A DNA stretch of 64,000 bases from Aquificaceae bacterium (GCA_037925075.1 JAXSNR010000002.1:224001-288000), one strand, 5' to 3'. Positions 1-64,000 are shown, counted from the stretch's first letter. Numbers and translations: made by a program. Notes: generated by a model not told the origin, from the letters alone.

Positions 1-116
1 TACATCCTAAGCTTACCATCAAGTTCTATAACAGAACCGTAAAGGTATGTATGCCTTTCTTCCCACGGGTACTCGGGACATAGCACAGGCTTTGGATGTT
101 TTACCACCTTAAACAT
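1..116 (-). CDS. 5' fragment of a gene running off the window; possible five-bladed beta-propeller (glycosidase-like) protein
   Basis: Manual translation from ATG at 116 gives MFKVVKHPKPVLCPEYPWEERHTYLYGSVIELDGKLRMY. SD GGAGGT upstream; start overlaps the stop of the 109..750 gene. The PVL.P..PWE...GSV...DG..RMY pattern is typical of propeller glycosidase N-termini. Confidence 0.45.
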   Translation of the reverse strand, partial: MFKVVKHPKPVLCPEYPWEERHTYLYGSVIELDGKLRM

Positions 117-750
117 TTACCTCCTCAAAGTTTAAAATATCCATATATTCCCATTCCCTGTATGCCATTGCGTATATACCAGCTTGGGACAAAAGCCTAA
201 CAAAGCCCTCGTTAAAACTTAAACTTCCCATTATAAGAATAAGCTTTTTGCCCGCATATTCAGAAAAGTATTCTAAAAACCTCTTTGCCTTTTCCTTAAA
301 CTCTTCTATGTGCTTTTCTCTTGGTGTGGATTTTACTTCAAGGAGAAAAACCTTATCTTCACATACCACCACAGCGTCAAATTCCTCATAAATGCCCTTG
401 TCTTTGTCTTCATACTCAAGCCTTAAAAATGCCTTCTTTGGCTCACATTTGAAGTATTGTCTGATAGCTGGTTTAAAGGCTGGGAAAATTATGTCTTCTA
501 CAATGGTTCCAAGCTTGTTAGATATTTCACCCCAACGCTTGTTATTCTCCCTGCGGTATTCCCTTATTTGTCTGTCAGTTTCTTCCTTATATTCCCTTAT
601 CTGCCTGTCTGTTTCTTTTCTGTACTCTTCCAGCCTTCTTTCGCCCTCCGCAATCATCCTGCTTGCCCAAAGCTTAAAGTCAAGCATTTCCCTAACAAGT
701 AGTTCTCCAAGCTTTTCCAGCCTTTCTACTCTGTCTTCAAGTTTTTCCAT
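109..750 (-). CDS. Coiled-coil plus PD-(D/E)XK nuclease-fold protein (DUF3782-like)
   Basis: N-terminal charged coiled coil; LGTIVE...EFDAVV...LLEVKS nuclease-like motif. Confidence 0.7.
   Translation of the reverse strand: MEKLEDRVERLEKLGELLVREMLDFKLWASRMIAEGERRLEEYRKETDRQIREYKEETDRQIREYRRENNKRWGEISNKLGTIVEDIIFPAFKPAIRQYFKCEPKKAFLRLEYEDKDKGIYEEFDAVVVCEDKVFLLEVKSTPREKHIEEFKEKAKRFLEYFSEYAGKKLILIMGSLSFNEGFVRLLSQAGIYAMAYREWEYMDILNFEEVNV
557..622. repeat. Two imperfect 33-bp tandem units encoding 11-residue coiled-coil repeats
   Basis: Units at 557-589 and 590-622; protein reads EYRKETDRQIR/EYKEETDRQIR/EYRRENNKRWG. Confidence 0.8.
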
Positions 751-765
751 AGTTCTAAATATATA

Positions 766-2802
766 TCACATCTTCCTAAAGACAGGTTGTAGTATTTGCC
801 CCTCTATCAGTTCATCTACCATCTGGTATTCCACCGCAAACTTTACAATATCAAGCACCTCATCGTATATTTCAAGGGTTTTTTCAATTATTTTATCTTC
901 GTGAGGTAGAGCCATATTGTGAGATCCTGTAAAAAGAAGCCCTCTTTTTCCGCATTCCTGTTGGAATAGAGTCTTTAATTTCAAAGCATTATCACCTTTA
1001 AAGTCCATTAAAAACCTTACATCGTATCCCTTTACAAAGGCTATATCCTCCATTTCCTTATCCTTTATAAGCTTCTCAATGCCTTCCTTTAGCTTTCTTC
1101 CTTGTCCCCATATGTAGGATATCACCTCGTGGTTTTTTAGGTATTCAATGGTGGCTATGGCTGACGCTATGCTTGCGGTTTCTCCGCCAAAGGTAAAGGA
1201 GAAAAAGACCTCTTCAAAAAGCTCCATTATCTCCCTTCTACCTACTATTGCGGATATGGGCATGCCGTTTCCCATGGCTTTTCCAAAGCAGGCAATGTCA
1301 GGAACCACTCCAAAGTACTCCTGAGCTCCACCCAAAGAGAAGCGAAAGCCTGTGACCACCTCATCAAATATCAGCAAAGCCCCGTGTTTGTGGGTTAGCT
1401 CTTTAACCTTCTCCAAAAAGCTATCCTTTGGCTCTTCCACTCCTACAGGCTCCATTATCACACAGGCTATTTGGTCTTTGTAATCTTCAAAAAGCTTTTC
1501 AAGGCTTTCTATGTGGTTGTATTCAAAGGTAAGGGTAAGCCTTTTTACCTCTTCTGGTATGCCCTTATCCCTTGAAGTGGTGCCAATGTACCAGTCTTGC
1601 CATCCATGATATCCACAGCAGGCTATGTATTTTCTTCCCGTGTAAGCCCTTGCAAGCCTGACGGCGGCGGATGTGACGTCTGAGCCGTTCTTACCAAAAC
1701 GCACCATCTCACAGCAAGGTATGACCTCCCTTAAAAGTTCAGCCAATTTTGTTTCAAGGTAGCTCGGCAAGCTAAAAATCGTCCCCCTTTTAAGCTCCTC
1801 TTTTACCCTTTCCAACACAGGTTCAAAGGCATAGCCAAGAATACATGCCCCCAAGCCCATTGTATAGTCTATGTATGTGTTTCCGTCAAGGTCTGTCAAA
1901 ATACATCCTTTGCCTTCTTTGACAAAAAGGGGAGAAGCACCCACTGAAAACTGCAGGTAAGATTTGCTAAAGGTTTGAGAGCAATTAGGTATGAGTTCTT
2001 TGGTTTTTTCAAAGTGTTTTAAGCTTTCTACAAGTTTTAGTGGCTTTCCCTTTAAGGACCTTATAAACTCCTTGTCTTCCTGCAAAGACTTTATGTATCC
2101 TTCGTTGGGAATGATCTCCTTTTCCCTTTTCAAAAGCTCGGGCTTTTCCTTTATAAGCCTTACCACATCCTCGTAGGTAAAGTCCTCCCTGCCTAGGGCT
2201 TTTATTATCCTTTCTATTACCACAAGGTCCTCTGGATAGTCAAGGCTAAGGTGTATGTGGGATAGGTCTTCCTCGTAAGGCCTGTAAAACAGCTTTTTGG
2301 CTCTTTTGGACTTCCTTATATAAGGGCTTACGTGTTCTCTTTCGGAGGGAAGCTTAGCTTTTTTATTAGCCTCAAGTATCCAGCCACCTTTTATTACCTC
2401 CACATCAAAGCCATCTATTATGCCAGTTAGGACAAGGTAGTCCACATCCTCTTCAAGGGCTTTTTTGTAGGCTTTTTCTATGACCTTTGGGTCAGAAAGG
2501 GGACAATCACCGGTTATTCTGATAACGAAATCAAGGGAAAATTCTTCTACCGCCTTTGCATACCTGCTAAGTACATCCGTAGGATGACCTTTTATTGCGT
2601 ACCATCCAAAGCTTTTTGCTATATTTATGAGCTCTGTATCCTCTTCAAGTAGGGATGTAACCAAAACCTTGCAGTCTACTTCTAACTTGTTTAGTCTTGT
2701 GAGAACCCACTCTATTGCCCTTTTACCAGCAAGGATAGCCACCATCTTTTTAGGAAATCTTGTAGAACCATTCCTTGCTTGTACCACCAAGCCCGTTTTC
2801 AT
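766..2802 (-). CDS. Fusion: SpsF/PseF-like cytidylyltransferase plus class III (GSA-like) PLP aminotransferase
   Basis: N-terminal QARNGSTRFPKK and RITGDCP motifs; C-terminal FDEVVTGFR and CFGKAMGNG (PLP lysine). Confidence 0.9.
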   Translation of the reverse strand: MKTGLVVQARNGSTRFPKKMVAILAGKRAIEWVLTRLNKLEVDCKVLVTSLLEEDTELINIAKSFGWYAIKGHPTDVLSRYAKAVEEFSLDFVIRITGDCPLSDPKVIEKAYKKALEEDVDYLVLTGIIDGFDVEVIKGGWILEANKKAKLPSEREHVSPYIRKSKRAKKLFYRPYEEDLSHIHLSLDYPEDLVVIERIIKALGREDFTYEDVVRLIKEKPELLKREKEIIPNEGYIKSLQEDKEFIRSLKGKPLKLVESLKHFEKTKELIPNCSQTFSKSYLQFSVGASPLFVKEGKGCILTDLDGNTYIDYTMGLGACILGYAFEPVLERVKEELKRGTIFSLPSYLETKLAELLREVIPCCEMVRFGKNGSDVTSAAVRLARAYTGRKYIACCGYHGWQDWYIGTTSRDKGIPEEVKRLTLTFEYNHIESLEKLFEDYKDQIACVIMEPVGVEEPKDSFLEKVKELTHKHGALLIFDEVVTGFRFSLGGAQEYFGVVPDIACFGKAMGNGMPISAIVGRREIMELFEEVFFSFTFGGETASIASAIATIEYLKNHEVISYIWGQGRKLKEGIEKLIKDKEMEDIAFVKGYDVRFLMDFKGDNALKLKTLFQQECGKRGLLFTGSHNMALPHEDKIIEKTLEIYDEVLDIVKFAVEYQMVDELIEGQILQPVFRKM

Positions 2803-3302
2803 AGTTTGACCTTTTCCATAATTATTTCATCAACATAACCGCCTTTGTAAAACCTCCTTTTGGTAAACCTACCTACCTCTCTGTAGCCCGCTTTTAAAAA
2901 TGCCTTGTAGGAAGCCACATTGCATGCGTATATACCCGCCATTATGTGGTTTAAATTTAGCTCTGTAAAAGCGTATTCTGTGGCAAGTTGTATGGCTTTT
3001 GTTCCATAACCCTTACCCCAACAACTTTTATCTCCGATTATTATGCCAATATCCGCACATCTATGAATCCAGTTTATACTGCCTATTTTTACATTTCCTA
3101 TATGCTTATCATCTTGCAAAAATATGCCAAATAAGAAATTGTTTTTTGAGCTATTAACAGACCTTACATAGCTTCGTAAATCCTCTAAGGTATAGGAGTC
3201 CCATCTTGACTCTAAATATTGGTTTATATCAGGGTCACTCAACCATTTAAGGTACTCAGGTGTTACATCTTCTGGTGTTAAGAGTTTTAGTTTTATATCC
3301 AT
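2799..3302 (-). CDS. GNAT (RimJ/RimL-type) N-acetyltransferase, PseH-like role possible
   Basis: WGKGYGT acetyl-CoA motif, N.AS..AF.K.GY; located in the pse cluster. Confidence 0.8.
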   Translation of the reverse strand: MDIKLKLLTPEDVTPEYLKWLSDPDINQYLESRWDSYTLEDLRSYVRSVNSSKNNFLFGIFLQDDKHIGNVKIGSINWIHRCADIGIIIGDKSCWGKGYGTKAIQLATEYAFTELNLNHIMAGIYACNVASYKAFLKAGYREVGRFTKRRFYKGGYVDEIIMEKVKL

Positions 3303-3304
3303 CC

Positions 3305-3737
3305 TTATGCCTCTCTTACTACCACATTTTTACCCTTTAAATACTGCTTTATTCTGACAATATCATAGTCTCTCAAAAAAAAGCATCTTTCCTATGGCGC
3401 AAGCATCAGCTTTCGTATTTTCAAAAAGCTCTACTATACTATCATAAGTTCCAGCACCTCCAGAAGCTATAAGTGGGACACTTATAAGCTCATCAACTCT
3501 TTTATAAAGATCTATATCAAAGCCTGTTAGTGTTCCTTCCTTATCTATGGAAGTTATAATTATTTCTCCTGCATCCATCTCCTGTACCTTTTCCAAGAGG
3601 GTTGGTAAGCTAATTTCAGTTTCAACACTACCAGAAAGTATGTAAACCTTGTAATCGCCAGAAGTATTTTTTCTTACATCAATAGACACCACAACAGATT
3701 GAGAGCCAATAAAATCTATAAATCCAACTTGCTTCAT
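3305..3737 (-). pseudogene. Chimeric hisH'/'hisF (WbuY/WbuZ-like) remnant, 5'-deleted and frameshifted
   Basis: GSQSVVVSID, AGEIIITSIDKEGTLTGFD and PLIASGGAG match the HisF C-half. The first 9 aa (MKQVGFIDF, after SD GGAGGTG) resemble a HisH start. Removing one base from the A8 tract at 3375-3382 restores a HisF-like end (LRDYDIVRIKQYLKGKNVVVREA, TAA at 3305). Confidence 0.75.
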
Positions 3738-3752
3738 AGTCCACACCTCCAC

Positions 3753-3851
3753 CTAATTATAATTTACCACATCAGACCTCTTTGTCCATATATTTTGTTT
3801 TTCGTACCACCTGTCCGCCTCGTATTTTTTAAAAACCTCGTATTGTCTCAT
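3753..3851 (-). pseudogene. 32-aa remnant ORF, probably a methyltransferase N-terminus joined to the C-terminus of another gene
   Basis: MRQYEVFKKYEADRWYEKQNIWTKRSDVVNYN, with SD GGAGGTG overlapping the AKR stop. Confidence 0.5.
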
Positions 3852-3855
3852 CTTT

Positions 3856-4710
3856 TCACCTCCATCTATAAGGTAATATAATATCCTTATCAACCACTTC
3901 TAAGCCTTCCCAGTTAAAGGTTATTTTGGGTTTGTTTGCGCATTCTACAATCTCCCTTAGCTGTGCAAGGCTATCTACGCCTACTATTATAAAATCCACG
4001 GGCTGTTCTAAAACAAAAGCAAGACAAAGGCAAGCAACATTCAAACCGCTTTCAATAGATAACCTTTTTAATTTTCTTACCTTATCTTTGACCTTTTCAA
4101 AAATCCCAGTAAGTTTTTCTTCGGGTAGGAAGAAAAGCCCTTGCAGGAATATAGACCTTGCGAAAAGGGTTATGTTTTCCCTTTTCCAGCCCTCTAAGTA
4201 CGGGATAAACCTTCTATCAAAGATGTTTATGGGAAATTCCACAGAGAAGCCTCCACCAAATAAGTCTAAAAATTCAAGCACTTCCCATGGATGGTACACA
4301 GATATGCCAAAACCTTCTACAAGACCTTCCTCTCTAAGCAAATACAGAGAATCTGTTATAAGTTCTCTATGGCTTTTATATGTCTCAAAGGAATGCAACA
4401 ATAAATGGTCAATCTTGCTTACATTTAGAGCTTCTAAGCTTTTTAAAACAGTTTGCTTAATATCTTTATAGCCAAGATACTCCTTCTTTGGAAGTTTTGT
4501 TATAACCTTCAAGCCCCTATTCCTTTTTGAAAAATACTCTCCTATTATTTTTTCCGCATCACCGTATGCCTGTGCGGTATCAACACCGTAAAAGTTATTT
4601 TCCAAGGCAAAATCCAAAATAGTAAAGGCTTGCTCCTTTGATAGCTTTTTTCCACATGCTATACCGTAATCCATTCCAAAGTTTGCAGTGCCAAGTATCA
4701 GTTTATTCAT
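3856..4710 (-). CDS. Aldo/keto reductase
   Basis: LILGTANFG, DTAQAYGDAE, ITKL, LLLHS and FGISVY motifs. Confidence 0.9.
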   Translation of the reverse strand: MNKLILGTANFGMDYGIACGKKLSKEQAFTILDFALENNFYGVDTAQAYGDAEKIIGEYFSKRNRGLKVITKLPKKEYLGYKDIKQTVLKSLEALNVSKIDHLLLHSFETYKSHRELITDSLYLLREEGLVEGFGISVYHPWEVLEFLDLFGGGFSVEFPINIFDRRFIPYLEGWKRENITLFARSIFLQGLFFLPEEKLTGIFEKVKDKVRKLKRLSIESGLNVACLCLAFVLEQPVDFIIVGVDSLAQLREIVECANKPKITFNWEGLEVVDKDIILPYRWR

Positions 4711-5827
4711 TTTTCAATGCGTCCTTTAGATTTTCTACCACAAACTCTAATTCCTCTTCTTTTAACGCAGGATAAATGGGCAGGCTTATCTCCCTTTCGT
4801 AAAAGTCCTCCGCGACCGGGCAAAGCCCCCTCTTGTAGCCAAGCCTTTCCATAAAGGGATGCCAATAGACGGGTATGTAGTGCACTTGAACGCCTATGCC
4901 TTTAGACCTAAGGCTTCTAAAAACTTCTCTTCTTTTGTCTCTATCCTTTAACCTTATTGGATAAAGGTGGTATGAGTGAAAGGCATAATCCTTTTCTACG
5001 GGAAGATATACTTCTTGATAGTTTATAAAGGCTTGTTTGTAATAGCTTGCTATCTGTCTTCTTCTTGCCACAAAGTGCCCAAACTTTTTAAGTTGAGAGA
5101 TACCAAGGGCACACTGAAAGTCCGTTATCCTAAAGTTAAAGGATGGAAACTCCACCGCATACTCCCAATCCTGACCTCTTACTATGCCGTGGTTTCTACA
5201 TCTTATAAGCCTTTCATACAAGTCCTCATCGTTGGTAAGTACCGCTCCTCCCTCTCCTGTGGTTATATGCTTTACGGGGTGAAAGCTAAAGACCACCGCA
5301 TGAGAGTATTTGCATGAGCCCGTTTTATAGCCCTTGTACTCTGAGCCAAGGGCATGACAGGCATCTTCCACCGCATACAGACCATACCTTTGAGCCAACT
5401 CCCAAACCTTTTCCATATCCACAGGATGTCCAGCGTAATGGACTGGGACTATGAGCTTTGTCTTTTCTGTTATAAGCCCTTCCAGAAGATCCACCTTCAT
5501 GTTGCCCGTATCCTCTTCCACATCGCAAAAGACCGCTCTGGCTCCAAGCAAAATACCTACAGAGACCGTGGCGGTAAAGGTTATGGGTGTGGTTATAAAT
5601 TCATCGCCTTCTTTTAGTCCTAAGGCTCTGTAAAGGCAATAAAGGGCTGAAGTACCAGAATTAAAGGCTACCGCATACTTTACACCGCAGTAATCTGCCA
5701 AGGCTCTTTCAAACTCCTCTACCTTAGGTCCCTGCGTTATAAAGTCAGACCTTAGGACTTCCAAGACAGCCCTTATATCCTCTTCATCTATACACTGCCT
5801 CCCGTAGGGTATCCTAAACTTCCACAT
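4703..5827 (-). CDS. pseC: UDP-4-amino-4,6-dideoxy-N-acetyl-beta-L-altrosamine transaminase
   Basis: IPYGRQ start, EDACHALG, FSFHPVKHITTGEGG; adjacent to pseB. Confidence 0.92.
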   Translation of the reverse strand: MWKFRIPYGRQCIDEEDIRAVLEVLRSDFITQGPKVEEFERALADYCGVKYAVAFNSGTSALYCLYRALGLKEGDEFITTPITFTATVSVGILLGARAVFCDVEEDTGNMKVDLLEGLITEKTKLIVPVHYAGHPVDMEKVWELAQRYGLYAVEDACHALGSEYKGYKTGSCKYSHAVVFSFHPVKHITTGEGGAVLTNDEDLYERLIRCRNHGIVRGQDWEYAVEFPSFNFRITDFQCALGISQLKKFGHFVARRRQIASYYKQAFINYQEVYLPVEKDYAFHSYHLYPIRLKDRDKRREVFRSLRSKGIGVQVHYIPVYWHPFMERLGYKRGLCPVAEDFYEREISLPIYPALKEEELEFVVENLKDALKNE

Positions 5828-6839
5828 ACTCCAAAGCCTTCTCTATAAAAGCCTTTAACTCCTCTCCTTCAAGCCACCAGTCGTTTTTATCGCTTCTGTA
5901 ATAAAAGCCTTCTGGCATTTTGGGATAGCTTGTCCATTTTTGTAATGCCTTTGCCTCAAAGTTAAACTGGGGAAGAATTACAAAGTATGTTTTTCCCTCG
6001 TGGTTTATGAGCCTTACGTCCCTAGCCTCATCTTCTGATATAAGGCTTTCGTGTAGCTTTTCTCCCGGCCTTATGCCTATTATTCTAAAGGAACAGTTGG
6101 GGCATAGAGCCCTTGCAATCTCCACCACCTTGACACTTGGTATCTTTGGTACAAAGATCTCACCGCCTTCGGAATGTTCAAGGGCAAAAAGGACAAGCTT
6201 GACGCCCTCTTGGAGAGTTATCCAAAAACGTGTCATATCTACATGGGTTATGGGAAGCTCCTTACAGCCTTCGGATATGAGCCTTAGGAACAGGGGGATA
6301 ACACTTCCTCTACTGCCTACCACGTTGCCATACCTAACTATGCTAAAGCTCGTCTCCTTAGAGCCAGCGTAGGCATTACCTGCAATAAAAAGCTTTTCCA
6401 TGGTTAGCTTTGTGGCACCGTATAGGTTTATGGGGTTTACCGCCTTGTCGGTGGAAAGAGCGACCACCTTTTTTACTCCCTTCTCTATGGCAACTTCAAT
6501 GATGTTCTGAGCACCGATTATGTTGGTTTTTACCGCCTCAAAGGGGTTGTATTCAAGTATGGGTACATGCTTTAAAGCCGCCGCATGCACCACACAATCC
6601 ACACCATCAAAGGCAAGCCTTAGCCTGTCCTTGTCCCTTATATCACCAAGAAAGAACCTCAGCTGTGGATACTGGTCCTCTGGAAACTCTTTACTCATCT
6701 GCCACTGTTTGAACTCGTCCCTGCTTAGGATAATGACCTTTTTGGGCTTGTAGTTTTTCAAAACATACCTTACAAAAGCCTTTCCAAAGGAGCCAGTGCC
6801 TCCCGTTATAAGAATCGTTTTATCATCCAGAAAGCTCAT
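5814..6839 (-). CDS. pseB: UDP-N-acetylglucosamine 4,6-dehydratase (inverting)
   Basis: GGTGSFG, SRDEFKQ, HAAALKHVP, YGATK, RYGNVVGSRGSV. Confidence 0.95.
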   Translation of the reverse strand: MSFLDDKTILITGGTGSFGKAFVRYVLKNYKPKKVIILSRDEFKQWQMSKEFPEDQYPQLRFFLGDIRDKDRLRLAFDGVDCVVHAAALKHVPILEYNPFEAVKTNIIGAQNIIEVAIEKGVKKVVALSTDKAVNPINLYGATKLTMEKLFIAGNAYAGSKETSFSIVRYGNVVGSRGSVIPLFLRLISEGCKELPITHVDMTRFWITLQEGVKLVLFALEHSEGGEIFVPKIPSVKVVEIARALCPNCSFRIIGIRPGEKLHESLISEDEARDVRLINHEGKTYFVILPQFNFEAKALQKWTSYPKMPEGFYYRSDKNDWWLEGEELKAFIEKALEYVEV

Positions 6840-7879
6840 TCCACAAGCCCCCAGCTTAAAGGCGTGCCTGCGGGTATATCTACCTTTGCCCTCCTGCCCA
6901 ATATATCCTTAAGATACTTAGGGTGCATACCATAGCTTGGTCTTATACTTCTTACCTTCTCCTCTGTGAAAACCTCTCCAGCTTTCATATCCTTCACCAC
7001 GAAAAGGCTTCTTGAAAACTTTCTCATCTCCTTTTGTTTCTCTGTTAGCTCATAGCTTACCTTGCCAAGGGCCTTCTCCACCTGCCTTATGGCCTTCACC
7101 ATGGCTTTGAACTCAGCGGGCTCAAGGGAAAAGGCACTGTCTGGTCCTCCAAGGCTTCTGTCTAGTATAAAGTGCTTTTCCACCATGACCGCACCAAGGG
7201 CAACCGCCGCAATGGGTACAGATATGCCAAGGGTATGGTCAGAAAGCCCCACGAGCACGCCAAAGGTCTCCCTCATATTGGGTATGGTTCTAAGGTTAGC
7301 TTCTTCATAAGGTGTAGGATATTCTGAGACGCATTTGAGAAGCACTATTTGGCTGTTTCCAGCCCTCTTACAGGCATTTATGGCCTCTTCTATGTCCGAA
7401 AGGGTCGCAATGCCAGTGGAGATTATCACAGGCTTTCCCTTGCTGGCTATGTATTCAATCAAGGGTATGTCCGTTATCTCAAAGGAAGCGACCTTGTAAG
7501 CGGGAGTTCCAAGCTCCTCCAAAAAATCCACCGCACTTTTGTCAAAGGGTGAAGAAAAACACAAAAGACCAAGATCTCTGGCAAAGCTAAAGAGCTTTTC
7601 GTGCCATTCCCAAGGTGTATATGCCTTTTTATAAAGGTCATAAAGGTACTGCCCATCCCAAAGGGTACCTTCTTTTATCATGAAGTATTCGTTTCTTACG
7701 TTAAGGGTTATGGTATCCGGCGTATAAGTTTGTAGCTTTACCGCGTCCGCACCAGATTCCTTTATGGCTTCTATGGTCTTCAGGGCAAGGTCTAAGTTTT
7801 GAAGATGGTTTGCGGAAAGCTCAGCCACTATAAAAACCGGCTCACCTTCCCCTATTTTTCTGTCCCCTATCCTAATCAT
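6836..7879 (-). CDS. pseI: Pseudaminic acid synthase
   Basis: AELSANH, KLQTYTPDTIT, GTLWDG, SDHTLG; C-terminal SAF domain. Confidence 0.93.
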   Translation of the reverse strand: MIRIGDRKIGEGEPVFIVAELSANHLQNLDLALKTIEAIKESGADAVKLQTYTPDTITLNVRNEYFMIKEGTLWDGQYLYDLYKKAYTPWEWHEKLFSFARDLGLLCFSSPFDKSAVDFLEELGTPAYKVASFEITDIPLIEYIASKGKPVIISTGIATLSDIEEAINACKRAGNSQIVLLKCVSEYPTPYEEANLRTIPNMRETFGVLVGLSDHTLGISVPIAAVALGAVMVEKHFILDRSLGGPDSAFSLEPAEFKAMVKAIRQVEKALGKVSYELTEKQKEMRKFSRSLFVVKDMKAGEVFTEEKVRSIRPSYGMHPKYLKDILGRRAKVDIPAGTPLSWGLVE

Positions 7880-9807
7880 CCAAACTCCTCCACGAGCCTC
7901 TTTATTTCTCTGCTTGCCTCCTTTAGAAACTGATAGTATAATCTGTAAAACTCTTCCATAAATTCCTTCATCTCTTGACCGCTAAGGCCCAAGGCATGCC
8001 CCAAAGCTATCTGGCTCCAACCGTGGGTATTATGGTATATAAGATTGTAAAGTATTGGGTTCTTAATGGAAATAAGCTTTCTCTCAAGCTCCACAAAACT
8101 CCAAACTGTATTGTAATAACTTGAAAAATCAAATCTACTTGGATATTCTCTTATAAACTCTGATAGCAGTTCAAAATCTGTTTGAAGTTTTTTAAGGACT
8201 TCTACGGGTTTTATAAGTCTTGTGTATCTTGTGTCAAAGTTCTCTTCTATGTTTTTTATGGCTGTTGCCTTATCGGTTGACTTTTCAAGTCTAAAAAACT
8301 CTATGGGTAAAGGTACAGCACCTTCTATCTTTGCACCGTCAGAGGTGTTATAAACCTTTATTCCCTTCTTCTTTATGGTTTGCTCTATGCCGTATTTGGT
8401 GTTCAAAAACCATCTATGGGTTTTTACCTTTCCGCCAAAGTTTCCTTCTACCTCTATATCAAATTCTATGTTAGACTTGGAAAGAAAACTCTTTGGGTTG
8501 TAGTAGTTTGTGAGCTTTGAGTGGTGGCTTTCCGTATCCTTTGAGCCAAGGTCTACACCAAAGAGGTATACCTCTTCAAAGCCAAACTCTCCAGCAAGGG
8601 CGACTCCTGCTGCGGTAACGGTGGGTCCAGTATGCCATATTATTGGTGGTCCAGTAGGCTCCAAAAACAGGGCTCCAGTGTCGTTGAGCTTTAAAAACAT
8701 GTATCCCTTTTTAAAGAGTTTAAAGCAATCTGTCCAAAGGGGGTTGTTGGCTATGAGCCTTGTCTGTTTGAGAAAGTTTCTGTCTACTTCCAAAAGGGTA
8801 TCGTAGGTGTACTTGGTCCTTTCTATCTCTACGTGAAAGTCTGGGACTATGCCAGCCCTTTGCAAGGCGGATATGGCTGTTCCGCAAGAAAATATAACCG
8901 CTTTATCCTGATACTCCCTTATCTTATCAATGGCGTAGTCTAAGGATGGTCCTGCACCAATTACGAAGGCGACAGAACCGGGGGGTACCTTTTCCTGTGG
9001 ATAGTATAGAGGTATCTTTTTCTTAATCTTTTCTAAGGTCCATCTCAAAGACCAAAGCTCGTCGTCAAAATACCCATGAAAGAGCTCTTGGAAGGCGGGG
9101 ACGGAAGAAAACCACTCTAACACTCTCATAGGTGGGTTGTACTTGAGATGTTCGAAGTAATAGCTCCAATAGAAAACACCGGGATTTAGCTGCTGAATGG
9201 TGCGTAAAAGCTCTTCAAAAGCTAATTCAAGACGCTGTTCCATTATAAGCTTGTCATGCACTATAAGGTTTAGGCTCCTGCCGGGCTTTGAAAAGTATTC
9301 TATAATCTTTTCCCAATCAAGGTAGTAAAGGCTTAGCCTGAAAAAGGCGGGTACATCAAGAATGATAAGGTTTTGAATTTCATACCTTTGAAGTAAAAGT
9401 TCAAGATGTATGCCAAAGCCAAGACCTACTAGGAGAAGTGCAGGTATATGTTTTGTTTCCCTTAGTGACTCTGGCTCTACTTTGTTTCCTATGAGCTTTT
9501 GTATCTTGGCGTCATAGCGATGTGCTATCACGGACGTATCCTCTGTAAACTCTCTAAGGCTTATATCTGGAAACATCCTCGTAGGTTTTTCTTCAAAGGC
9601 TTGCACCTGAGAAAGACTAACTCCATAAGCATCTCCCTTGTAGATGCCGCCTCCTCCAAAGTCCGCATCCAGCTTACCATCCTTGACTATCACGTTAAAG
9701 TTGCTGGATATGTTTGATAAGAGCTGAAGTATACCGGGGAGTCGCCTACTAAGAAATTCGTGGTTTTTGTGTATTCTCTCTTTTAGAAACTCTTCTGTTA
9801 TCTCCAT
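7876..9807 (-). CDS. maf: Motility-associated factor (Maf, DUF115) flagellin glycosyltransferase
   Basis: VIGAGPSLD, PDFHVEIER, GPTVT, LFGVDLG, GAKIEGA; divergent from flagellin. Confidence 0.88.
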   Translation of the reverse strand: MEITEEFLKERIHKNHEFLSRRLPGILQLLSNISSNFNVIVKDGKLDADFGGGGIYKGDAYGVSLSQVQAFEEKPTRMFPDISLREFTEDTSVIAHRYDAKIQKLIGNKVEPESLRETKHIPALLLVGLGFGIHLELLLQRYEIQNLIILDVPAFFRLSLYYLDWEKIIEYFSKPGRSLNLIVHDKLIMEQRLELAFEELLRTIQQLNPGVFYWSYYFEHLKYNPPMRVLEWFSSVPAFQELFHGYFDDELWSLRWTLEKIKKKIPLYYPQEKVPPGSVAFVIGAGPSLDYAIDKIREYQDKAVIFSCGTAISALQRAGIVPDFHVEIERTKYTYDTLLEVDRNFLKQTRLIANNPLWTDCFKLFKKGYMFLKLNDTGALFLEPTGPPIIWHTGPTVTAAGVALAGEFGFEEVYLFGVDLGSKDTESHHSKLTNYYNPKSFLSKSNIEFDIEVEGNFGGKVKTHRWFLNTKYGIEQTIKKKGIKVYNTSDGAKIEGAVPLPIEFFRLEKSTDKATAIKNIEENFDTRYTRLIKPVEVLKKLQTDFELLSEFIREYPSRFDFSSYYNTVWSFVELERKLISIKNPILYNLIYHNTHGWSQIALGHALGLSGQEMKEFMEEFYRLYYQFLKEASREIKRLVEEFG

Positions 9808-9871
9808 GTTCTATACAATTTTATCACTATCCTTCTTCCTAAGCTTGATCAAAAAGCAGGAGGTGGAGGGC

Positions 9872-9898
9872 TTAAAAATCTTTCTTTGTATCCGATAA
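9872..9898 (+). promoter_or_regulatory. Sigma-28 (FliA) promoter of flagellin
   Basis: TTAAA...TCCGATAA with 14-15 nt spacing; consensus is TAAA-N15-GCCGATAA. Confidence 0.75.
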
Positions 9899-9931
9899 CA
9901 TACATAACAAGCTTGAAAGGAGGTAAAAGCT

Positions 9932-11524
9932 ATGGCACTAAGGATTAACTTTAACTATGAGGCCGCGGCAACACACACAAGCATCCTCTCCAACGAGAGG
10001 GAGATGAACAAGTCTCTGCTTAGGCTTTCCACAGGCTTGAGGATACTCAACGCAGCGGATGACTCCGCAGGTCTCTTTATCGCAGACCAACTTATGATAG
10101 TAGGTTCAGGTCTGGAAGAGGGCAACAGGAACATCCAGACAGGCCTCTCAGCTCTTAGGATTGCAGAAAGCTCCGCAGGTCAGATATTCAACAGGCTAAA
10201 CGAAATCTACAAAAGGACAGTACGTGCAGCAAACGACATAAACGACCCAAACGCAAGGTCAAGCCTTCAGAGGGAAATTGACAACTTCATCGATGCCATC
10301 AAAAAGATAGGTACGGACACCGAGTACAACGGGATAAAGCTTCTTGACGGAACCTTTGCTGGCAGGGCAATTCACTACGGAGCAAGAAAAGACCAAGTGC
10401 TAGAGGTGGACATAAAGAGTGTTCTTCCTAATGACATAGGCGCCTACATGGTAAATGGGCAAGGTGCAAGGTATACTCCTGCAGCTAACGCGGTAACAGC
10501 TGGAACCTTTGCTGACCTGCTTAGCATCTCATCCAATTGGCTAGTGGATTCAGGAGACTATGTGGATATAGCAGGTATTAGGGTACTTGCTGATGATGGA
10601 ACGCAGAGGTTTGTAGACGCAAAAACCCTCGCACAAAACATAAACAGCAACAAGGACCTTCAGGCTATTGGTATAGAAGCGGTTGCAAAGAACACAAACA
10701 AAGCGAATGCTACTTATGCTGGATTTGCTAATTTTTGGTCACCCGTAGGAACAGATGATACAGTAAATTACGTTACGCTTAATTTCTTTATAGGCAATGC
10801 TAATGCAGGTGGCACTCAAAATTTCCAAGTTACCATAAACAGTAGCATAACCAGTGTGCAGCAGCTGGCGGATGCTATAAACACCGCAGCCTCTGGAGCA
10901 GGTTCTCCCATAAGCGCCAAGGTTGTGGACAGCAAACTCTTTCTTGAAACCAATAATGGAGAAACCATAGCGGTACAGGTGGCTGTGGATGGGTCTTTCG
11001 CTTCAAACGGTGTGACCATAAATCTTGGGCAAATATTAGAGGGGGCTGGCACTGTTACCTTTACAGCAGGCACAAATTATGCCTACTACATAGACGTTGG
11101 TACAGTTGATATTGCAGGCGTGGACACATACAAGCTTGAATACAGTGGAGTTTCTGCTTCTAACGAGGGCTTTAACTTTAACGTAACTAGCGGTGCTAGC
11201 GCTACTGCTAAAAATCTCTATGCGGTAAGCGTGCTTACAAACGAAAAGGCGGAAGAGTCCATGCTCATAGTCAAGAAAGCCCTCCAACGTGTGGACACTG
11301 TCAGGGCTCAGATAGGTGCGGTTATGAACAACTTGCAGTCCATATACGACTCTCAAAAAGTGGCATGGGACAACACCAAGGAAGCTGAGAACGTTATAAG
11401 AAACACCGACTATGCGGAGGAGATGACCAACTTCACCAAGCTCCAGATAAAGATGCAGTCCTCTATGGCAATGCTGGCACAGGCTAACCAACTGCCCCAG
11501 CTTGTGCTCCAGCTCCTCAGATAA
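9932..11524 (+). CDS. fliC: Flagellin
   Basis: MALRIN...RLSTGLRI..AADDSAG N-terminus; AQANQLPQLVLQLLR C-terminus; Ser/Thr/Ala/Gly-rich variable middle. Confidence 0.97.
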   Translation: MALRINFNYEAAATHTSILSNEREMNKSLLRLSTGLRILNAADDSAGLFIADQLMIVGSGLEEGNRNIQTGLSALRIAESSAGQIFNRLNEIYKRTVRAANDINDPNARSSLQREIDNFIDAIKKIGTDTEYNGIKLLDGTFAGRAIHYGARKDQVLEVDIKSVLPNDIGAYMVNGQGARYTPAANAVTAGTFADLLSISSNWLVDSGDYVDIAGIRVLADDGTQRFVDAKTLAQNINSNKDLQAIGIEAVAKNTNKANATYAGFANFWSPVGTDDTVNYVTLNFFIGNANAGGTQNFQVTINSSITSVQQLADAINTAASGAGSPISAKVVDSKLFLETNNGETIAVQVAVDGSFASNGVTINLGQILEGAGTVTFTAGTNYAYYIDVGTVDIAGVDTYKLEYSGVSASNEGFNFNVTSGASATAKNLYAVSVLTNEKAEESMLIVKKALQRVDTVRAQIGAVMNNLQSIYDSQKVAWDNTKEAENVIRNTDYAEEMTNFTKLQIKMQSSMAMLAQANQLPQLVLQLLR

Positions 11525-11534
11525 TAGATTAAGA

Positions 11535-11559
11535 GGGGAGGTTCCACCTCCCCTTTTTT
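11535..11559 (+). terminator. Intrinsic terminator after flagellin
   Basis: GGGGAGGT-TCC-ACCTCCCC followed by T6. Confidence 0.85.
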
Positions 11560-11573
11560 AAACGAGGCGAAAC

Positions 11574-11951
11574 ATGAAGATAGAAGGCATGAGTCCAAAG
11601 CTAAATCTTGAGCAGCATGTGGTTGTTCAAGGGCAGGCTCAGCGTGGGGCTCTTGGGGAGATGAAAAGGCAGGTGGATAGAGAGGTTCAACAGGCTCAGC
11701 AAGAAGCTCAGGAAAACAGAGTTGGCAAATCAGAGGAAATTCAAAGGCTACTCGAAGAAATAAAGAGGAAGTTTGACATGCTTAGCAAGTATTTGAGGAT
11801 AGACATAGACACAGAGCTTGAAATCCCTGTAGCAAAGATAATAGAAAGGGATACCAACAGGATCATTCGTCAGATACCCCCCGATTACCTTCTTGACCTC
11901 ATGAAAAAGGTTGACCAGATGCTTGGTATACTATTGCGGAAGGAGGTATAA
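11574..11951 (+). CDS. flaG: FlaG family protein
   Basis: C-terminal IIRQIPP motif; lies between fliC and fliD. Confidence 0.85.
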   Translation: MKIEGMSPKLNLEQHVVVQGQAQRGALGEMKRQVDREVQQAQQEAQENRVGKSEEIQRLLEEIKRKFDMLSKYLRIDIDTELEIPVAKIIERDTNRIIRQIPPDYLLDLMKKVDQMLGILLRKEV

Positions 11952-11954
11952 GCT

Positions 11955-13277
11955 TTGGCTGGGGAGATTTACTTTAACAACCTTACTGGTAGGTTCGACT
12001 GGGGTTCCATAGTAGACCAGATAATAAGGCTAAAATCAATTCCCATACAAAGGCTTTCTCAAGAAGCCCAGCAGTTGCAGGCAAGACAGTCTGCCCTTCA
12101 AGGACTCACTGATGCTGTGAATAACCTCTCAAGGCTATTTGAAAACCTTGAAATAGAAGACCTCTTTAAAAGTAAAAGAGCTAACTCCTCAGACACTTCT
12201 GTGCTTACAGCCACCGCTACCGAGAACACACCCAATATAACCCTTAACCTTTCCGTTTCAAGGCTTGCCCAAAAGGAAGTTCTTGTCACCTCTCAAGGTT
12301 TATCTGATGCGAACGCTTCCATAGGCTGGAGTGCCTTCCAGATAGCTTACAACACAGGAAGCTCCACACTTTACTTTGATGTGCAAGCAGGCTCAGGCAA
12401 ACTGTCGGACCTTATAAATGCCATAAACAGTTCCGCAGGTGAAAAAATAGTTGCCAGCATATTCTACGATGGAAATCAGTACAAGCTTATGCTTTCTGAA
12501 AAAGATGAAGCTTCTTCCTCCGCAGAAACAAACGCCGGAAATACGGTCATATCCTTTAGTGTTGCACCACTTATAAACGGCAATGCATGGAGTCTGGACA
12601 CATTCAACCCACTTCAAACAGCTCAAAATGCTCAGATAAGTATAGGATCCAACCTTCTAACAAGCCCAAGCAACAGATTTGAAAACATTGTCAGTGGTCT
12701 AAGTCTGGAAGTAAAAAAGCAAGGCGATGCTACCGTTACTGTAAGTGATGACTACTCGCCTATTTCAAGATTTTTAGAAGACTTCGTCAAAAGCTACAAT
12801 GGGGTTATATCTCAGGTTAACAAGCTTACAGGCAAGGATGCTATCTTTCAGGGGGACTACTCTATTACAGGTATAAAAACTGAGCTTTCAAGGATGCTGG
12901 ACAATCTCTTTGCTTATGACCTTGTAAACATAAAGGAGGATGGTACTCTTGAGGCAAACGGCTATGCGGTTAGCTCCCTTGCCAGTTCAAACCCACAGAG
13001 GTTAAAGGATATTCTTACAGAACTCAAAAACACCGTTGGAGGCTATGCTCTCAGAACGTCTACATCACTTCAGACCTTTAGCAATGATTTGCAGAGCAGA
13101 CTTGACGCTATAAACACAAGGGCTCAGGAGATGGCAAGTCAGCTTTCAAAAGAAGAAGAAAGGTTAAGACTTGAATATGCAAAGGTGGAAACTTTTATGA
13201 ACCATGCTCAGGAGATCATGGCAAGAATGCAGACTTTTATAGTAAGTCTTTCAGAAATGCAAGGAGGAAAGAAATGA
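11955..13277 (+). CDS. fliD: Flagellar filament cap protein (TTG start)
   Basis: D..SIVDQII N-terminus, V.RLAQ, AQNAQI, SN.FENIVSGL; SD AGGAGGT. Confidence 0.9.
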   Translation: MAGEIYFNNLTGRFDWGSIVDQIIRLKSIPIQRLSQEAQQLQARQSALQGLTDAVNNLSRLFENLEIEDLFKSKRANSSDTSVLTATATENTPNITLNLSVSRLAQKEVLVTSQGLSDANASIGWSAFQIAYNTGSSTLYFDVQAGSGKLSDLINAINSSAGEKIVASIFYDGNQYKLMLSEKDEASSSAETNAGNTVISFSVAPLINGNAWSLDTFNPLQTAQNAQISIGSNLLTSPSNRFENIVSGLSLEVKKQGDATVTVSDDYSPISRFLEDFVKSYNGVISQVNKLTGKDAIFQGDYSITGIKTELSRMLDNLFAYDLVNIKEDGTLEANGYAVSSLASSNPQRLKDILTELKNTVGGYALRTSTSLQTFSNDLQSRLDAINTRAQEMASQLSKEEERLRLEYAKVETFMNHAQEIMARMQTFIVSLSEMQGGKK

Positions 13278-13684
13278 TCAACACCTATCTTGAAAACATG
13301 GTTTTAACTGCAAACCCGGTGAGGCAAGTTATACTGCTTTATGAAAAGGCTATTTCATGCCTTGATGAGGCGGTGGAGCATATGGAAAGGGGCTCTACCG
13401 ACGCTGAGGATATGAAAATCAAGTATGAAGCCTTGGGCAGGGCTACGGAGATACTTACAGTCCTTGATGCTACCCTCAACATGGAGCAAGGTGGAGATAT
13501 AGCAAAGAGCCTTCACGAAATATATCAAGCTCTCATAAATGACCTTATAAGGATTACCGTGGAAGGGGATGATCCGGAAACCCTTCGTAAAATGGTAAAA
13601 ATACTTACAGAGCTTAAGGAAAGCTGGGAAGAGGTGGAAAAGAAAATCTATGGAAAACCTGAAGCAACTACTCCTGCAGTGTGA
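13274..13684 (+). CDS. fliS: Flagellin chaperone
   Basis: TANP..VILLYE, LNMEQGGDIAKSL..IY, ELKESW. Confidence 0.92.
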   Translation: MINTYLENMVLTANPVRQVILLYEKAISCLDEAVEHMERGSTDAEDMKIKYEALGRATEILTVLDATLNMEQGGDIAKSLHEIYQALINDLIRITVEGDDPETLRKMVKILTELKESWEEVEKKIYGKPEATTPAV

Positions 13685-13892
13685 GATATACCTTCAGCAA
13701 GAAGACTGGGACAGGCTTATAGAAACCCTTAACAGTATAGAGCAAGAGCACTTTAATGGGCTTGACCTTCAAACAGCTCAGGAATGCCTTAGGATTCTTG
13801 AACATCTTATAGCGGAGGGAGAAAAGGTTAGAAATAAACTTGCGGAGAATCTTGTAAACTTGAAAAGGTTTAAGGAAGGCTACGGCATCTAA
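13650..13892 (+). CDS. Small helical protein, FliT-like by position
   Basis: Follows fliD-fliS; EDWDRL motif; 80 aa. Confidence 0.55.
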   Translation: MENLKQLLLQCEIYLQQEDWDRLIETLNSIEQEHFNGLDLQTAQECLRILEHLIAEGEKVRNKLAENLVNLKRFKEGYGI

Positions 13893-14788
13893 CTTTCCCT
13901 GTGTATTAGTTTCATTATGATATTCTCTATATTATGGTGAGTATCGAAGTTTCTTATAAAGTTTAAAACTCTTTCCGCTTCTGCTTTTGCTCTTTCTTTT
14001 GTTTTTTCAACACCACCATGCTCCAAAACAAGATTTCTTAACTTCTCGTGCTCTCCCTTATAAAACAGAAGCCTTTCTTCCTCGCTTAGTTTGTCAAGTA
14101 CAGACAGAAGTGGGTAGGTACATTTTCCTTCCTTAAGGTCTGACCCTACAGGTTTTCCAAGTTTTTCCTCGCTACCCCCATAGTCCAAGGCATCATCAAT
14201 GAGCTGGAAAGCTCTGCCAACAAGCAAACCCATATTATAAAAATCCCAGTAATCCTTTCTGTGGGCAGTAAGAGCACCAACCGCCATGCATGCTCCAAAG
14301 AGTGCTCCCGTTTTGTAATCTATGATTTTTATGTATGTTTCTTCATCAATAAGCTTTCCCAGATTTTTTAGTTCAAGAAGCTGACCTTGAGACATCTTCA
14401 TAACCGCATCACTAAGAATTTGTATGCTTTCAAGGCTTCCATACTGTGCGTATAAAGAAAGAGCTTTTGCATACATGTAATCTCCTGTCAGAACGCATGC
14501 CTGATTTCCATAGACAAGATTGGCACTTTTTTTACCCCTTCTTGTCTGGGCTCCATCCACCACATCATCATGTAGAAGAGAAGCTATATGAACGTACTCT
14601 ATCCCCACCGCCAAAGGCAAAACCCTTTCCACATCTCCACCAAGTGCCTCACACACCATTATAGTAAGAGCCGGTCTTATAACCTTCCCACCCGAGGATA
14701 TGATGTAGCTACCTATTTCGTATACTTCCCTTACCTCTGGGTCAAGGTACGAAAGAATTCTCTCTCTGATATCCTGAGTATCTACCAT
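13889..14788 (-). CDS. ispB: Polyprenyl diphosphate synthase
   Basis: GGK..RP, LLHDDVVD, FQLIDDALD. Confidence 0.88.
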   Translation of the reverse strand: MVDTQDIRERILSYLDPEVREVYEIGSYIISSGGKVIRPALTIMVCEALGGDVERVLPLAVGIEYVHIASLLHDDVVDGAQTRRGKKSANLVYGNQACVLTGDYMYAKALSLYAQYGSLESIQILSDAVMKMSQGQLLELKNLGKLIDEETYIKIIDYKTGALFGACMAVGALTAHRKDYWDFYNMGLLVGRAFQLIDDALDYGGSEEKLGKPVGSDLKEGKCTYPLLSVLDKLSEEERLLFYKGEHEKLRNLVLEHGGVEKTKERAKAEAERVLNFIRNFDTHHNIENIIMKLIHRES

Positions 14789-14813
14789 ATACTCAATATA
14801 GTATAAAGCAGTC

Positions 14814-15785
14814 TTACCACTGGGCGGTAATCTTTGCCTTTTTGTTTAGGTACTTGTCCACTGCAAGGGCAGCCTTTACACCATCCGCAGCCGCTATTAC
14901 CGCCTGCTTTATGTTGTTGCAAAGCACATCACCAGCTGCAAAAACCCCCGGCACAGAGGTCATCATCTCCTCATTTACCACTATACAATTGTCTCCTGTC
15001 ATCTCCACTTGGTTCATCAAAAAGTCCACCGAAGGCTTGTTGCCACCAAGGAAGATAAAGACACCGTCCACCTGCAAAAGTCTTTTCTCCTTTGTGTTTA
15101 TGTTCTGAACCCACAAACCCTCCACAAGAGATGTACCCACAATTTCCAGAACCCTATTATGCAGTAGTATTTCCACCTTTGGGTTAAATTGCACCTCGGA
15201 AACCATCTCATGAGGAGCCTTTATTCTGCTTGAGGGTACCACCAAGTATATGTTGCTTGCAAAACGGGCTATGAACTCTGTCTCCTCGAGGGCGTAGTCA
15301 TCTTCTCCCACAACCGCTACTGGCCTGTCTTTAAAAAAGGCTGCATCACATACTCCACAATAAGATACTCCCTTACCAAGGAATTCCTCCTCACCCTTGT
15401 ACTTATTGGTTCTTTCCATAGCACCTGACGCTATTATTATCGCCCTACCCTTAAATTCTCTTCCATCTATTGTGTAGACCTTCTTTATTTCACCCAGAAG
15501 GTCTGTGGCTATCACCTTGCCTCTTACGAACTCTGCACCAAAGGCCTTGGCATGCTCGCGGATTAGTTTCAAGAGCTCATAACCAGATATGGGGCCTCTT
15601 ATACCGGGATAATTTTCTATCTGCTGTGTCACTCCAAGGGCTCCGTCCGCCTCAGCCCTGTAGAGTACCAATGTAGAAAGCCCTGCCCTTGCTGTGTATA
15701 TGGCCGCAGAAGCACCTGCGGGACCACCGCCAATTATAACCACATCGTAAACCTTATCTGTGCTAAAGTCCAAGGTCAACTCCAT
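14814..15785 (-). CDS. trxB: Thioredoxin reductase
   Basis: GGGPAG, GVSYCGVCD, FAAGDV. Confidence 0.9.
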   Translation of the reverse strand: MELTLDFSTDKVYDVVIIGGGPAGASAAIYTARAGLSTLVLYRAEADGALGVTQQIENYPGIRGPISGYELLKLIREHAKAFGAEFVRGKVIATDLLGEIKKVYTIDGREFKGRAIIIASGAMERTNKYKGEEEFLGKGVSYCGVCDAAFFKDRPVAVVGEDDYALEETEFIARFASNIYLVVPSSRIKAPHEMVSEVQFNPKVEILLHNRVLEIVGTSLVEGLWVQNINTKEKRLLQVDGVFIFLGGNKPSVDFLMNQVEMTGDNCIVVNEEMMTSVPGVFAAGDVLCNNIKQAVIAAADGVKAALAVDKYLNKKAKITAQW

Positions 15786-15814
15786 TTTTCTCCTCCAAAG
15801 GATAATAAATATAA

Positions 15815-15830
15815 TCCCCCGCAGGGGGGA
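15815..15830 (-). terminator. GC hairpin between ahpC and trxB (weak terminator or stability element)
   Basis: On +: TCCCCC-GCAG-GGGGGA; on - it is followed by TTATATTT. Confidence 0.5.
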
Positions 15831-15835
15831 ATGTG

Positions 15836-16429
15836 CTATGCTTGAAGAGCTTCATAAACCCTTCCCACCATCTCCTGAGAGGGCTTTAGGGTCTTTTCGC
15901 CTTCTTTCCACCTTGCGGGGCATGCCTCATCTGGGTGGCTCATAAGGTAAGCGTTAGCCTTCATCTTACGCACCAGCTCCTGTGCATTCCTTCCCACATT
16001 GTAAAAGTTCACCTCAGAGCCGACAAGAATGCCATCTGGGTTTATTATAAAGGTTCCCCTTAGGGCAAGGCCCGTGTTTTCGTCATAAACTCCAAAAAGC
16101 CTTGAGACCTTTCCCGTTGGGTCTGCACCCATGGGATATTTTATATTCTCAAGAAGCTTTTCGGACCTTTGCCATGCCAAATGGGTGTACTTGGTATCCG
16201 TGGAAACAGATATTACCTCCACGCCCATCCTTTGGAGTTCTTCGTAATACTCCGCAAGGTCTGCCAGCTCTGTGGGGCACACAAAGGTAAAGTCCGCGGG
16301 ATAAAAGAAGAGCACTACCCACCTTCTTTCCTTGAGAAGGTCCTCAAGGGAAACCTTCCCAAAGCCAAGGGTTTTGGGGTCGTAAACCTCAAGCTCAAAG
16401 TTTGGTACCTTCTGTCCAACCTTTAACAT
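15836..16429 (-). CDS. ahpC: 2-Cys peroxiredoxin
   Basis: FFYPADFTFVCPTEL and ACPARW; start moved to the ATG after SD GGAGGTG. Confidence 0.93.
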   Translation of the reverse strand: MLKVGQKVPNFELEVYDPKTLGFGKVSLEDLLKERRWVVLFFYPADFTFVCPTELADLAEYYEELQRMGVEVISVSTDTKYTHLAWQRSEKLLENIKYPMGADPTGKVSRLFGVYDENTGLALRGTFIINPDGILVGSEVNFYNVGRNAQELVRKMKANAYLMSHPDEACPARWKEGEKTLKPSQEMVGRVYEALQA

Positions 16430-16490
16430 CTTACACCTCCTTTCCAAGGATTTTGTTATTAAGTATTATATGCAATTGAGAAATATTTGC

Positions 16491-16510
16491 AATATGATTA
16501 AGATCATATT
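16491..16510. promoter_or_regulatory. Perfect 8-4-8 inverted repeat, Fnr/Crp-like operator
   Basis: AATATGAT-TAAG-ATCATATT between the divergent ahpC and GGDEF genes. Confidence 0.6.
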
Positions 16511-16588
16511 CATGGCATGGTTAAAGACTGGTGATTTTAATTTTTACTTCATATTCACAGCTATAATTATTTTTTTTAGAGAGAAAAC

Positions 16589-18436
16589 ATGAAAAAAGGA
16601 ATAATTTTTAGGTTGTTTATTATACTGGGGGTGGCTTTTCTAACAATGCTTGTGGTAACTATATATGCTTTCAGGTCTCAGGCTCTTGAAAAATCCAAGG
16701 AGCAAGCCTACACGATCTCAGAGCTTGTAAGAGATACCCTTACCTCTTACATGGTTATGGGCGTGATGGACAGGAGGGATGAGTTTTTGAATAGGATAAA
16801 GGAGATAAAGGGTGTGGAGGAAGTTAGGGTAATAAGGGGCAAAAGCGTGATAGAGCAGTTTGGCAAGGGTTTTGGCTTTGAAGCCCCAAAGGATGAGATA
16901 GAAAGGGCTGTTCTTGAAAGCGGTAAGGCTATGGATTTTCTTGATGAATCTTTTTCAGAGGTAAAATACAAAATAGTTATACCTTACAAGGCTATACCAG
17001 TAAAGGGTATAAACTGCCTTCAATGCCACAAGGCTCAGCATGGAGAAACCTTAGGTGCCATAAGCCTGACTATGGACCTTACCCATGTAAGAAAGGATTC
17101 TACAAGAATACTTTTATGGTTAACGATCGTTTTCCTCCTTTCTCTTTTAGGTGTTGGCTTTTTTGCTAGTCGTTTTATTACAAAAATTTCTGACTTTATT
17201 GGGGAGCTTAGACACTCTTTGAAGTCTGCCAGAGAGGGCACCTTTGTCTATGAGATAAAAACAGACATAGGCTACGAGGCAACCCTCCTAAAAGACACCC
17301 TTCGACAGTCCTTCTTGAACTTGTCTAACACACTCAACTCCATAGAGGAAAAGGTAATAGCAATGATTGGCTATGGAGTTCTAAAAACGGGTAATGCACT
17401 TTCGGACACTTCCAAGATCGTGGATGAGCTCCTTAATATATACAAATTCAAAAGGGTTATAGAAAAGGACAAAAATAAGATAGATGTTTATGAAAGGATA
17501 AGGCAGGTTATTGAGGACTATATGAGTATTGAAAAATATTCTATCTATGAGGTGTCTCAGGATAAGAACAAAATGAGTGTAGTTTATGTAAAAGGTAAAG
17601 ATTTGTGGTGCAATGAGGTCATTATGGAAAATGCTGAGGAGTGCAGGGCAAAGAGAACGGGTATGGATGTGGATTCAAGGGAGTTTTCATGTATATGTCC
17701 AAGCTTTGGAGACAATCAAATTTGCAAAGAAGGAAGGCTTCACTATTACTGTATGCCTTTATATGTAGGAGGTGCGGTAGGTAATGTGGTGCAGATATTA
17801 TACGAGCCAGAAATTGAACCCTTTGTAAACCTCATAATTCCCTACATAAAAGGTTATCTCAATGAGGCTACTCCTGTGCTTGAGGCAAGAACCTACATGG
17901 ATATGCTCAGAGAACAGTCCCTAAAGGACCAACTCACAGGGCTTTACAACAGGAGATTCCTTGTAGAGGTCATTGATAAAATGACGGCTCAGACAAAAAG
18001 GCGGGGTACAACCCTTGGCATACTGATGGTAGACGTGGACTACTTTAAGCAGGTTAACGATACCTATGGACATGATGTAGGGGACAGGGTCCTAAAAGAA
18101 GTGGGAAATATCTTGGTAAAATCTGTAAGAGAGTCGGACTTGGTCATAAGATACGGTGGCGAGGAGTTTATGGTGCTTTTAGTGGATGTACAACCTGGCA
18201 TGTCCGAAGAAATTGCGGAGAAGATAAGGCAGGTTATAGAAAAACACAGCATAGAAGCACCGGGTGCAGTTCTGAAAAAGACTGTAAGCATAGGAGTTTC
18301 TGAGTTCCCTCAGGATTCTGATAAGATATGGCAGTGCATAAAGTTTGCGGATGTGGCCCTTTACAAGGCAAAGGAGATGGGCAGGAATAGGGTTGTAAGG
18401 TTCAAGCCTGAGTTTTGGCAGAAAGAAAGCTATTAG
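16589..18436 (+). CDS. Membrane diguanylate cyclase with periplasmic c-type heme (CXXCH) sensor and Cys-rich GAF-like domain
   Basis: Two TM segments flanking NCLQCH; DQLTGLYNRR; RESD I-site; RYGGEEF. Confidence 0.9.
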   Translation: MKKGIIFRLFIILGVAFLTMLVVTIYAFRSQALEKSKEQAYTISELVRDTLTSYMVMGVMDRRDEFLNRIKEIKGVEEVRVIRGKSVIEQFGKGFGFEAPKDEIERAVLESGKAMDFLDESFSEVKYKIVIPYKAIPVKGINCLQCHKAQHGETLGAISLTMDLTHVRKDSTRILLWLTIVFLLSLLGVGFFASRFITKISDFIGELRHSLKSAREGTFVYEIKTDIGYEATLLKDTLRQSFLNLSNTLNSIEEKVIAMIGYGVLKTGNALSDTSKIVDELLNIYKFKRVIEKDKNKIDVYERIRQVIEDYMSIEKYSIYEVSQDKNKMSVVYVKGKDLWCNEVIMENAEECRAKRTGMDVDSREFSCICPSFGDNQICKEGRLHYYCMPLYVGGAVGNVVQILYEPEIEPFVNLIIPYIKGYLNEATPVLEARTYMDMLREQSLKDQLTGLYNRRFLVEVIDKMTAQTKRRGTTLGILMVDVDYFKQVNDTYGHDVGDRVLKEVGNILVKSVRESDLVIRYGGEEFMVLLVDVQPGMSEEIAEKIRQVIEKHSIEAPGAVLKKTVSIGVSEFPQDSDKIWQCIKFADVALYKAKEMGRNRVVRFKPEFWQKESY

Positions 18437-18454
18437 AATTAGAATATTCTTTTT

Positions 18455-20713
18455 ATGAGGGACAAGGACCTTATAAAGCTTGAATTCTTTCATGTTCTTG
18501 ATAGGATAAAGGCGTACGCACATTCAAAGGCAACGGAAAAGCTTATCAACCAGATAAAACCCATAACAGACCGCAAAGCCCTTGAGGATACCATTGGGCT
18601 CGTGGAGGACTACCTGAAGATCGCAGACAGAGTCTTGCTTTATGAGTTTGAGGATGTGGAGGAGCTTATAAGGAAAACCACCATAAGGGATTATGCCATT
18701 GGTGTAGAGGAAGCCCTTTCTCTTTTAAAGGTCATAAGACTGATCAGAGAAGTAAGACGTTCTCTTGGGGAGCTTGTGCAGGCACACAAAAACCTTATAA
18801 CCCTTGCAAAAGGTCTTCATCTTTTTAGCAACCTTGAAAACCTTATAGAGTCTGTTATAGATCCCAGAGGCTTTGTAAAGGATTCCGCCAGTGAAAGCCT
18901 CAGAGAAATAAGGCAAAGGATAAGGGATACGGAAAAGGAGGTGCTGAGAAGGTTAGAGACGGTCTTTTCAAGACCTGATGCGGACAGGGTCTTTTCGGAC
19001 AAGTTTGTAGCCTACAAAAACGGAAGGTATGTCCTGCCAGTAAAAACCACAGAGGTAAAAAAGATCATAGGTGTGGTTCATGGCACCTCTTCCTCTGGCT
19101 TTACCACCTACGTGGAGCCTCAAAGTGTGATAGAGCTAAACAACAGGCTCACAACTCTAAAAGAAGAAGAGGAAGAAGAAGTTAGGAGAATACTAAGAAA
19201 GCTCTCCTCCATCATAGGAGAACAGTCTCAGAGGCTTATGGAGGCTTTTAAGACCCTTGTAAAAGTTGATTATCTAAACTGTATATCTAAGTTCTCCGCA
19301 GTTTATGAAGGTAAGTTTCCAAATATAGGCGGGCATGTGGAGCTTATTCAGGTAAAGCATCCCCTTTTGGTTTTTATAAAGGAGGATGTGGTCCCCATAG
19401 ACTTGGTTATAAAGGGTAAAAAAGGCTTGGTGCTTACAGGACCAAACACCGGGGGCAAAACTGTAGCTTTAAAAACGCTTGGTTTATGCTGCCTTCTCTT
19501 TCAATCGGGCATACCCATACCCATACAGGAAGGCACCTTACCCATCTTTGAGAAGATTTTTGTGGATATGGGAGATGAGCAAAGCATAGAACAAAGTCTT
19601 TCTACCTTTTCCTCCCATATGACCAACCTTGCTGAGTTTCTTCCCTTTGTGGACCAAAATACCTTGGTGCTTCTTGATGAGCTTGGGGCTGGAACAGACC
19701 CTGTGGAAGGTTCAGCCCTCGGTATAGCATTGCTTGAATACTTTAAGGAGAAGGGAGCCTTTGCAATGGTTAATACCCACCATACTCCCATAAAGGTCTA
19801 TTCCATTAATTCCGACTACTACACGCCCGCAAGCACCCTTTTTGATAGAGAAAGCCTTAGACCACTTTATAAGATAGTCTATGATGCGGTGGGAGAAAGT
19901 ATGGCTCTTTTTGTCGCCCAGAGGTGCGGAATACCAGAGGAGCTTATAGAAAAGGCAAAGAAATTCCTACCTGCGGGTTTTGAAGAGTACTTTACAGCAA
20001 GGGAAATGCTCGAAGGCTATATAAGAGAGTACCAAGAAAGGCTTGATGAATTAAACAGGGAAAAAACAAACCTTGAAAACCTTCTCTTGGAGCAAGAAAG
20101 GGCTCTCAGAGAGCTAGAAAGCAGGAAAAGACAAGAAGTGAAAAAGGCGGTGGAGGAAGTAAAAGACCGATTTGAAGAGTTCCTCCTTGAGGCGGAAAGG
20201 TACATGAGAAGCCTCAAAGACCGACAAAGGCTTAGGGAGTTATTCAAAGAAAAGGTAGAGGAAGTTTACAAGGAAAGGGAGGAGGCGGTCAATGTGGGAG
20301 ATTGGGTAGAAATCTTTGGTTCAAAGGGAAAGGTGCTTGAGGTAAAGGATGATAGGGCGTGTGTATTGTCTGGGGGCGTTAAGGCATGGGTGAGGCTTTC
20401 AGAGCTTAAAAAGACAGAACAACCCCCAGAGGAACACATGACAGAAAGGGTCTTTGAAATAAAAAGAAGCTCACCTTCGGAGATAAATCTGACGGGCTTT
20501 AGCGTCCAAGAAGCCCTTACAAAGTTGGAGCTTTTCCTTAAAGAGGCTCACAGCATGGGTCTAAAAGCGGTTAAGGTGATACATGGATACGGTACCTTAA
20601 AGAAAGCAGTTCAAGAATTCTTATCCTCTTCCTCTCTCGTGGTTTTCCACAGAGAAGGGTATCCAAAGGAGGGAGGTGCAGGAACCTCCCTCGTATATCT
20701 GAGTAAAGATTAA
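18455..20713 (+). CDS. mutS2: MutS2 (Smr-domain) protein
   Basis: LTGPNTGGKT, SIEQSLSTFSSHM, LDELGAGTDP; C-terminal Smr (VIHGYG, GGAG). Confidence 0.95.
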   Translation: MRDKDLIKLEFFHVLDRIKAYAHSKATEKLINQIKPITDRKALEDTIGLVEDYLKIADRVLLYEFEDVEELIRKTTIRDYAIGVEEALSLLKVIRLIREVRRSLGELVQAHKNLITLAKGLHLFSNLENLIESVIDPRGFVKDSASESLREIRQRIRDTEKEVLRRLETVFSRPDADRVFSDKFVAYKNGRYVLPVKTTEVKKIIGVVHGTSSSGFTTYVEPQSVIELNNRLTTLKEEEEEEVRRILRKLSSIIGEQSQRLMEAFKTLVKVDYLNCISKFSAVYEGKFPNIGGHVELIQVKHPLLVFIKEDVVPIDLVIKGKKGLVLTGPNTGGKTVALKTLGLCCLLFQSGIPIPIQEGTLPIFEKIFVDMGDEQSIEQSLSTFSSHMTNLAEFLPFVDQNTLVLLDELGAGTDPVEGSALGIALLEYFKEKGAFAMVNTHHTPIKVYSINSDYYTPASTLFDRESLRPLYKIVYDAVGESMALFVAQRCGIPEELIEKAKKFLPAGFEEYFTAREMLEGYIREYQERLDELNREKTNLENLLLEQERALRELESRKRQEVKKAVEEVKDRFEEFLLEAERYMRSLKDRQRLRELFKEKVEEVYKEREEAVNVGDWVEIFGSKGKVLEVKDDRACVLSGGVKAWVRLSELKKTEQPPEEHMTERVFEIKRSSPSEINLTGFSVQEALTKLELFLKEAHSMGLKAVKVIHGYGTLKKAVQEFLSSSSLVVFHREGYPKEGGAGTSLVYLSKD

Positions 20714-22002
20714 CAGGGTGAGCCTGGTGAGCCAGAGCAGTCAGAACATAGCCTCATGGGATGTACCTTTAGAAGAAATTCAAGGCCCTTCTCTTCAAAC
20801 CAAGGTGCCACATCTCCGTGTTTGACCTTCCACAAAAAGTATCTTTCAAAGGCGGACTTTATGTAGTGCATTATTACACCCTTCTTGTAAAGAACCGTTG
20901 ACCTTGGGGGAAGCACGGGGGATGCAAAAAAGCCCATGGCGTCTCCACCCAAATCCGCAATACATATGGCGGAAAGCTCTGGTGCATACCTGTCTGGGTT
21001 GTTTCTTATGTCGTTTATTATGTTGTGGGCAACAGCCATAGCCATCTGCTCTATCATCATACCTGTTTTTGGTGCACCTGTGGGTATAGGTGTTTGCTCC
21101 ACTGGGGGTATGGCGGTCACCACTCCAACTCCAAATATGTTTTTGTATGTGGGGTTTTGGAAGCATCTATTTACTATAACCATCTTGTTAGCTGGGTTTG
21201 CCACCTTTTCGCCTGCGGAGGCTACCACCTCTGGACCCATAAACCTTGGCATTAGCATTGAGAGTTTTGCGGGTGCTTCGTAAGTTTTCCCATCAAGGTC
21301 CTCATAGATCACCTTATCCTGTTCCACTTTTGTTATTTTTACGTTTGCAACCCACTTCACGCTTCTTTCCGCCATAAGGTCTTCCATTAGCCTTCTTGAA
21401 GGTCCAACGCCACCAAGCCCCATATGGCCCACATAGGGTTCTGAGGTTATGTAGGTTATGGGCACCTTGTGCCTTATACCTCTCTTTTTAAGCTCATGAT
21501 GAAGCATAAAGGCAAACTCATAGGCTGGTCCAAAACAGCTAACGCCGGGTATAGCTCCCACAACTACTGGACCGGGATTTCTGTAAAACTCCTCAAGCTT
21601 TTTATTCAGTTCCATGGCGTGCTCTGCGGTACAAACAGAAGTAGAATACTGCTCTTGACCTTCTGCACCAAAAACCAGTTTTGGACCTGTGGCTATAACA
21701 AGGTAGTCGTATTCTACGGTCTTACCACCCTTGGTCTTTACCTTGTTGGCTTCTGGGTCGATGCTCTCCGCATCTTCGTTGATAAAGTCTATGCCGTGTT
21801 TTGGAAGCAATCCCGCCAGTGGAATGCTTATGTCTTCAAACCTTCTCCAACCTAAAGCGAGGTGGGGATAAGAGGGCGTAAAGCCAAAATAGGGTCTTCC
21901 AGACACCACGGTGATTTTGAGGCTTTTGTCTAACTTCCTAAGATTGTAGGCGGTGGCTATTCCTCCTACTCCACCACCAATCACTACCACATGCTTGCTC
22001 AT
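20710..22002 (-). CDS. sqr: Sulfide:quinone oxidoreductase
   Basis: GGGVGG FAD motif, SVCTAEHA, SCFGPAYEF, PKTGMMIE, AICIADLG. Confidence 0.93.
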   Translation of the reverse strand: MSKHVVVIGGGVGGIATAYNLRKLDKSLKITVVSGRPYFGFTPSYPHLALGWRRFEDISIPLAGLLPKHGIDFINEDAESIDPEANKVKTKGGKTVEYDYLVIATGPKLVFGAEGQEQYSTSVCTAEHAMELNKKLEEFYRNPGPVVVGAIPGVSCFGPAYEFAFMLHHELKKRGIRHKVPITYITSEPYVGHMGLGGVGPSRRLMEDLMAERSVKWVANVKITKVEQDKVIYEDLDGKTYEAPAKLSMLMPRFMGPEVVASAGEKVANPANKMVIVNRCFQNPTYKNIFGVGVVTAIPPVEQTPIPTGAPKTGMMIEQMAMAVAHNIINDIRNNPDRYAPELSAICIADLGGDAMGFFASPVLPPRSTVLYKKGVIMHYIKSAFERYFLWKVKHGDVAPWFEEKGLEFLLKVHPMRLCSDCSGSPGSPC

Positions 22003-22039
22003 AATACTACCTCCTGAGTTTTATAAGGTACAGCTTATA

Positions 22040-22069
22040 ATTATATAAGCAAAATGTAAAGCATGTCAA
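22040..22069 (-). promoter_or_regulatory. Sigma-70 promoter of sqr overlapped by a 7-4-7 palindrome (22033-22050)
   Basis: On -: TTGACA-N18-TATAAT; GCTTATA-ATTA-TATAAGC covers the -10. Confidence 0.7.
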
Positions 22070-22111
22070 ATAAAATTACAAAAAAATCCTTTTTTCCTTT
22101 ATAAGTCTTTT

Positions 22112-22120
22112 TGATATAAT
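22112..22120 (+). promoter_or_regulatory. Extended -10 promoter for petABC
   Basis: TGATATAAT upstream of petA. Confidence 0.6.
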
Positions 22121-22154
22121 TAAAAGGTTATGAACTATGTCAGGAGGTAAAGAC

Positions 22155-22673
22155 ATGGAGACTTCAAGAAGGGACCTTATGGGTCTCGCCATAGGTGGCT
22201 TAGGAGCAGTGGGAGTCATAGGAGTCCTATATCCCATCGTTAAAACCCTTGCACCAAGTGCTGCCTCTCTTGCTGGTGCAATGGTGGAGGTGGATGTATC
22301 CTCAATTCCTGAAGGGCAGGTAAGGGTGGTATCCTGGAAGGGTAAGCCTGTCTTTGTGGTTAAGCTTCCGCAGGGTTTTCAGTGGGCAGGCAAAGCCAAA
22401 GAGGATAGGAACAACAAAATCCTACAGGGTCAAGATGCGTATGCCCTTGTGGCAGTTTGTACTCACCTTGGATGTGTTCCTCTTTGGAAACCTCAGGGAG
22501 AGGCGGAGTTCAACTATCCTGTGTTTCACTGCCCCTGTCATGGAGGCTTTTATTCTCCATGGGGTGACAATATAGCCGGACCACCACCAAGACCCCTCTA
22601 TGTTCCCCCACAGAAAAGAGAAGGCAACAAGCTGGTTATAGGTGAGCCGGGGCTTGTTAAAGAACTTACATAA
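22155..22673 (+). CDS. petA: Rieske iron-sulfur subunit of the bc1 complex
   Basis: Tat-like SRRD, CTHLGC, CPCHGG; start after SD GGAGGT. Confidence 0.95.
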   Translation: METSRRDLMGLAIGGLGAVGVIGVLYPIVKTLAPSAASLAGAMVEVDVSSIPEGQVRVVSWKGKPVFVVKLPQGFQWAGKAKEDRNNKILQGQDAYALVAVCTHLGCVPLWKPQGEAEFNYPVFHCPCHGGFYSPWGDNIAGPPPRPLYVPPQKREGNKLVIGEPGLVKELT

Positions 22674-22679
22674 GGAGGT

Positions 22680-23897
22680 ATGAAAATGCTCGGAAGGATT
22701 GGCAAATGGATTGATGAAAGGGCACACCTTTCTGAGCTTTGGCAGTCTCAGATGGTGGATTACAAGGTGCCAAAGAACCTTACATTTCCATACGCCTTTG
22801 GTGTAATGGCCATTGTCGCCTTTGCCATTCAGATAATCTCTGGCATATTCCTCACCATGTACTATCAGCCAAACGTTCATACCGCCTTTGACAGTGCCAA
22901 CTACACCATAATGAAGGAAGTACCCTTCATGTGGCTCATAAGACATGTGCATGCCGCGGGTGCGAACTTCTTCCTTGCCATAGTTTACCTTCACATATTC
23001 ACCGGCATATACTACAACGCCTACAAAAAGCCGAGGGAACTTACGTGGATTGTGGGATGGGTTATATACTTTGTTCTTCTTGTGACCGCCCTTACAGGGT
23101 ACCTTCTACCTTGGGGACAGCTCTCTTACTGGGGTATGGTGGTTACCGCGGAGATACCCACTTCCATAGATTCAGCTCCCATAATAGGTAGCCTTAAGAT
23201 AGGTGAGACCATCTCCATATGGATGAAGGGTGGCTATGAGATCGGACAGATAACCCTCGGAAGGTTCTTTGGTCTTCACATATGGCTTTTGCCCCTTATA
23301 CTTTTGCTCCTTGTAAGTGTGCACCTTTATCTTGTTCGTGCTGCTGGCATATCCAACCCAGAGGGAAGAGAGATAGACAAGAAGAAGGAAGGTGTCCCCT
23401 TCCATCCTTACATGACCCTTAAAGAAGGTGCCTATATGATGGGCTACCTTGCGGTGTTCTTCTTCTTTGTCTTCTTCTACATGCACCACTTTTTGCCTCC
23501 AGATAATTACGATCCTGCGGATCCCTTCAAAACACCAGCTCACATAGCCCCCGAGTGGTACCTGCTGGCATATTACACCATATTTAGGTCCATACCAGAC
23601 AAGTTCCTTGGTTTTGTGGCTTTTAACCTTACCCTTGTTTTTCTCCTTATACTGCCCTTCCTTGACTTTTCACCATTGAAAAGTGCTAGAAACAGACCCC
23701 TTTTCTTTATTATGTTCTTAGTGTTTGTGGTTTCTTCCATGGCTCTTACCATACTTGGCACCATGCCCCCCACACCCACCAACGCCATGTTGGGTTTGAT
23801 TTTTACCGCTGGGCTATTCGCCTTTTTCCTATCCTTACCCATCATATCCATAGTAGAGTGGGGCTGGTATAAAGCAAGAGGAGGTGAAAAGCAATGA
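22680..23897 (+). CDS. petB: Cytochrome b
   Basis: RHVHAAGA, GYLLPWGQLSYW, PEWY. Confidence 0.97.
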   Translation: MKMLGRIGKWIDERAHLSELWQSQMVDYKVPKNLTFPYAFGVMAIVAFAIQIISGIFLTMYYQPNVHTAFDSANYTIMKEVPFMWLIRHVHAAGANFFLAIVYLHIFTGIYYNAYKKPRELTWIVGWVIYFVLLVTALTGYLLPWGQLSYWGMVVTAEIPTSIDSAPIIGSLKIGETISIWMKGGYEIGQITLGRFFGLHIWLLPLILLLLVSVHLYLVRAAGISNPEGREIDKKKEGVPFHPYMTLKEGAYMMGYLAVFFFFVFFYMHHFLPPDNYDPADPFKTPAHIAPEWYLLAYYTIFRSIPDKFLGFVAFNLTLVFLLILPFLDFSPLKSARNRPLFFIMFLVFVVSSMALTILGTMPPTPTNAMLGLIFTAGLFAFFLSLPIISIVEWGWYKARGGEKQ

Positions 23898-24526
23898 TAA
23901 AGGCTGTGGTCTTTACGGTTATTACGGTGCTCTTTTTCTACATAATATGGATAAACAACATTTTTGCACCCCATGAACGTTATGAAATGCCCGCTCAGCA
24001 CGCAAAAATAGCGGAGGATGTCAAAAGCTACGCAAAAGAAGGAAAACAGCTTTTTGAGCAAAACTGTCAGGCATGCCACTCTGTGAGGTACGACGCAGTA
24101 TACATAAGCTCCGTACAAGCAAATCCTAAGCTTCAGACCCTTCAGGAAAAATACGGAAAGGTCCTTCCAAGAGATGTTTATGAGTCGGTATTTTACGAAG
24201 ACCTTATGGCATTAAAGGAATCCTTCGGGAAAATCCCTCCAGACCTTTCCACCATGTATTTGGTTAAGGGCAAAGAGTACCTCTATAACTTTATCCTTGA
24301 GCCTCAGAAGGTGCTACCCGGCACTTCCATGCCGGCGGTTATGACTGGAAGACCAGAGGAAACCGCAAAGGTAGTAGCCTATCTTAAGTCTGTTTCTGAG
24401 CCCTCACCAGAGGAGAAAAACAAAAGGGTTCTCATGGGTGTGGGAACCATTGCCTACCTTATTGTGATGGGTATTCTCCTGTGGGTTTGGAGGGGTAGAA
24501 TACTCAAGAGGATGGGCTTGCACTGA
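23894..24526 (+). CDS. petC: Cytochrome c1
   Basis: CQACH, PPDLS, PGTSMP, C-terminal TM. Confidence 0.92.
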   Translation: MIKAVVFTVITVLFFYIIWINNIFAPHERYEMPAQHAKIAEDVKSYAKEGKQLFEQNCQACHSVRYDAVYISSVQANPKLQTLQEKYGKVLPRDVYESVFYEDLMALKESFGKIPPDLSTMYLVKGKEYLYNFILEPQKVLPGTSMPAVMTGRPEETAKVVAYLKSVSEPSPEEKNKRVLMGVGTIAYLIVMGILLWVWRGRILKRMGLH

Positions 24527-25154
24527 TACATAAATCTTTAACGGGGCACTCCCCACACAGGGGGGTGCTCTTGCAATACCTTTTTCCGTGCTCATCTATC
24601 AGGGCATGGAATTCCTTATACACCTCAAGGTCTGAAGGTAGGTTTTCTTCAAAAAAGCTCTTTAGTTTCTCATAGCCTCCGTCAATTCCCATAAACCTCT
24701 TGGTAAACCTCTGAGTGTACTTGTCTATGACGAAGTTTAATCTATTACCCGCATAGAGGAGTATGGCATCTGCGGTCTCTGGTCCCACGCCCTTGACCTT
24801 CAGTAGTTCTTTTCTAGGTACTAACTTTACCATGTCTGTAGGATTTATAAATTCTGCAACCGCTTTTAGTCTGACAGCCTTCTGATTGTAGAAACCAGAA
24901 GGGAGGATAAGTTCTTTAAGTCTTTCCATACTGACCCTTCTGATAAACTCAAGGGAAAGCTCACCTTCCCTTTTAAGGTTCTCCAGAGACTTTTCTACGT
25001 TCTTCCAGCTTGTGTTCTGCGTAAGCACCGCTCCTATTATGATCTCATCCCTTGGGTCTGTACCCTTAAGTTTATGATATTGGTGGTCCACTGGCCACCA
25101 ACCTTGGGGACTATAAATCTCATATAAAAGCTCGTATAGCTTGAGCAACCTCAT
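24504..25154 (-). CDS. HhH-GPD endonuclease III-family DNA glycosylase
   Basis: GAVLTQNTSWKNV, VKGVGPETAD, C-terminal C-x6-C-x2-C-x5-C. Confidence 0.88.
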   Translation of the reverse strand: MRLLKLYELLYEIYSPQGWWPVDHQYHKLKGTDPRDEIIIGAVLTQNTSWKNVEKSLENLKREGELSLEFIRRVSMERLKELILPSGFYNQKAVRLKAVAEFINPTDMVKLVPRKELLKVKGVGPETADAILLYAGNRLNFVIDKYTQRFTKRFMGIDGGYEKLKSFFEENLPSDLEVYKEFHALIDEHGKRYCKSTPLCGECPVKDLCISASPSS

Positions 25155-25707
25155 TGTATACACCTTCTCCCTTTGAGTATCTTATGCCAAGTTCCTTTGC
25201 CCTTTCCCTATCAATAAGGCCCTCTTTCACCAGTAGCTGAAGAAACTGGCTAAGATTGTGAAGTTTCTTTGCCTTTGCACTACCCCTTTCAAAATCAAGC
25301 AAATAGACCTCTCCATCTTCTCCCAGAAGGGTGTTCTTGTCCAGTCGCTGTAGCTCCTCCTTGTTTATACCAAGAGAGTCCAAAACTTGGATAAGCTCCA
25401 GCACTTTCAGATAGACCTTTGCCTTTTCCTTGAGAGATAGGTTCTTCTTGTTTATGGGAACCCCCTCTATAAAAAGGTAGACTATAAAATCCTCTCCACA
25501 GTGAAGGAGCTGTGGAAATCCCTTATGTCCCAAAAGCCTTTTGAGTATATGGCATTCCTTTTTTATGGCGTGCACTTTCTCTTGTTCCTTGGCAACCTTT
25601 ATGGCCACTTTCTTACCCTTCCACAAGCCCCTGTAGATGTATCCTCTCCAACCTTTGCTGAAAAGCTCAAGGTCCTCCACTTCTTCCTTGAATTTATCAA
25701 ACCTCAC
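25120..25707 (-). CDS. Protein kinase-like protein
   Basis: KGWRGYIY, VAIKV, LLDFE. Confidence 0.7.
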   Translation of the reverse strand: MRFDKFKEEVEDLELFSKGWRGYIYRGLWKGKKVAIKVAKEQEKVHAIKKECHILKRLLGHKGFPQLLHCGEDFIVYLFIEGVPINKKNLSLKEKAKVYLKVLELIQVLDSLGINKEELQRLDKNTLLGEDGEVYLLDFERGSAKAKKLHNLSQFLQLLVKEGLIDRERAKELGIRYSKGEGVYNEVAQAIRAFI

Positions 25708-25909
25708 CGACCACTCTATAACCCCACTCTTCTACCGCAGACTTGAGGGTGTGGAAGGGTATCTCCTCTTCCATGTGTACTTCCACCTTCCCCTCTTCAA
25801 GGCTTACCTCTACATGAGACACCCCCTCAAGGGAGTAGAGCGCCCTTTTTATCCTTTCTACACAATGCTGGCAGGTCATACCTTCAACCTTTAAGGTTTT
25901 TCTCACCAT
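25697..25909 (-). CDS. copZ: Heavy-metal (copper) chaperone
   Basis: GMTCQHC HMA motif; 70 aa. Confidence 0.85.
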   Translation of the reverse strand: MVRKTLKVEGMTCQHCVERIKRALYSLEGVSHVEVSLEEGKVEVHMEEEIPFHTLKSAVEEWGYRVVGEV

Positions 25910-25915
25910 AGATTT

Positions 25916-26527
25916 TTAATATAAGGCATTTTCGTCGGCAGATATCAGATGCAAGACTTTTGCTATTTGTTCCGCATCCTCCCTTGTGTTCATGTTTATG
26001 AAGGACAAAAGCGAAGGGTCGTACTCTAAAATATCCCTTTCGGTAATTTCCTTGTAGGGAAACTTCCTTAAAAAGTCCAGCACCCTTTCACCACCAGATT
26101 CAAGGTAAGACCTAAGCTCTGGAAGGACTTGTCTGTAATAAACCGCAAAAAGTGGGTAAAGTTTGCCACGTACATTAAAGAGGGTTATAGGTGGCTCCGC
26201 ACTGTTTAGCAAAAACTCTACTACCTCCTTTTTTATAAGAGGCATATCTCCGGCTACTATGAGAGCCTTCTCTCCTTTAAGATGTTCCAGTGCTGTGTAT
26301 ATACCAGCAAGGGCGAGTTGCTTTTCAATTGTGTCCTTAATGACCTCCACATCCCTTAGAAAGGAAAACTTTTCTTTATCCTTTACCACAAGACATAGCC
26401 TTCCACATATACCCCGTAAGGCATCGAGGGTGTATTCTATGACCCTTTTTTCACCTATGGTGTAGAGAAGTTTATCCTCACCAAAGCGCCTACTTAGACC
26501 GCCCGCAAGCACAAAACATTCTGACAT
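25916..26527 (-). CDS. mobA: Molybdenum cofactor guanylyltransferase
   Basis: LAGGLSRRFGEDK, AGDMP, FINMNT. Confidence 0.9.
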   Translation of the reverse strand: MSECFVLAGGLSRRFGEDKLLYTIGEKRVIEYTLDALRGICGRLCLVVKDKEKFSFLRDVEVIKDTIEKQLALAGIYTALEHLKGEKALIVAGDMPLIKKEVVEFLLNSAEPPITLFNVRGKLYPLFAVYYRQVLPELRSYLESGGERVLDFLRKFPYKEITERDILEYDPSLLSFINMNTREDAEQIAKVLHLISADENALY

Positions 26528-27462
26528 TACCTTATGATAAGCTTGGCTCCGTTGGGTAATCTTTCAACCCTCTCCTCTGTACCACCTTCTCTTGGTATGT
26601 AAACGTATGTACCCGCAGGTATTACTTCTGTTCTTATATGAGGGTTCAGGTCTCTGAAGATGTTTTCTTTTATGGCTTTTCTGGTGAGAACTTCTTCGAC
26701 CGCAGTGTCCCTCTCTACGAGCCTTCTGTCCACACTCAGACCTTCAACCTTGACGGATAGTCCATATCTTTCGGGGTCTTTTGCGAGAAGAAGCACCGCA
26801 AAAAATGCAGGGACGTAGTTTCTTGTCTCTATGGGTAAAAACTTCTGATTTGTCCAAAAGTCCATGCCCCCCGTCCTTCTTGCCACGCAGTTTTCGCCAC
26901 AGTTATAGCTTGCAAGGGCAAGCTCCCAGTTCCCAAACATACCGTACAGGTCCTTTAAATATCTCATGGCGGCGTCTGTGGCTTTGATGATATCAAACCT
27001 TTCATCCACAAACTGGTCAACTCTAAGCCCGTACTTTCTAGCGGTGGAAGGTATAAACTGCCAAAGCCCAGCGGCACCAGACTTTGAAACTGCAAAGTTG
27101 TTAAAGGCACTTTCTATAACGGGCAAGAGGACGAGCTCCTCAGGAAGGCCATGCCTTTGCACTATTGGTCTTATTAGGGGCATGAAGTAGTTTGCCCTTT
27201 GTAGAGTGAGCTCAAAAAACCTTTTGTTGCTAAGATAATAATCCATGAACCTCCTTATCTCTTCTCTATCTGGTATTGGTATGCCGAGGGCTTTTGCTTC
27301 CTCCCTTATAAACCTTTCCTCCTCCTCTGTAAAGTAAAAGCTTCCCTTTTGTACGAGGCTTATCTGGTGGTCCGCCTTGGGTATGGTTGCCTGCCTTACA
27401 GTAGGAGTGCAAGAGCTTAGAACCGTTGATAACAACCCCAAAAGCAAGACCCCCTTTTTCAT
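26527..27462 (-). CDS. MltD-like lytic transglycosylase lipoprotein
   Basis: Lipobox LSSC; IES, GAAGLWQF, ASYNCGE, ETRNYVP. Confidence 0.88.
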   Translation of the reverse strand: MKKGVLLLGLLSTVLSSCTPTVRQATIPKADHQISLVQKGSFYFTEEEERFIREEAKALGIPIPDREEIRRFMDYYLSNKRFFELTLQRANYFMPLIRPIVQRHGLPEELVLLPVIESAFNNFAVSKSGAAGLWQFIPSTARKYGLRVDQFVDERFDIIKATDAAMRYLKDLYGMFGNWELALASYNCGENCVARRTGGMDFWTNQKFLPIETRNYVPAFFAVLLLAKDPERYGLSVKVEGLSVDRRLVERDTAVEEVLTRKAIKENIFRDLNPHIRTEVIPAGTYVYIPREGGTEERVERLPNGAKLIIR

Positions 27463-27522
27463 ATCTACCCTCAGGCACTTATTATACACTTATCGCCATC
27501 AAAGTTATAAATTTAATACACC

Positions 27523-28566
27523 ATGCGGTTAATTACCTCTCTTAATCTGATTGAGCTGAGAGAATCCTTCAAAGAGCTTGGGCTTGAGCCCTACAGGGCA
27601 GATCAGGTCCTTGACTGGGTTTACAAGAAGTTTGAAACAAACTTTCAGAATATGACAAACCTCTCAAAAGCCCATAGGAGTTTGCTTTCTGAACACTTCA
27701 GGGTTCATACCCTTGAGCATGTAAGCAAGGTGTTTGCGGAGGACTCGGTAAAGTATATATTCAGGACGGAAGACAACCATCTAATAGAAACGGTTCTCAT
27801 CTTTGAAAGAGACCATCTGACCCTTTGTGTCTCTTCTCAGGTGGGTTGTGCGGTAGGGTGCAAGTTCTGTGCCACCGCAAGGGATGGGCTTATAAGGAAC
27901 CTGACCGCCTCTGAGATAATTGACCAGTATCTTCTCGTGCAGAAGGATACGCCCAACAGGATAAGGAATGTGGTCTTTATGGGTATGGGTGAGCCGTTGG
28001 CAAACTACGAAGCGGTCAGAAGGGCTGTGGAGATCATGGTAAGCCCGTGGGGCATAGACCTATCCAAAAGAAGGGTTAGCATATCTACAAGCGGTCTTGT
28101 ATCCCAGCTAAAAAGGATGGCACAGGACCCACTTATGAGAGAGCTAAACCTTGCGGTTTCTATAAACGCTCCCTTTGAGCATCTTAGGGAGTTCCTTATG
28201 CCCATAAACAAAACCAATACACTCAATGAGATTTTTGAGGTTCTTATAGAATTTCCTTATCCACCTGACAGAAGAATAATGCTTGAGTATGTCTTGATAA
28301 AGGATGTTAACGACTCACCAACACAAGCCAAAGCCTTGGCGGAGCTCATAGCCCCCTATAGAAAAAAATTTAAGGTCAACCTCATACCCTACAACCCCGA
28401 CCCTTCCATTCCCTTTGAAAGACCACCCTTAGAGGGGGTTTACGCCTTTCAGGAAGTGCTTAGAAAACACAACATATCCACCTTCATAAGGCTCAGCAAA
28501 GGTAGTGAAGTTTTCGGGGCTTGCGGGCAGTTAAGGAGTAAGAGAATTGAGCTTATGGTAAAATAG
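27523..28566 (+). CDS. rlmN: 23S rRNA/tRNA m2A methyltransferase
   Basis: CVSSQVGCAVGCKFC, FMGMGEP, GACGQL. Confidence 0.95.
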   Translation: MRLITSLNLIELRESFKELGLEPYRADQVLDWVYKKFETNFQNMTNLSKAHRSLLSEHFRVHTLEHVSKVFAEDSVKYIFRTEDNHLIETVLIFERDHLTLCVSSQVGCAVGCKFCATARDGLIRNLTASEIIDQYLLVQKDTPNRIRNVVFMGMGEPLANYEAVRRAVEIMVSPWGIDLSKRRVSISTSGLVSQLKRMAQDPLMRELNLAVSINAPFEHLREFLMPINKTNTLNEIFEVLIEFPYPPDRRIMLEYVLIKDVNDSPTQAKALAELIAPYRKKFKVNLIPYNPDPSIPFERPPLEGVYAFQEVLRKHNISTFIRLSKGSEVFGACGQLRSKRIELMVK

Positions 28567-28570
28567 AGGA

Positions 28571-29254
28571 GTGCAAGCAATTCCCAAGTGGCTTAGAGAG
28601 CTCGTAGTAGTAATAATAGTGGTTCTTTTTATAAGGGCTTTTCTTGTTCAAGCTTACAACATACCTTCAGGGTCTATGAAGCCCACGCTTCTTGTAGGTG
28701 ATTTTATACTGGTCAACAAGCTGGTTTATAGAATTTCTGAACCCCAGAGAGGTGATATAGTAGTCTTCAAGTGGCCTATAAACCCACAGATAGACTTTAT
28801 AAAGAGGATAGTGGGCATGCCCGGAGATACACTTGAAGTTAGGGGCGAGAAGGTCCTTATAAACGGTCAGGAGCTACCCCTTAGGCTTGTGGGAGAGGTT
28901 GTAGAAGATGGGAACCCAAAGCTTATATACGAAGAGAGCCTTCCCAACGGGATAAAGCATAAAATAGCCCTTTATCAAAACCCTTTTATCCAGCGGAAGG
29001 ATGTTTATTATGCCAAGATACCCGAAGGACATTACTTTGTGATGGGAGACAACAGGGACAACAGCGAAGACAGTAGGTACTGGGGACTTTTGCCAAGAGA
29101 GGACATCGTAGGAAAGGCCTTTGTAGTTTACTTTTCCGGAGATATACCTCCCCTTGAAAGTACCGATGTGAGCATCCTTACTGGCTTTAAACAGCTCTTT
29201 CTTGCACTGTTAAACCCAAGGTTTGAAAGGATCGGCAAGCCCCTCATATGGTAA
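28571..29254 (+). CDS. lepB: Signal peptidase I
   Basis: SGSMKPTL, IKRIVGMPGD, GDNRDNSEDSR. Confidence 0.95.
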   Translation: MQAIPKWLRELVVVIIVVLFIRAFLVQAYNIPSGSMKPTLLVGDFILVNKLVYRISEPQRGDIVVFKWPINPQIDFIKRIVGMPGDTLEVRGEKVLINGQELPLRLVGEVVEDGNPKLIYEESLPNGIKHKIALYQNPFIQRKDVYYAKIPEGHYFVMGDNRDNSEDSRYWGLLPREDIVGKAFVVYFSGDIPPLESTDVSILTGFKQLFLALLNPRFERIGKPLIW

Positions 29255-30947
29255 TGGGAAGTCCCGCCATATAAAAGTGCTTTATGGCCTGCTTTATAAG
29301 TGCGGGCTTTACGCCTTTTGCGTACATAAGGCTCAAAAGGAGAGAGGGTATGCCTTCTGGGTCTACAAAAGGCTCCACTATTTTACCATCTTCCATGTAA
29401 GCAAAGTTATTCAGCTCTTCAAAGAGGCTTTGGGTCTCCTGTGCTTCTAGTTTGTCCTTCAAGTGGGACAGAAGGCTGTTGCATGTTTGCAAAATCACCT
29501 CCTTGTCTCTAACCTCATGAACCGCAAAAAGACCGCCCTCCAGTGTATCAAAGATTCTTCTTATGTCTTGGTTAGAATACACGGGATTCCCCATCATAGG
29601 AAGTATGGCCCTTATTTCATCTCTATTGAGCTGTTTTAGAGCCTTGTTAAGAACATCATGCGATGGGGTTATGAGGTTTGTGTATATAAGCGTATCTTCC
29701 ACATCTCCCCCCTCTATTGGATTAAGCTCTTCGTAAGTGCAAAGGGAGCTCAGGAACCTTCCTGTAAACAAAAAACCATTTCTTTCTTCCAACACTGCAA
29801 AACTGTCCCTCTCGGGAAGAAAGGGCAGATATAAGAACCTCAGAACATCCCCGGTTGCCAACATGAGCCTTTTGTTTGGAAAGGTTTCAAAGGCCCTTAT
29901 TCTTGCCTGTGGAATGCCAATAGCTTTCAATCGCTGAGCTATGCCCAGAGAGGTTATCACAAAGGCTCTTTGGTTTGACTGCAGAAAGTTTGCAATACCA
30001 AAACATTCATCTACACCAGAACCAAAAACAACCACCGCCTTTATTGCATCTACAGTGCCAACAGCCTGTTCTAGTTTTGACCTTATAAGAACATAATCAT
30101 GAACAGTGCCTATGTTTACAAGCATAGGAACCCTTATATTTTCCCTTTCGTATATACGCAGGTATGAGTTTTTCTGAAACAGCCCATCCTCCTGAGGTGC
30201 CCCTACCCAGAAAAGCCCATGAGATATTTCTATAGGTTGACTCATATCAAGGGTAGGCCTTGGAGCTACTTGTTCTTCTACTTTAACAGGTTGTACAGTC
30301 TTTTGTTGTGGAGCATGACCATACACAAGGCTGGAGAAAAAGTCCCAGTTGTCTTCGTAAACATGGTTTATCACAACCTTTTCTTCTTCGTAGATGTCAA
30401 ACCTTGTTTTCACATCCTTGGAGATAAGGGTAAGCAACTCCTCTTTGCCACAACTACTACCCTTTATAGTACCCTTGCGTATGTATAAAGTACAGGATTT
30501 TTCTTCATCCTCTATAACAAGGGATGAGGTGGCACCCTTACGTAAGAGCTTAAGCAACAGATTCAGGGGACCTAAGGTAGACAAAGAGTCTAAATCCTGA
30601 GTGTCTTTACTTAGTCTAACTATTTTAGTTAAAAGCTCCATGGGGTTAAAGGGTAAAACCACATGGTTAATTTCCCTAAGTCCATATTTTGTGAAAAGCT
30701 CTGTTTCTTCATAACTATCTACAAATAGAATGGGCATCATATATTTTTCAATCTCTAGTAGCTTAAACCAGAATCCTATGTCTTCCGCGGGTAGAAGTAT
30801 TATTTCAGGTTCTGATACTTTTAAAAACTCAAGGGCTTTGTCCTCATCGAAGGCTATGAGAAGCTTGTGTCCAGTTATATTGAATACATCCGCAAGGAGG
30901 GAAAAGTATTGTTTCTTTCTGTCCAAAAGCATACAAAAGGCGCCCAT
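29244..30947 (-). CDS. Multidomain protein: receiver-like, DUF4388-like, and degenerate metallo-beta-lactamase (ODP-like) fold
   Basis: N-terminal A.D...ALE..PE.I...PFNP.EL receiver pattern; EIS.GLFWVG...NSYL, GDVLRF, FLFTG and AILPMMG follow the MBL fold. Confidence 0.6.
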   Translation of the reverse strand: MGAFCMLLDRKKQYFSLLADVFNITGHKLLIAFDEDKALEFLKVSEPEIILLPAEDIGFWFKLLEIEKYMMPILFVDSYEETELFTKYGLREINHVVLPFNPMELLTKIVRLSKDTQDLDSLSTLGPLNLLLKLLRKGATSSLVIEDEEKSCTLYIRKGTIKGSSCGKEELLTLISKDVKTRFDIYEEEKVVINHVYEDNWDFFSSLVYGHAPQQKTVQPVKVEEQVAPRPTLDMSQPIEISHGLFWVGAPQEDGLFQKNSYLRIYERENIRVPMLVNIGTVHDYVLIRSKLEQAVGTVDAIKAVVVFGSGVDECFGIANFLQSNQRAFVITSLGIAQRLKAIGIPQARIRAFETFPNKRLMLATGDVLRFLYLPFLPERDSFAVLEERNGFLFTGRFLSSLCTYEELNPIEGGDVEDTLIYTNLITPSHDVLNKALKQLNRDEIRAILPMMGNPVYSNQDIRRIFDTLEGGLFAVHEVRDKEVILQTCNSLLSHLKDKLEAQETQSLFEELNNFAYMEDGKIVEPFVDPEGIPSLLLSLMYAKGVKPALIKQAIKHFYMAGLPITI

Positions 30948-31195
30948 CAGTAAACCTCCCTCTTCTGAGCTGCTATTTTAAGAAGCATTAACTGTTCTTT
31001 GAGTATGTTCACCGATTGCACCAGCATGAAAAAGGCATGCTCCACCTTCAGAAGCGCGGACTGAAAGGATAGGTCATCCTCGAGGAGTCTGAGCTCTCTA
31101 AACCTTCTGTAAAGTTCATCCACTTCTGTGCCAAAGTTCAGAAGAGTTTTGAGTGTCTCTTCTGAAAGTTCTATAGAAGGTCTTTTTGTATCCAT
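30947..31195 (-). CDS. Hypothetical helical protein
   Basis: 82-aa ORF with SD GAGGTAGG, coupled within the operon. Confidence 0.6.
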   Translation of the reverse strand: MDTKRPSIELSEETLKTLLNFGTEVDELYRRFRELRLLEDDLSFQSALLKVEHAFFMLVQSVNILKEQLMLLKIAAQKREVY

Positions 31196-31572
31196 ATGCT
31201 ACCTACCTCCTCTCCTTCTGCTCTTGGCATATTATATCTACTAAAAAGTATAGATTCAACTATCTTAAGTTCGTGGTCTTGCAGGTTCTCTATCCATAGC
31301 TTTGCATTACCTTCTTCAACGCTATCCTTTAAGATTACATCCCCCTCCCCATGCATGTAAACATCTCCGCCACCTGTCATAAACCCAACCGCCACTGAGA
31401 GGGTAAGAAAGTTTAGGCTTATCACCCTCATCTTCGGTTTTTCGGTTTCCTTGTTTATCTTAAGGTAGGTGCAAAGGGCAAGTCCTAACCTCACGAGGTT
31501 TTCTGGTGTAAAGGGATACAGTCCAACCCTTCCCTGTATGTGGTTTTTTTCAAACAACCTCCTTGATTGCAT
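31171..31572 (-). CDS. Hypothetical protein resembling a minimal phosphohexomutase domain I (start uncertain)
   Basis: LFEKNHIQGRVGLYPFTPENLVRLGLA resembles GlmM N-termini; no SHNP motif. Confidence 0.55.
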   Translation of the reverse strand: MQSRRLFEKNHIQGRVGLYPFTPENLVRLGLALCTYLKINKETEKPKMRVISLNFLTLSVAVGFMTGGGDVYMHGEGDVILKDSVEEGNAKLWIENLQDHELKIVESILFSRYNMPRAEGEEVGSIWIQKDLL

Positions 31573-32326
31573 TCTCTACAGCCTCCTCTAAATTTTCCAA
31601 AGCTTTAAGATGTTTGCCTGAAAGTAGAAAGAACTCTTCATTGCCCTTTGTACCTTTTGGCTTTGACTTTATCACTCCAGCCACATTAAAACCTGCAGAG
31701 ATTAAAAACTCTGCTACCCTTAATACAGCCCTTTTTTTGTCTTCTTCCCTTCTGACTATGCCCTTCTTTACCTTTTCGGGACCTACTTCAAACTGTGGCT
31801 TCACCAACACGAGCAAAAGCCCTTCCTCCTTGAGAAATTTTAACACGTGGGGGAGTATTTTGGTAACGGATATAAAGGACACATCCACAGTTATTAGGTC
31901 TACGGGCTCTGGTATGTGCTTGTCTGTAAGCTCTCTGGCGTCGGTTTTCTCATAAAGCACCACTCTTGGGTCTGACCTGAGCTTTGGGTCCATCTGACCT
32001 CGTCCCACGTCTACCGCATACACCCTTTTTGCACCATGCATGAGAAGACAATGGGTAAAGCCACCCGTTGAAGAACCCACATCAAGGCATACAGCATCCT
32101 TCACATCAAGCCCAAGCCTCTGTATAGCCCATTCCAGCTTATAGCCCCCTCTGGAAACATACTTGGGAAGCTCTCTGACCTCTACGCTCTGTCCTTCTTT
32201 TATCTTTGTCCCCGGCTTTGTTATGGGCTTGCCATCCACATACACAAGCCCAGCCATTATTAGGGCTTGAGCCTTTTCTCTGCTAAGGACATGACCCTTT
32301 TCAACAAGATATTGGTCAAGCCTCAA
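31550..32326 (-). CDS. tlyA: TlyA family rRNA methyltransferase
   Basis: S4 domain, YVSRGGYKL, DVGSSTGGFT, KPQFE. Confidence 0.95.
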   Translation of the reverse strand: MRLDQYLVEKGHVLSREKAQALIMAGLVYVDGKPITKPGTKIKEGQSVEVRELPKYVSRGGYKLEWAIQRLGLDVKDAVCLDVGSSTGGFTHCLLMHGAKRVYAVDVGRGQMDPKLRSDPRVVLYEKTDARELTDKHIPEPVDLITVDVSFISVTKILPHVLKFLKEEGLLLVLVKPQFEVGPEKVKKGIVRREEDKKRAVLRVAEFLISAGFNVAGVIKSKPKGTKGNEEFFLLSGKHLKALENLEEAVENAIKEVV

Positions 32327-32562
32327 AGCCTTAAAAGGTGTTTTATAAGGTAAAGAAGGAAAAGAAGGATAAGAGGGGAAAAGTCAAGCCCACCCGCTGG
32401 TGGAACAATTTTTCTTATTGGGTTGAGCATTGGAGAGATCAGGCTGTCAAGTTTTTCATAAAAACTACTTTCTCTGATTTTTGGTATCCACGAGCCTATG
32501 GCATGAAGTATCACAAGAAGTATAAGAAGGTTTATGAGAAAGGATACAATTCCCCTTATCAT
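32323..32562 (-). CDS. yggT: YggT family membrane protein
   Basis: P.L.PIR..VPP.GGLDFSP. Confidence 0.9.
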
Positions 32563-32915
32563 TCTACAAGTTCAAGAAGGGCAAGCTCACAGCCGTCTCC
32601 CTTTCTCCTCTCTGGAAGTTTTATTATTCTTGTGTAGCCCCCTTGCCTGTTTTCAAATCTGGGTGCTACTTCCTCAAAGAGCCTTTTGACAACTTTTCTG
32701 TCGGGTATGAGAGAGAGGGCAAGCCTTCTTGAGGCTAAGTCTCCCTTCTTGCCAAGACTTATGAGCCTCTCCACAAAGGGTTTTACTGCCTTAGCCCTCT
32801 GAAGGGATGTTTCTATCCTCTCTTCCATTATAAGAGCTTTTGCAAGGGATCTGTACAGGGCTAGCCTTTGCTCCTTTGTCCTATCGAAGTGTTTTTTTCT
32901 TACCCTGTGCCTCAT
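32559..32915 (-). CDS. rplQ: 50S ribosomal protein L17
   Basis: MRHR start, GGYTRI. Confidence 0.97.
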
Positions 32916-32918
32916 CTC

Positions 32919-33872
32919 TTACCTCCTACTTTCTACATCCATGCCAAGATAAAGCCCCATCTGTTTGAGGGCCTCTTTTATCTCGTTTATAGCCTTTCTG
33001 CCCACGTTTTTTGTACCCTTTAGGTCTTCTTCCGTGAGCCTCACCAAGTCTCCTATGGTGGATATGCCCATTCTTTTTATGGAGTTAAGAGCCCTCTGAG
33101 AAACATCAAGCTCTTCTATTGGCAGGCTGAGTTTTTCTACAAACTCCTCCACAAGGCTAACGGGTTCTTCTATAACTGGCACCTCAAAGGATATGTTTTC
33201 AAGAGGGGTAAAGTTCTTCACTATTAGACCAACCGCTTCTTTTACAACCTCGTCAGGAGTCTTTGTGCCGTCTGTGTACACTTCCAATATGAGTCTGTCG
33301 TAGTCGCTCCTCCTTTCTACCCTGGTTTTTTCTACCCTGAAGGAAACCTGACGAACCGGTGAAAAGTCCGCATCCACCAGTATCCACCCTACTTCTCCAA
33401 TAACTTCCATCTCCTCTGTAGGCACGTAACCAAAACCCTTTTCAATTCTTAGCTCTATGTTTATTTCCTTGTTTGTGTCTGTTATGGTAAGTATCTTCTG
33501 GTTGGGGTTTACCACTTCCACGTTGGGAGGTAGGCTTATATCCTTTGCGTAAACTTCACCTTCTCCCTTCTTTTTCAGATACAGTACCTCCACATCGGAG
33601 CTGTGGAGCTTAAACCTAACCTTTTTGAGGTTTGCTATTATTTCGAGAGTGTCCTCTTGAACGCCCTCTATGGATGAAAATTCGTGATAAACACCGTATA
33701 TCTTTACCGCAGTTAGAGCAACGCCCTGTATGGAAGAGAGAAGGGTCCTTCTCAAAGAGTTGCCCACGGTAATGCCAAAACCTCTTTCCAGAGGCTCTAC
33801 TACAAAACGGCCGTATGTTTTTGACCTCTCCTCCCAATAAACCTTTGAGGGGAAAAGAAACTCTCTTGTCAT
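32919..33872 (-). CDS. rpoA: RNA polymerase alpha subunit
   Basis: EPLERGFGITVGNSLRR. Confidence 0.98.
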   Translation of the reverse strand: MTREFLFPSKVYWEERSKTYGRFVVEPLERGFGITVGNSLRRTLLSSIQGVALTAVKIYGVYHEFSSIEGVQEDTLEIIANLKKVRFKLHSSDVEVLYLKKKGEGEVYAKDISLPPNVEVVNPNQKILTITDTNKEINIELRIEKGFGYVPTEEMEVIGEVGWILVDADFSPVRQVSFRVEKTRVERRSDYDRLILEVYTDGTKTPDEVVKEAVGLIVKNFTPLENISFEVPVIEEPVSLVEEFVEKLSLPIEELDVSQRALNSIKRMGISTIGDLVRLTEEDLKGTKNVGRKAINEIKEALKQMGLYLGMDVESRR

Positions 33873-33884
33873 ACTCTTTCCTCC

Positions 33885-34514
33885 TTAGACCCTTGAGTAG
33901 AACTCTATTATGTATTGGAGGTTGACGGGAACCTCCAGTTGAATATCCCTTGGAAGGTCTATAACCTTTCCTCTAAAGTTTTCCTTGTCCAACTCAAGCC
34001 AAGGCGGGACGCTTCTTGGGTCTATGTTTTGCAGGTTTTCCAGAATCTGTGGTATGTCTCTTGATGAGGGCTTTAGCTCTATTATGTCTCCCACTTCTAC
34101 CCTGTAAGAAGGTATGTCCACCTTCCTGCCGTTTATCAAAAAGTGTCCGTGCGCGACCCACTGCCTTGCCTGCCTTCTTGTGCTTGCAAAACCGAGCCTG
34201 TAAACCACATTGTCTAACCTTCTTTCCAAGAGCTGAAGAAGAACCTGACCTGTGTTGCCTTTTGAACGGGATGCTTCATCAAAGTATCTTTTGAACTGCT
34301 TTTCCCTTAAGCCTCCGTATAGGAATTTAAGCTTTTGCTTTTCCAAAAGCCTTATACCGTATTCGGTCAGTTTTCTTCTTCTGCCCTTTACCCTTCCATG
34401 CTGACCGGGTGGAAAGTTCCTCCTGGCTAAGGTTTTTGGGGCGCTTTTCTTGCTTGAAACAACCACACCGAGCTTTCTGTCTGCCCTTACCTGAGGTCCT
34501 ATATACCTACCCAT
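33885..34514 (-). CDS. rpsD: 30S ribosomal protein S4
   Basis: PPGQHG, LERRLDNVVYRLG. Confidence 0.98.
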   Translation of the reverse strand: MGRYIGPQVRADRKLGVVVSSKKSAPKTLARRNFPPGQHGRVKGRRRKLTEYGIRLLEKQKLKFLYGGLREKQFKRYFDEASRSKGNTGQVLLQLLERRLDNVVYRLGFASTRRQARQWVAHGHFLINGRKVDIPSYRVEVGDIIELKPSSRDIPQILENLQNIDPRSVPPWLELDKENFRGKVIDLPRDIQLEVPVNLQYIIEFYSRV

Positions 34515-34517
34515 GCC

Positions 34518-34907
34518 TTAGACCCTCCTCTTTGCTGGTGGTCTGCATCCGTTGTGAGGTATGGGTGTTATGTCCCTTATGGCTTTTATCTTTATGCCTG
34601 CGGCATAGACTGCCCTAAGAGCCGATTCCCTTCCTGCACCTGCTCCTTTTACCCTTACTTCCGCTTCTTGAAGTCCGTACTCCTGCACAGCCCTTTTTGC
34701 TGCCTTTTGAGCTGCTAACTGTGCCGCGTAGGGGGTACTTTTCCTTGTTCCCTTAAAACCCACGGTACCACCGCTTTCCCAAAGGAGCACGTTGCCCTGC
34801 TTGTCTGTTATGGTCACTATGGTGTTGTTGAAGGTGCTAAGTATGTGAACTATTCCTTCGGTTACTGTCTTTTTTTGCTTTTTAGGTTGTTGTTGCCTTC
34901 TTGCCAT
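34518..34907 (-). CDS. rpsK: 30S ribosomal protein S11
   Basis: [19 protein letters not shown]. Confidence 0.98.
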
Positions 34908-34918
34908 CAATTACCTCC

Positions 34919-35299
34919 TTACTTAACTATCTTTTTCTTTGTCCCGCCCACAGTTTTCCTTTTGCCCTTTCTGGTTCTTGAGTTGGTCTTCGTCTGCTGA
35001 CCTCTTACGGGCAGGCCCTTTACGTGCCTAATACCCCTATAGCATCCCATGTCTATGAGCTTTTTTATGTTCATTTGCACTTCTCTTCTGAGGTCACCTT
35101 CCACGGTAAAGTTTTGTTCTATAAACTTCCTTATGATGTTTAGCTCTTCTGGGGTTAGCTCTCCTAGTCTCTTTGTGCCCGGTATACCAGTCTTGCTACA
35201 TATCTCCCTTGCCCTCGACCAACCAATACCGTATAGGTATGTAAGTGCAACTTCCAGCTTTTTACCATCTGGGAGGTCAACGCCAGCTATTCTTGCCAT
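34919..35299 (-). CDS. rpsM: 30S ribosomal protein S13
   Basis: MARIAGV, GLPVRGQ. Confidence 0.98.
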
Positions 35300-35310
35300 C
35301 TCTTACCTCC

Positions 35311-35427
35311 TTAACTACCCTGTCTTTGCTTGTGTTTTGGGTTTTCGCATATAACCATGACTCTACCCTTTCTTCTTATCACCTTACACTTGGCACACAT
35401 GGGTTTTACAGAAGGCTTTACCTTCAT
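35311..35427 (-). CDS. rpmJ: 50S ribosomal protein L36 (absent from the ORF track)
   Basis: Manual translation [48 protein letters not shown]. Confidence 0.97.
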
Positions 35428-35441
35428 ACTTACCTCCTTGT

Positions 35442-35459
35442 AAGCTAAAAATTATAGCA
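35442..35459 (-). promoter_or_regulatory. Extended -10 promoter upstream of rpmJ (alpha operon)
   Basis: TGCTATAATTTTTAGCTT on -. Confidence 0.7.
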
Positions 35460-35463
35460 TAAA

Positions 35464-35703
35464 TCATCCCCTGTAGACTATCCTTCCGCGAGTAAGGTCA
35501 TAGGGTGAGAGTTCCACCTTTACCTTGTCGCCGGGCAGTATTCTTATGAAGTGTATTCTCATCTTGCCAGATACGTGGGCAAGCACTTCGTGTCCAGTTT
35601 CCAACTTTACCCTAAACATGGCGTTGGGCAGAGCTTCTAAGACCTCACCTTCAAGCACTATGCCCTTTTCCTTCTGTTTTTCTTCTCCCTTCTTTTTAGC
35701 CAT
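35464..35703 (-). CDS. infA: Translation initiation factor IF-1
   Basis: [23 protein letters not shown]. Confidence 0.98.
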
Positions 35704-36487
35704 CCTTGAACTCCGTTAGCACTATTGGTCCCTGCTTGGTTATGGCTACCACATACTCGTAGTGGGCTGCAGGGCTTTTGTCTGCGGTTATCACAGTCCA
35801 GCGGTCTCCGTCGTGTGCTATCTCTTCTGTGCCAAGGGAAAGCATGGGTTCAAGGGCAACAACCATACCTTGCCTTAGCTTGTAGTCCTTCTTTTCCCTT
35901 CTTAGGGTTTCTGGGTGGTTTGGTATAAAAGGCTCTTCATGAACTTTCCTTCCTATGCCATGCCCGCCAAGGTTCTTTAATGGATAAACACCGTACTTCT
36001 TGGCCACCTTGTAGATGGCTTCCACTATGTCTGAAACCCAGTTGCCCGGCACGCAAACCTTAACTGCCTCTTCAAGGGCTTCTCTTGTTGCCTTCATGAG
36101 CATTTCCTTTTCTTTGCTTATTTCACCCACTGCCACAGTAAGGGCTGAGTCCCCTGCGTAGCCTTCCACATAAGCCCCAAAGTCTAAACTGATGATGTCA
36201 CCCTCTTTTATTATCTGTTCTCTTTTTGGAAGACCATGAACCACCGCCTCGTTCACAGAAACGCAAAGGCTTGCTGGGAACCTTTCGTTGCTAAAGGGTG
36301 GCTTGTAGTTAAGGAAGGCAGGCTTTGCACCTCTTTTTTTTGCCTCTTCTCTTGCTATGAGGTCAAGCTCGTAGGTGGAGACTCCTGGCTTTACATGTTT
36401 TACTAAAGCCTGCAAAACCTCAACCACCACATCGCAAGCCCTTTTTATTTTCTCAATCTCCTTAAAAGAATACAACTCAACCGCCAT
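35696..36487 (-). CDS. map: Methionine aminopeptidase
   Basis: [26 protein letters not shown]. Confidence 0.95.
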
Positions 36488-37118
36488 CTTTTAACACCTT
36501 TAACAATCTTCTGTTTATTTCCTGTATGTCTTGCTCTGCGTCCAGCCTTATTAATTTATCCCTTTCTTCGTAGAATTCAACAAGAGGTCTTGTCTGCTCT
36601 GTGTACACTCTGTACCTTCTCCTTACCACCTCCTCCTTGTCATCTTCTCTCTGCACCAAACTTCCACCGCATAGGTCGCACACGCCTTCCTTTTTGGGTG
36701 GGTTGTACCTTTTGTGGTATACAGCACCACATTGAGAGCAGGTGAGCCTTCCAGAAAGCCTGTCCACCACCACCTCTTCAGAAAGGTCAAAGAGAAAAAC
36801 CTTATCCACGCCTTTTCCATACCTTTTTAACATTTCCTCAAGGGCAATAGCCTGTGGAACCGTCCTTGGAAAGCCATCAAGAATAAAACCACCTTCTTTG
36901 GGCATAACCTCTTCTATAAGGGCTACCATAAGGTTATCTGGCACAAGCTCTCCCTTGTCCATGTACTCCTTTGCCTTTATACCTAGCTCAGTTTGCTTCC
37001 TTACCGCATCTCTGAGGATATCACCAGTGGATATGTGCAAAAGACCAAGCTCTTGAGAGAGCTTTTTCGCTTGCGTACCCTTACCAGAACCCGGGGGTCC
37101 CAGAAAGACCACTATCAC
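36477..37118 (-). CDS. adk: Adenylate kinase
   Basis: GPPGSGKGTQ, LDGFPRT, Zn lid. Confidence 0.97.
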   Translation of the reverse strand: MIVVFLGPPGSGKGTQAKKLSQELGLLHISTGDILRDAVRKQTELGIKAKEYMDKGELVPDNLMVALIEEVMPKEGGFILDGFPRTVPQAIALEEMLKRYGKGVDKVFLFDLSEEVVVDRLSGRLTCSQCGAVYHKRYNPPKKEGVCDLCGGSLVQREDDKEEVVRRRYRVYTEQTRPLVEFYEERDKLIRLDAEQDIQEINRRLLKVLKDGG

Positions 37119-38410
37119 CTTACTTTCCTCCTGTATTTTGTATACTTTTGCTGTAGAAGCTGGGCTTCAAGCTTGTTTATGGTATCAAGAGCGACACCCA
37201 CCACTATGAGGGCGGTTGTTCCTCCAAAGTAGAAGGGGACCTTTAGCCAAAGGCTCACAAAGATGGGCACCACCGCCACCACGCTAAGGAAGATGGCCCC
37301 TACAAGGGCAAGCCTGTTTACGATGTACTCAAGGTACTTTTGCGTGTCCTGACCGGGTCTTATACCTGGGATGAAAGCTCCACCCTTCTTGAGGTTATCC
37401 GCCACATCCACGGGGTTTATGAGCACCGCGGTGTAAAAATAGGTGAAGAAGATTATGAAGGCTATGTAGAGTATGTTGTAGGGAAGGGTGGTGGGGTTAA
37501 AGGCATCGTGCAAAGCCCTCGCTATAGGATGTTGTATAAAACCCAAGACCGTTGAGGGTATTATAAGAAGGGACTGGGCAAAGATGATGGGTATAACGCC
37601 CGCAGGGTTTATCTTTATGGGAAGATAGCTGGAAGAGCCCATAACTTCTTGCCTTCCTATCTGTCTTCTAGGATACTGCACGGGTATTCTTCTTTCCGCC
37701 TCCTGTATGAACACAATACCCACCACCACCGCCAGAACGAAAAGTATGGCACCTACAAAGGCAAAGGGTGATATGTCCCCGTTCCTGAGCATGTCCCATA
37801 CCCTTATACCTGCACTGGGAAAACCTGCCACTATACCTGCAAATATAAGAAGGGACATACCGTTGCCTATGCCCTTTTCTGTGATCCTGTCCCCCACCCA
37901 CATAAGAAACATGGTGGATGAGACAAGGGCTATTATGGTGGTTATGGAAAAGAGTATTCCCGCATCCGGTACTATGGGAGTGCCTTTTGGTGATACCTGA
38001 CCCTGAAGCCATGTGGCTATACCTACAGACTGTACAAAGGACACAAAAAGGGTTAGGTATCTGGTGTATTGGTTTATCTTATACCTTCCGTAGTCCCCTT
38101 CTTCCTTTGCGAGCCTTTGGAGCTCTGGCACTGCCACCGTGAGAAGTTGCATCATTATGGAAGCGGAAATATAGGGCATGACCCCCAGAGCAAAAAGGGT
38201 CATTCTGCTCAGATTTCCACCGGAAAAGATATCGTAAAGATAAAAGAGGGTTCCCTCAAAGCTTTTGAAAAACTCCTGAAGTGCTGTGGTGTCTATACCG
38301 GGAAGCGGTATATGGCTACCAAGTCTGTATATGGCTAACATAACCAGGGTGTAAAAAAGCCTCTTTTTAAAATCCTCAAGGGAGAGAAGCTGTTTTATAT
38401 ACTCTACCAC
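37115..38410 (-). CDS. secY: Preprotein translocase subunit SecY
   Basis: [28 protein letters not shown]. Confidence 0.98.
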
Positions 38411-38853
38411 TTTAACTCCTCACAGCTTCCACCGAGGGCTTGTATCTTCTGCCTTGCGGACTGAGAAAAGGCATGGGCTTTTACTATTAGGGGTTTGGTA
38501 AGCTCTCCATCTCCCAGGACCTTAACTGGCATACCCTTTCTTACAAGACCCTTTTGTAAAAGCACTTCCGGGCTTACCTCTTGACCTGCATCAAAGTATC
38601 TTTCAAGGGTTTTGAGGTTCACAACCGCATATTCGGTCCTGTTTATGGGCCTGAAGCCCCTCTTTGGTACCCTTTTGTGAAGGGGTGTCTGTCCGCCCTC
38701 AAACCATGAAGGAAGCCTCCTGTCTCCAGACCTTGTCTTTTGTCCCTTATGACCCTTTCCGCAGGTTTTACCAAGCCCAGAGCCTATACCTCTTCCTACC
38801 CTTCTCTTTTCCTTTACCGCCCCTTCATTGGGTGCAAGCTCATGCAACTTCAT
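38404..38853 (-). CDS. rplO: 50S ribosomal protein L15
   Basis: [17 protein letters not shown]. Confidence 0.98.
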
Positions 38854-39035
38854 CCTTTGACCTCCTCTACATGAAGAAGGTAAGACGCCTTGCGTATGTT
38901 TCCCCTTACCATAGGGTTGTCCTCAAGCAAGACTTCTTGGCCTACTTTCCTAAGCCCAAGGCTTCTTACTGCCTTTATCTGAGCTTCAGGTTTTCCTGCT
39001 AAACCTCTAACAAGTTTTACCCTGAGCCTTGCCAT
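38850..39035 (-). CDS. rpmD: 50S ribosomal protein L30
   Basis: LGLRK motif; spc operon position. Confidence 0.95.
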
Positions 39036-39046
39036 GGGGTTCCTCC

Positions 39047-39634
39047 TTATGGTATGCGTAGGTCTCTTGCGTATATGTGGTATCTTTCCCTTAGAAGATC
39101 TGGGTCTATACCCCTTTCCCTTGCCACCTCTTCTATAGACCTAAGCTTAAGAAGGGCGTCAAAGACCGCCCTTACCACATTGTTGGGGTTTGTGCTTCCC
39201 TGAAGCTTGGTGAGCACGTCCGTGTAGCCAGCCAGTTCAAAGATGGGCTTGGCGGCACCACCCGCCACGATACCTGTACCTCTCCTTGCGGGTATAACCT
39301 TTATCATGGTTGGGCCGTAGTGACCTACCACATCGTGAGGCACTGTCCCGTTCTCTATGGGCACCCTTATAAGGTGTTTCTTCCCGTCCTCTATGGCTTT
39401 TGCGATGGCTATGGGGACTTCCCTCGCCTTTCCAAGTCCAAAGCCCACAAAACCCCTTTTATCACCCACTATAACCAGGGCACTGAAGGAAAACCTTTTC
39501 CCACCCTTTGTTACCCTTGTGGTTCTTTTGGCGTATATGAGCCTTTCTTCTATCTGCAGCTGGTCTTCAAGTTCAGCTACCTTTTGGATTCTCCTTTTGG
39601 CGTCAATAGACCTTTCAATTGATATTCCACCCAT
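39047..39634 (-). CDS. rpsE: 30S ribosomal protein S5
   Basis: RVTKGGKRFSFSAL. Confidence 0.98.
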   Translation of the reverse strand: MGGISIERSIDAKRRIQKVAELEDQLQIEERLIYAKRTTRVTKGGKRFSFSALVIVGDKRGFVGFGLGKAREVPIAIAKAIEDGKKHLIRVPIENGTVPHDVVGHYGPTMIKVIPARRGTGIVAGGAAKPIFELAGYTDVLTKLQGSTNPNNVVRAVFDALLKLRSIEEVARERGIDPDLLRERYHIYARDLRIP

Positions 39635-39645
39635 CTTTACCTCCT

Positions 39646-40023
39646 TTAAAATTCAAGCCCAAGCTCTCTGCATCTATCCGCAAAAGCTTTTATCTTTCCA
39701 TGATAGAGAAAGCCACCCCTATCAAAAACCACCTTCTTTATACCCTTTTCTGTAGCTCTCTTAACAAGGAGCTCCGCAACCTTTTGCACATCCTCTATGG
39801 ACTTTCCACCCCTTTTGCCTGCCATCTGGACAAACTCAGGGTCTATGGAAGAGGCGGACACCAATGTCCTTGATTGACCTCCAGAGTCATCCACTATCTG
39901 GGCGTAAAAGGCATTGACGCTTCTGTATACACTTAGCCTTGGTCTTTCTGGAGTTCCCGCAATTTTCTTTCTTATCCTCTTGTGCCTTCTTTCTCTTTTT
40001 TCATGCCTGCTAAGCTTTGCCAT
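39646..40023 (-). CDS. rplR: 50S ribosomal protein L18
   Basis: [16 protein letters not shown]. Confidence 0.98.
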
Positions 40024-40034
40024 GCCTGACCTCC

Positions 40035-40589
40035 TTACTTCTTACCACCCTTACCCTTTCCTGCGGCTTTTCCGGCCTTTAGCCTGAGCACTTCACCCTC
40101 GTACCTTATACCCTTGCCCTTGTAGACGTTGGGCTTTCTAAAAGCTCTTATCTGGGCACAAACTTGACCCACCCTATCCTTATCTATGCCGCTTACGTAT
40201 ATTTTGTTTTCTTTTACTTCTATCTTCACATCCGGAGGTATGGGATAAACCACAGGATGGGAGAGTCCAAGGCTAAGCTCTAAGTTGCTGCCCTTGACAG
40301 CGGCCCTATAACCAAGCCCTACCACTTCAAGCACCTTGGTAAAGCCCTCGGTGACTCCCTTTATCATATTCCTTATAAGAGCGGCGGTTGTTCCGTGCAT
40401 GGCCCTGTGAAAGGGTTGGTCCGTGGGCCTTTCTACCCTTATGGTGTTTCCATCAAGAATTACCTTTATATCTGGGTGCACTCTCATGGAAAGCTTGCCC
40501 TTCGGACCTTCCACCTTAAGCTCGCCCTCTTGAAGGCTTACCTTAACGCCTTGAGGAATTTCAATGGGTTTTTTGCCTATCCTTGACAT
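40035..40589 (-). CDS. rplF: 50S ribosomal protein L6
   Basis: [17 protein letters not shown]. Confidence 0.98.
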
Positions 40590-40598
40590 GTTCGCACC

Positions 40599-41003
40599 TC
40601 ACCACACATAGGCTAATAACTCTCCACCTTTGCCAAGCTTTCTTGCTTCGTGGTCTGTTATAAGACCCGAGTCGGTGGAGAGTATGGCTATACCAAAGCC
40701 CCTCTGTACGTGGGGGATCTTGTGCTTGGGAGTGTATATTCTCCTTCCGGGTTTGGAAACCTTTTCAAGCTCAGATATGGCGTTCCTTTCCTTTTTGGGG
40801 TCAAGGTATTTCAGGTGAATCCTTAGCATGTACTGGGTACCCTTCTTGCCCTCTTCAAGCCTTTCCCAACCTTTTATGTAGCCCTCCTTCTTGAGAAGCT
40901 CTAATATGGATTCCTTTAACCTTGAGGAGGGCACATCCACGTAGTCCATCCTTCTCCTTATTGCGTTCTTTATTGCAGAGAACATATCCGCGACTGGGTC
41001 CAT
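40599..41003 (-). CDS. rpsH: 30S ribosomal protein S8
   Basis: DPVADM, SKPGRRIY, GGELL. Confidence 0.98.
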   Translation of the reverse strand: MDPVADMFSAIKNAIRRRMDYVDVPSSRLKESILELLKKEGYIKGWERLEEGKKGTQYMLRIHLKYLDPKKERNAISELEKVSKPGRRIYTPKHKIPHVQRGFGIAILSTDSGLITDHEARKLGKGGELLAYVW

Positions 41004-41014
41004 CTTTTACCTCC

Positions 41015-41203
41015 TTACCAGCTGGACTTTTTGATACCGGGAAGTTCGCCCTTTAGGGCAAGCTCCCTAAAGCAAAGCCTACACATACCAAATTGCCTTA
41101 AAAATCCTCTTGGCCTACCACACAGAGGGCATCTGTTTTTCTGCCGGACTGTATACTTTGGAAAATGCTTAACATCCTTTGCCACTTTTGCCTTTCTTGC
41201 CAT
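41015..41203 (-). CDS. rpsN: 30S ribosomal protein S14 (zinc type)
   Basis: RCPLCGRPR...CRLCFR. Confidence 0.97.
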
Positions 41204-41204
41204 A

Positions 41205-41774
41205 TTAACCTCCTACACTCCTTATGGGAAGCCCCAGCAAGGAAAGAAGCCAAAAAGCTTCCTCGTCTGTTTCTGCGGTGGTATGGATTATGATGTCCAT
41301 ACCTCTTATGGCGTCCACCTTCTCATAATCTATCTCTGGAAACACTATCTGCTCCCCTATGCCAAAGGCGTAGTTCCCTCTTCCGTCAAAGGACCTTGGG
41401 TTAAGACCCTTAAAGTCCTTCACCCTTGGTAGTGCCACGCATATGAGCTTGTCCAAAAAGTCCCACATCCTTTCCTTTCTCAGTGTTACCTTTAGGCCTA
41501 CGGGCATACCCTTCCTAAGCTTGAAGCCCGCCTCTGATTTCTTTGCCCTTCTAACCGCAGGTTGTTGACCTGTTATAGCCCTGAGGTCTTCCATTGCCCT
41601 TTCAAGCTGCTTTATGTCTCCTACCGCCTCACCCACACCCATATTGACCACCACCTTGACTATCTTAGGCACTTCCATTGGGTTCTTGTAGCCGAAGCGG
41701 TTTATAAGCTTGGGAATTACCTCTTCCTTGTACTTGTTGTAAAGCCTTGGTACATACTTGGTTTCCACACTCAT
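41205..41774 (-). CDS. rplE: 50S ribosomal protein L5
   Basis: [16 protein letters not shown]. Confidence 0.98.
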
Positions 41775-42127
41775 GCCTTAACCCCCACTTTTTCTCTTAT
41801 AAGGTCAATGTTTTCGTTGCACTTTTTGCAGTATCTGTATTTCCTCAGCGTATCCCCTTCCACAAGGGTCCTTATGCCCACCCTCGTTGGCTTTTCACAC
41901 TTGGGACATATGAGCATCACATTGCTAAGGTGAATGGGGGCTTCCACTTGGTATATGCCACCTTCTCTTACATTGGGTACCTCTTTTATGTGTTTTTTTA
42001 CGAGGTTTACATCTTTCACTATCACCCTGTTCTCTTCCCTAATAACTTTTATGACTTCTCCAGTTTTCCCTTTCTCTTTTCCTCTCAGAACAACAACCGT
42101 ATCACCCTTTTTTATTCTCTGAGCCAT
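41771..42127 (-). CDS. rplX: 50S ribosomal protein L24
   Basis: KKGDTV KOW motif, EAPIHLSNV. Confidence 0.97.
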
Positions 42128-42492
42128 CAGACCACCTCCGGAGCGAGAGATGCCAACTTAGTAAAGCCCCTGTTTCTAACCTCTCTGGCTATGGGACCAA
42201 GTATACGCGTGCCCAGAGGTTCTCCATACTGATTGAGAAGAACCACCGCATTGTCATCAAACTTTATGTAGCTACCATCGGGACGCCTTACCTCTTTTTT
42301 TGTCCTCACAACCACAGCTCTGTAAACCTTACCTTTTTTTGCCGGGCTGTTGGGCGCCGCCACCTTGACGGTAACCGTGACCACATCACCTGCGGTAGCG
42401 TAGTCTCTTGGGGCATATGGTATGCCTATTATCTGAACCTTTTTGGCTCCCGAGTTGTCCGCAACATTTGCATAACTCTGCCTTTGTATCAT
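42127..42492 (-). CDS. rplN: 50S ribosomal protein L14
   Basis: [21 protein letters not shown]. Confidence 0.98.
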
Positions 42493-42512
42493 GGCTTTCT
42501 CACCTCTATAAC

Positions 42513-42530
42513 AAGCTAAAAATTATACCA
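42513..42530 (-). promoter_or_regulatory. Extended -10 promoter of the spc operon
   Basis: TGGTATAATTTTTAGCTT on -. Confidence 0.7.
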
Positions 42531-42665
42531 CTAAGCAATACCTTTTACGGAAGCGTTTCCAATCAAGACTGTTTATTTTAATCCAATCAATAAGTCTCTG
42601 TCAAGTGGTAAAAAGGCTTACAGAGGGCATTAGAGGTTTTTATGTTGGCTTATACTTTATTCCCT

Positions 42666-43856
42666 ATGAGAGTGATCCTTTTTTCAGGTAAAGGTGGTGT
42701 TGGTAAGACTACTATCTCTGCGGCAACAGCTTATAGGCTTTCTACCCTTGGCTACAAAACCATAGTTGTATCCCTTGACCCCGCCCACAGTTTGGGGGAT
42801 GCCTTTGACATACCAGAAGAGGAAAAGACCAAAGCCAAAGGACTACCTATAAGGATATCGGAAAATCTTTACATACAGGAAATAGACATCCAAGAGGAGG
42901 TGGATAGATACTGGGGCGACGTGTACAGGTTTTTGGAGCTTCTTTTCAACACCACTGGGCTAGATCAGGTGGTTTCCGAAGAGCTTGCCATACTTCCGGG
43001 TATGGAGGAGGTAACGAGCCTTCTATATGTGAACAAATACTACAAGGAGGGAGAGTTTGACGCACTGGTGCTTGACCTACCACCCACCGGTGAGTCTTTA
43101 CGTTTTGTTTCTATGCCTACGGTCCTTAAGTGGTACATGAAGAAGATATTCAACGTGGAAAGGACCATACTTAAGATGGCAAGGCCTGTGGCAAGGAGGT
43201 TTACAGATGTTCCTCTCCCGGACGATGAATACTTCAAGGCACTTGAGAACTTTTATGAGAAATTAAAGGGTGTAGATGAGCTCCTGGTAGATCCAGACAT
43301 AACCTCCGTCAGGCTGGTGGCAAACCCCGAAAAGATGGTGCTTAAAGAAAGTCAAAGGGCCTTTATGTATTTTAACCTTTTTGGGGTGAACGTGGATGCG
43401 GTGGTGGTTAACAAGGTTTTGCCTCCCTCCGTAGAGGGCTGTGAGCATTTTTCAAGATGGGTGCTCACGCAGAGAAAATACCTTGAGGACATACGGGCAC
43501 TTTTTTATCCGGTTCCCGTCTTTGCTGTCCCACTTATGGAGGATGAGGTGGTTGGTGAGGAAAGGCTAAAGGTCCTGTCGGACCTCATATACTACGATAC
43601 TGACCCCATAAGGGTATTTCACAGAGAAAAGCCCTACGAGTTTGTGGATCAAGATGGCCAATACATGGTAAAGCTTAGGGCTCACTTTTTAACAAAGGAT
43701 GGGCTGTCGGTTCTCAAAAGCGAGGGTGAGATAATAATCAGATGGAGGAACTTCAAAAGCCACATACTACTTCCCAGAAAGCTAAGGGACTACGAGCCTG
43801 TGGGTGCCAAGATTGAAGAGGGCTACCTAAAGGTTTTTCTCTCAAGAGCCTCCTAA
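42666..43856 (+). CDS. ArsA/GET3-family ATPase with C-terminal Hsp20-like domain
   Basis: GKGGVGKTT, DPAHSL, DLPPTG; beta-rich C-terminus (ILLP..L....GAKIEEGYLKV). Confidence 0.88.
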   Translation: MRVILFSGKGGVGKTTISAATAYRLSTLGYKTIVVSLDPAHSLGDAFDIPEEEKTKAKGLPIRISENLYIQEIDIQEEVDRYWGDVYRFLELLFNTTGLDQVVSEELAILPGMEEVTSLLYVNKYYKEGEFDALVLDLPPTGESLRFVSMPTVLKWYMKKIFNVERTILKMARPVARRFTDVPLPDDEYFKALENFYEKLKGVDELLVDPDITSVRLVANPEKMVLKESQRAFMYFNLFGVNVDAVVVNKVLPPSVEGCEHFSRWVLTQRKYLEDIRALFYPVPVFAVPLMEDEVVGEERLKVLSDLIYYDTDPIRVFHREKPYEFVDQDGQYMVKLRAHFLTKDGLSVLKSEGEIIIRWRNFKSHILLPRKLRDYEPVGAKIEEGYLKVFLSRAS

Positions 43857-44519
43857 AAACTCCCTTACTTTTCTTAGGTCTTCCACAAACTCCTTTTCCG
43901 CTCCAGGATTTCTGAGTATGTAGGCTGGATGGTAGGTAAGAAGGACCTTTATTTTTCTGTCGTAAGGGTACTCAAGGAATTGACCTCTGTGTTTGGTTAT
44001 GGGTATGGACTTTCCCAATATACCCTCAAGGGCTGTAGCTCCCAGACAGACTATAAGCCTTGGGCTTATTATCTCTATCTCCTTCCTCAGGTATGGTAGG
44101 CATGTTTGCATCTCTTTGGGAGTGGGCTTTCTGTTGCCGGGAGGTCTGGATTTTACCACGTTGGTTATGTATACCTCTTCGCGCCTGAGCCCTACCTCTT
44201 GAAGTTTTTGGTTGAGATACCTGCCCGCTCTTCCCACAAAGGGCCTTTTTAGTTGGTCTTCTTCTTCGCCGGGAGCTTCACCCACAAAAACCACAGGTGA
44301 ATAGGGATTGCCTTCCCCGAAGACATAGCCGTTGGCTCCTTCATAGAGAATACACTTTTTCTCTTGGGCAAGCCTTCTGTATAGGCTATCGAGTAGGTCC
44401 CTTTTGTCTATCTGTTGCTCCTTTGGTACCTCCTCTTTTTTAGTCTCTTGGAGAAAAAGAAGGTCAAAGCCTATGTACTCCAAGGCTCTTAAGGTTGCGT
44501 CAAGCCTTTTCTTATCCAT
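43842..44519 (-). CDS. udg: Uracil-DNA glycosylase, family 4
   Basis: VGEAPG, PFVGRAG, YITNVVK.RPP.NR.P, TYHPAY. Confidence 0.92.
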   Translation of the reverse strand: MDKKRLDATLRALEYIGFDLLFLQETKKEEVPKEQQIDKRDLLDSLYRRLAQEKKCILYEGANGYVFGEGNPYSPVVFVGEAPGEEEDQLKRPFVGRAGRYLNQKLQEVGLRREEVYITNVVKSRPPGNRKPTPKEMQTCLPYLRKEIEIISPRLIVCLGATALEGILGKSIPITKHRGQFLEYPYDRKIKVLLTYHPAYILRNPGAEKEFVEDLRKVREFLGGS

Positions 44520-44533
44520 TGGAGATAATCACC

Positions 44534-44773
44534 TTACCTCTTAAAAAGGTCCTCCAACCAAGACCTCTCAAAGCATTTTGTCCCTTCTTCGTAGCTTTGG
44601 CTCTTTTCCAAACAAGCCCTTATGCCCTCAAGTCTTTTTATTCCAAGATTTTTACATACACCCCAGAAATACCTACAGTATTCCTTGTCCCTTAACGGGT
44701 TGCTTTCGCACCTTTGTCCTTCGGAAGCAAAGGCAAGATAAAGGGTAAAGAAAGGCAGAAGTACAAACCTCAT
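44534..44773 (-). CDS. Small exported Cys-rich hypothetical protein
   Basis: ATG overlaps the nuoF stop; signal-peptide-like MRFVLLPFFTLYLAFA; five Cys. Confidence 0.55.
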   Translation of the reverse strand: MRFVLLPFFTLYLAFASEGQRCESNPLRDKEYCRYFWGVCKNLGIKRLEGIRACLEKSQSYEEGTKCFERSWLEDLFKR

Positions 44774-46047
44774 ACTTCTACCTTTACTTGCCTTTTGTAC
44801 TTTTCCCAGTCTTGGGGGAACTTTTGCATGGTTTGGCGTATGAGCCTTCCTGCCACTGCTCCAAGCCCGCATATGGAGGTGGGCTGTATGTGTGAGTTTA
44901 CAAACTCAAAGCCTGCCCATTCCCTTTCATCAGCTTTATTGTGAAGTATCCTTTCAAGAAGATTTGCCTGTTCATGTGTGCCAACCCTGCAGGGTGTACA
45001 CTGCCCACAGCTTTCATGGGCATAAAACTCTGCAACCCACAGGCACGCCTGGACTATGTCATCTTCTTCCGTAAGCACTATGACGGTTCCTGTCCCGCCA
45101 AAGCCGAAGGGAGAGTAGTCCATGGGTGTGTCCAGTTCCTCTGCAGAAAAGCAATCGAGGGCTCCCGAGAAGACCGCCTTTACCTTTTTGTTCCCTATGG
45201 TACCGCCTGCGTACTTAAAGATAACCTCCCTTAGGGTGGTATTCATGGGAAGCTCATAAACCCCGGGCTTTTTAACTTTACCGCTAACTGGAAAGAGCTT
45301 TGGACCCGGGTAGTCGCTGGGTCCTATGTACCTATACTCTTCCCATCCCATGCCTACGATCAAAGGTATGTTGCACAGAGTTTCCACGTTGTTTACCACC
45401 GTTGGCCTGCCAAAGAGCCCATACTGGACAGGGAAAGGGGGCTTAATCCTTGGAAAGCCCCTTTTGCCCTCGAGGGATTCGATCAGAGCACTTTCTTCAC
45501 CGCATATGTAGGCACCTGCACCTCTTGCCACATATATCTCAAGGTCAAAGCCAGAGCCCAGTATGTTTTTTCCAAGAAAGCCCTTTTCCTTTGCGTCTTG
45601 TATGGCATCTTTGAGTATGTAGTAGCCTGCTGGGTATTCACCTCTTATGTATATAAAAGCCTCCTTTGCACCTATAGCGTAGGCGGATATTATCATGCCT
45701 TCTATCAGAAGATGTGGGTCCCTTTCTATGAGCACTCTGTCCTTGAAGGTGCCCGGCTCAGATTCGTCCGCGTTGCATATGAGGTATCTCGGAGCCGGGT
45801 TTTGCACTGCAAACTTCCACTTTCTTCCAGTGGGAAAGCCAGCACCACCTCTTCCTCTGAGCTGGCTTTTGTCCACCCAGTCTATTATTTCCTCGGGCTT
45901 CATGTTGAGGGCCTTCTCAAGTGCCTGATAGCCACCGTCTTTTAGGTATTCCTCTATGGTATGCACCCTTGGCTTTTTGGCCCTCTTTAGCAGTAGGTTT
46001 AGGGTTGTCTCCGCATATATTTCAGGTATAACGGGATAGGACCTCAT
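44770..46047 (-). CDS. nuoF: NADH-quinone oxidoreductase subunit F
   Basis: LRGRGGAGFPTG, NADESEPGTFKDR, ESCGQCTPCR. Confidence 0.95.
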   Translation of the reverse strand: MRSYPVIPEIYAETTLNLLLKRAKKPRVHTIEEYLKDGGYQALEKALNMKPEEIIDWVDKSQLRGRGGAGFPTGRKWKFAVQNPAPRYLICNADESEPGTFKDRVLIERDPHLLIEGMIISAYAIGAKEAFIYIRGEYPAGYYILKDAIQDAKEKGFLGKNILGSGFDLEIYVARGAGAYICGEESALIESLEGKRGFPRIKPPFPVQYGLFGRPTVVNNVETLCNIPLIVGMGWEEYRYIGPSDYPGPKLFPVSGKVKKPGVYELPMNTTLREVIFKYAGGTIGNKKVKAVFSGALDCFSAEELDTPMDYSPFGFGGTGTVIVLTEEDDIVQACLWVAEFYAHESCGQCTPCRVGTHEQANLLERILHNKADEREWAGFEFVNSHIQPTSICGLGAVAGRLIRQTMQKFPQDWEKYKRQVKVEV

Positions 46048-46492
46048 GTAGCTTCTCCTTTGATTCAAACTTGTAGGTGTCGTTGTCTACCATAAAACAT
46101 GGTGCCTCTGAACAGGCACCTATACATTGAACTCCTATTAGCTTGAACCTTCCATCCTTTGTAACCTCTCCCAGTGATATACCAAGAAGCTCTCTTATAG
46201 CCTTTAGCACCTTGTTGGAATTCATAAGATTACACACCACACTGACGCATACCCTGATCCTATGTCTTGCGGGCTCTCCCCTGTCAAACATATCATAAAA
46301 GGAAACCACGTTCTCCACATGGTTGAGGGGAACTTCCAAAAGTTTAGCCACTTCCTCCAAGGCAAAGTAGGGAATATGACCATAATGGTCTTGGATTTCG
46401 TGAAGACACAAAAGAACTGCCTGTTCCTTTTTTGGAAAGTAATTTGCGTGCTCTGTTAGCTTCTGGATTAGCTCTTCTGGCATAATGCTCAT
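46022..46492 (-). CDS. nuoE: NADH-quinone oxidoreductase subunit E
   Basis: VSFY, CVSVVC, CIGAC. Confidence 0.95.
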   Translation of the reverse strand: MSIMPEELIQKLTEHANYFPKKEQAVLLCLHEIQDHYGHIPYFALEEVAKLLEVPLNHVENVVSFYDMFDRGEPARHRIRVCVSVVCNLMNSNKVLKAIRELLGISLGEVTKDGRFKLIGVQCIGACSEAPCFMVDNDTYKFESKEKLHEVLSRYT

Positions 46493-47334
46493 CTGCCTTC
46501 CACCTCGTCGCTAAAAATTATCTCCGGCATGTTAGCTTTAATTATATTCCCTTCTATACCCATCTGTAGCAAAAGTCTTACCGCATGCCTACCATCTTTA
46601 CCATAATCAAGGGTTCTGTGGTTCACATACATACTTACAAACTCTTGGGTTTTGTTCATATCCTCCTTTATATCTCTTGCGTACTCTTTGGCAAAGCTAA
46701 GGGCTTCCTCCTTGTGCTTGAGGGCATACTCTATGCTTTTCTTCATCAACCTTTCCATCTTCCTTATGGTTTCCAAGCCTAAGTCCTTTCTTATAACATT
46801 ACATCCAAGGGGAAGGGGAAGACCTGTTTTTTCCATCCACCATTTACCAAGGTCTACAAAGCCTTTTAGCCCTCTGTCTTGGTAGCTTAGTTGTCCTTCG
46901 TGAATTACAAGACCTGCGTCAACCCTACCCTCCGCGACAGCATCCAGTACCTTGTCAAAAGGTATCACCACCTCCTCAAAGTCTGGTTCATAAAGCCTTA
47001 AAACAAGGTAGGCGGTGGTGAGCTTTCCTGGAACTGCAATCCTCTTACCCTTGAGGCTTTTTAGGTCTTCCCTTACCACCACCACAGGTCCGTAGCCTTC
47101 CCCCACACTTCCACCACTGGGAAGCACCAAGTATTTGTCCGCCACGTAGGGGTATGCATGGAAGGAAATGGCGGAAACCTCATAGGTGCCCTTTAGGGCT
47201 TCTCTGTTGAGGGTTTCAATATCCGCAAGCACGTGCTCTATCTGTATGCCCTCCGTGTCTACCTTGCCCGCGGTGAGGGCATAAAACATAAAGGCGTCAT
47301 CGGAATCTGGGCTATGTGCTATTCTTATTCTCAT
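46489..47334 (-). CDS. mqnD: MqnD-family menaquinone (futalosine pathway) protein
   Basis: HSPDSDDAFMFY, GYGP, IHEGQL, LPLPLG, MYVN. Confidence 0.8.
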   Translation of the reverse strand: MRIRIAHSPDSDDAFMFYALTAGKVDTEGIQIEHVLADIETLNREALKGTYEVSAISFHAYPYVADKYLVLPSGGSVGEGYGPVVVVREDLKSLKGKRIAVPGKLTTAYLVLRLYEPDFEEVVIPFDKVLDAVAEGRVDAGLVIHEGQLSYQDRGLKGFVDLGKWWMEKTGLPLPLGCNVIRKDLGLETIRKMERLMKKSIEYALKHKEEALSFAKEYARDIKEDMNKTQEFVSMYVNHRTLDYGKDGRHAVRLLLQMGIEGNIIKANMPEIIFSDEVEGR

Positions 47335-48304
47335 GTCCCTTCTCCTTAAAAAGCTCAGGGAGTCTCAAAAGATAGGCATACAACCTTCTCCATTTAGACC
47401 ACTCCATGGCTGGGATCGCCCCTCCATAGGTTTTCCCTCCTTCAAGGTTCTTTGATACACCCGCTTTTGCAGAAACTACAACCCTATCACCTATCTCCAC
47501 ATGGTCCGCCACACCCACCTGCCCCGCCAAGATAACCCCCCTTCCAGTTTTAACGCTACCGGCGATAGCCACTTGGGATACTATGATGTTCTCCTCGCCT
47601 ATTTTGCAATTATGCCCAACCTGCACAAGGTTGTCTATCTTTGTATTTTTCCCAATGACCGTTTCATCTATTAAAGCCCTGTCTATGCAAGTGTTTGCGC
47701 CTATTTCCACATGGTCTTCTATAACAACCTTCCCAATGTGGTTTAGCTTAATGACCCCCTCAGGACCCACATAGTAGCCAAAACCGTCCGCACCTATCAC
47801 GGAGCCACTGTGAATTCTAACCCCTTCACCTATTATGCAATAAGGGTAAACATGAACTCCGCTAAACAACACGCTGTTTTTACCAATCTTTACCCCCTCA
47901 CCCACGTAGCAAAAGGGGTATATCTTTACCCCATCCTCAATCACTACCCCTTTGCCTACATAAGCAAAAGGTCCCACATAGACATCCTTTCCCATCTTTA
48001 CGCCCTCTTCTACGTGAGCCTTATGGGATATACCAGAGGGATGTTTTTCCACGCAAAGCTTGGAAAGGAAGGCCGCCATGGCAAGTTTTACATTCCTGAC
48101 CCTAACATAGGCGGGAAACTCTACCTCTTCAGAGACCACGAGAATCACATCCTCCTTTTTTAACTTTTCCGCCTGCCTTGCATCCTGAAGGAAGACTACA
48201 GTCCCACTCTTTGGGTTTTCTGGTGAGGATATGCCAAGCACTTCCTTATCTGGGTCGCCGTGCAATTGGCCTTCTAAAAGGTCCGCAAGCTCCTTGAGCT
48301 TCAT
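47312..48304 (-). CDS. lpxD: UDP-3-O-acylglucosamine N-acyltransferase
   Basis: Hexapeptide repeats, GADGFGY, KIDNLVQVGHN. Confidence 0.95.
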   Translation of the reverse strand: MKLKELADLLEGQLHGDPDKEVLGISSPENPKSGTVVFLQDARQAEKLKKEDVILVVSEEVEFPAYVRVRNVKLAMAAFLSKLCVEKHPSGISHKAHVEEGVKMGKDVYVGPFAYVGKGVVIEDGVKIYPFCYVGEGVKIGKNSVLFSGVHVYPYCIIGEGVRIHSGSVIGADGFGYYVGPEGVIKLNHIGKVVIEDHVEIGANTCIDRALIDETVIGKNTKIDNLVQVGHNCKIGEENIIVSQVAIAGSVKTGRGVILAGQVGVADHVEIGDRVVVSAKAGVSKNLEGGKTYGGAIPAMEWSKWRRLYAYLLRLPELFKEKGHENKNST

Positions 48305-48786
48305 TTCTGCTGGTCTAGTCTCTGGATTACCTCCGCGGTTATGTCTATTTCCGAAGACCTGTATATAAAGGCAGAGCAATCAAGAACCCCCGAAAAGCCT
48401 TGCTTCTTTGCTATGTCTTCCGATATGCTCCTTACCCTTGATACTATATCTTCTTCCATCTTGCCCTTTATCTCCGAAAGCTCCTTTTGAGCCTTTTGCT
48501 GAAGCTCCATACCAGTCGCTTCCAGTTTTTGGTATTCCTTTATCTTCTGCTCCCTTACATTCTGGGCTATTCCTTTGCTCTCTATCTGTTTTTTGAGCTC
48601 TTCCAGTTTTTTGTTTATCTGGTCAAGTTGTTTTTGATACTCTTCAACCCTTGTCTTTAGCTGGGCTTCTTTACCCTTCACAAGCTGTGATTCTGACAGT
48701 ATTCTGTTGGGGTCAACGCAGGCAAACTTCTGCTGAGCAAAGCTGAGGGTGGAGACAAGGAAAAGCAATAAAAGTCCTTTTTTCAT
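48301..48786 (-). CDS. skp: OmpH/Skp periplasmic chaperone
   Basis: Signal peptide, coiled coil, DITAEVI; upstream of lpxD. Confidence 0.88.
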   Translation of the reverse strand: MKKGLLLLFLVSTLSFAQQKFACVDPNRILSESQLVKGKEAQLKTRVEEYQKQLDQINKKLEELKKQIESKGIAQNVREQKIKEYQKLEATGMELQQKAQKELSEIKGKMEEDIVSRVRSISEDIAKKQGFSGVLDCSAFIYRSSEIDITAEVIQRLDQQK

Positions 48787-48819
48787 ACTTTACCTCCTTC
48801 TAAAAATCATATCACAGGG

Positions 48820-50058
48820 TTAGACCGCCTCCCTCATTATGTAGGTGGGCTTAAGCTTATTTTTCACCACGTCCGCACTTACAAGCACCTTCTTTACATC
48901 ATGCATGGAGGGTATCTCAAACATCACATCCAGCATGATCTCTTCCACGATGGCTCTTAGACCCCTTGCCCCTGTTTTTCTTCTTATGGATTCTCTTGCT
49001 ATCTCCACGAGAGCATCTTCCGTAAATTCAAGCTCCACACCTTCCATCTCAAAGAGCTTTTTGTACTGCTTGACAAGGGCGTTCCTTGGCTCAACGAGAA
49101 CCCTTATGAGCTCTTCCTCCGTCAGCTCATCAAGAACCGCAACCACGGGAAGCCTGCCCACGAATTCCGGTATTAACCCATAATGGATCAGGTCATCCAC
49201 CTCCACATAGTGTAGGGGATTTTCTCCCTTGTCAAACTTCCTTATCTCCGCCTCAAAGCCCACCACAGACTTACCAAGTCTTCTTTTTACTATATCTTCA
49301 AGCCCCACAAAGGCACCACCGCATATGAAGAGTATGTCTGTGGTGTCTATCTGTATAAACTCCTGATGGGGATGTTTTCTTCCTCCCTGTGGTGGCACGT
49401 TGGAAACTGTCCCTTCTATTATCTTCAAAAGGGCTTGCTGAACACCTTCTCCAGAGACATCTCTTGTTATGGAGGGATTTATACCAGACTTTTTGGCGAT
49501 CTTGTCTATCTCGTCAATGTACACTATGCCCTTTTGGGCAGCCTTCACATCGTATCCACAATTCTGCAAAAGCCTTACGAGCACATTTTCCACATCCTCA
49601 CCCACATATCCTGCCTCCGTGAGGGTTGTGGCGTCCGATATGGCAAAGGGCACATCCAGTATTTTTGCAAGAGTTTTCGCCAAAAGGGTTTTGCCGGAGC
49701 CCGTGGGTCCTATTAGAAGTATATTGCTCTTTTCCACTTCCACATCATCAAGGCTAAAACCCAACTCCTTTGCCCTTATCCTTTTGTAGTGGTTGTACAC
49801 AGCCACAGAAAGAACCTTTTTTGCCCTTTCTTGACCTATCACATACTGGTCAAGCTGTCTTTTTATCTCCTCTGGGGTAGGTATTTCCTTGGATATGTGC
49901 TGGCTGAGCTGTTTTTTCTGGTCTTTTATTATGTTGTTGCATACCTCTACACAGCGGTCGCATATAAAGGTGTCGTTGGGTCCTGCTATGAGCACCAAGA
50001 CCTCGTTTTGAGACCTTCCACAAAAGGAGCAGTGGTTTTCAAGCCTTTTCTTTGACAT
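48820..50058 (-). CDS. clpX: ATP-dependent Clp protease ATPase subunit
   Basis: CSFC zinc finger, [18 protein letters not shown]. Confidence 0.98.
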
Positions 50059-50059
50059 A

Positions 50060-50656
50060 TTAGCTCCTCTTTTCTATTACCTTATCCACTATGCCGTACT
50101 CCATGGCTTCATAAGCGGACATAAAGTAGTCCCTTTCCACATCCCTTTCAATCTTTTCCAAGGGTTGTCCCGTGTGCTTTGAGAGAATTTCGTTGAGCAT
50201 GTGTTTTATCCTCTTTATCTCCTCCGCGTGGATTATTATGTCCGTCGCCTGACCTGTTATGCCACCAAGTGGTTGGTGGATCATTATCCTTGAGTGTGGC
50301 AAGGCATACCTTTTGCCCTTGGCTCCGGCGGACAAGAGCACCGCACCCATTGAAGCAGCTTGACCAAGACATATGGTAATCACATCGGGCTTTATGTACT
50401 GCATGGTGTCGTATATTGCCATGCCAGCGGTCACCGAACCACCGGGGGAGTTTATGTACATGTATATATCCTTTTCGGGGTCCTGAGCTTCAAGGAAAAG
50501 AAGCTGTGCCACGATGAGGTTGGCTATGTGGTCATCTATGGGAAAGCCCAGTAGGACTATCCTGTCCTGAAGAAGCCTTGAGTATATGTCATAGGCCCTC
50601 TCGCCTCTGGGTGTTTGCTCAATGACTATGGGAACAAGCTGGTCAAGTATTTTCAT
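50060..50656 (-). CDS. clpP: Clp protease proteolytic subunit
   Basis: DIYSRLL, AASMG, MIHQP. Confidence 0.98.
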
Positions 50657-51929
50657 CCTTTTCCTCCTTTTCTTCCTTTACCACAACCTTTGAAAGTATA
50701 TCTTCAAAAGCCTTTTCCCTCCTTATGTCATCCTCAAGCACGGGAAGAAGGTTTTCTTTCTGTAGGAATTCCCTCATCTCCTCCGGTGTCTTTTCATAAG
50801 CCTGTGCCAGACCTTCTATTTTCTGCTGGATTTCCTCCGCGCTTACCTGAATATTTTTCTCCCGTGCGTACTTTTCTAATATGTATCTGAGCTTTATGTT
50901 AAAAACGGCCCTTGGCATAAGCTCCATGGCCATTGCCCTGTAGTCAAGATACTTGGGGTCTATTCCCCACTGAGAAAGCTCTCTGGTCCTGATTTCCACA
51001 AGATGTGAGATTTCCCTCTGCAGAAGAGTTTGCGGTACTTCAAACTCATGCAATTCAACAAGCTTTGTAGCTACCGCATCCGATCTCATAGCCTTTCTTA
51101 TGTTTTCCAGATCTGCCTTTACCTCCTCCCTTATCTTTTCTTCCGCCTCCGTCCAGGTTTCACCCAGTCCAAGCTCCTTTGCAAAATCGTCGTTGAGCTC
51201 CGGAAGCACCTTTTCCTTTACACTCTTGACCCTTATCTCAACCTTTGCCTTCCCAGCAGGTTTGCCCTCCACATCGTAAAGGGTAAGGTCCTCAAGCACA
51301 AAGCTATCTCCTTCCCTTTTGCCGATTAGCTCCTTTTCTATTTCTTCTCTAAAGGTCTTTGTGCCAATAACTCCAGAGGTCTCTCCTTCTGTGGTCTCAC
51401 CGCTCTCTAACTCTTCAACCTTGTAGTCTACGACCACCAGGTCTCCCTCTTTGACTTCCCTCTCTACTGGTTCCCAAAGGGCGTGCTCCTCCCTTATTTT
51501 TTCTATCCTCTCCTTTACCATGTCTTCGTTAAACTCAACCTTTTGTATCTGAACCTCAAGGCCTTCTAAGTTTTTAAGCTCAAACTCAGGGGGGACCTCA
51601 AAGGATACACTGTAGCTGAGTTTTTGCGTAGACTCTTCTAATTGGATGCCTTCAAGGTATATATCCGCAACAGGTTGCAGTCCACTTTCCTGTATGGCAC
51701 TTGCCAAGGTTGCATTTGCCACCCTTTTGCCCACTTCCTCTTGTATGTAGTCCCTAAACTTGGCTTTTATGACCCACAGGGGAGCTTTGCCTTTTCTAAA
51801 GCCCTCCACATCCACATTTTGCTTTAGGTAGTTGTACACCTCATCAAGGGCGGACATCACCACATCACCTTCCACTTCAACCCTAAGGCTTTTGAAAAGC
51901 CCTTGCTTGTCTTCTACTGTTATCTTCAT
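50643..51929 (-). CDS. tig: Trigger factor
   Basis: [17 protein letters not shown]; start after SD AGGAGGT. Confidence 0.95.
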
Positions 51930-51947
51930 GCATACCTCCTGTATCTT

Positions 51948-52033
51948 TGGTGCGGGTGGAGGGAGTTGAACCCTCACGGGCTATGCCCACAGGATCCTAA
52001 GTCCTGCGCGTCTGCCAGTTCCGCCACACCCGC
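51948..52033 (-). tRNA. tRNA-Leu (anticodon TAG)
   Basis: GCGGGTG/CACCCGC acceptor stem, CAGGA-CTTAGGA-TCCTG anticodon arm, long variable arm, GGTTCAA T-loop, encoded CCA. Confidence 0.97.
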
Positions 52034-52105
52034 TTAAGGATACAAAATTATAACCTGCTTTTTGTCAATTCAATGCCTTGTTAAAGTTATATATTTACAT
52101 AGACT

Positions 52106-53299
52106 ATGGAAAAGTTCTTAGAGTTGCCTTTAGACCTTGCCCAGAAGTGTGTAAAGTGTGGGTTATGTAAGTCTGTATGTCCCACCTATCCCTATGTGCA
52201 GGAAGAGGCTGGCTTTGCCCGTGGAAGGCTTGCCCTTGCGGAGATGGTGGTAAAGGGAGAGATGCCTCTGTCTGAGGAGGTTGCAAAGCAGTGGGACCAA
52301 TGTGCCATGTGTAGAAGGTGCGAGTGGATATGCCCAAACAACGTGGAGTACAAGGAGATTCTGGTTCACGCCAAAGATATGCAAAGACAAGACATGGGCT
52401 ATGGTATGGTAAAGAGCCTTGGCCTAAAGTCTTTGGAGCTACTGCAGTCAAGGGTGGGAAGAAGGGTGGTAAGGATGGTGGGAAAAATGCTTAGCCCCTT
52501 ACCCTTTGGAGAGATAAAGACACCCTTTCCTACAGGCGCGGTAAAGTTTATGCCAAAGCCCACCGCAGAGGCCTTTGGATTAAGGGGCAAAGTCTTTAAG
52601 GCTCGGGAGGAGAAGGGAAGGCTACTCTTTTTCACAGGCTGTATGATAGACGCCTTTTATGGAAAGACGGGTGAGAACGTAATAAGGCTCATGAACAAGG
52701 CAGGATACACGGTGATCGTCCCAGAGGATATAAAGTGCTGTGGTGCTCCTCACTACTACTCGGGAAACATACCTGCCTTTGAAAAGCTAAGAGAGCATAA
52801 CCTCAGAGAGATGGAAAAGTACCACTTTGATGCGGTGGTGGTTGCCTGTCCCACCTGTGGTGGAGCCTTGCAAGAAGACTACAAACTTCAAAAGCCCGTG
52901 TACGACTTTGCACAGATAGTCTTGGAGAGCTCCCTCAAGTTCAAGGGTTCTGGCAAAAGGCTTACCTTCCATGTTCCCTGCCACTCCTACAGTGCCATGA
53001 AAACCAGTGACACGGTCTTTTATGGGGTCATGGAAAGAATTGAGGGGGATGAGGTAAAAAGGGCAGAAAAGGACAAATCCTGCTGTGGCTTTGCTGGGCT
53101 CTTTTCCATAACAAATCCAAAGATGTCAGACCAAATACAAAGGGAAAAGATAGAGGACCTTCAGAAAACCCAAGCGGAAGTGGTGCTCACCACTTGCCCT
53201 GGCTGTGTCCTAAACCTAAGGGATGGAGTTAAAAAGCACCAAACTGGGCAAGAGGTCCTCCACCTTGCGGACTATCTGGCACAGGCTATGGAGGAGTGA
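52106..53299 (+). CDS. glcF: GlcF-like Fe-S oxidoreductase subunit
   Basis: Two CxxCxxCxxxCP motifs and two CCG domains. Confidence 0.8.
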   Translation: MEKFLELPLDLAQKCVKCGLCKSVCPTYPYVQEEAGFARGRLALAEMVVKGEMPLSEEVAKQWDQCAMCRRCEWICPNNVEYKEILVHAKDMQRQDMGYGMVKSLGLKSLELLQSRVGRRVVRMVGKMLSPLPFGEIKTPFPTGAVKFMPKPTAEAFGLRGKVFKAREEKGRLLFFTGCMIDAFYGKTGENVIRLMNKAGYTVIVPEDIKCCGAPHYYSGNIPAFEKLREHNLREMEKYHFDAVVVACPTCGGALQEDYKLQKPVYDFAQIVLESSLKFKGSGKRLTFHVPCHSYSAMKTSDTVFYGVMERIEGDEVKRAEKDKSCCGFAGLFSITNPKMSDQIQREKIEDLQKTQAEVVLTTCPGCVLNLRDGVKKHQTGQEVLHLADYLAQAMEE

Positions 53300-53311
53300 T
53301 ATAATCCCAGT

Positions 53312-54268
53312 ATGCGGATACTGGTGACGGGAGGGGCGGGATACATAGGCTCCCACATGGTAAAGCTTCTTGGAGAGATGGGATATGAAGTGCTTACAGT
53401 GGACAACCTCTCTGAAGGAAATGGGTGGGCGGTGCTTTATGGAAAGCTAAAGGTGGTGGACCTTCTTAACTACAAAAGCCTTGAGGAAGTTATGCTTGAG
53501 TTCAGGCCGGAGGCGGTCATCCACTTTGCGGCAAAGGTAAAGGTGCCAGAAAGCGTCAGAAAGCCTCTGCTTTATTACGAGAACAACTTTATGGGCACTC
53601 TAAACCTCCTTCAGGCGATGCAAAGGGCTGGAACTGAGCACCTTATTTTTTCCTCCACAGCTGCGGTTTATGGCATACCAAAAAGGGTGCCAGTAAGAGA
53701 AGATGAACCCACAAAACCCATAAACCCCTACGGCTGGAGTAAGCTCTTTGCAGAGCAGGCAATAAGGGACTTTTCCCATGCCACAGATCTTAAGTATGTG
53801 ATACTGAGATACTTCAACGTGGCAGGTGCGGACCCAGAGGGAAAGATAGGACAGGTGAGCAAAGACCCAACTCACCTTATCCTCAGGGCGGTAAAGACCG
53901 CAACAGGACAGCTTCCCTACATGGAGGTCTTTGGCACAGATTATCCCACACCCGATGGCACATGTATAAGGGACTACGTGCATGTTATGGACCTATGCGA
54001 GGCTCATCTGAGGGCTTTGGATTACCTTATGAACCTTGGGCGGAGCGAGGTTTTCAACGTGGGCTATGGCAGAGGATACTCGGTGCTTGAGGTCATAAAC
54101 AAGGTAAAGGAGGTCTCCGGCGTGGATTTTGAGGTAAGGTATGCACCAAGGCGTGAGGGAGACCCTCCCACGCTTGTGGCAGATAGCCAAAAGGCAAGAG
54201 AAGTCCTTGGCTGGAAGCCCAAGTACGATAGCTTGGACTTTATCATAAAGACCGCCTTAGAGTGGTAA
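53312..54268 (+). CDS. galE: UDP-glucose 4-epimerase
   Basis: GGAGYIGSH, YGWSK, LRYFNVAGA, DGTCIRDYVH. Confidence 0.95.
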   Translation: MRILVTGGAGYIGSHMVKLLGEMGYEVLTVDNLSEGNGWAVLYGKLKVVDLLNYKSLEEVMLEFRPEAVIHFAAKVKVPESVRKPLLYYENNFMGTLNLLQAMQRAGTEHLIFSSTAAVYGIPKRVPVREDEPTKPINPYGWSKLFAEQAIRDFSHATDLKYVILRYFNVAGADPEGKIGQVSKDPTHLILRAVKTATGQLPYMEVFGTDYPTPDGTCIRDYVHVMDLCEAHLRALDYLMNLGRSEVFNVGYGRGYSVLEVINKVKEVSGVDFEVRYAPRREGDPPTLVADSQKAREVLGWKPKYDSLDFIIKTALEW

Positions 54269-54288
54269 AGGTACTATATTTATCACCT

Positions 54289-54600
54289 ATGATGGAGCTT
54301 GAGCTTTTGGAAAAATTGAAAGAGGTCAAAGACCCTGAGATACCCATAGATATAGTAAATCTTGGGCTCATATATGGTTTGCAAGTCAAGGACAATGTGG
54401 CGTACATAGATATGACCCTTACAGTTCCTTCCTGTCCTGCGAGGGGCTTTTTTGCTCAGCATATAAGGGAACACATACTTAAGAACTTCCCACAACTGAG
54501 GGATGTTGTGATAAACTTTGTATTTGAACCTGCTTGGAGCAGGGATAAGATATCTGAAGAAGGACTGCACAAGCTCAGGAGTATGGGATGGAATATCTAA
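54289..54600 (+). CDS. DUF59/SufT-like metal-sulfur cluster assembly factor
   Basis: DPEIPIDIVNLGLIY, MTLT..SCP, FEPAW. Confidence 0.88.
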   Translation: MMELELLEKLKEVKDPEIPIDIVNLGLIYGLQVKDNVAYIDMTLTVPSCPARGFFAQHIREHILKNFPQLRDVVINFVFEPAWSRDKISEEGLHKLRSMGWNI

Positions 54601-55073
54601 AGGACAAGTTCAGGGCACTGGCGGAAGCCATAGAGAGGGAATCTGTCCTTATCCATCGTGCCGCTTTGGTGGATGGCTACAGGGACATTTACAAGCTGAG
54701 CAAGTTAGGAATAGACAAGGTAATAAAGAAGGCAACCCAATTCGGTGGTAAAAAAGGGGCAAAGATACTAAAAGAGAGGTATGGCATATGCACGGACAGG
54801 TTGGATGAAGCCCTTGATGTGCTAACGGTTATTGCGGAGTCTTCAAGGCTTTTGGATGTGTTTGAGTACGACCTTGATAAGATGGAGATCAGGGTTGATG
54901 GCTCTATATTGGTGGAGGCGGTGGGAAGTAGCAAAAGCCCCGTTTGCGAGCCGATGGCTGGCTTTTTTGAGGGCTTTCTTGGCGAGCTTCTTGAGAAAAA
55001 AATAAGCGTTAAGGAGATTGCCTGCAGGGCTCAGGGACACGAAAGATGCATTTTTAAGATGACCATAAGGTGA
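54588..55073 (+). CDS. Stand-alone V4R domain protein
   Basis: PVCEPMAGFFEG...EIACRAQGHERCIF. Confidence 0.8.
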   Translation: MEYLKDKFRALAEAIERESVLIHRAALVDGYRDIYKLSKLGIDKVIKKATQFGGKKGAKILKERYGICTDRLDEALDVLTVIAESSRLLDVFEYDLDKMEIRVDGSILVEAVGSSKSPVCEPMAGFFEGFLGELLEKKISVKEIACRAQGHERCIFKMTIR

Positions 55074-55074
55074 T

Positions 55075-55476
55075 ATGGCGGTTATAAGGGTTAGAACCAC
55101 AAAACACACAAGCTTTGTAAATATAACCAATCAGGTAAGAGAAGTGGTCAGGGCTTCTGGAGTAAGGTCAGGTATATGCCTTGTTTATGTTCCCCATACT
55201 ACCGCCTGCCTTTTCGTAAACGAGGGTGCAGACCCGGACGTGATAAGGGATATTGCTTACTCCATAGAGAAGCTCATCCCTTGGAGGGATAGCTATGCCC
55301 ACTCTGAAGGAAACTCTGCGGCACACATAAGAAGTGCCATAATAGGCAACTCAAGGGTAATACCCATAGAGGAGGGAGACCTTGTACTTGGCACATGGGA
55401 GGCGGTGTTTCTTGCGGAGTTTGACGGACCAAGGGAAAGGAAGGTTATAGTTAAGGTTATACAGGAATCTGTTTAG
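55075..55476 (+). CDS. yjbQ: YjbQ/UPF0047 family protein
   Basis: HTTA..VNE..DP, HSEGNSAAHI, LGTW, EFDGPR. Confidence 0.9.
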   Translation: MAVIRVRTTKHTSFVNITNQVREVVRASGVRSGICLVYVPHTTACLFVNEGADPDVIRDIAYSIEKLIPWRDSYAHSEGNSAAHIRSAIIGNSRVIPIEEGDLVLGTWEAVFLAEFDGPRERKVIVKVIQESV

Positions 55477-55485
55477 GAGGTAAGC

Positions 55486-56781
55486 ATGGAGTATGTATTG
55501 GCTTTTCTTGTTCTCATAGGCTTGCTCATATGGTTTCATGAGCTTGGGCATTTTCTTATGGCTAAGCTCTTTGATGTAAAGGTGGAGGTATTTTCCATAG
55601 GCTTTGGTCCTGTGCTTTTTAATAAGAAGGTGGGAGAGACAGAATACAGGCTATCCGCCCTTCCTTTGGGAGGCTTTGTAAAGCTTTATGGTGAAGAGGA
55701 GCAGATAGAGGACAGAAGAGCCTTTTCCTCAAAGCCAAACTGGCAAAAGGTGCTTATAGCCTTTGGTGGCCCTCTGTTTAACTTTATTCTTGCGGTACTG
55801 CTTTTTTCCTTTCTGTCTTTGGTAGGTAGGGATGTGCCCAAGTACCTTTCTGAAAGACCTATTGTGGGTCATGTGGTGGAAAACAGCATAGCCCATAAAC
55901 TGGGCATAAAAGAGGGTGACCTAATAATGGAGATAAACTCCAAAAGGGTGCAAGATTGGAAGGAAGTGGAGCGTGCGGTCTTTGAAAACTTACTTGCTAA
56001 GGAATGGAAGGTCAAGGTGCTAAGGAATGGAAAGGAGACAAACCTGTTTGTTAGGGAAAGCTTGAGTAGGTCTGCTGGTTTTGGTGCGGAGCCGTGGCTA
56101 CCTGCGGTGGTAGGAAGTGTGGTAAAAGATAGTCCTGCCTTTCAGGTGGGGTTGCAAGCTGGAGACAGGATACTCAAAGTTAACCACAAGGATATAAATG
56201 GCTGGTACGAGCTCGTAAAACATATAAGGGAATCAAAAGATAAACCTGTCTTGCTTACCATACAGAGGGAAAACTCTACCGAAGAAAAGACAGTTGTTCC
56301 TAAGATTGACCAAAGAACGGGAACGCCCATCTTGGGCATAGCTCCATACATAGAGAAGGTGGAGACCAAAGAACCACCTTTGAAGGCTCTTGCGGAAGGC
56401 TTTGAAAGGACTTACATGCTAAGCCTACTTTCTCTGAAAGCTTTATGGAGCCTTATTACCGGTGGTCTTTCCATAAAAACCCTTGGTGGACCCATTGCCA
56501 TAGCCCAGTTGGCGGGTGAATCCGCACAGCAGGGATTGCTTCCCTTTGTGGGTATGATGGCTTTTATATCTGTCCAGCTTGCCATATTTAACCTCATCCC
56601 CCTTCCTGTTCTTGATGGAGGGCTTATACTTCTCTTCCTTATGGAATCCATAAGAAGAAAGCCCTTCTCTCCCAAGTTCAAAGAAGCATGGGTAAAGGCT
56701 GGCTACGCCATCATAATAGTTTTGGCTGGCTTTGTGATACTTAACGATATACTAAGAATTCTAAGCGGTGGAAGGTTCTAA
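55486..56781 (+). CDS. rseP: Site-2 metalloprotease
   Basis: HELGH, two PDZ domains, [11 protein letters not shown]. Confidence 0.95.
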
Positions 56782-57434
56782 AAGGGCCTCTCTGGCACTT
56801 TTTCCCAGTCCTTTAGAAAGAGCTCTATGCCCTTGTCGGTAAGGGGGTGCTGGAAGAGTTTTTTCATAACTTCAAAGGGCATGGTGCATATGTCCGCACC
56901 TATTAGGGCTGCCTCCACCACATGCATAGGATGCCTCACGCTGGCGACTATTATCTCCGTATCCACTATGTCGTAGTTGTCAAAGATCTGCTTTATCTCT
57001 CTTATGAGCTTCATACCATCATTTGAAACATCGTCTATCCTACCCACAAAGGGAGATACAAAGCTTGCACCCGCCTTTGCTGCTATAAGAGCCTGAGCGG
57101 GTGAAAAAATTAGGGTGACGTTGGTGGGTATGCCCTCAGATTCAAGCACCTGAACAGCCTTCATACCTTCTGGCGTCATGGGTATTTTTACCACCACATT
57201 GTCCCCAAGTTCTGCAAGCATCCGCCCTTCTCTTATCATGCCTTCCGCATCCCTTGAGACAGTTTCTAAGCTTACAGGTCCATCCACAAGCTGGAGTATC
57301 TCCTTTGCCACCTCCAAAAAGGGCCTTCCCGTCTTGGCTATAAGGCTTGGATTTGTGGTGACGCCATCAAGTATTCCCCATTCAAGAGCCTGCTTTATCT
57401 CATCCACCATACCTGTGTCAAGGAAAAACTGCAT
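56778..57434 (-). CDS. tal: Transaldolase / fructose-6-phosphate aldolase family
   Basis: [24 protein letters not shown]. Confidence 0.9.
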
Positions 57435-57437
57435 AGC

Positions 57438-57806
57438 TTATACCTCCTGAAGTATTCTCTGGTGCTTTACCATACCCACAAAGACCTTTTTAATTATACC
57501 ATCCTTGACCACAAGGGTAGTGGGCGTTGCCACAATCCCTAAATCCCTTGCCCTTTGAAAGCCTTCTGGCTTTAACACATCAAACTCTAAAACATTCACT
57601 TTTTCCCTTAACTTTTCTATCTCAGGCTTCATGAGCTTACAAGCCCCGCACCTCTCAGAGTAAAAATAGACCACTCCATCTGTAATGAAGCTCAACTTCT
57701 TACCTTGCATCCTCTTACTCCTTAAACTTGCGTAAAATCTCAAGCCAAGCATAAGCCCAAAGAAAAGAGTAAGAAAAAGGGCAACAAGCGTTAAAAGGCT
57801 TTCCAC
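57438..57806 (-). CDS. Membrane-anchored thioredoxin-family protein
   Basis: GTG after SD GGAGG; N-terminal TM; CGAC; ATPT. Confidence 0.8.
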   Translation of the reverse strand: MESLLTLVALFLTLFFGLMLGLRFYASLRSKRMQGKKLSFITDGVVYFYSERCGACKLMKPEIEKLREKVNVLEFDVLKPEGFQRARDLGIVATPTTLVVKDGIIKKVFVGMVKHQRILQEV

Positions 57807-57808
57807 AC

Positions 57809-58543
57809 CTACCTCCTCCCCACGGGCTCCATGTGGAGGGCTTGGCGGAGGCTTTTTAACTCTTCCCTTGTCAGGTCCCTCCACTGTCCCGGCTTTAGGC
57901 TTCCAAGTCCTATGGGGCCTATGGCAACCCTTTTTAGCCTTATAACCTTACGTCCAAAGTGAGATACAAACCTCTTGACTATGTGTTTTCTGCCCTCGTG
58001 AAAAACTATCTCCAAAAGGCTGTTATCTTTACCGTGTTTTACAAGCTTTACGCTGTCTGGCTTTGCAAAGCCATCTTCAAGGACTGCACCCCCTTTCATG
58101 GCGTCAATGGTTTCTTTGCTCACCTTTCCAGAAACCCAAACTAAATAGACCTTTGGAAGTTTGTGTCTTGGATGCATTATCCTATGGGCAAGCTCTCCAT
58201 CGTTGGTAAGAATAAGAAGCCCTTCCGCATTGTAATCAAGCCTTCCCGCAGGGTAGACCCTTTCGGGAATATCCTTTATAAGCTCCTTTATAGTTTTCTT
58301 ACCCTCTTTTGGGTCTCCAAGGGATGTGAGATAACAGCAAGGCTTATATAGGATTATGTACCTATACTTTAAGGGTTTTACCTCTTTTCCGTCCACCTCC
58401 ACCACATCCCTTTTGGGGTCCACCCTCCAGCCCAACTCCTTTACCACAAGCCCGTTCACCTTTACCCTTCCCTGAAGTATAAGCTCATCCGCCTTCCTTC
58501 TTGAGGCAACTCCGCACATGGAAAGGTAGCGGTTTAACCTCAC
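57809..58543 (-). CDS. RluB/RsuA-family pseudouridine synthase
   Basis: RLNRYL..CGVASRR S4 domain; GRLD; EGRKH. Confidence 0.92.
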   Translation of the reverse strand: MRLNRYLSMCGVASRRKADELILQGRVKVNGLVVKELGWRVDPKRDVVEVDGKEVKPLKYRYIILYKPCCYLTSLGDPKEGKKTIKELIKDIPERVYPAGRLDYNAEGLLILTNDGELAHRIMHPRHKLPKVYLVWVSGKVSKETIDAMKGGAVLEDGFAKPDSVKLVKHGKDNSLLEIVFHEGRKHIVKRFVSHFGRKVIRLKRVAIGPIGLGSLKPGQWRDLTREELKSLRQALHMEPVGRR

Positions 58544-59136
58544 CAGTATCGCTCTTCCTTCCATGGGTCTCCTTTCATATTGTACCCCCTCTGCTCCCAA
58601 AAGCCGGGAGCATCCTCTTTGAGTAGTTCTATACCCCACACATACTTGGCGCTTTTCCATGCGTAAAGCTTTGGAACCACAAGCCTAAGGGGATATCCAT
58701 GCCTCAAAGGTATAGGTCTTCCGTACATTTTGTGGGCAAGTAGGCTATCTTCTTCATAAAGATATTCAAGGGGTAGGTTGGTGGTGTATCCTTCAAGGCA
58801 ATGAACCATAACATACTTAGCGCCAATCTTGGGCTTTGCCAAGCTTAGTATGTATGAGGTTTGTACACCTTCCCACTCCATTTCCTTTACACTCCAACGA
58901 GTTACGCAGTGAAAATCCGCAACAAGCCTTACAGAGGGCATACTTAAAAGCTCATCGTAGGTTAGCTCAAGGGGGTTTTCCACAAGACCAAAGACCTTAA
59001 AACGATAATCCCTTGTGTCCCAGTTGGGAATCTCATCCACTATGTCATAAACTATGGGGGCGGATATCCACCTCTGACCGGGTGGTAATCTGTCTTCCCT
59101 TAGGTTTATGGAGCTTATGATGGTTTTTCTTTCCAT
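58540..59136 (-). CDS. Sulfite oxidase-like molybdopterin oxidoreductase (no export signal)
   Basis: RLPPGQ, DFHCVTRWS, HGYPLRL, WKSAKY, GFWEQRGY. Confidence 0.88.
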   Translation of the reverse strand: MERKTIISSINLREDRLPPGQRWISAPIVYDIVDEIPNWDTRDYRFKVFGLVENPLELTYDELLSMPSVRLVADFHCVTRWSVKEMEWEGVQTSYILSLAKPKIGAKYVMVHCLEGYTTNLPLEYLYEEDSLLAHKMYGRPIPLRHGYPLRLVVPKLYAWKSAKYVWGIELLKEDAPGFWEQRGYNMKGDPWKEERYW

Positions 59137-59191
59137 GTTTGTCTATTATAGGTTTTCTTCTCACCTGCGTACTGCTTTAGGTCAGTTTTGC

Positions 59192-59220
59192 TTGACAATA
59201 TATAAGTGATTGCTTACTAT
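59192..59220 (+). promoter_or_regulatory. Sigma-70 promoter with an operator-like inverted repeat; probable leaderless start at 59227
   Basis: TTGACA-N17-TACTAT, then 6 nt to ATG; TAAG-TGATTG-CTTA within the spacer. Confidence 0.65.
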
Positions 59221-59226
59221 ATTCAT

Positions 59227-60363
59227 ATGTTCTATATATCAAAGGTAAGCCTACCCTTTTTTTTCCTTGCGGTGCTGGACCTTTTTTATTCCCTGATCAT
59301 CAAGGTAATCCTTCCTGATCCTAAAGCGGTGTGGATAACTGCGGTCTTTGGTTTTGTAGCTCATACCATAGTGTCCGCCATGTATCAGATAGTTCCAAAC
59401 TCTCAGGGCAAACCTCTTAGGCTCTGGTGGGTTTCCTACATAGTATTTCTTTTAAGCCTGTTTTCCTCTTTGCTGTTTTATACTTTCCAGTGGCTCTATG
59501 GGGCTTCTGTATATTTTCTTGCCTCTCTTTTGTTTGCGGTAAATATACTTTTGTCTGTCAAGAATTGGCAACCCATAACCGTCAAGTTTTTGGCTCTTGG
59601 CACTCTATATTTGCTTCTTGCAAGCTTTTTTCTTATTCTCTCGGAGCTTGGTTATGTTCCTTTTTCTCTTGCGGTTCATAGCCTGACGCTGGGCTTTATG
59701 CTTAATGTGGTTGTTGGCGTGGAATTGGCTTGGATACCCATGCTTTATATGGAGTCTCTTAACTTAGTCCTTAGTAAAAGGCTCTTTTATTTAAGTTTAG
59801 TTTATCTCCCTGTTTTTCTTGCGAGTTTTTACCTTCTTGATTATGGGCTTATTGCCCTAACGGGCTTTCTCACCTTAGCCTTTGTGGGCTACTTTCTTTA
59901 CCTGATCTACCTTGTCTTTTCCAAAAGACGCATGCCCAAGGAGATTCCTCTGGTGGTAAGGTATTTTATCCTTGCCCTTGTTATACTACCCTTTGGTCTT
60001 CTTTTCGGTTTTGTTATGGCAAGCCAAAATATAGTCTCCTTTCTCATCCCTATCCACTTTGACCTTTTGGTGTATGGCTTTACTGGAACAACCATAATGG
60101 GTGGGCTGGCACACCTATATCCGAGAATCCTTTATAACTGGAAGTTTTCGGGAAAACAGGGTATTTCCATATCAGACCTTGTTGATGAACAAACCCTAAG
60201 AAAGCTTCTTCCTTTGGTGCCTTTATGTCTGTCTTGGATGGTTCTTGCGGATGCTTATGGAAAGCCCATTGCCTTTGTTTCAAGCCTTCCCTATACGCTC
60301 CTGTGGTTGTATTTTGTAAGGTCTGTTCTTATAAAACCCTTGCTTTTCAAGCCTACCAGCTGA
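59227..60363 (+). CDS. Polytopic membrane protein with a three-fold internal repeat (NnrS/heme-copper-oxidase-like)
   Basis: About 11-12 hydrophobic segments; repeated ...GF......G/S.....P motifs. Confidence 0.65.
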   Translation: MFYISKVSLPFFFLAVLDLFYSLIIKVILPDPKAVWITAVFGFVAHTIVSAMYQIVPNSQGKPLRLWWVSYIVFLLSLFSSLLFYTFQWLYGASVYFLASLLFAVNILLSVKNWQPITVKFLALGTLYLLLASFFLILSELGYVPFSLAVHSLTLGFMLNVVVGVELAWIPMLYMESLNLVLSKRLFYLSLVYLPVFLASFYLLDYGLIALTGFLTLAFVGYFLYLIYLVFSKRRMPKEIPLVVRYFILALVILPFGLLFGFVMASQNIVSFLIPIHFDLLVYGFTGTTIMGGLAHLYPRILYNWKFSGKQGISISDLVDEQTLRKLLPLVPLCLSWMVLADAYGKPIAFVSSLPYTLLWLYFVRSVLIKPLLFKPTS

Positions 60364-61069
60364 AGTCTCTTCCTAAATATACCTCCCTTACCTCTTCCCT
60401 TTCGCTCACCTCGTGGGGCTTGCCCTCAGCCAGTATTCTACCGTCGCTTATTACATAGACCCTGTCTACCATCCTTATGGTTTCTCTTACGTTGTGGTCT
60501 GTTATGAGTATGCCTATGTTTTGAGCCTTTAGGTTAATTATCATGGACCTTATGTCCGCTATCATTATAGGGTCTATGCCTGTAAAGGGTTCATCAAAGA
60601 AGATGTATTTTGGCTTTGGTATGAGAGATCTGGCAACCTCAAGCCTTCTCTTTTGACCGCCAGAAAGCCTTCCAGCCTTCTGGTCTTTTAGTTCCCAAAG
60701 TCCAAAGTCCGCAAGAAGCTCCTCCGCCCTTGCAAGCTGTGATTCCTTTCCTTCTTCAAAGAATTCAAGGAATATGAGAAGATTTTCAAGGACCGTAAGG
60801 TCTTCAAAAAGGGTATGCTCCTGAGGGAGAAAAGTTATACCCTTCCTTGCCCTCTTGTGGGCTGGCAGGTGCGTTATTTCCTCCTCGTCCAATTCTATTT
60901 TCCCATCATCTACTGGCAGAAAACCAACAAGGCAGTTAAAAAGAGTTGTTTTGCCCGCACCGTTGGGACCCAAAAGCCCCACCACCTCCCCCCTCTCAAT
61001 CTCAAGGTCTATGCCCTTTAAAATCTCTCTTTTTTTAAAGCTCTTTTTTATTCCCCTTGCTACCAGCAC
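60353..61069 (-). CDS. lptB: LPS export ABC ATPase
   Basis: GPNGAGKTT, LSGGQKRR.E, DEPF.GIDP, ITDHNVRET, VYLG. Confidence 0.93.
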   Translation of the reverse strand: MLVARGIKKSFKKREILKGIDLEIERGEVVGLLGPNGAGKTTLFNCLVGFLPVDDGKIELDEEEITHLPAHKRARKGITFLPQEHTLFEDLTVLENLLIFLEFFEEGKESQLARAEELLADFGLWELKDQKAGRLSGGQKRRLEVARSLIPKPKYIFFDEPFTGIDPIMIADIRSMIINLKAQNIGILITDHNVRETIRMVDRVYVISDGRILAEGKPHEVSEREEVREVYLGRDFSW

Positions 61070-61092
61070 CCTAAAAATTTTAAACTATTGGC

Positions 61093-61749
61093 ATGATACC
61101 CATAAGAGATGTAAATCCTCACAACCACTTTCCCGTAGTAAACCTTGGCATAATACTGACCTGTTCCCTATTGTGGCTTTATGAAGTAAGTCTTTCCGAT
61201 GAGGACCTACATCTTTTTATATATCACTATGGGCTTGTGCCCGCTTACCTTTTTGAAAGACCCCAAACCCTTTTGAGCCATATGTTTTTGCATGGTAGCT
61301 GGCTTCATGTAATAGGTAATATGTGGTTTTTGTGGGTATTTGGAGACAATGTGGAAGACAGGATGGGTAAGCTTAGATATTTTTTCTTCTACATACTTTC
61401 TGGGCTTGGTGCGGCGGTGATCCAGATGCTTGTCAGCCTCCTGTTTGGTGGGGCGAATATTCCCATGGTGGGTGCAAGCGGTGCAATAAGTGGAGTTCTT
61501 GGTGCGTACCTATGGATGTTCCCCCATGCCAGAATACTTGCGCTTGTTCCCATGTTCTTTTTCCTCACCTTTATGGAGCTTCCCGCGGTTTTCTTCATAG
61601 GCATGTGGATATTCATACAGGTCATAAACGGGCTTATCACCTTACCTTTGGCGGGGGTTGGTGGTGTGGCATGGTTTGCCCATATTGGTGGCTTTGTGGT
61701 TGGGTATTTTCTTGCAAAAAGGCTATACAGGAGAAGATGGTACGATTAA
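61093..61749 (+). CDS. Rhomboid intramembrane protease
   Basis: MIPIRD, MFLHG.WLH..GNM, GASG, AHIGGF. Confidence 0.93.
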   Translation: MIPIRDVNPHNHFPVVNLGIILTCSLLWLYEVSLSDEDLHLFIYHYGLVPAYLFERPQTLLSHMFLHGSWLHVIGNMWFLWVFGDNVEDRMGKLRYFFFYILSGLGAAVIQMLVSLLFGGANIPMVGASGAISGVLGAYLWMFPHARILALVPMFFFLTFMELPAVFFIGMWIFIQVINGLITLPLAGVGGVAWFAHIGGFVVGYFLAKRLYRRRWYD

Positions 61750-61752
61750 CGC

Positions 61753-62815
61753 CTAAATAACCTGCACCTCATACTTAGAATGCTCAAAGGTAAGCTTGTA
61801 CTTATCCATTGCCTTACCTCCTACTTCTGCAAAAGGATACATGAATTCATTGAGCGGCTCTCCGCTTGACATGGGTGGATTTAACTGAAAATCTCTTGCA
61901 TAATTGAAGGCTACCCAATGCACATCCCATCCACCGAACATGAACTCCCTTATCTGCTGAACTTTTGTATGTTTCAGGTCAAGCTGTTCCTCAAGTATCA
62001 ATTTCCTAACATCCGCTGGGTCTGCGGGTATCCACCTTCCCAAATAGAACTCTGCCCTACAGTGCTGTGCCTTTGTAGCATCACCTTGGACTGAGGATAT
62101 TCCCTTTGAAAGCTCAGAAGGTAATACCCTTATACCAAAGATTTCTCTCGCCGGTATTCCAGAGGCTCTACAAAGGGCAACAAACAGAGAGTTAATGTCT
62201 GTGCACTTCCCACCGAAATATCCACTTTCAAGCATACTCTTTACATCTCCAACACCACAACCGAGGACCTTTGGGTCCCTAAAGGTGTTTTCCACAACCC
62301 AGTTGTATATGGCCCTGACCTTGTCCAAGTCGTTTTTTGCCTTTTTTGTTATTTTTTTCCGCATACTCCTTAACTATACCATCAGTTTGTATGTGCCTTG
62401 TGGGTTTGAGATAAAGGGCAACATCCTGTGGGATTTTTCCATTTTTGGTGGGTAGGCTTTCCCATTTTATCTTATCCCTGTCCCATATCTCAACATAGAA
62501 AGCAATTTCTGCGATTTTTTTATCTGAACTATTTTGGAACTCCATATACAGTATAGGTGTATCGTAGACGCTTTCCCTTGTTAGCCATATCTTGGAGGCA
62601 TTGCCACTGACCTCTATATCCATAAGCCTTTGATAGGATGTATTCATAGGGACAGGAATCCATAGCCTTGTGGCGTCTTTGTAAGGTAGTTCCACATTGT
62701 ATATAAGCTTTATTCGCTTTTTGTTTGTTTGCTTTTCATCCAATGTTTTGGTAAAAGCCCTGGGTACAAGAAGGAATCCAAGAGCAAAAGCTTTCAATAA
62801 GGTTCTCCTTTCCAT
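61753..62815 (-). pseudogene. Transglutaminase-like periplasmic protein split by a +1 frameshift (or a sequencing error)
   Basis: The 5' ORF has Tat-like MERRTLLK; the 3' ORF has GGKCTD, QHCRAEF and ADPAD. Deleting one base from the T7 run at 62352-62358 joins them (KEYAEKITKKAKND). Confidence 0.8.
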
Positions 62816-62931
62816 GTTTCACCTCCAGTAGTAGTGATGTTAGTAATATAGGGGTGTTTTTGTCGTTGATCATCAGAAATATTCAAAGCTTTAGTGGAGA
62901 TTTTTAAGAAAAGTTCAAACTAACACTCTTA

Positions 62932-62946
62932 TGTAACTTTATTACA
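62932..62946. promoter_or_regulatory. Inverted repeat, candidate Crp/Fnr-family site upstream of the cytochrome gene
   Basis: TGTAA-CTTTA-TTACA. Confidence 0.45.
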
Positions 62947-63003
62947 GACATAAGCTCACTTTCTTAACAGAATATAAAACAAAACCTTTAAGGAGGTGCT
63001 GTC

Positions 63004-63477
63004 ATGAAGAAGCTTTTAGCTGTAGGAATGCTGGCAGGCTTTAGCCTTGCTCTGGCAGAGGCTTTTAAGGTTGCTCCTGAGAAATACAGGAGCTGGAACC
63101 ATGTAAAGAGCATGGTCATATTTGACCAGAAGCATCCACTCTTTAATCCCTTTAGTGGCATCCATCACGTTTATGTGAACGATAAGGGATTAGACACCAT
63201 AAAAAAGGATGGGAAAAGGAGCTTCCCAGATGGAACGGTTATAGCCATAGTCTTTTATGAGCATGTGCAGGACAATGGGGCCTATGTGGAGGGTGCCAAG
63301 AGGATAGAAGCCTTTATGGTAAAGGACAGTAAGAAATACAAAGCCACCGACGGCTGGGGCTACTATGGGTATGATGGTAAGGGTAATAACTTGGTCAAAG
63401 ACATGGCAAAGGACTGTCATTCATGCCATGCTCAGGTAAAGGACAAGGACTTTGTGTTTTCCGTTTGGACCAAATAG
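63004..63477 (+). CDS. Cytochrome P460-family protein, probably cytochrome c'-beta
   Basis: Signal peptide, HHVYVN, FPDGTVI, MVKD, GWGY, C-terminal CHSCH, DFVF. Confidence 0.85.
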   Translation: MKKLLAVGMLAGFSLALAEAFKVAPEKYRSWNHVKSMVIFDQKHPLFNPFSGIHHVYVNDKGLDTIKKDGKRSFPDGTVIAIVFYEHVQDNGAYVEGAKRIEAFMVKDSKKYKATDGWGYYGYDGKGNNLVKDMAKDCHSCHAQVKDKDFVFSVWTK

Positions 63478-63480
63478 AAT

Positions 63481-63999
63481 TTACGGGCGGGCTATTCCTG
63501 CCCGCCTTTTTAAAGCTTCGTAGTCTTTAATAAAGAGCTTGCCCCTGCAAAGCTCCACAAGTCCCTCCCTTTCCATCTCCTTTAAAACTCTGCTCACCAC
63601 CACCCTAACGCTTCCCACATCCTTGGCTATCTCTTCGTGAGTTTTTTCAATAAACCCCTTCCCTTCGGTGCACGAAAGTATGTAGTTTATAAGCCTCTCC
63701 TCCACCCTTTCTGACACAAGGGAGTTAAACATACCCATTACAGAAAGGAAGTTTTCCGAAAGAACCTTCATGAAAAGTGCTCTCCACCAGTGGTTTTCCT
63801 CAAACCATCTGAGGGCTACATCACCCGGCACCATAAAAATTAGAGAATCCTCCTCTGCCCTTGTGTAAGCTGGGTATTCTTTTGATGAATAAACCGTAAT
63901 CATGGCAAGTATGCACATCTGACCGGGCACCACTCTGTAGAGAGTAAGTTCTCTGCCCGAGTCGGATATGAGGTAAACCTTTAGCTCCCCCTCTTTTAC
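63481..63999 (-). CDS. Crp/Fnr family transcriptional regulator (5' end outside the window)
   Basis: Frame open to the window edge: VKEGELKVYLISDSGRELTLYRV..GQMCIL; HTH THEEIAKDVGSVRVVVSRVLK. Confidence 0.9.
   Translation of the reverse strand, partial: VKEGELKVYLISDSGRELTLYRVVPGQMCILAMITVYSSKEYPAYTRAEEDSLIFMVPGDVALRWFEENHWWRALFMKVLSENFLSVMGMFNSLVSERVEERLINYILSCTEGKGFIEKTHEEIAKDVGSVRVVVSRVLKEMEREGLVELCRGKLFIKDYEALKRRAGIARP
63486..63511 (+). terminator. Intrinsic terminator after the cytochrome gene, embedded in the 3' end of the convergent regulator
   Basis: GGCGGGC-TATTCCT-GCCCGCC-TTTTT. Confidence 0.75.
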
Positions 64000-64000
64000 A

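Follow-up and report, generated by a model that had tools for sequence, protein, structure and literature searches.

At the left edge of the Aquificaceae DNA analysed here (64,000 nucleotides, referred to as the window), a hot-spring-type bacterium has a real and intact set of genes for a flagellin sugar resembling sialic acid. Besides genes for pseudaminic acid (Pse), it encodes an aldo-keto reductase (AKR) and an SpsF-type cytidylyltransferase fused to a class III aminotransferase domain (AT3). The explanation that we favour, with a probability of about 0.6, is that this pair would oxidise and then transaminate C8 of the sugar, the new amine probably being N-acylated, to give a 5,7,8-triamino nonulosonate. 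The gene content, the intact catalytic residues, the co-occurrence of the enzymes and the exchange of their partners are all observed directly. In the proposed pathway, PseB, PseC, PseH (as a formyltransferase fusion), PseG and PseI would produce a pseudaminic acid and the SpsF domain would attach CMP to it. The AKR would turn the C8 hydroxyl into a ketone, and the fused AT3 would convert this 8-ketone into an amine, in place of the short-chain enzyme (SDR) that in 8-epimerisation would reduce it back to a hydroxyl. The new amine would probably be acetylated by an extra GNAT, one N-acetyl would probably be exchanged for formyl by a deacetylase and a formyltransferase, and Maf would transfer the 5,7,8-triamino-pentadeoxy-nonulosonate to Ser/Thr of the flagellin. 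We infer the reactions, their site at C8, the order of the steps, the N-substituents and the acceptor, and CMP attachment before the C8 steps is slightly favoured.

An earlier note on this DNA had described one operon-like run divergent from flagellin. Its genes, their order (maf-pseI-pseB-pseC-AKR-methyltransferase and HisF2 remnants-GNAT-SpsF::AT3, minus strand), the remnants and the divergent flagellin were verified where the note had placed them, but position 766 is not the end of the run. Beyond it come a nuclease-like ORF, a beta-propeller hydrolase-like gene (356 aa, 5' end at 1..116, minus strand, extending past the window edge), a methyltransferase, WbqC, a PIG-L deacetylase and the formyltransferase::PseH fusion, with pseG convergent and last; the part of the cluster left of the window edge is found at G000:C2:218906-224116. 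Overlaps of 4-14 bases join the genes within maf-pseI-pseB-pseC-AKR and within GNAT-fusion. The Maf flagellin glycosyltransferase (643 aa, 7876..9807, minus strand) matches PF20157 Maf_flag10_N and PF01973 above cut-off and has two further paralogues elsewhere in the genome. The likely acceptor is a flagellin of 530 aa (9932..11524, plus strand; Pfam Flagellin_N and Flagellin_C), the first gene of fliC-flaG-fliD-fliS, which has 45 Ser+Thr among the 265 residues of its central region.

Judged against curated NCBIfam cut-offs, the pseudaminic acid synthase PseI (6836..7879, minus strand; TIGR03586, 533 bits, cut-off 340), the inverting UDP-GlcNAc 4,6-dehydratase PseB (5814..6839, minus strand; TIGR03589, 492 bits, cut-off 408) and the C4 aminotransferase PseC (4703..5827, minus strand; TIGR03588, 473 bits, cut-off 424) are all above threshold, and PseI was the sole NeuB-type gene found in the genome. 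PseH is the formyltransferase::PseH fusion left of the window (170 bits, cut-off 93), and the match to pseG, 5 kb from the SpsF::AT3 fusion, is full-length at 145-146 bits against a cut-off of 153.55. Both genes being present just left of the window, we rejected the AKR and AT3 as substitutes for an absent PseG or PseH. Set beside the canonical route of flagellin glycosylation with CMP-Pse (PseB, C, H, G, I, F and Maf), PseB, PseC, PseH and PseI are above cut-off here, PseG is slightly below, and Maf likewise adjoins the flagellin; in contrast, an SpsF-type domain joined to a second aminotransferase takes the place of PseF, and the AKR and the GNAT are additional. A search of 90 family genomes for canonical PseF (TIGR03584) at E 1e-20 gave no match, the SpsF-type domain standing in its stead. 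This N-terminal domain of the fusion (2038..2802, minus strand; PF02348; match to PDB 6OEW, E 6e-30) is the sole candidate CMP-nonulosonate synthetase, in agreement with the role in CMP activation given to it earlier; the genome's strong CTP_transf_3 gene is ~460 kb distant. In B. subtilis, the transfer of Leg depends on spsF (PMC7439481).

The AKR (3856..4710, minus strand; PF00248), our proposed C8 dehydrogenase, belongs to a subfamily specific to pse clusters, and its catalytic D44, Y49, K72 and H106 are all present and invariant in 29/29 aligned members. The proposed C8 transaminase, AT3 (766..2037, minus strand; PF00202, GSAM-like), is the second domain of a 678-aa fusion (766-2802, minus strand; CTP_transf_3 at residues 6-168, Aminotran_3 at residues 290-629), with conserved PLP residues D480 and K508. 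Its structure model (pLDDT 91.8) has GSAMs as nearest folds (~30% identity), and a fold search returned a GSAM-like fold and nothing further, with GSAMs, PctV and FumI as nearest structures. An Atlas search gave generic class III clusters only. A profile search of representatives yielded a family size, 7956 proteins at E 1e-30, and nothing else.

A way to approach the role of the pair is to follow its members across genomes. Among 79 AT3 loci (the best 80 of 592 matches, rich in related Acidobacteria), AT3 is accompanied by an AKR or a Gfo/Idh/MocA oxidoreductase in 71 (AKR 24, Gfo/Idh/MocA 48, both 1); 6 showed no oxidoreductase and 2 an SDR alone, and GFO::SpsF::AT3 triple fusions are found in 12 of the 79. 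Along the AT3 tree the oxidoreductase partner switches 9 times, at least 5 of them forced by strong branches. Searching 400 Gammaproteobacteria with the AKR yielded 11 new loci, all in pse clusters (AT3 in 8, SDR in 2, and one cut by a contig end), and AT3 and SDR were mutually alternative partners of the AKR in 10/10 informative loci. The AKRs with an SDR partner are interspersed with those partnered by AT3. Both the co-occurrence and the partner pattern agree with the coupled oxidise-then-aminate pair put forward in the earlier note, C8 being the likeliest site. In favour of the coupling, four Aquificaceae pse loci whose SpsF stands alone have neither AKR nor AT3, and in G070 both are affected, no AKR being found and AT3 having a stop; against it count G059 and G069, with an intact fusion but no AKR found, and G065, with a broken AKR. 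Haloarchaeal members of the AT3 clade sit in clusters without nonulosonate genes, and therefore the clade is not bound to a single substrate.

Editing of C8 has a precedent in EpaA/EpaB of Acinetobacter baumannii prophages, which convert Pse into 8-epi-Pse, the inversion at C8 having been established by NMR (PMC12053666). During this epimerisation the ketone at C8 most likely arises through oxidation of the hydroxyl by EpaA, an AKR/cytidylyltransferase. As in our locus, SpsF-type CTP_transf_3 and Aldo_ket_red domains occur with pse genes, here on separate genes, and the two-domain layout of EpaA appears also within the AKR subfamily studied (L086, L182); one of the SDR loci carries SpsF::AKR plus SDR, the layout of EpaA/EpaB. 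The systems differ in that EpaB, an SDR, restores the hydroxyl and SpsF is fused to the AKR, whereas here SpsF is fused to AT3; no EpaB-type SDR was found in the 20-kb locus, AT3 taking the partner role. The link to EpaA is itself one of domain layout and gene order, an EpaA-layout protein matching this AKR at 29% identity (E 9e-22). The label phrog_8735, common to this AKR and EpaA, was rejected as evidence of kinship, being an uninformative label of the general AKR family. Looking for epaA itself, a phage collection gave a generic Tas AKR only, one primer matched at a contig end in a record without an AKR, the second primer had no match, and the best 120 of 870 SpsF::AKR relatives did not include EpaA.

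A second precedent is the 8-epimerisation of CMP-Leg by ElaA/ElaB/ElaC, proposed from structures, docking and mutants, with ElaA, of the Gfo/Idh/MocA family, as the proposed CMP-Leg C8 dehydrogenase (PMC13656337). By family and layout, this triplet of oxidoreductase, cytidylyltransferase and fate enzyme resembles ours, the ElaA family replacing the AKR in 48/79 loci, but it acts on Leg instead of Pse and uses an SDR instead of an aminotransferase, together with a NeuA-type synthetase. ElaA, the closer precedent, is proposed to use the CMP-sugar, and the earlier order, amination followed by CMP activation, is not established.

The same gene set can be recognised in Aeromonas, whose polar flagellin glycosylation islands of groups IA-IE were published without an assigned function for the AKR and the aminotransferase (PMC7874193). 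Compared by gene order, group I has pseB-pseC-AKR-cytidylyltransferase-class III aminotransferase-pseG-pseI beside maf and flagellin (pseC-AKR-pseF-class III aminotransferase-pseG in A. hydrophila AH-1), and across IA-IE the AKR and the aminotransferase are jointly present or jointly absent. The AKR directly follows pseC in both, while the order of pseI and pseG differs; the Aeromonas genes are unfused, and the GNAT, formyltransferase, deacetylase, WbqC and methyltransferase are additional here. Using a published primer to look for Aeromonas DNA yielded a single match, due to chance. The flagellin sugar of AH-1 has a mass of 403 Da, for which the authors gave a nitrogen-free formula (PMC4691044). 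This mass implies an odd nitrogen count, and C17H30N3O8+, with a computed oxonium ion at 404.2027, lies 3.3 ppm from the published formula (compared with that formula and not with the measured m/z). The third nitrogen could also be that of an amidine or an amino-acyl group, and the rest of the mass is not accounted for by the described AH-1 island. The backbone that we predict, a 5,7,8-triamino-3,5,7,8,9-pentadeoxy manno-nonulosonate, is described for Tenacibaculum maritimum (Flexibacter) according to a review (PMC3210612), but in the O-antigen and not in flagellin. The genes for this sugar are stated to be unknown (PMC9796276), and genes of AKR/AT3 type are not named in the T. maritimum papers and supplements.

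Of the other explanations, the one that survives best, although we consider it unlikely, is that the pair adds nitrogen to an acyl side chain or small substituent, attached by the GNAT, WbqC or the formyltransferase to N5, N7 or O8, the oxygen at C8 being kept. Class III enzymes act mostly on small aldehydes and ketones, as the nearest structures of AT3 illustrate, the cluster has several acyl-transfer genes, and the odd-nitrogen 403-Da sugar would be compatible. Yet the gene to which AT3 and both oxidoreductases are fused, or beside which they lie, is a CMP-sugar synthetase and not an acyltransferase, only 21/79 loci carry the GNAT, and the AKR subfamily with an SDR has the layout of a proven backbone C8 epimerase. 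Quite unlikely, too, is a product that is 8-epi-Pse or plain Pse, with AKR redox at C8 and AT3 as an epimerase-like helper, a bystander or an inactive domain in a decaying locus of this strain. Two gene remnants lie inside the operon, and in relatives one of the two partners has been lost or damaged: the fusion is intact and no AKR was found in G059 (99% complete) and G069, the AKR is broken in G065, and in G070 no AKR was found and AT3 is interrupted by a stop. An isomer of PseAc2 is made by Vibrio B9-25K2, which has SpsF::AKR plus a dehydrogenase (PMC7371886). Against this, AKR and AT3 are here full length with all catalytic residues kept, the cluster lacks an epimerase-type SDR, and AT3 and SDR replace each other as partners. 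Amination elsewhere on the backbone, at the nonulosonate's C4 or at C3 of the precursor UDP-hexose, appears decidedly improbable. The free hydroxyls of Pse are those at C4 and C8 (established structure), C3 of UDP-sugars is oxidised by Gfo/Idh/MocA enzymes such as WbpB, and WbpB and WlbA-type matches are among those listed; but UDP-sugar transaminases are of the DegT type, the cytidylyltransferase fusion suggests a late step, the EpaA/EpaB and ElaA systems both work at C8, and the sole triamino nonulosonate that we found reported is the 8-amino one. Finally, it is scarcely credible that AT3 is HemL (glutamate-1-semialdehyde aminomutase), unrelated to the glycan: its top NCBIfam and PDB matches bear this name, but it scores 291 bits against a cut-off of 527 and falls under all HemL cut-offs including TIGR00713, the genome already has a separate HemL gene, the phylogeny suggested earlier as a check places AT3 outside the HemL clade (support 99 for the split between module and HemL rows), and other residues replace the N-terminal PGGVNSP motif, the gating loop and the AGTLSGN motif.

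Oxidation and transamination at C8 had been compared in the earlier note with 8-amino-Kdo synthesis, naming KdnA as a class III aminotransferase, which does not hold. KdnA (PDB 5K8B) is of the DegT/PseC type and matches PseC at E 6e-38, whereas AT3 and PseC share no similarity (E 1.8); of the 198 PDB matches that the fusion gave, the best 60 did not include 5K8B either, and homology of AT3 to KdnA was rejected. The Shewanella KdnA/KdnB pathway, with the same chemistry of C8 oxidation and then transamination, is therefore a chemical analogy and not a homologous system. KdnB is a metal-dependent alcohol dehydrogenase and C8 of Kdo a primary alcohol; here the oxidoreductase is an AKR, there is no cluster of KdnB-type dehydrogenase and KdsB, and neither Kdn enzyme is homologous to the AKR or AT3.

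The candidate N-acetyltransferase for the new amine is the GNAT at 2799..3302 (minus strand). As PseH it was rejected, with 46 bits for TIGR03585 (cut-off 93) against 170 for the formyltransferase::PseH fusion and 19-24% identity to PseH-like proteins; since the cluster continues left of the window with that fusion, this GNAT is an extra one. Next to it lie two remnants: a WbuZ/HisF2 gene of the acetamidino cassette type reduced to its 3' half (3363..3752, minus strand; TIGR03572 positions 119-232 of 232), and the first 32 codons of a SAM methyltransferase (3753..3851, minus strand; tblastn 43% over 46 positions, E 3e-8), a gene that relatives carry whole in the corresponding slot. A search of the genome for the amidotransferase partner of HisF2 found none, and with HisF2 a half gene, acetamidino modification in this strain is unlikely. 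The GNAT and the methyltransferase occur in 25 and 12 loci, respectively, none with both intact, a pattern hinting that the two may be alternative caps for the new amine. We do not rely on this exclusivity, because our locus holds a methyltransferase remnant beside the GNAT and the GNAT appears in 9/11 amidotransferase loci. Recognition of the product by a shift of -1 Da, as proposed earlier, is weaker than claimed, because 8-amino-Pse5Ac7Ac and the acetamidino form Pse5Am7Ac are isomers (both 315.143, computed), and further mass shifts would come from WbqC and the formyl and methyl genes that lie beyond the window. The other residue masses computed are 357.154 for 8-NHAc, 329.159 for 8-NHMe and 343.138 for one formyl plus 8-NHAc.

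The AKR/AT3 add-on is widespread and this locus is one instance of a common module; its value is therefore that of a clean test case with culturable relatives and not of a unique system. One cultured Aquificaceae strain that has the fusion is Hydrogenobacter thermophilus TK-6 (71% identical). More tentatively, with the odds slightly against it, SpsF with an AKR or Gfo/Idh/MocA oxidoreductase and AT3 may form a general 5,7,8-triamino nonulosonate route that extends across archaea, viruses and numerous bacterial phyla. It would be one arm of a C8 editing scheme of two-by-two design, in which either of two interchangeable oxidases is combined with an SDR, leading to the epimer, or with an aminotransferase, leading to the amine, and the route's three-nitrogen product would be the 403-Da AH-1 sugar. 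If so, amino-substituted, charge-neutralised analogues of sialic acid would be common and not a single-species curiosity, a class of sugars with a single known structure would have its genes assigned, hundreds of gene clusters annotated 'glutamate-1-semialdehyde aminomutase' would receive a specific prediction, and the unsolved AH-1 flagellin glycan would be re-read. A free or acylated C8 amine would alter the surface charge, and also an epitope for flagellotropic phages and antibodies, and thermostable enzymes of this family could be practical tools for new nonulosonate analogues. The ORF inserted in the operon next to the fusion (109..750, minus strand), coiled-coil and nuclease-like by a weak NERD match (E 0.005), is probably a passenger; it was found in 5 of the compared loci, Aquificaceae in every case.

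Along the minus strand, divergent from flagellin, the gene positions claimed in the earlier note were borne out, and family scans agree with them: maf, pseI, pseB, pseC, the aldo-keto reductase (AKR), two remnants, a GNAT and the fusion (766-2802), most of them overlapping their neighbors by 4-14 bases. The fusion (678 aa) joins an SpsF-type cytidylyltransferase and a class III aminotransferase (AT3), and its close relatives are Aquificaceae proteins. Of the remnants, one preserves the opening 32 codons of a methyltransferase and runs into the other, the 3' half of a WbuZ/HisF2 gene. The gene order stood, but not the end of the run, since the cluster is larger and continues to the left of the window with a beta-propeller hydrolase-like gene, a methyltransferase, WbqC, a PIG-L deacetylase, a formyltransferase::PseH fusion and a convergent pseG. 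The true PseH is this second fusion (170 bits vs. a cut-off of 93), and with the probable pseG it completes the core pathway of pseudaminic acid (Pse). The GNAT of the window was rejected as PseH (46 bits against the same cut-off) and is an extra enzyme. A search of the genome with nine family members as queries detected no acetamidino amidotransferase.

Two of the neighboring genes can be described further. The beta-propeller gene (window 1-116; in another locus L006:9046-10116) codes for a 356-aa glycoside-hydrolase-like protein, conserved in pse clusters of Aquificaceae and Nitrospirota whether or not these have the amination pair, and we know of no role for it in Pse synthesis. An ORF with coiled-coil and nuclease-like regions (109-750) lies between operon genes in five Aquificaceae loci and is probably a passenger.

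Judged from their sequences, both the AKR and the fusion look intact. All 29 aligned members share the Asp-Tyr-Lys-His residues, which we take to be the AKR catalytic tetrad; in the fusion the motifs of a cytidylyltransferase are preserved, and so are PLP residues D480 and K508. That AT3 is simply a HemL can be dismissed: it falls below all HemL cut-offs, the genome has a separate HemL gene, and AT3 has other sequences in place of the HemL N-terminal motif, gating loop and threonine loop. The phylogeny proposed in the earlier note also sets it apart (96 module rows against 4 HemL rows, branch support 99). The best matches of a confident structure model (pLDDT 91.8) were GSAM-like folds, about 30% identical, and PctV and FumI ranked lower; FumI reportedly acts at the carbon beside the terminal methyl of a polyol chain, the chemistry that C8 of Pse would need.

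AT3 and an oxidoreductase (AKR or Gfo/Idh/MocA, GFO) form a conserved module. In a genome scan 592 relatives were detected, of which the best 80 were kept, 79 with a full AT3. Among these 79 loci, a sample rich in related Acidobacteria and with partners called by profiles built from the same loci, this AKR was found in 24 and a GFO in 48 (both in 1), an SDR alone in 2 and no oxidoreductase in 6 (2 of them with short flanks). The partner usually lies directly before SpsF, 12 loci have a GFO::SpsF::AT3 triple fusion, and NeuB and PseB appear in 64 and 59, respectively. The AT3 tree requires nine partner changes, at least five of them forced by strong branches.

Within 90 Aquificaceae genomes, the fusion and the AKR are present in 16 each, and together in 13. 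Two genomes with the AKR and no fusion have SpsF and AT3 split, and in G014 the AKR lies without visible partner on a 6.6-kb contig; four genomes (G024, G084, G086, and G087) have pse loci with a stand-alone SpsF and neither AKR nor AT3. In G070, where no AKR was found, AT3 is interrupted by a stop beside a whole SpsF, the pattern to be expected of an AT3 with no use by itself. Against strict coupling stand G059 and G069 (intact fusion, AKR not found), G065 (AKR broken) and those members of the AT3 clade that lie on haloarchaeal plasmids, away from nonulosonate clusters. The latter (L117, L119) lie beside DegT, amidohydrolases and transporters, possibly a setting of amino-sugar catabolism. The module extends to archaea, since a Halorussus plasmid (L143:1082-12212) carries GFO-SpsF-AT3 together with NeuB, DegT and PseG-like genes. 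A Methylomagnum plasmid (L118:7247-13692) has SpsF, a split transketolase, AT3, SDR, NeuB and a HAD phosphatase without pseB or pseC, which suggests a further use of the module for a KDN-type or higher-carbon ulosonate.

As to the site of amination, the KdnA precedent invoked in the earlier note failed, since KdnA (PDB 5K8B) is PseC-type and has no detectable similarity to AT3. Other systems, likened to the AKR-AT3 pair by domain layout, point to C8. EpaA (SpsF-type domain plus AKR, 542 aa) and EpaB (SDR) convert Pse to 8-epi-Pse, with the product established by NMR (PMC12053666), and the GFO ElaA is proposed to oxidize C8 of CMP-Leg, followed by reduction by the SDR ElaC (PMC13656337). A PseAc2 isomer, a possible epimer according to the authors, is made by Vibrio B9-25K2, whose SpsF::AKR is accompanied by a dehydrogenase (PMC7371886). 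When the AKR served as the starting point, 400 Gammaproteobacteria yielded 11 loci outside the center genome, all in pse clusters, with AT3 in 8, SDR in 2 (one, L182, with the EpaA/EpaB layout) and 1 cut off. On plasmids of Bacillus and Priestia, pairs of AKR and SDR adjoin pse genes, and in the AKR tree 4 SDR-partnered rows fall in three places among 38 AT3-partnered rows. The simplest reading would be one C8 keto intermediate with two fates, an epimer through SDR or an amine through AT3. In an Acidobacteria locus (L086:8296-12025) SpsF::AKR and SpsF::AT3 fusions adjoin, the first SpsF copy belonging to a divergent type that AKR-SDR loci share.

The route from UDP-GlcNAc to Pse through PseB, C, H, G, and I is established and its genes are present. 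SpsF would very probably provide the CMP activation, and the AKR would oxidize the C8 hydroxyl for transamination by AT3. We give C8 as the site a probability of about 0.6; a third nitrogen somewhere is likely and clearly the safer prediction. The extra GNAT might cap the amine; in 92 loci an intact GNAT (25) and the slot methyltransferase (12) never occur together, and this type of GNAT travels with amidino cassettes too. The deacetylase and formyltransferase would probably provide an N-formyl group, in line with what a preprint proposes for Kuenenia (bioRxiv 2026.04.20.719630). The formyltransferase::PseH fusion (L005:15879-16979; 366-368 aa), kept in three genomes, adjoins the PIG-L deacetylase and WbqC, pointing to N-formyl or N-glycyl Pse. 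By its position, the adjacent Maf would transfer the sugar to flagellin. The genome has two further full-length Maf paralogues (G000:C2:617921-619813 and C1:737597-739519; about 44-47% identity to Maf family queries) versus one flagellin gene.

The flagellin glycosylation islands of Aeromonas group I resemble the window in gene set, by published description; that gene set is in print without a function (PMC7874193). A. hydrophila AH-1, of group IA, is reported to carry a 403-Da Pse-like sugar (oxonium m/z 404) on its flagellin. The authors' formula, C19H32O9 (PMC4691044), lacks nitrogen and would imply a radical cation. Within 10 ppm of the mass calculated from that published formula, the only even-electron CHNO candidates are C17H30N3O8+ (-3.3 ppm) and C22H30NO6+ (+6.6 ppm). 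The former fits a derivative of a diamino sugar carrying one further nitrogen, and an amidine or amino-acyl group could also supply that nitrogen. The C8H12O4 that remains is left unaccounted for by the island as described. Group II strains are reported with even masses (376 and 422 Da) and islands whose description lists neither AKR nor AT3, and A. caviae Sch3N with 316 Da (bioRxiv 2024.05.20.594992). A caveat to this pattern is the odd mass, 373 Da, given in a review for an A. caviae strain (PMC8625153). An 8-amino, manno-configured nonulosonate is listed for T. maritimum in another review (PMC3210612), its genes being stated as unknown in PMC9796276. In the literature searched, with most subscription journals outside it, no publication came up that gives a class III aminotransferase a role in modifying Pse. 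The module is a real and common variant of Pse tailoring, and C8 amination is a good hypothesis with a direct test.

Some other loci showed different arrangements. In an Aquificaceae pse locus without AKR or AT3 (L126:5050-10453), SpsF precedes a Gfo/Idh/MocA enzyme of another kind and a methyltransferase, together with genes that read as iron-type alcohol dehydrogenase-like and radical-SAM-like. Among IMG/VR records (L144-L159), some labeled GVMAG (giant-virus bins), AKR, SpsF::AT3 and pse genes are found at about 20% GC, and in other records the set adjoins a weak Maf match.
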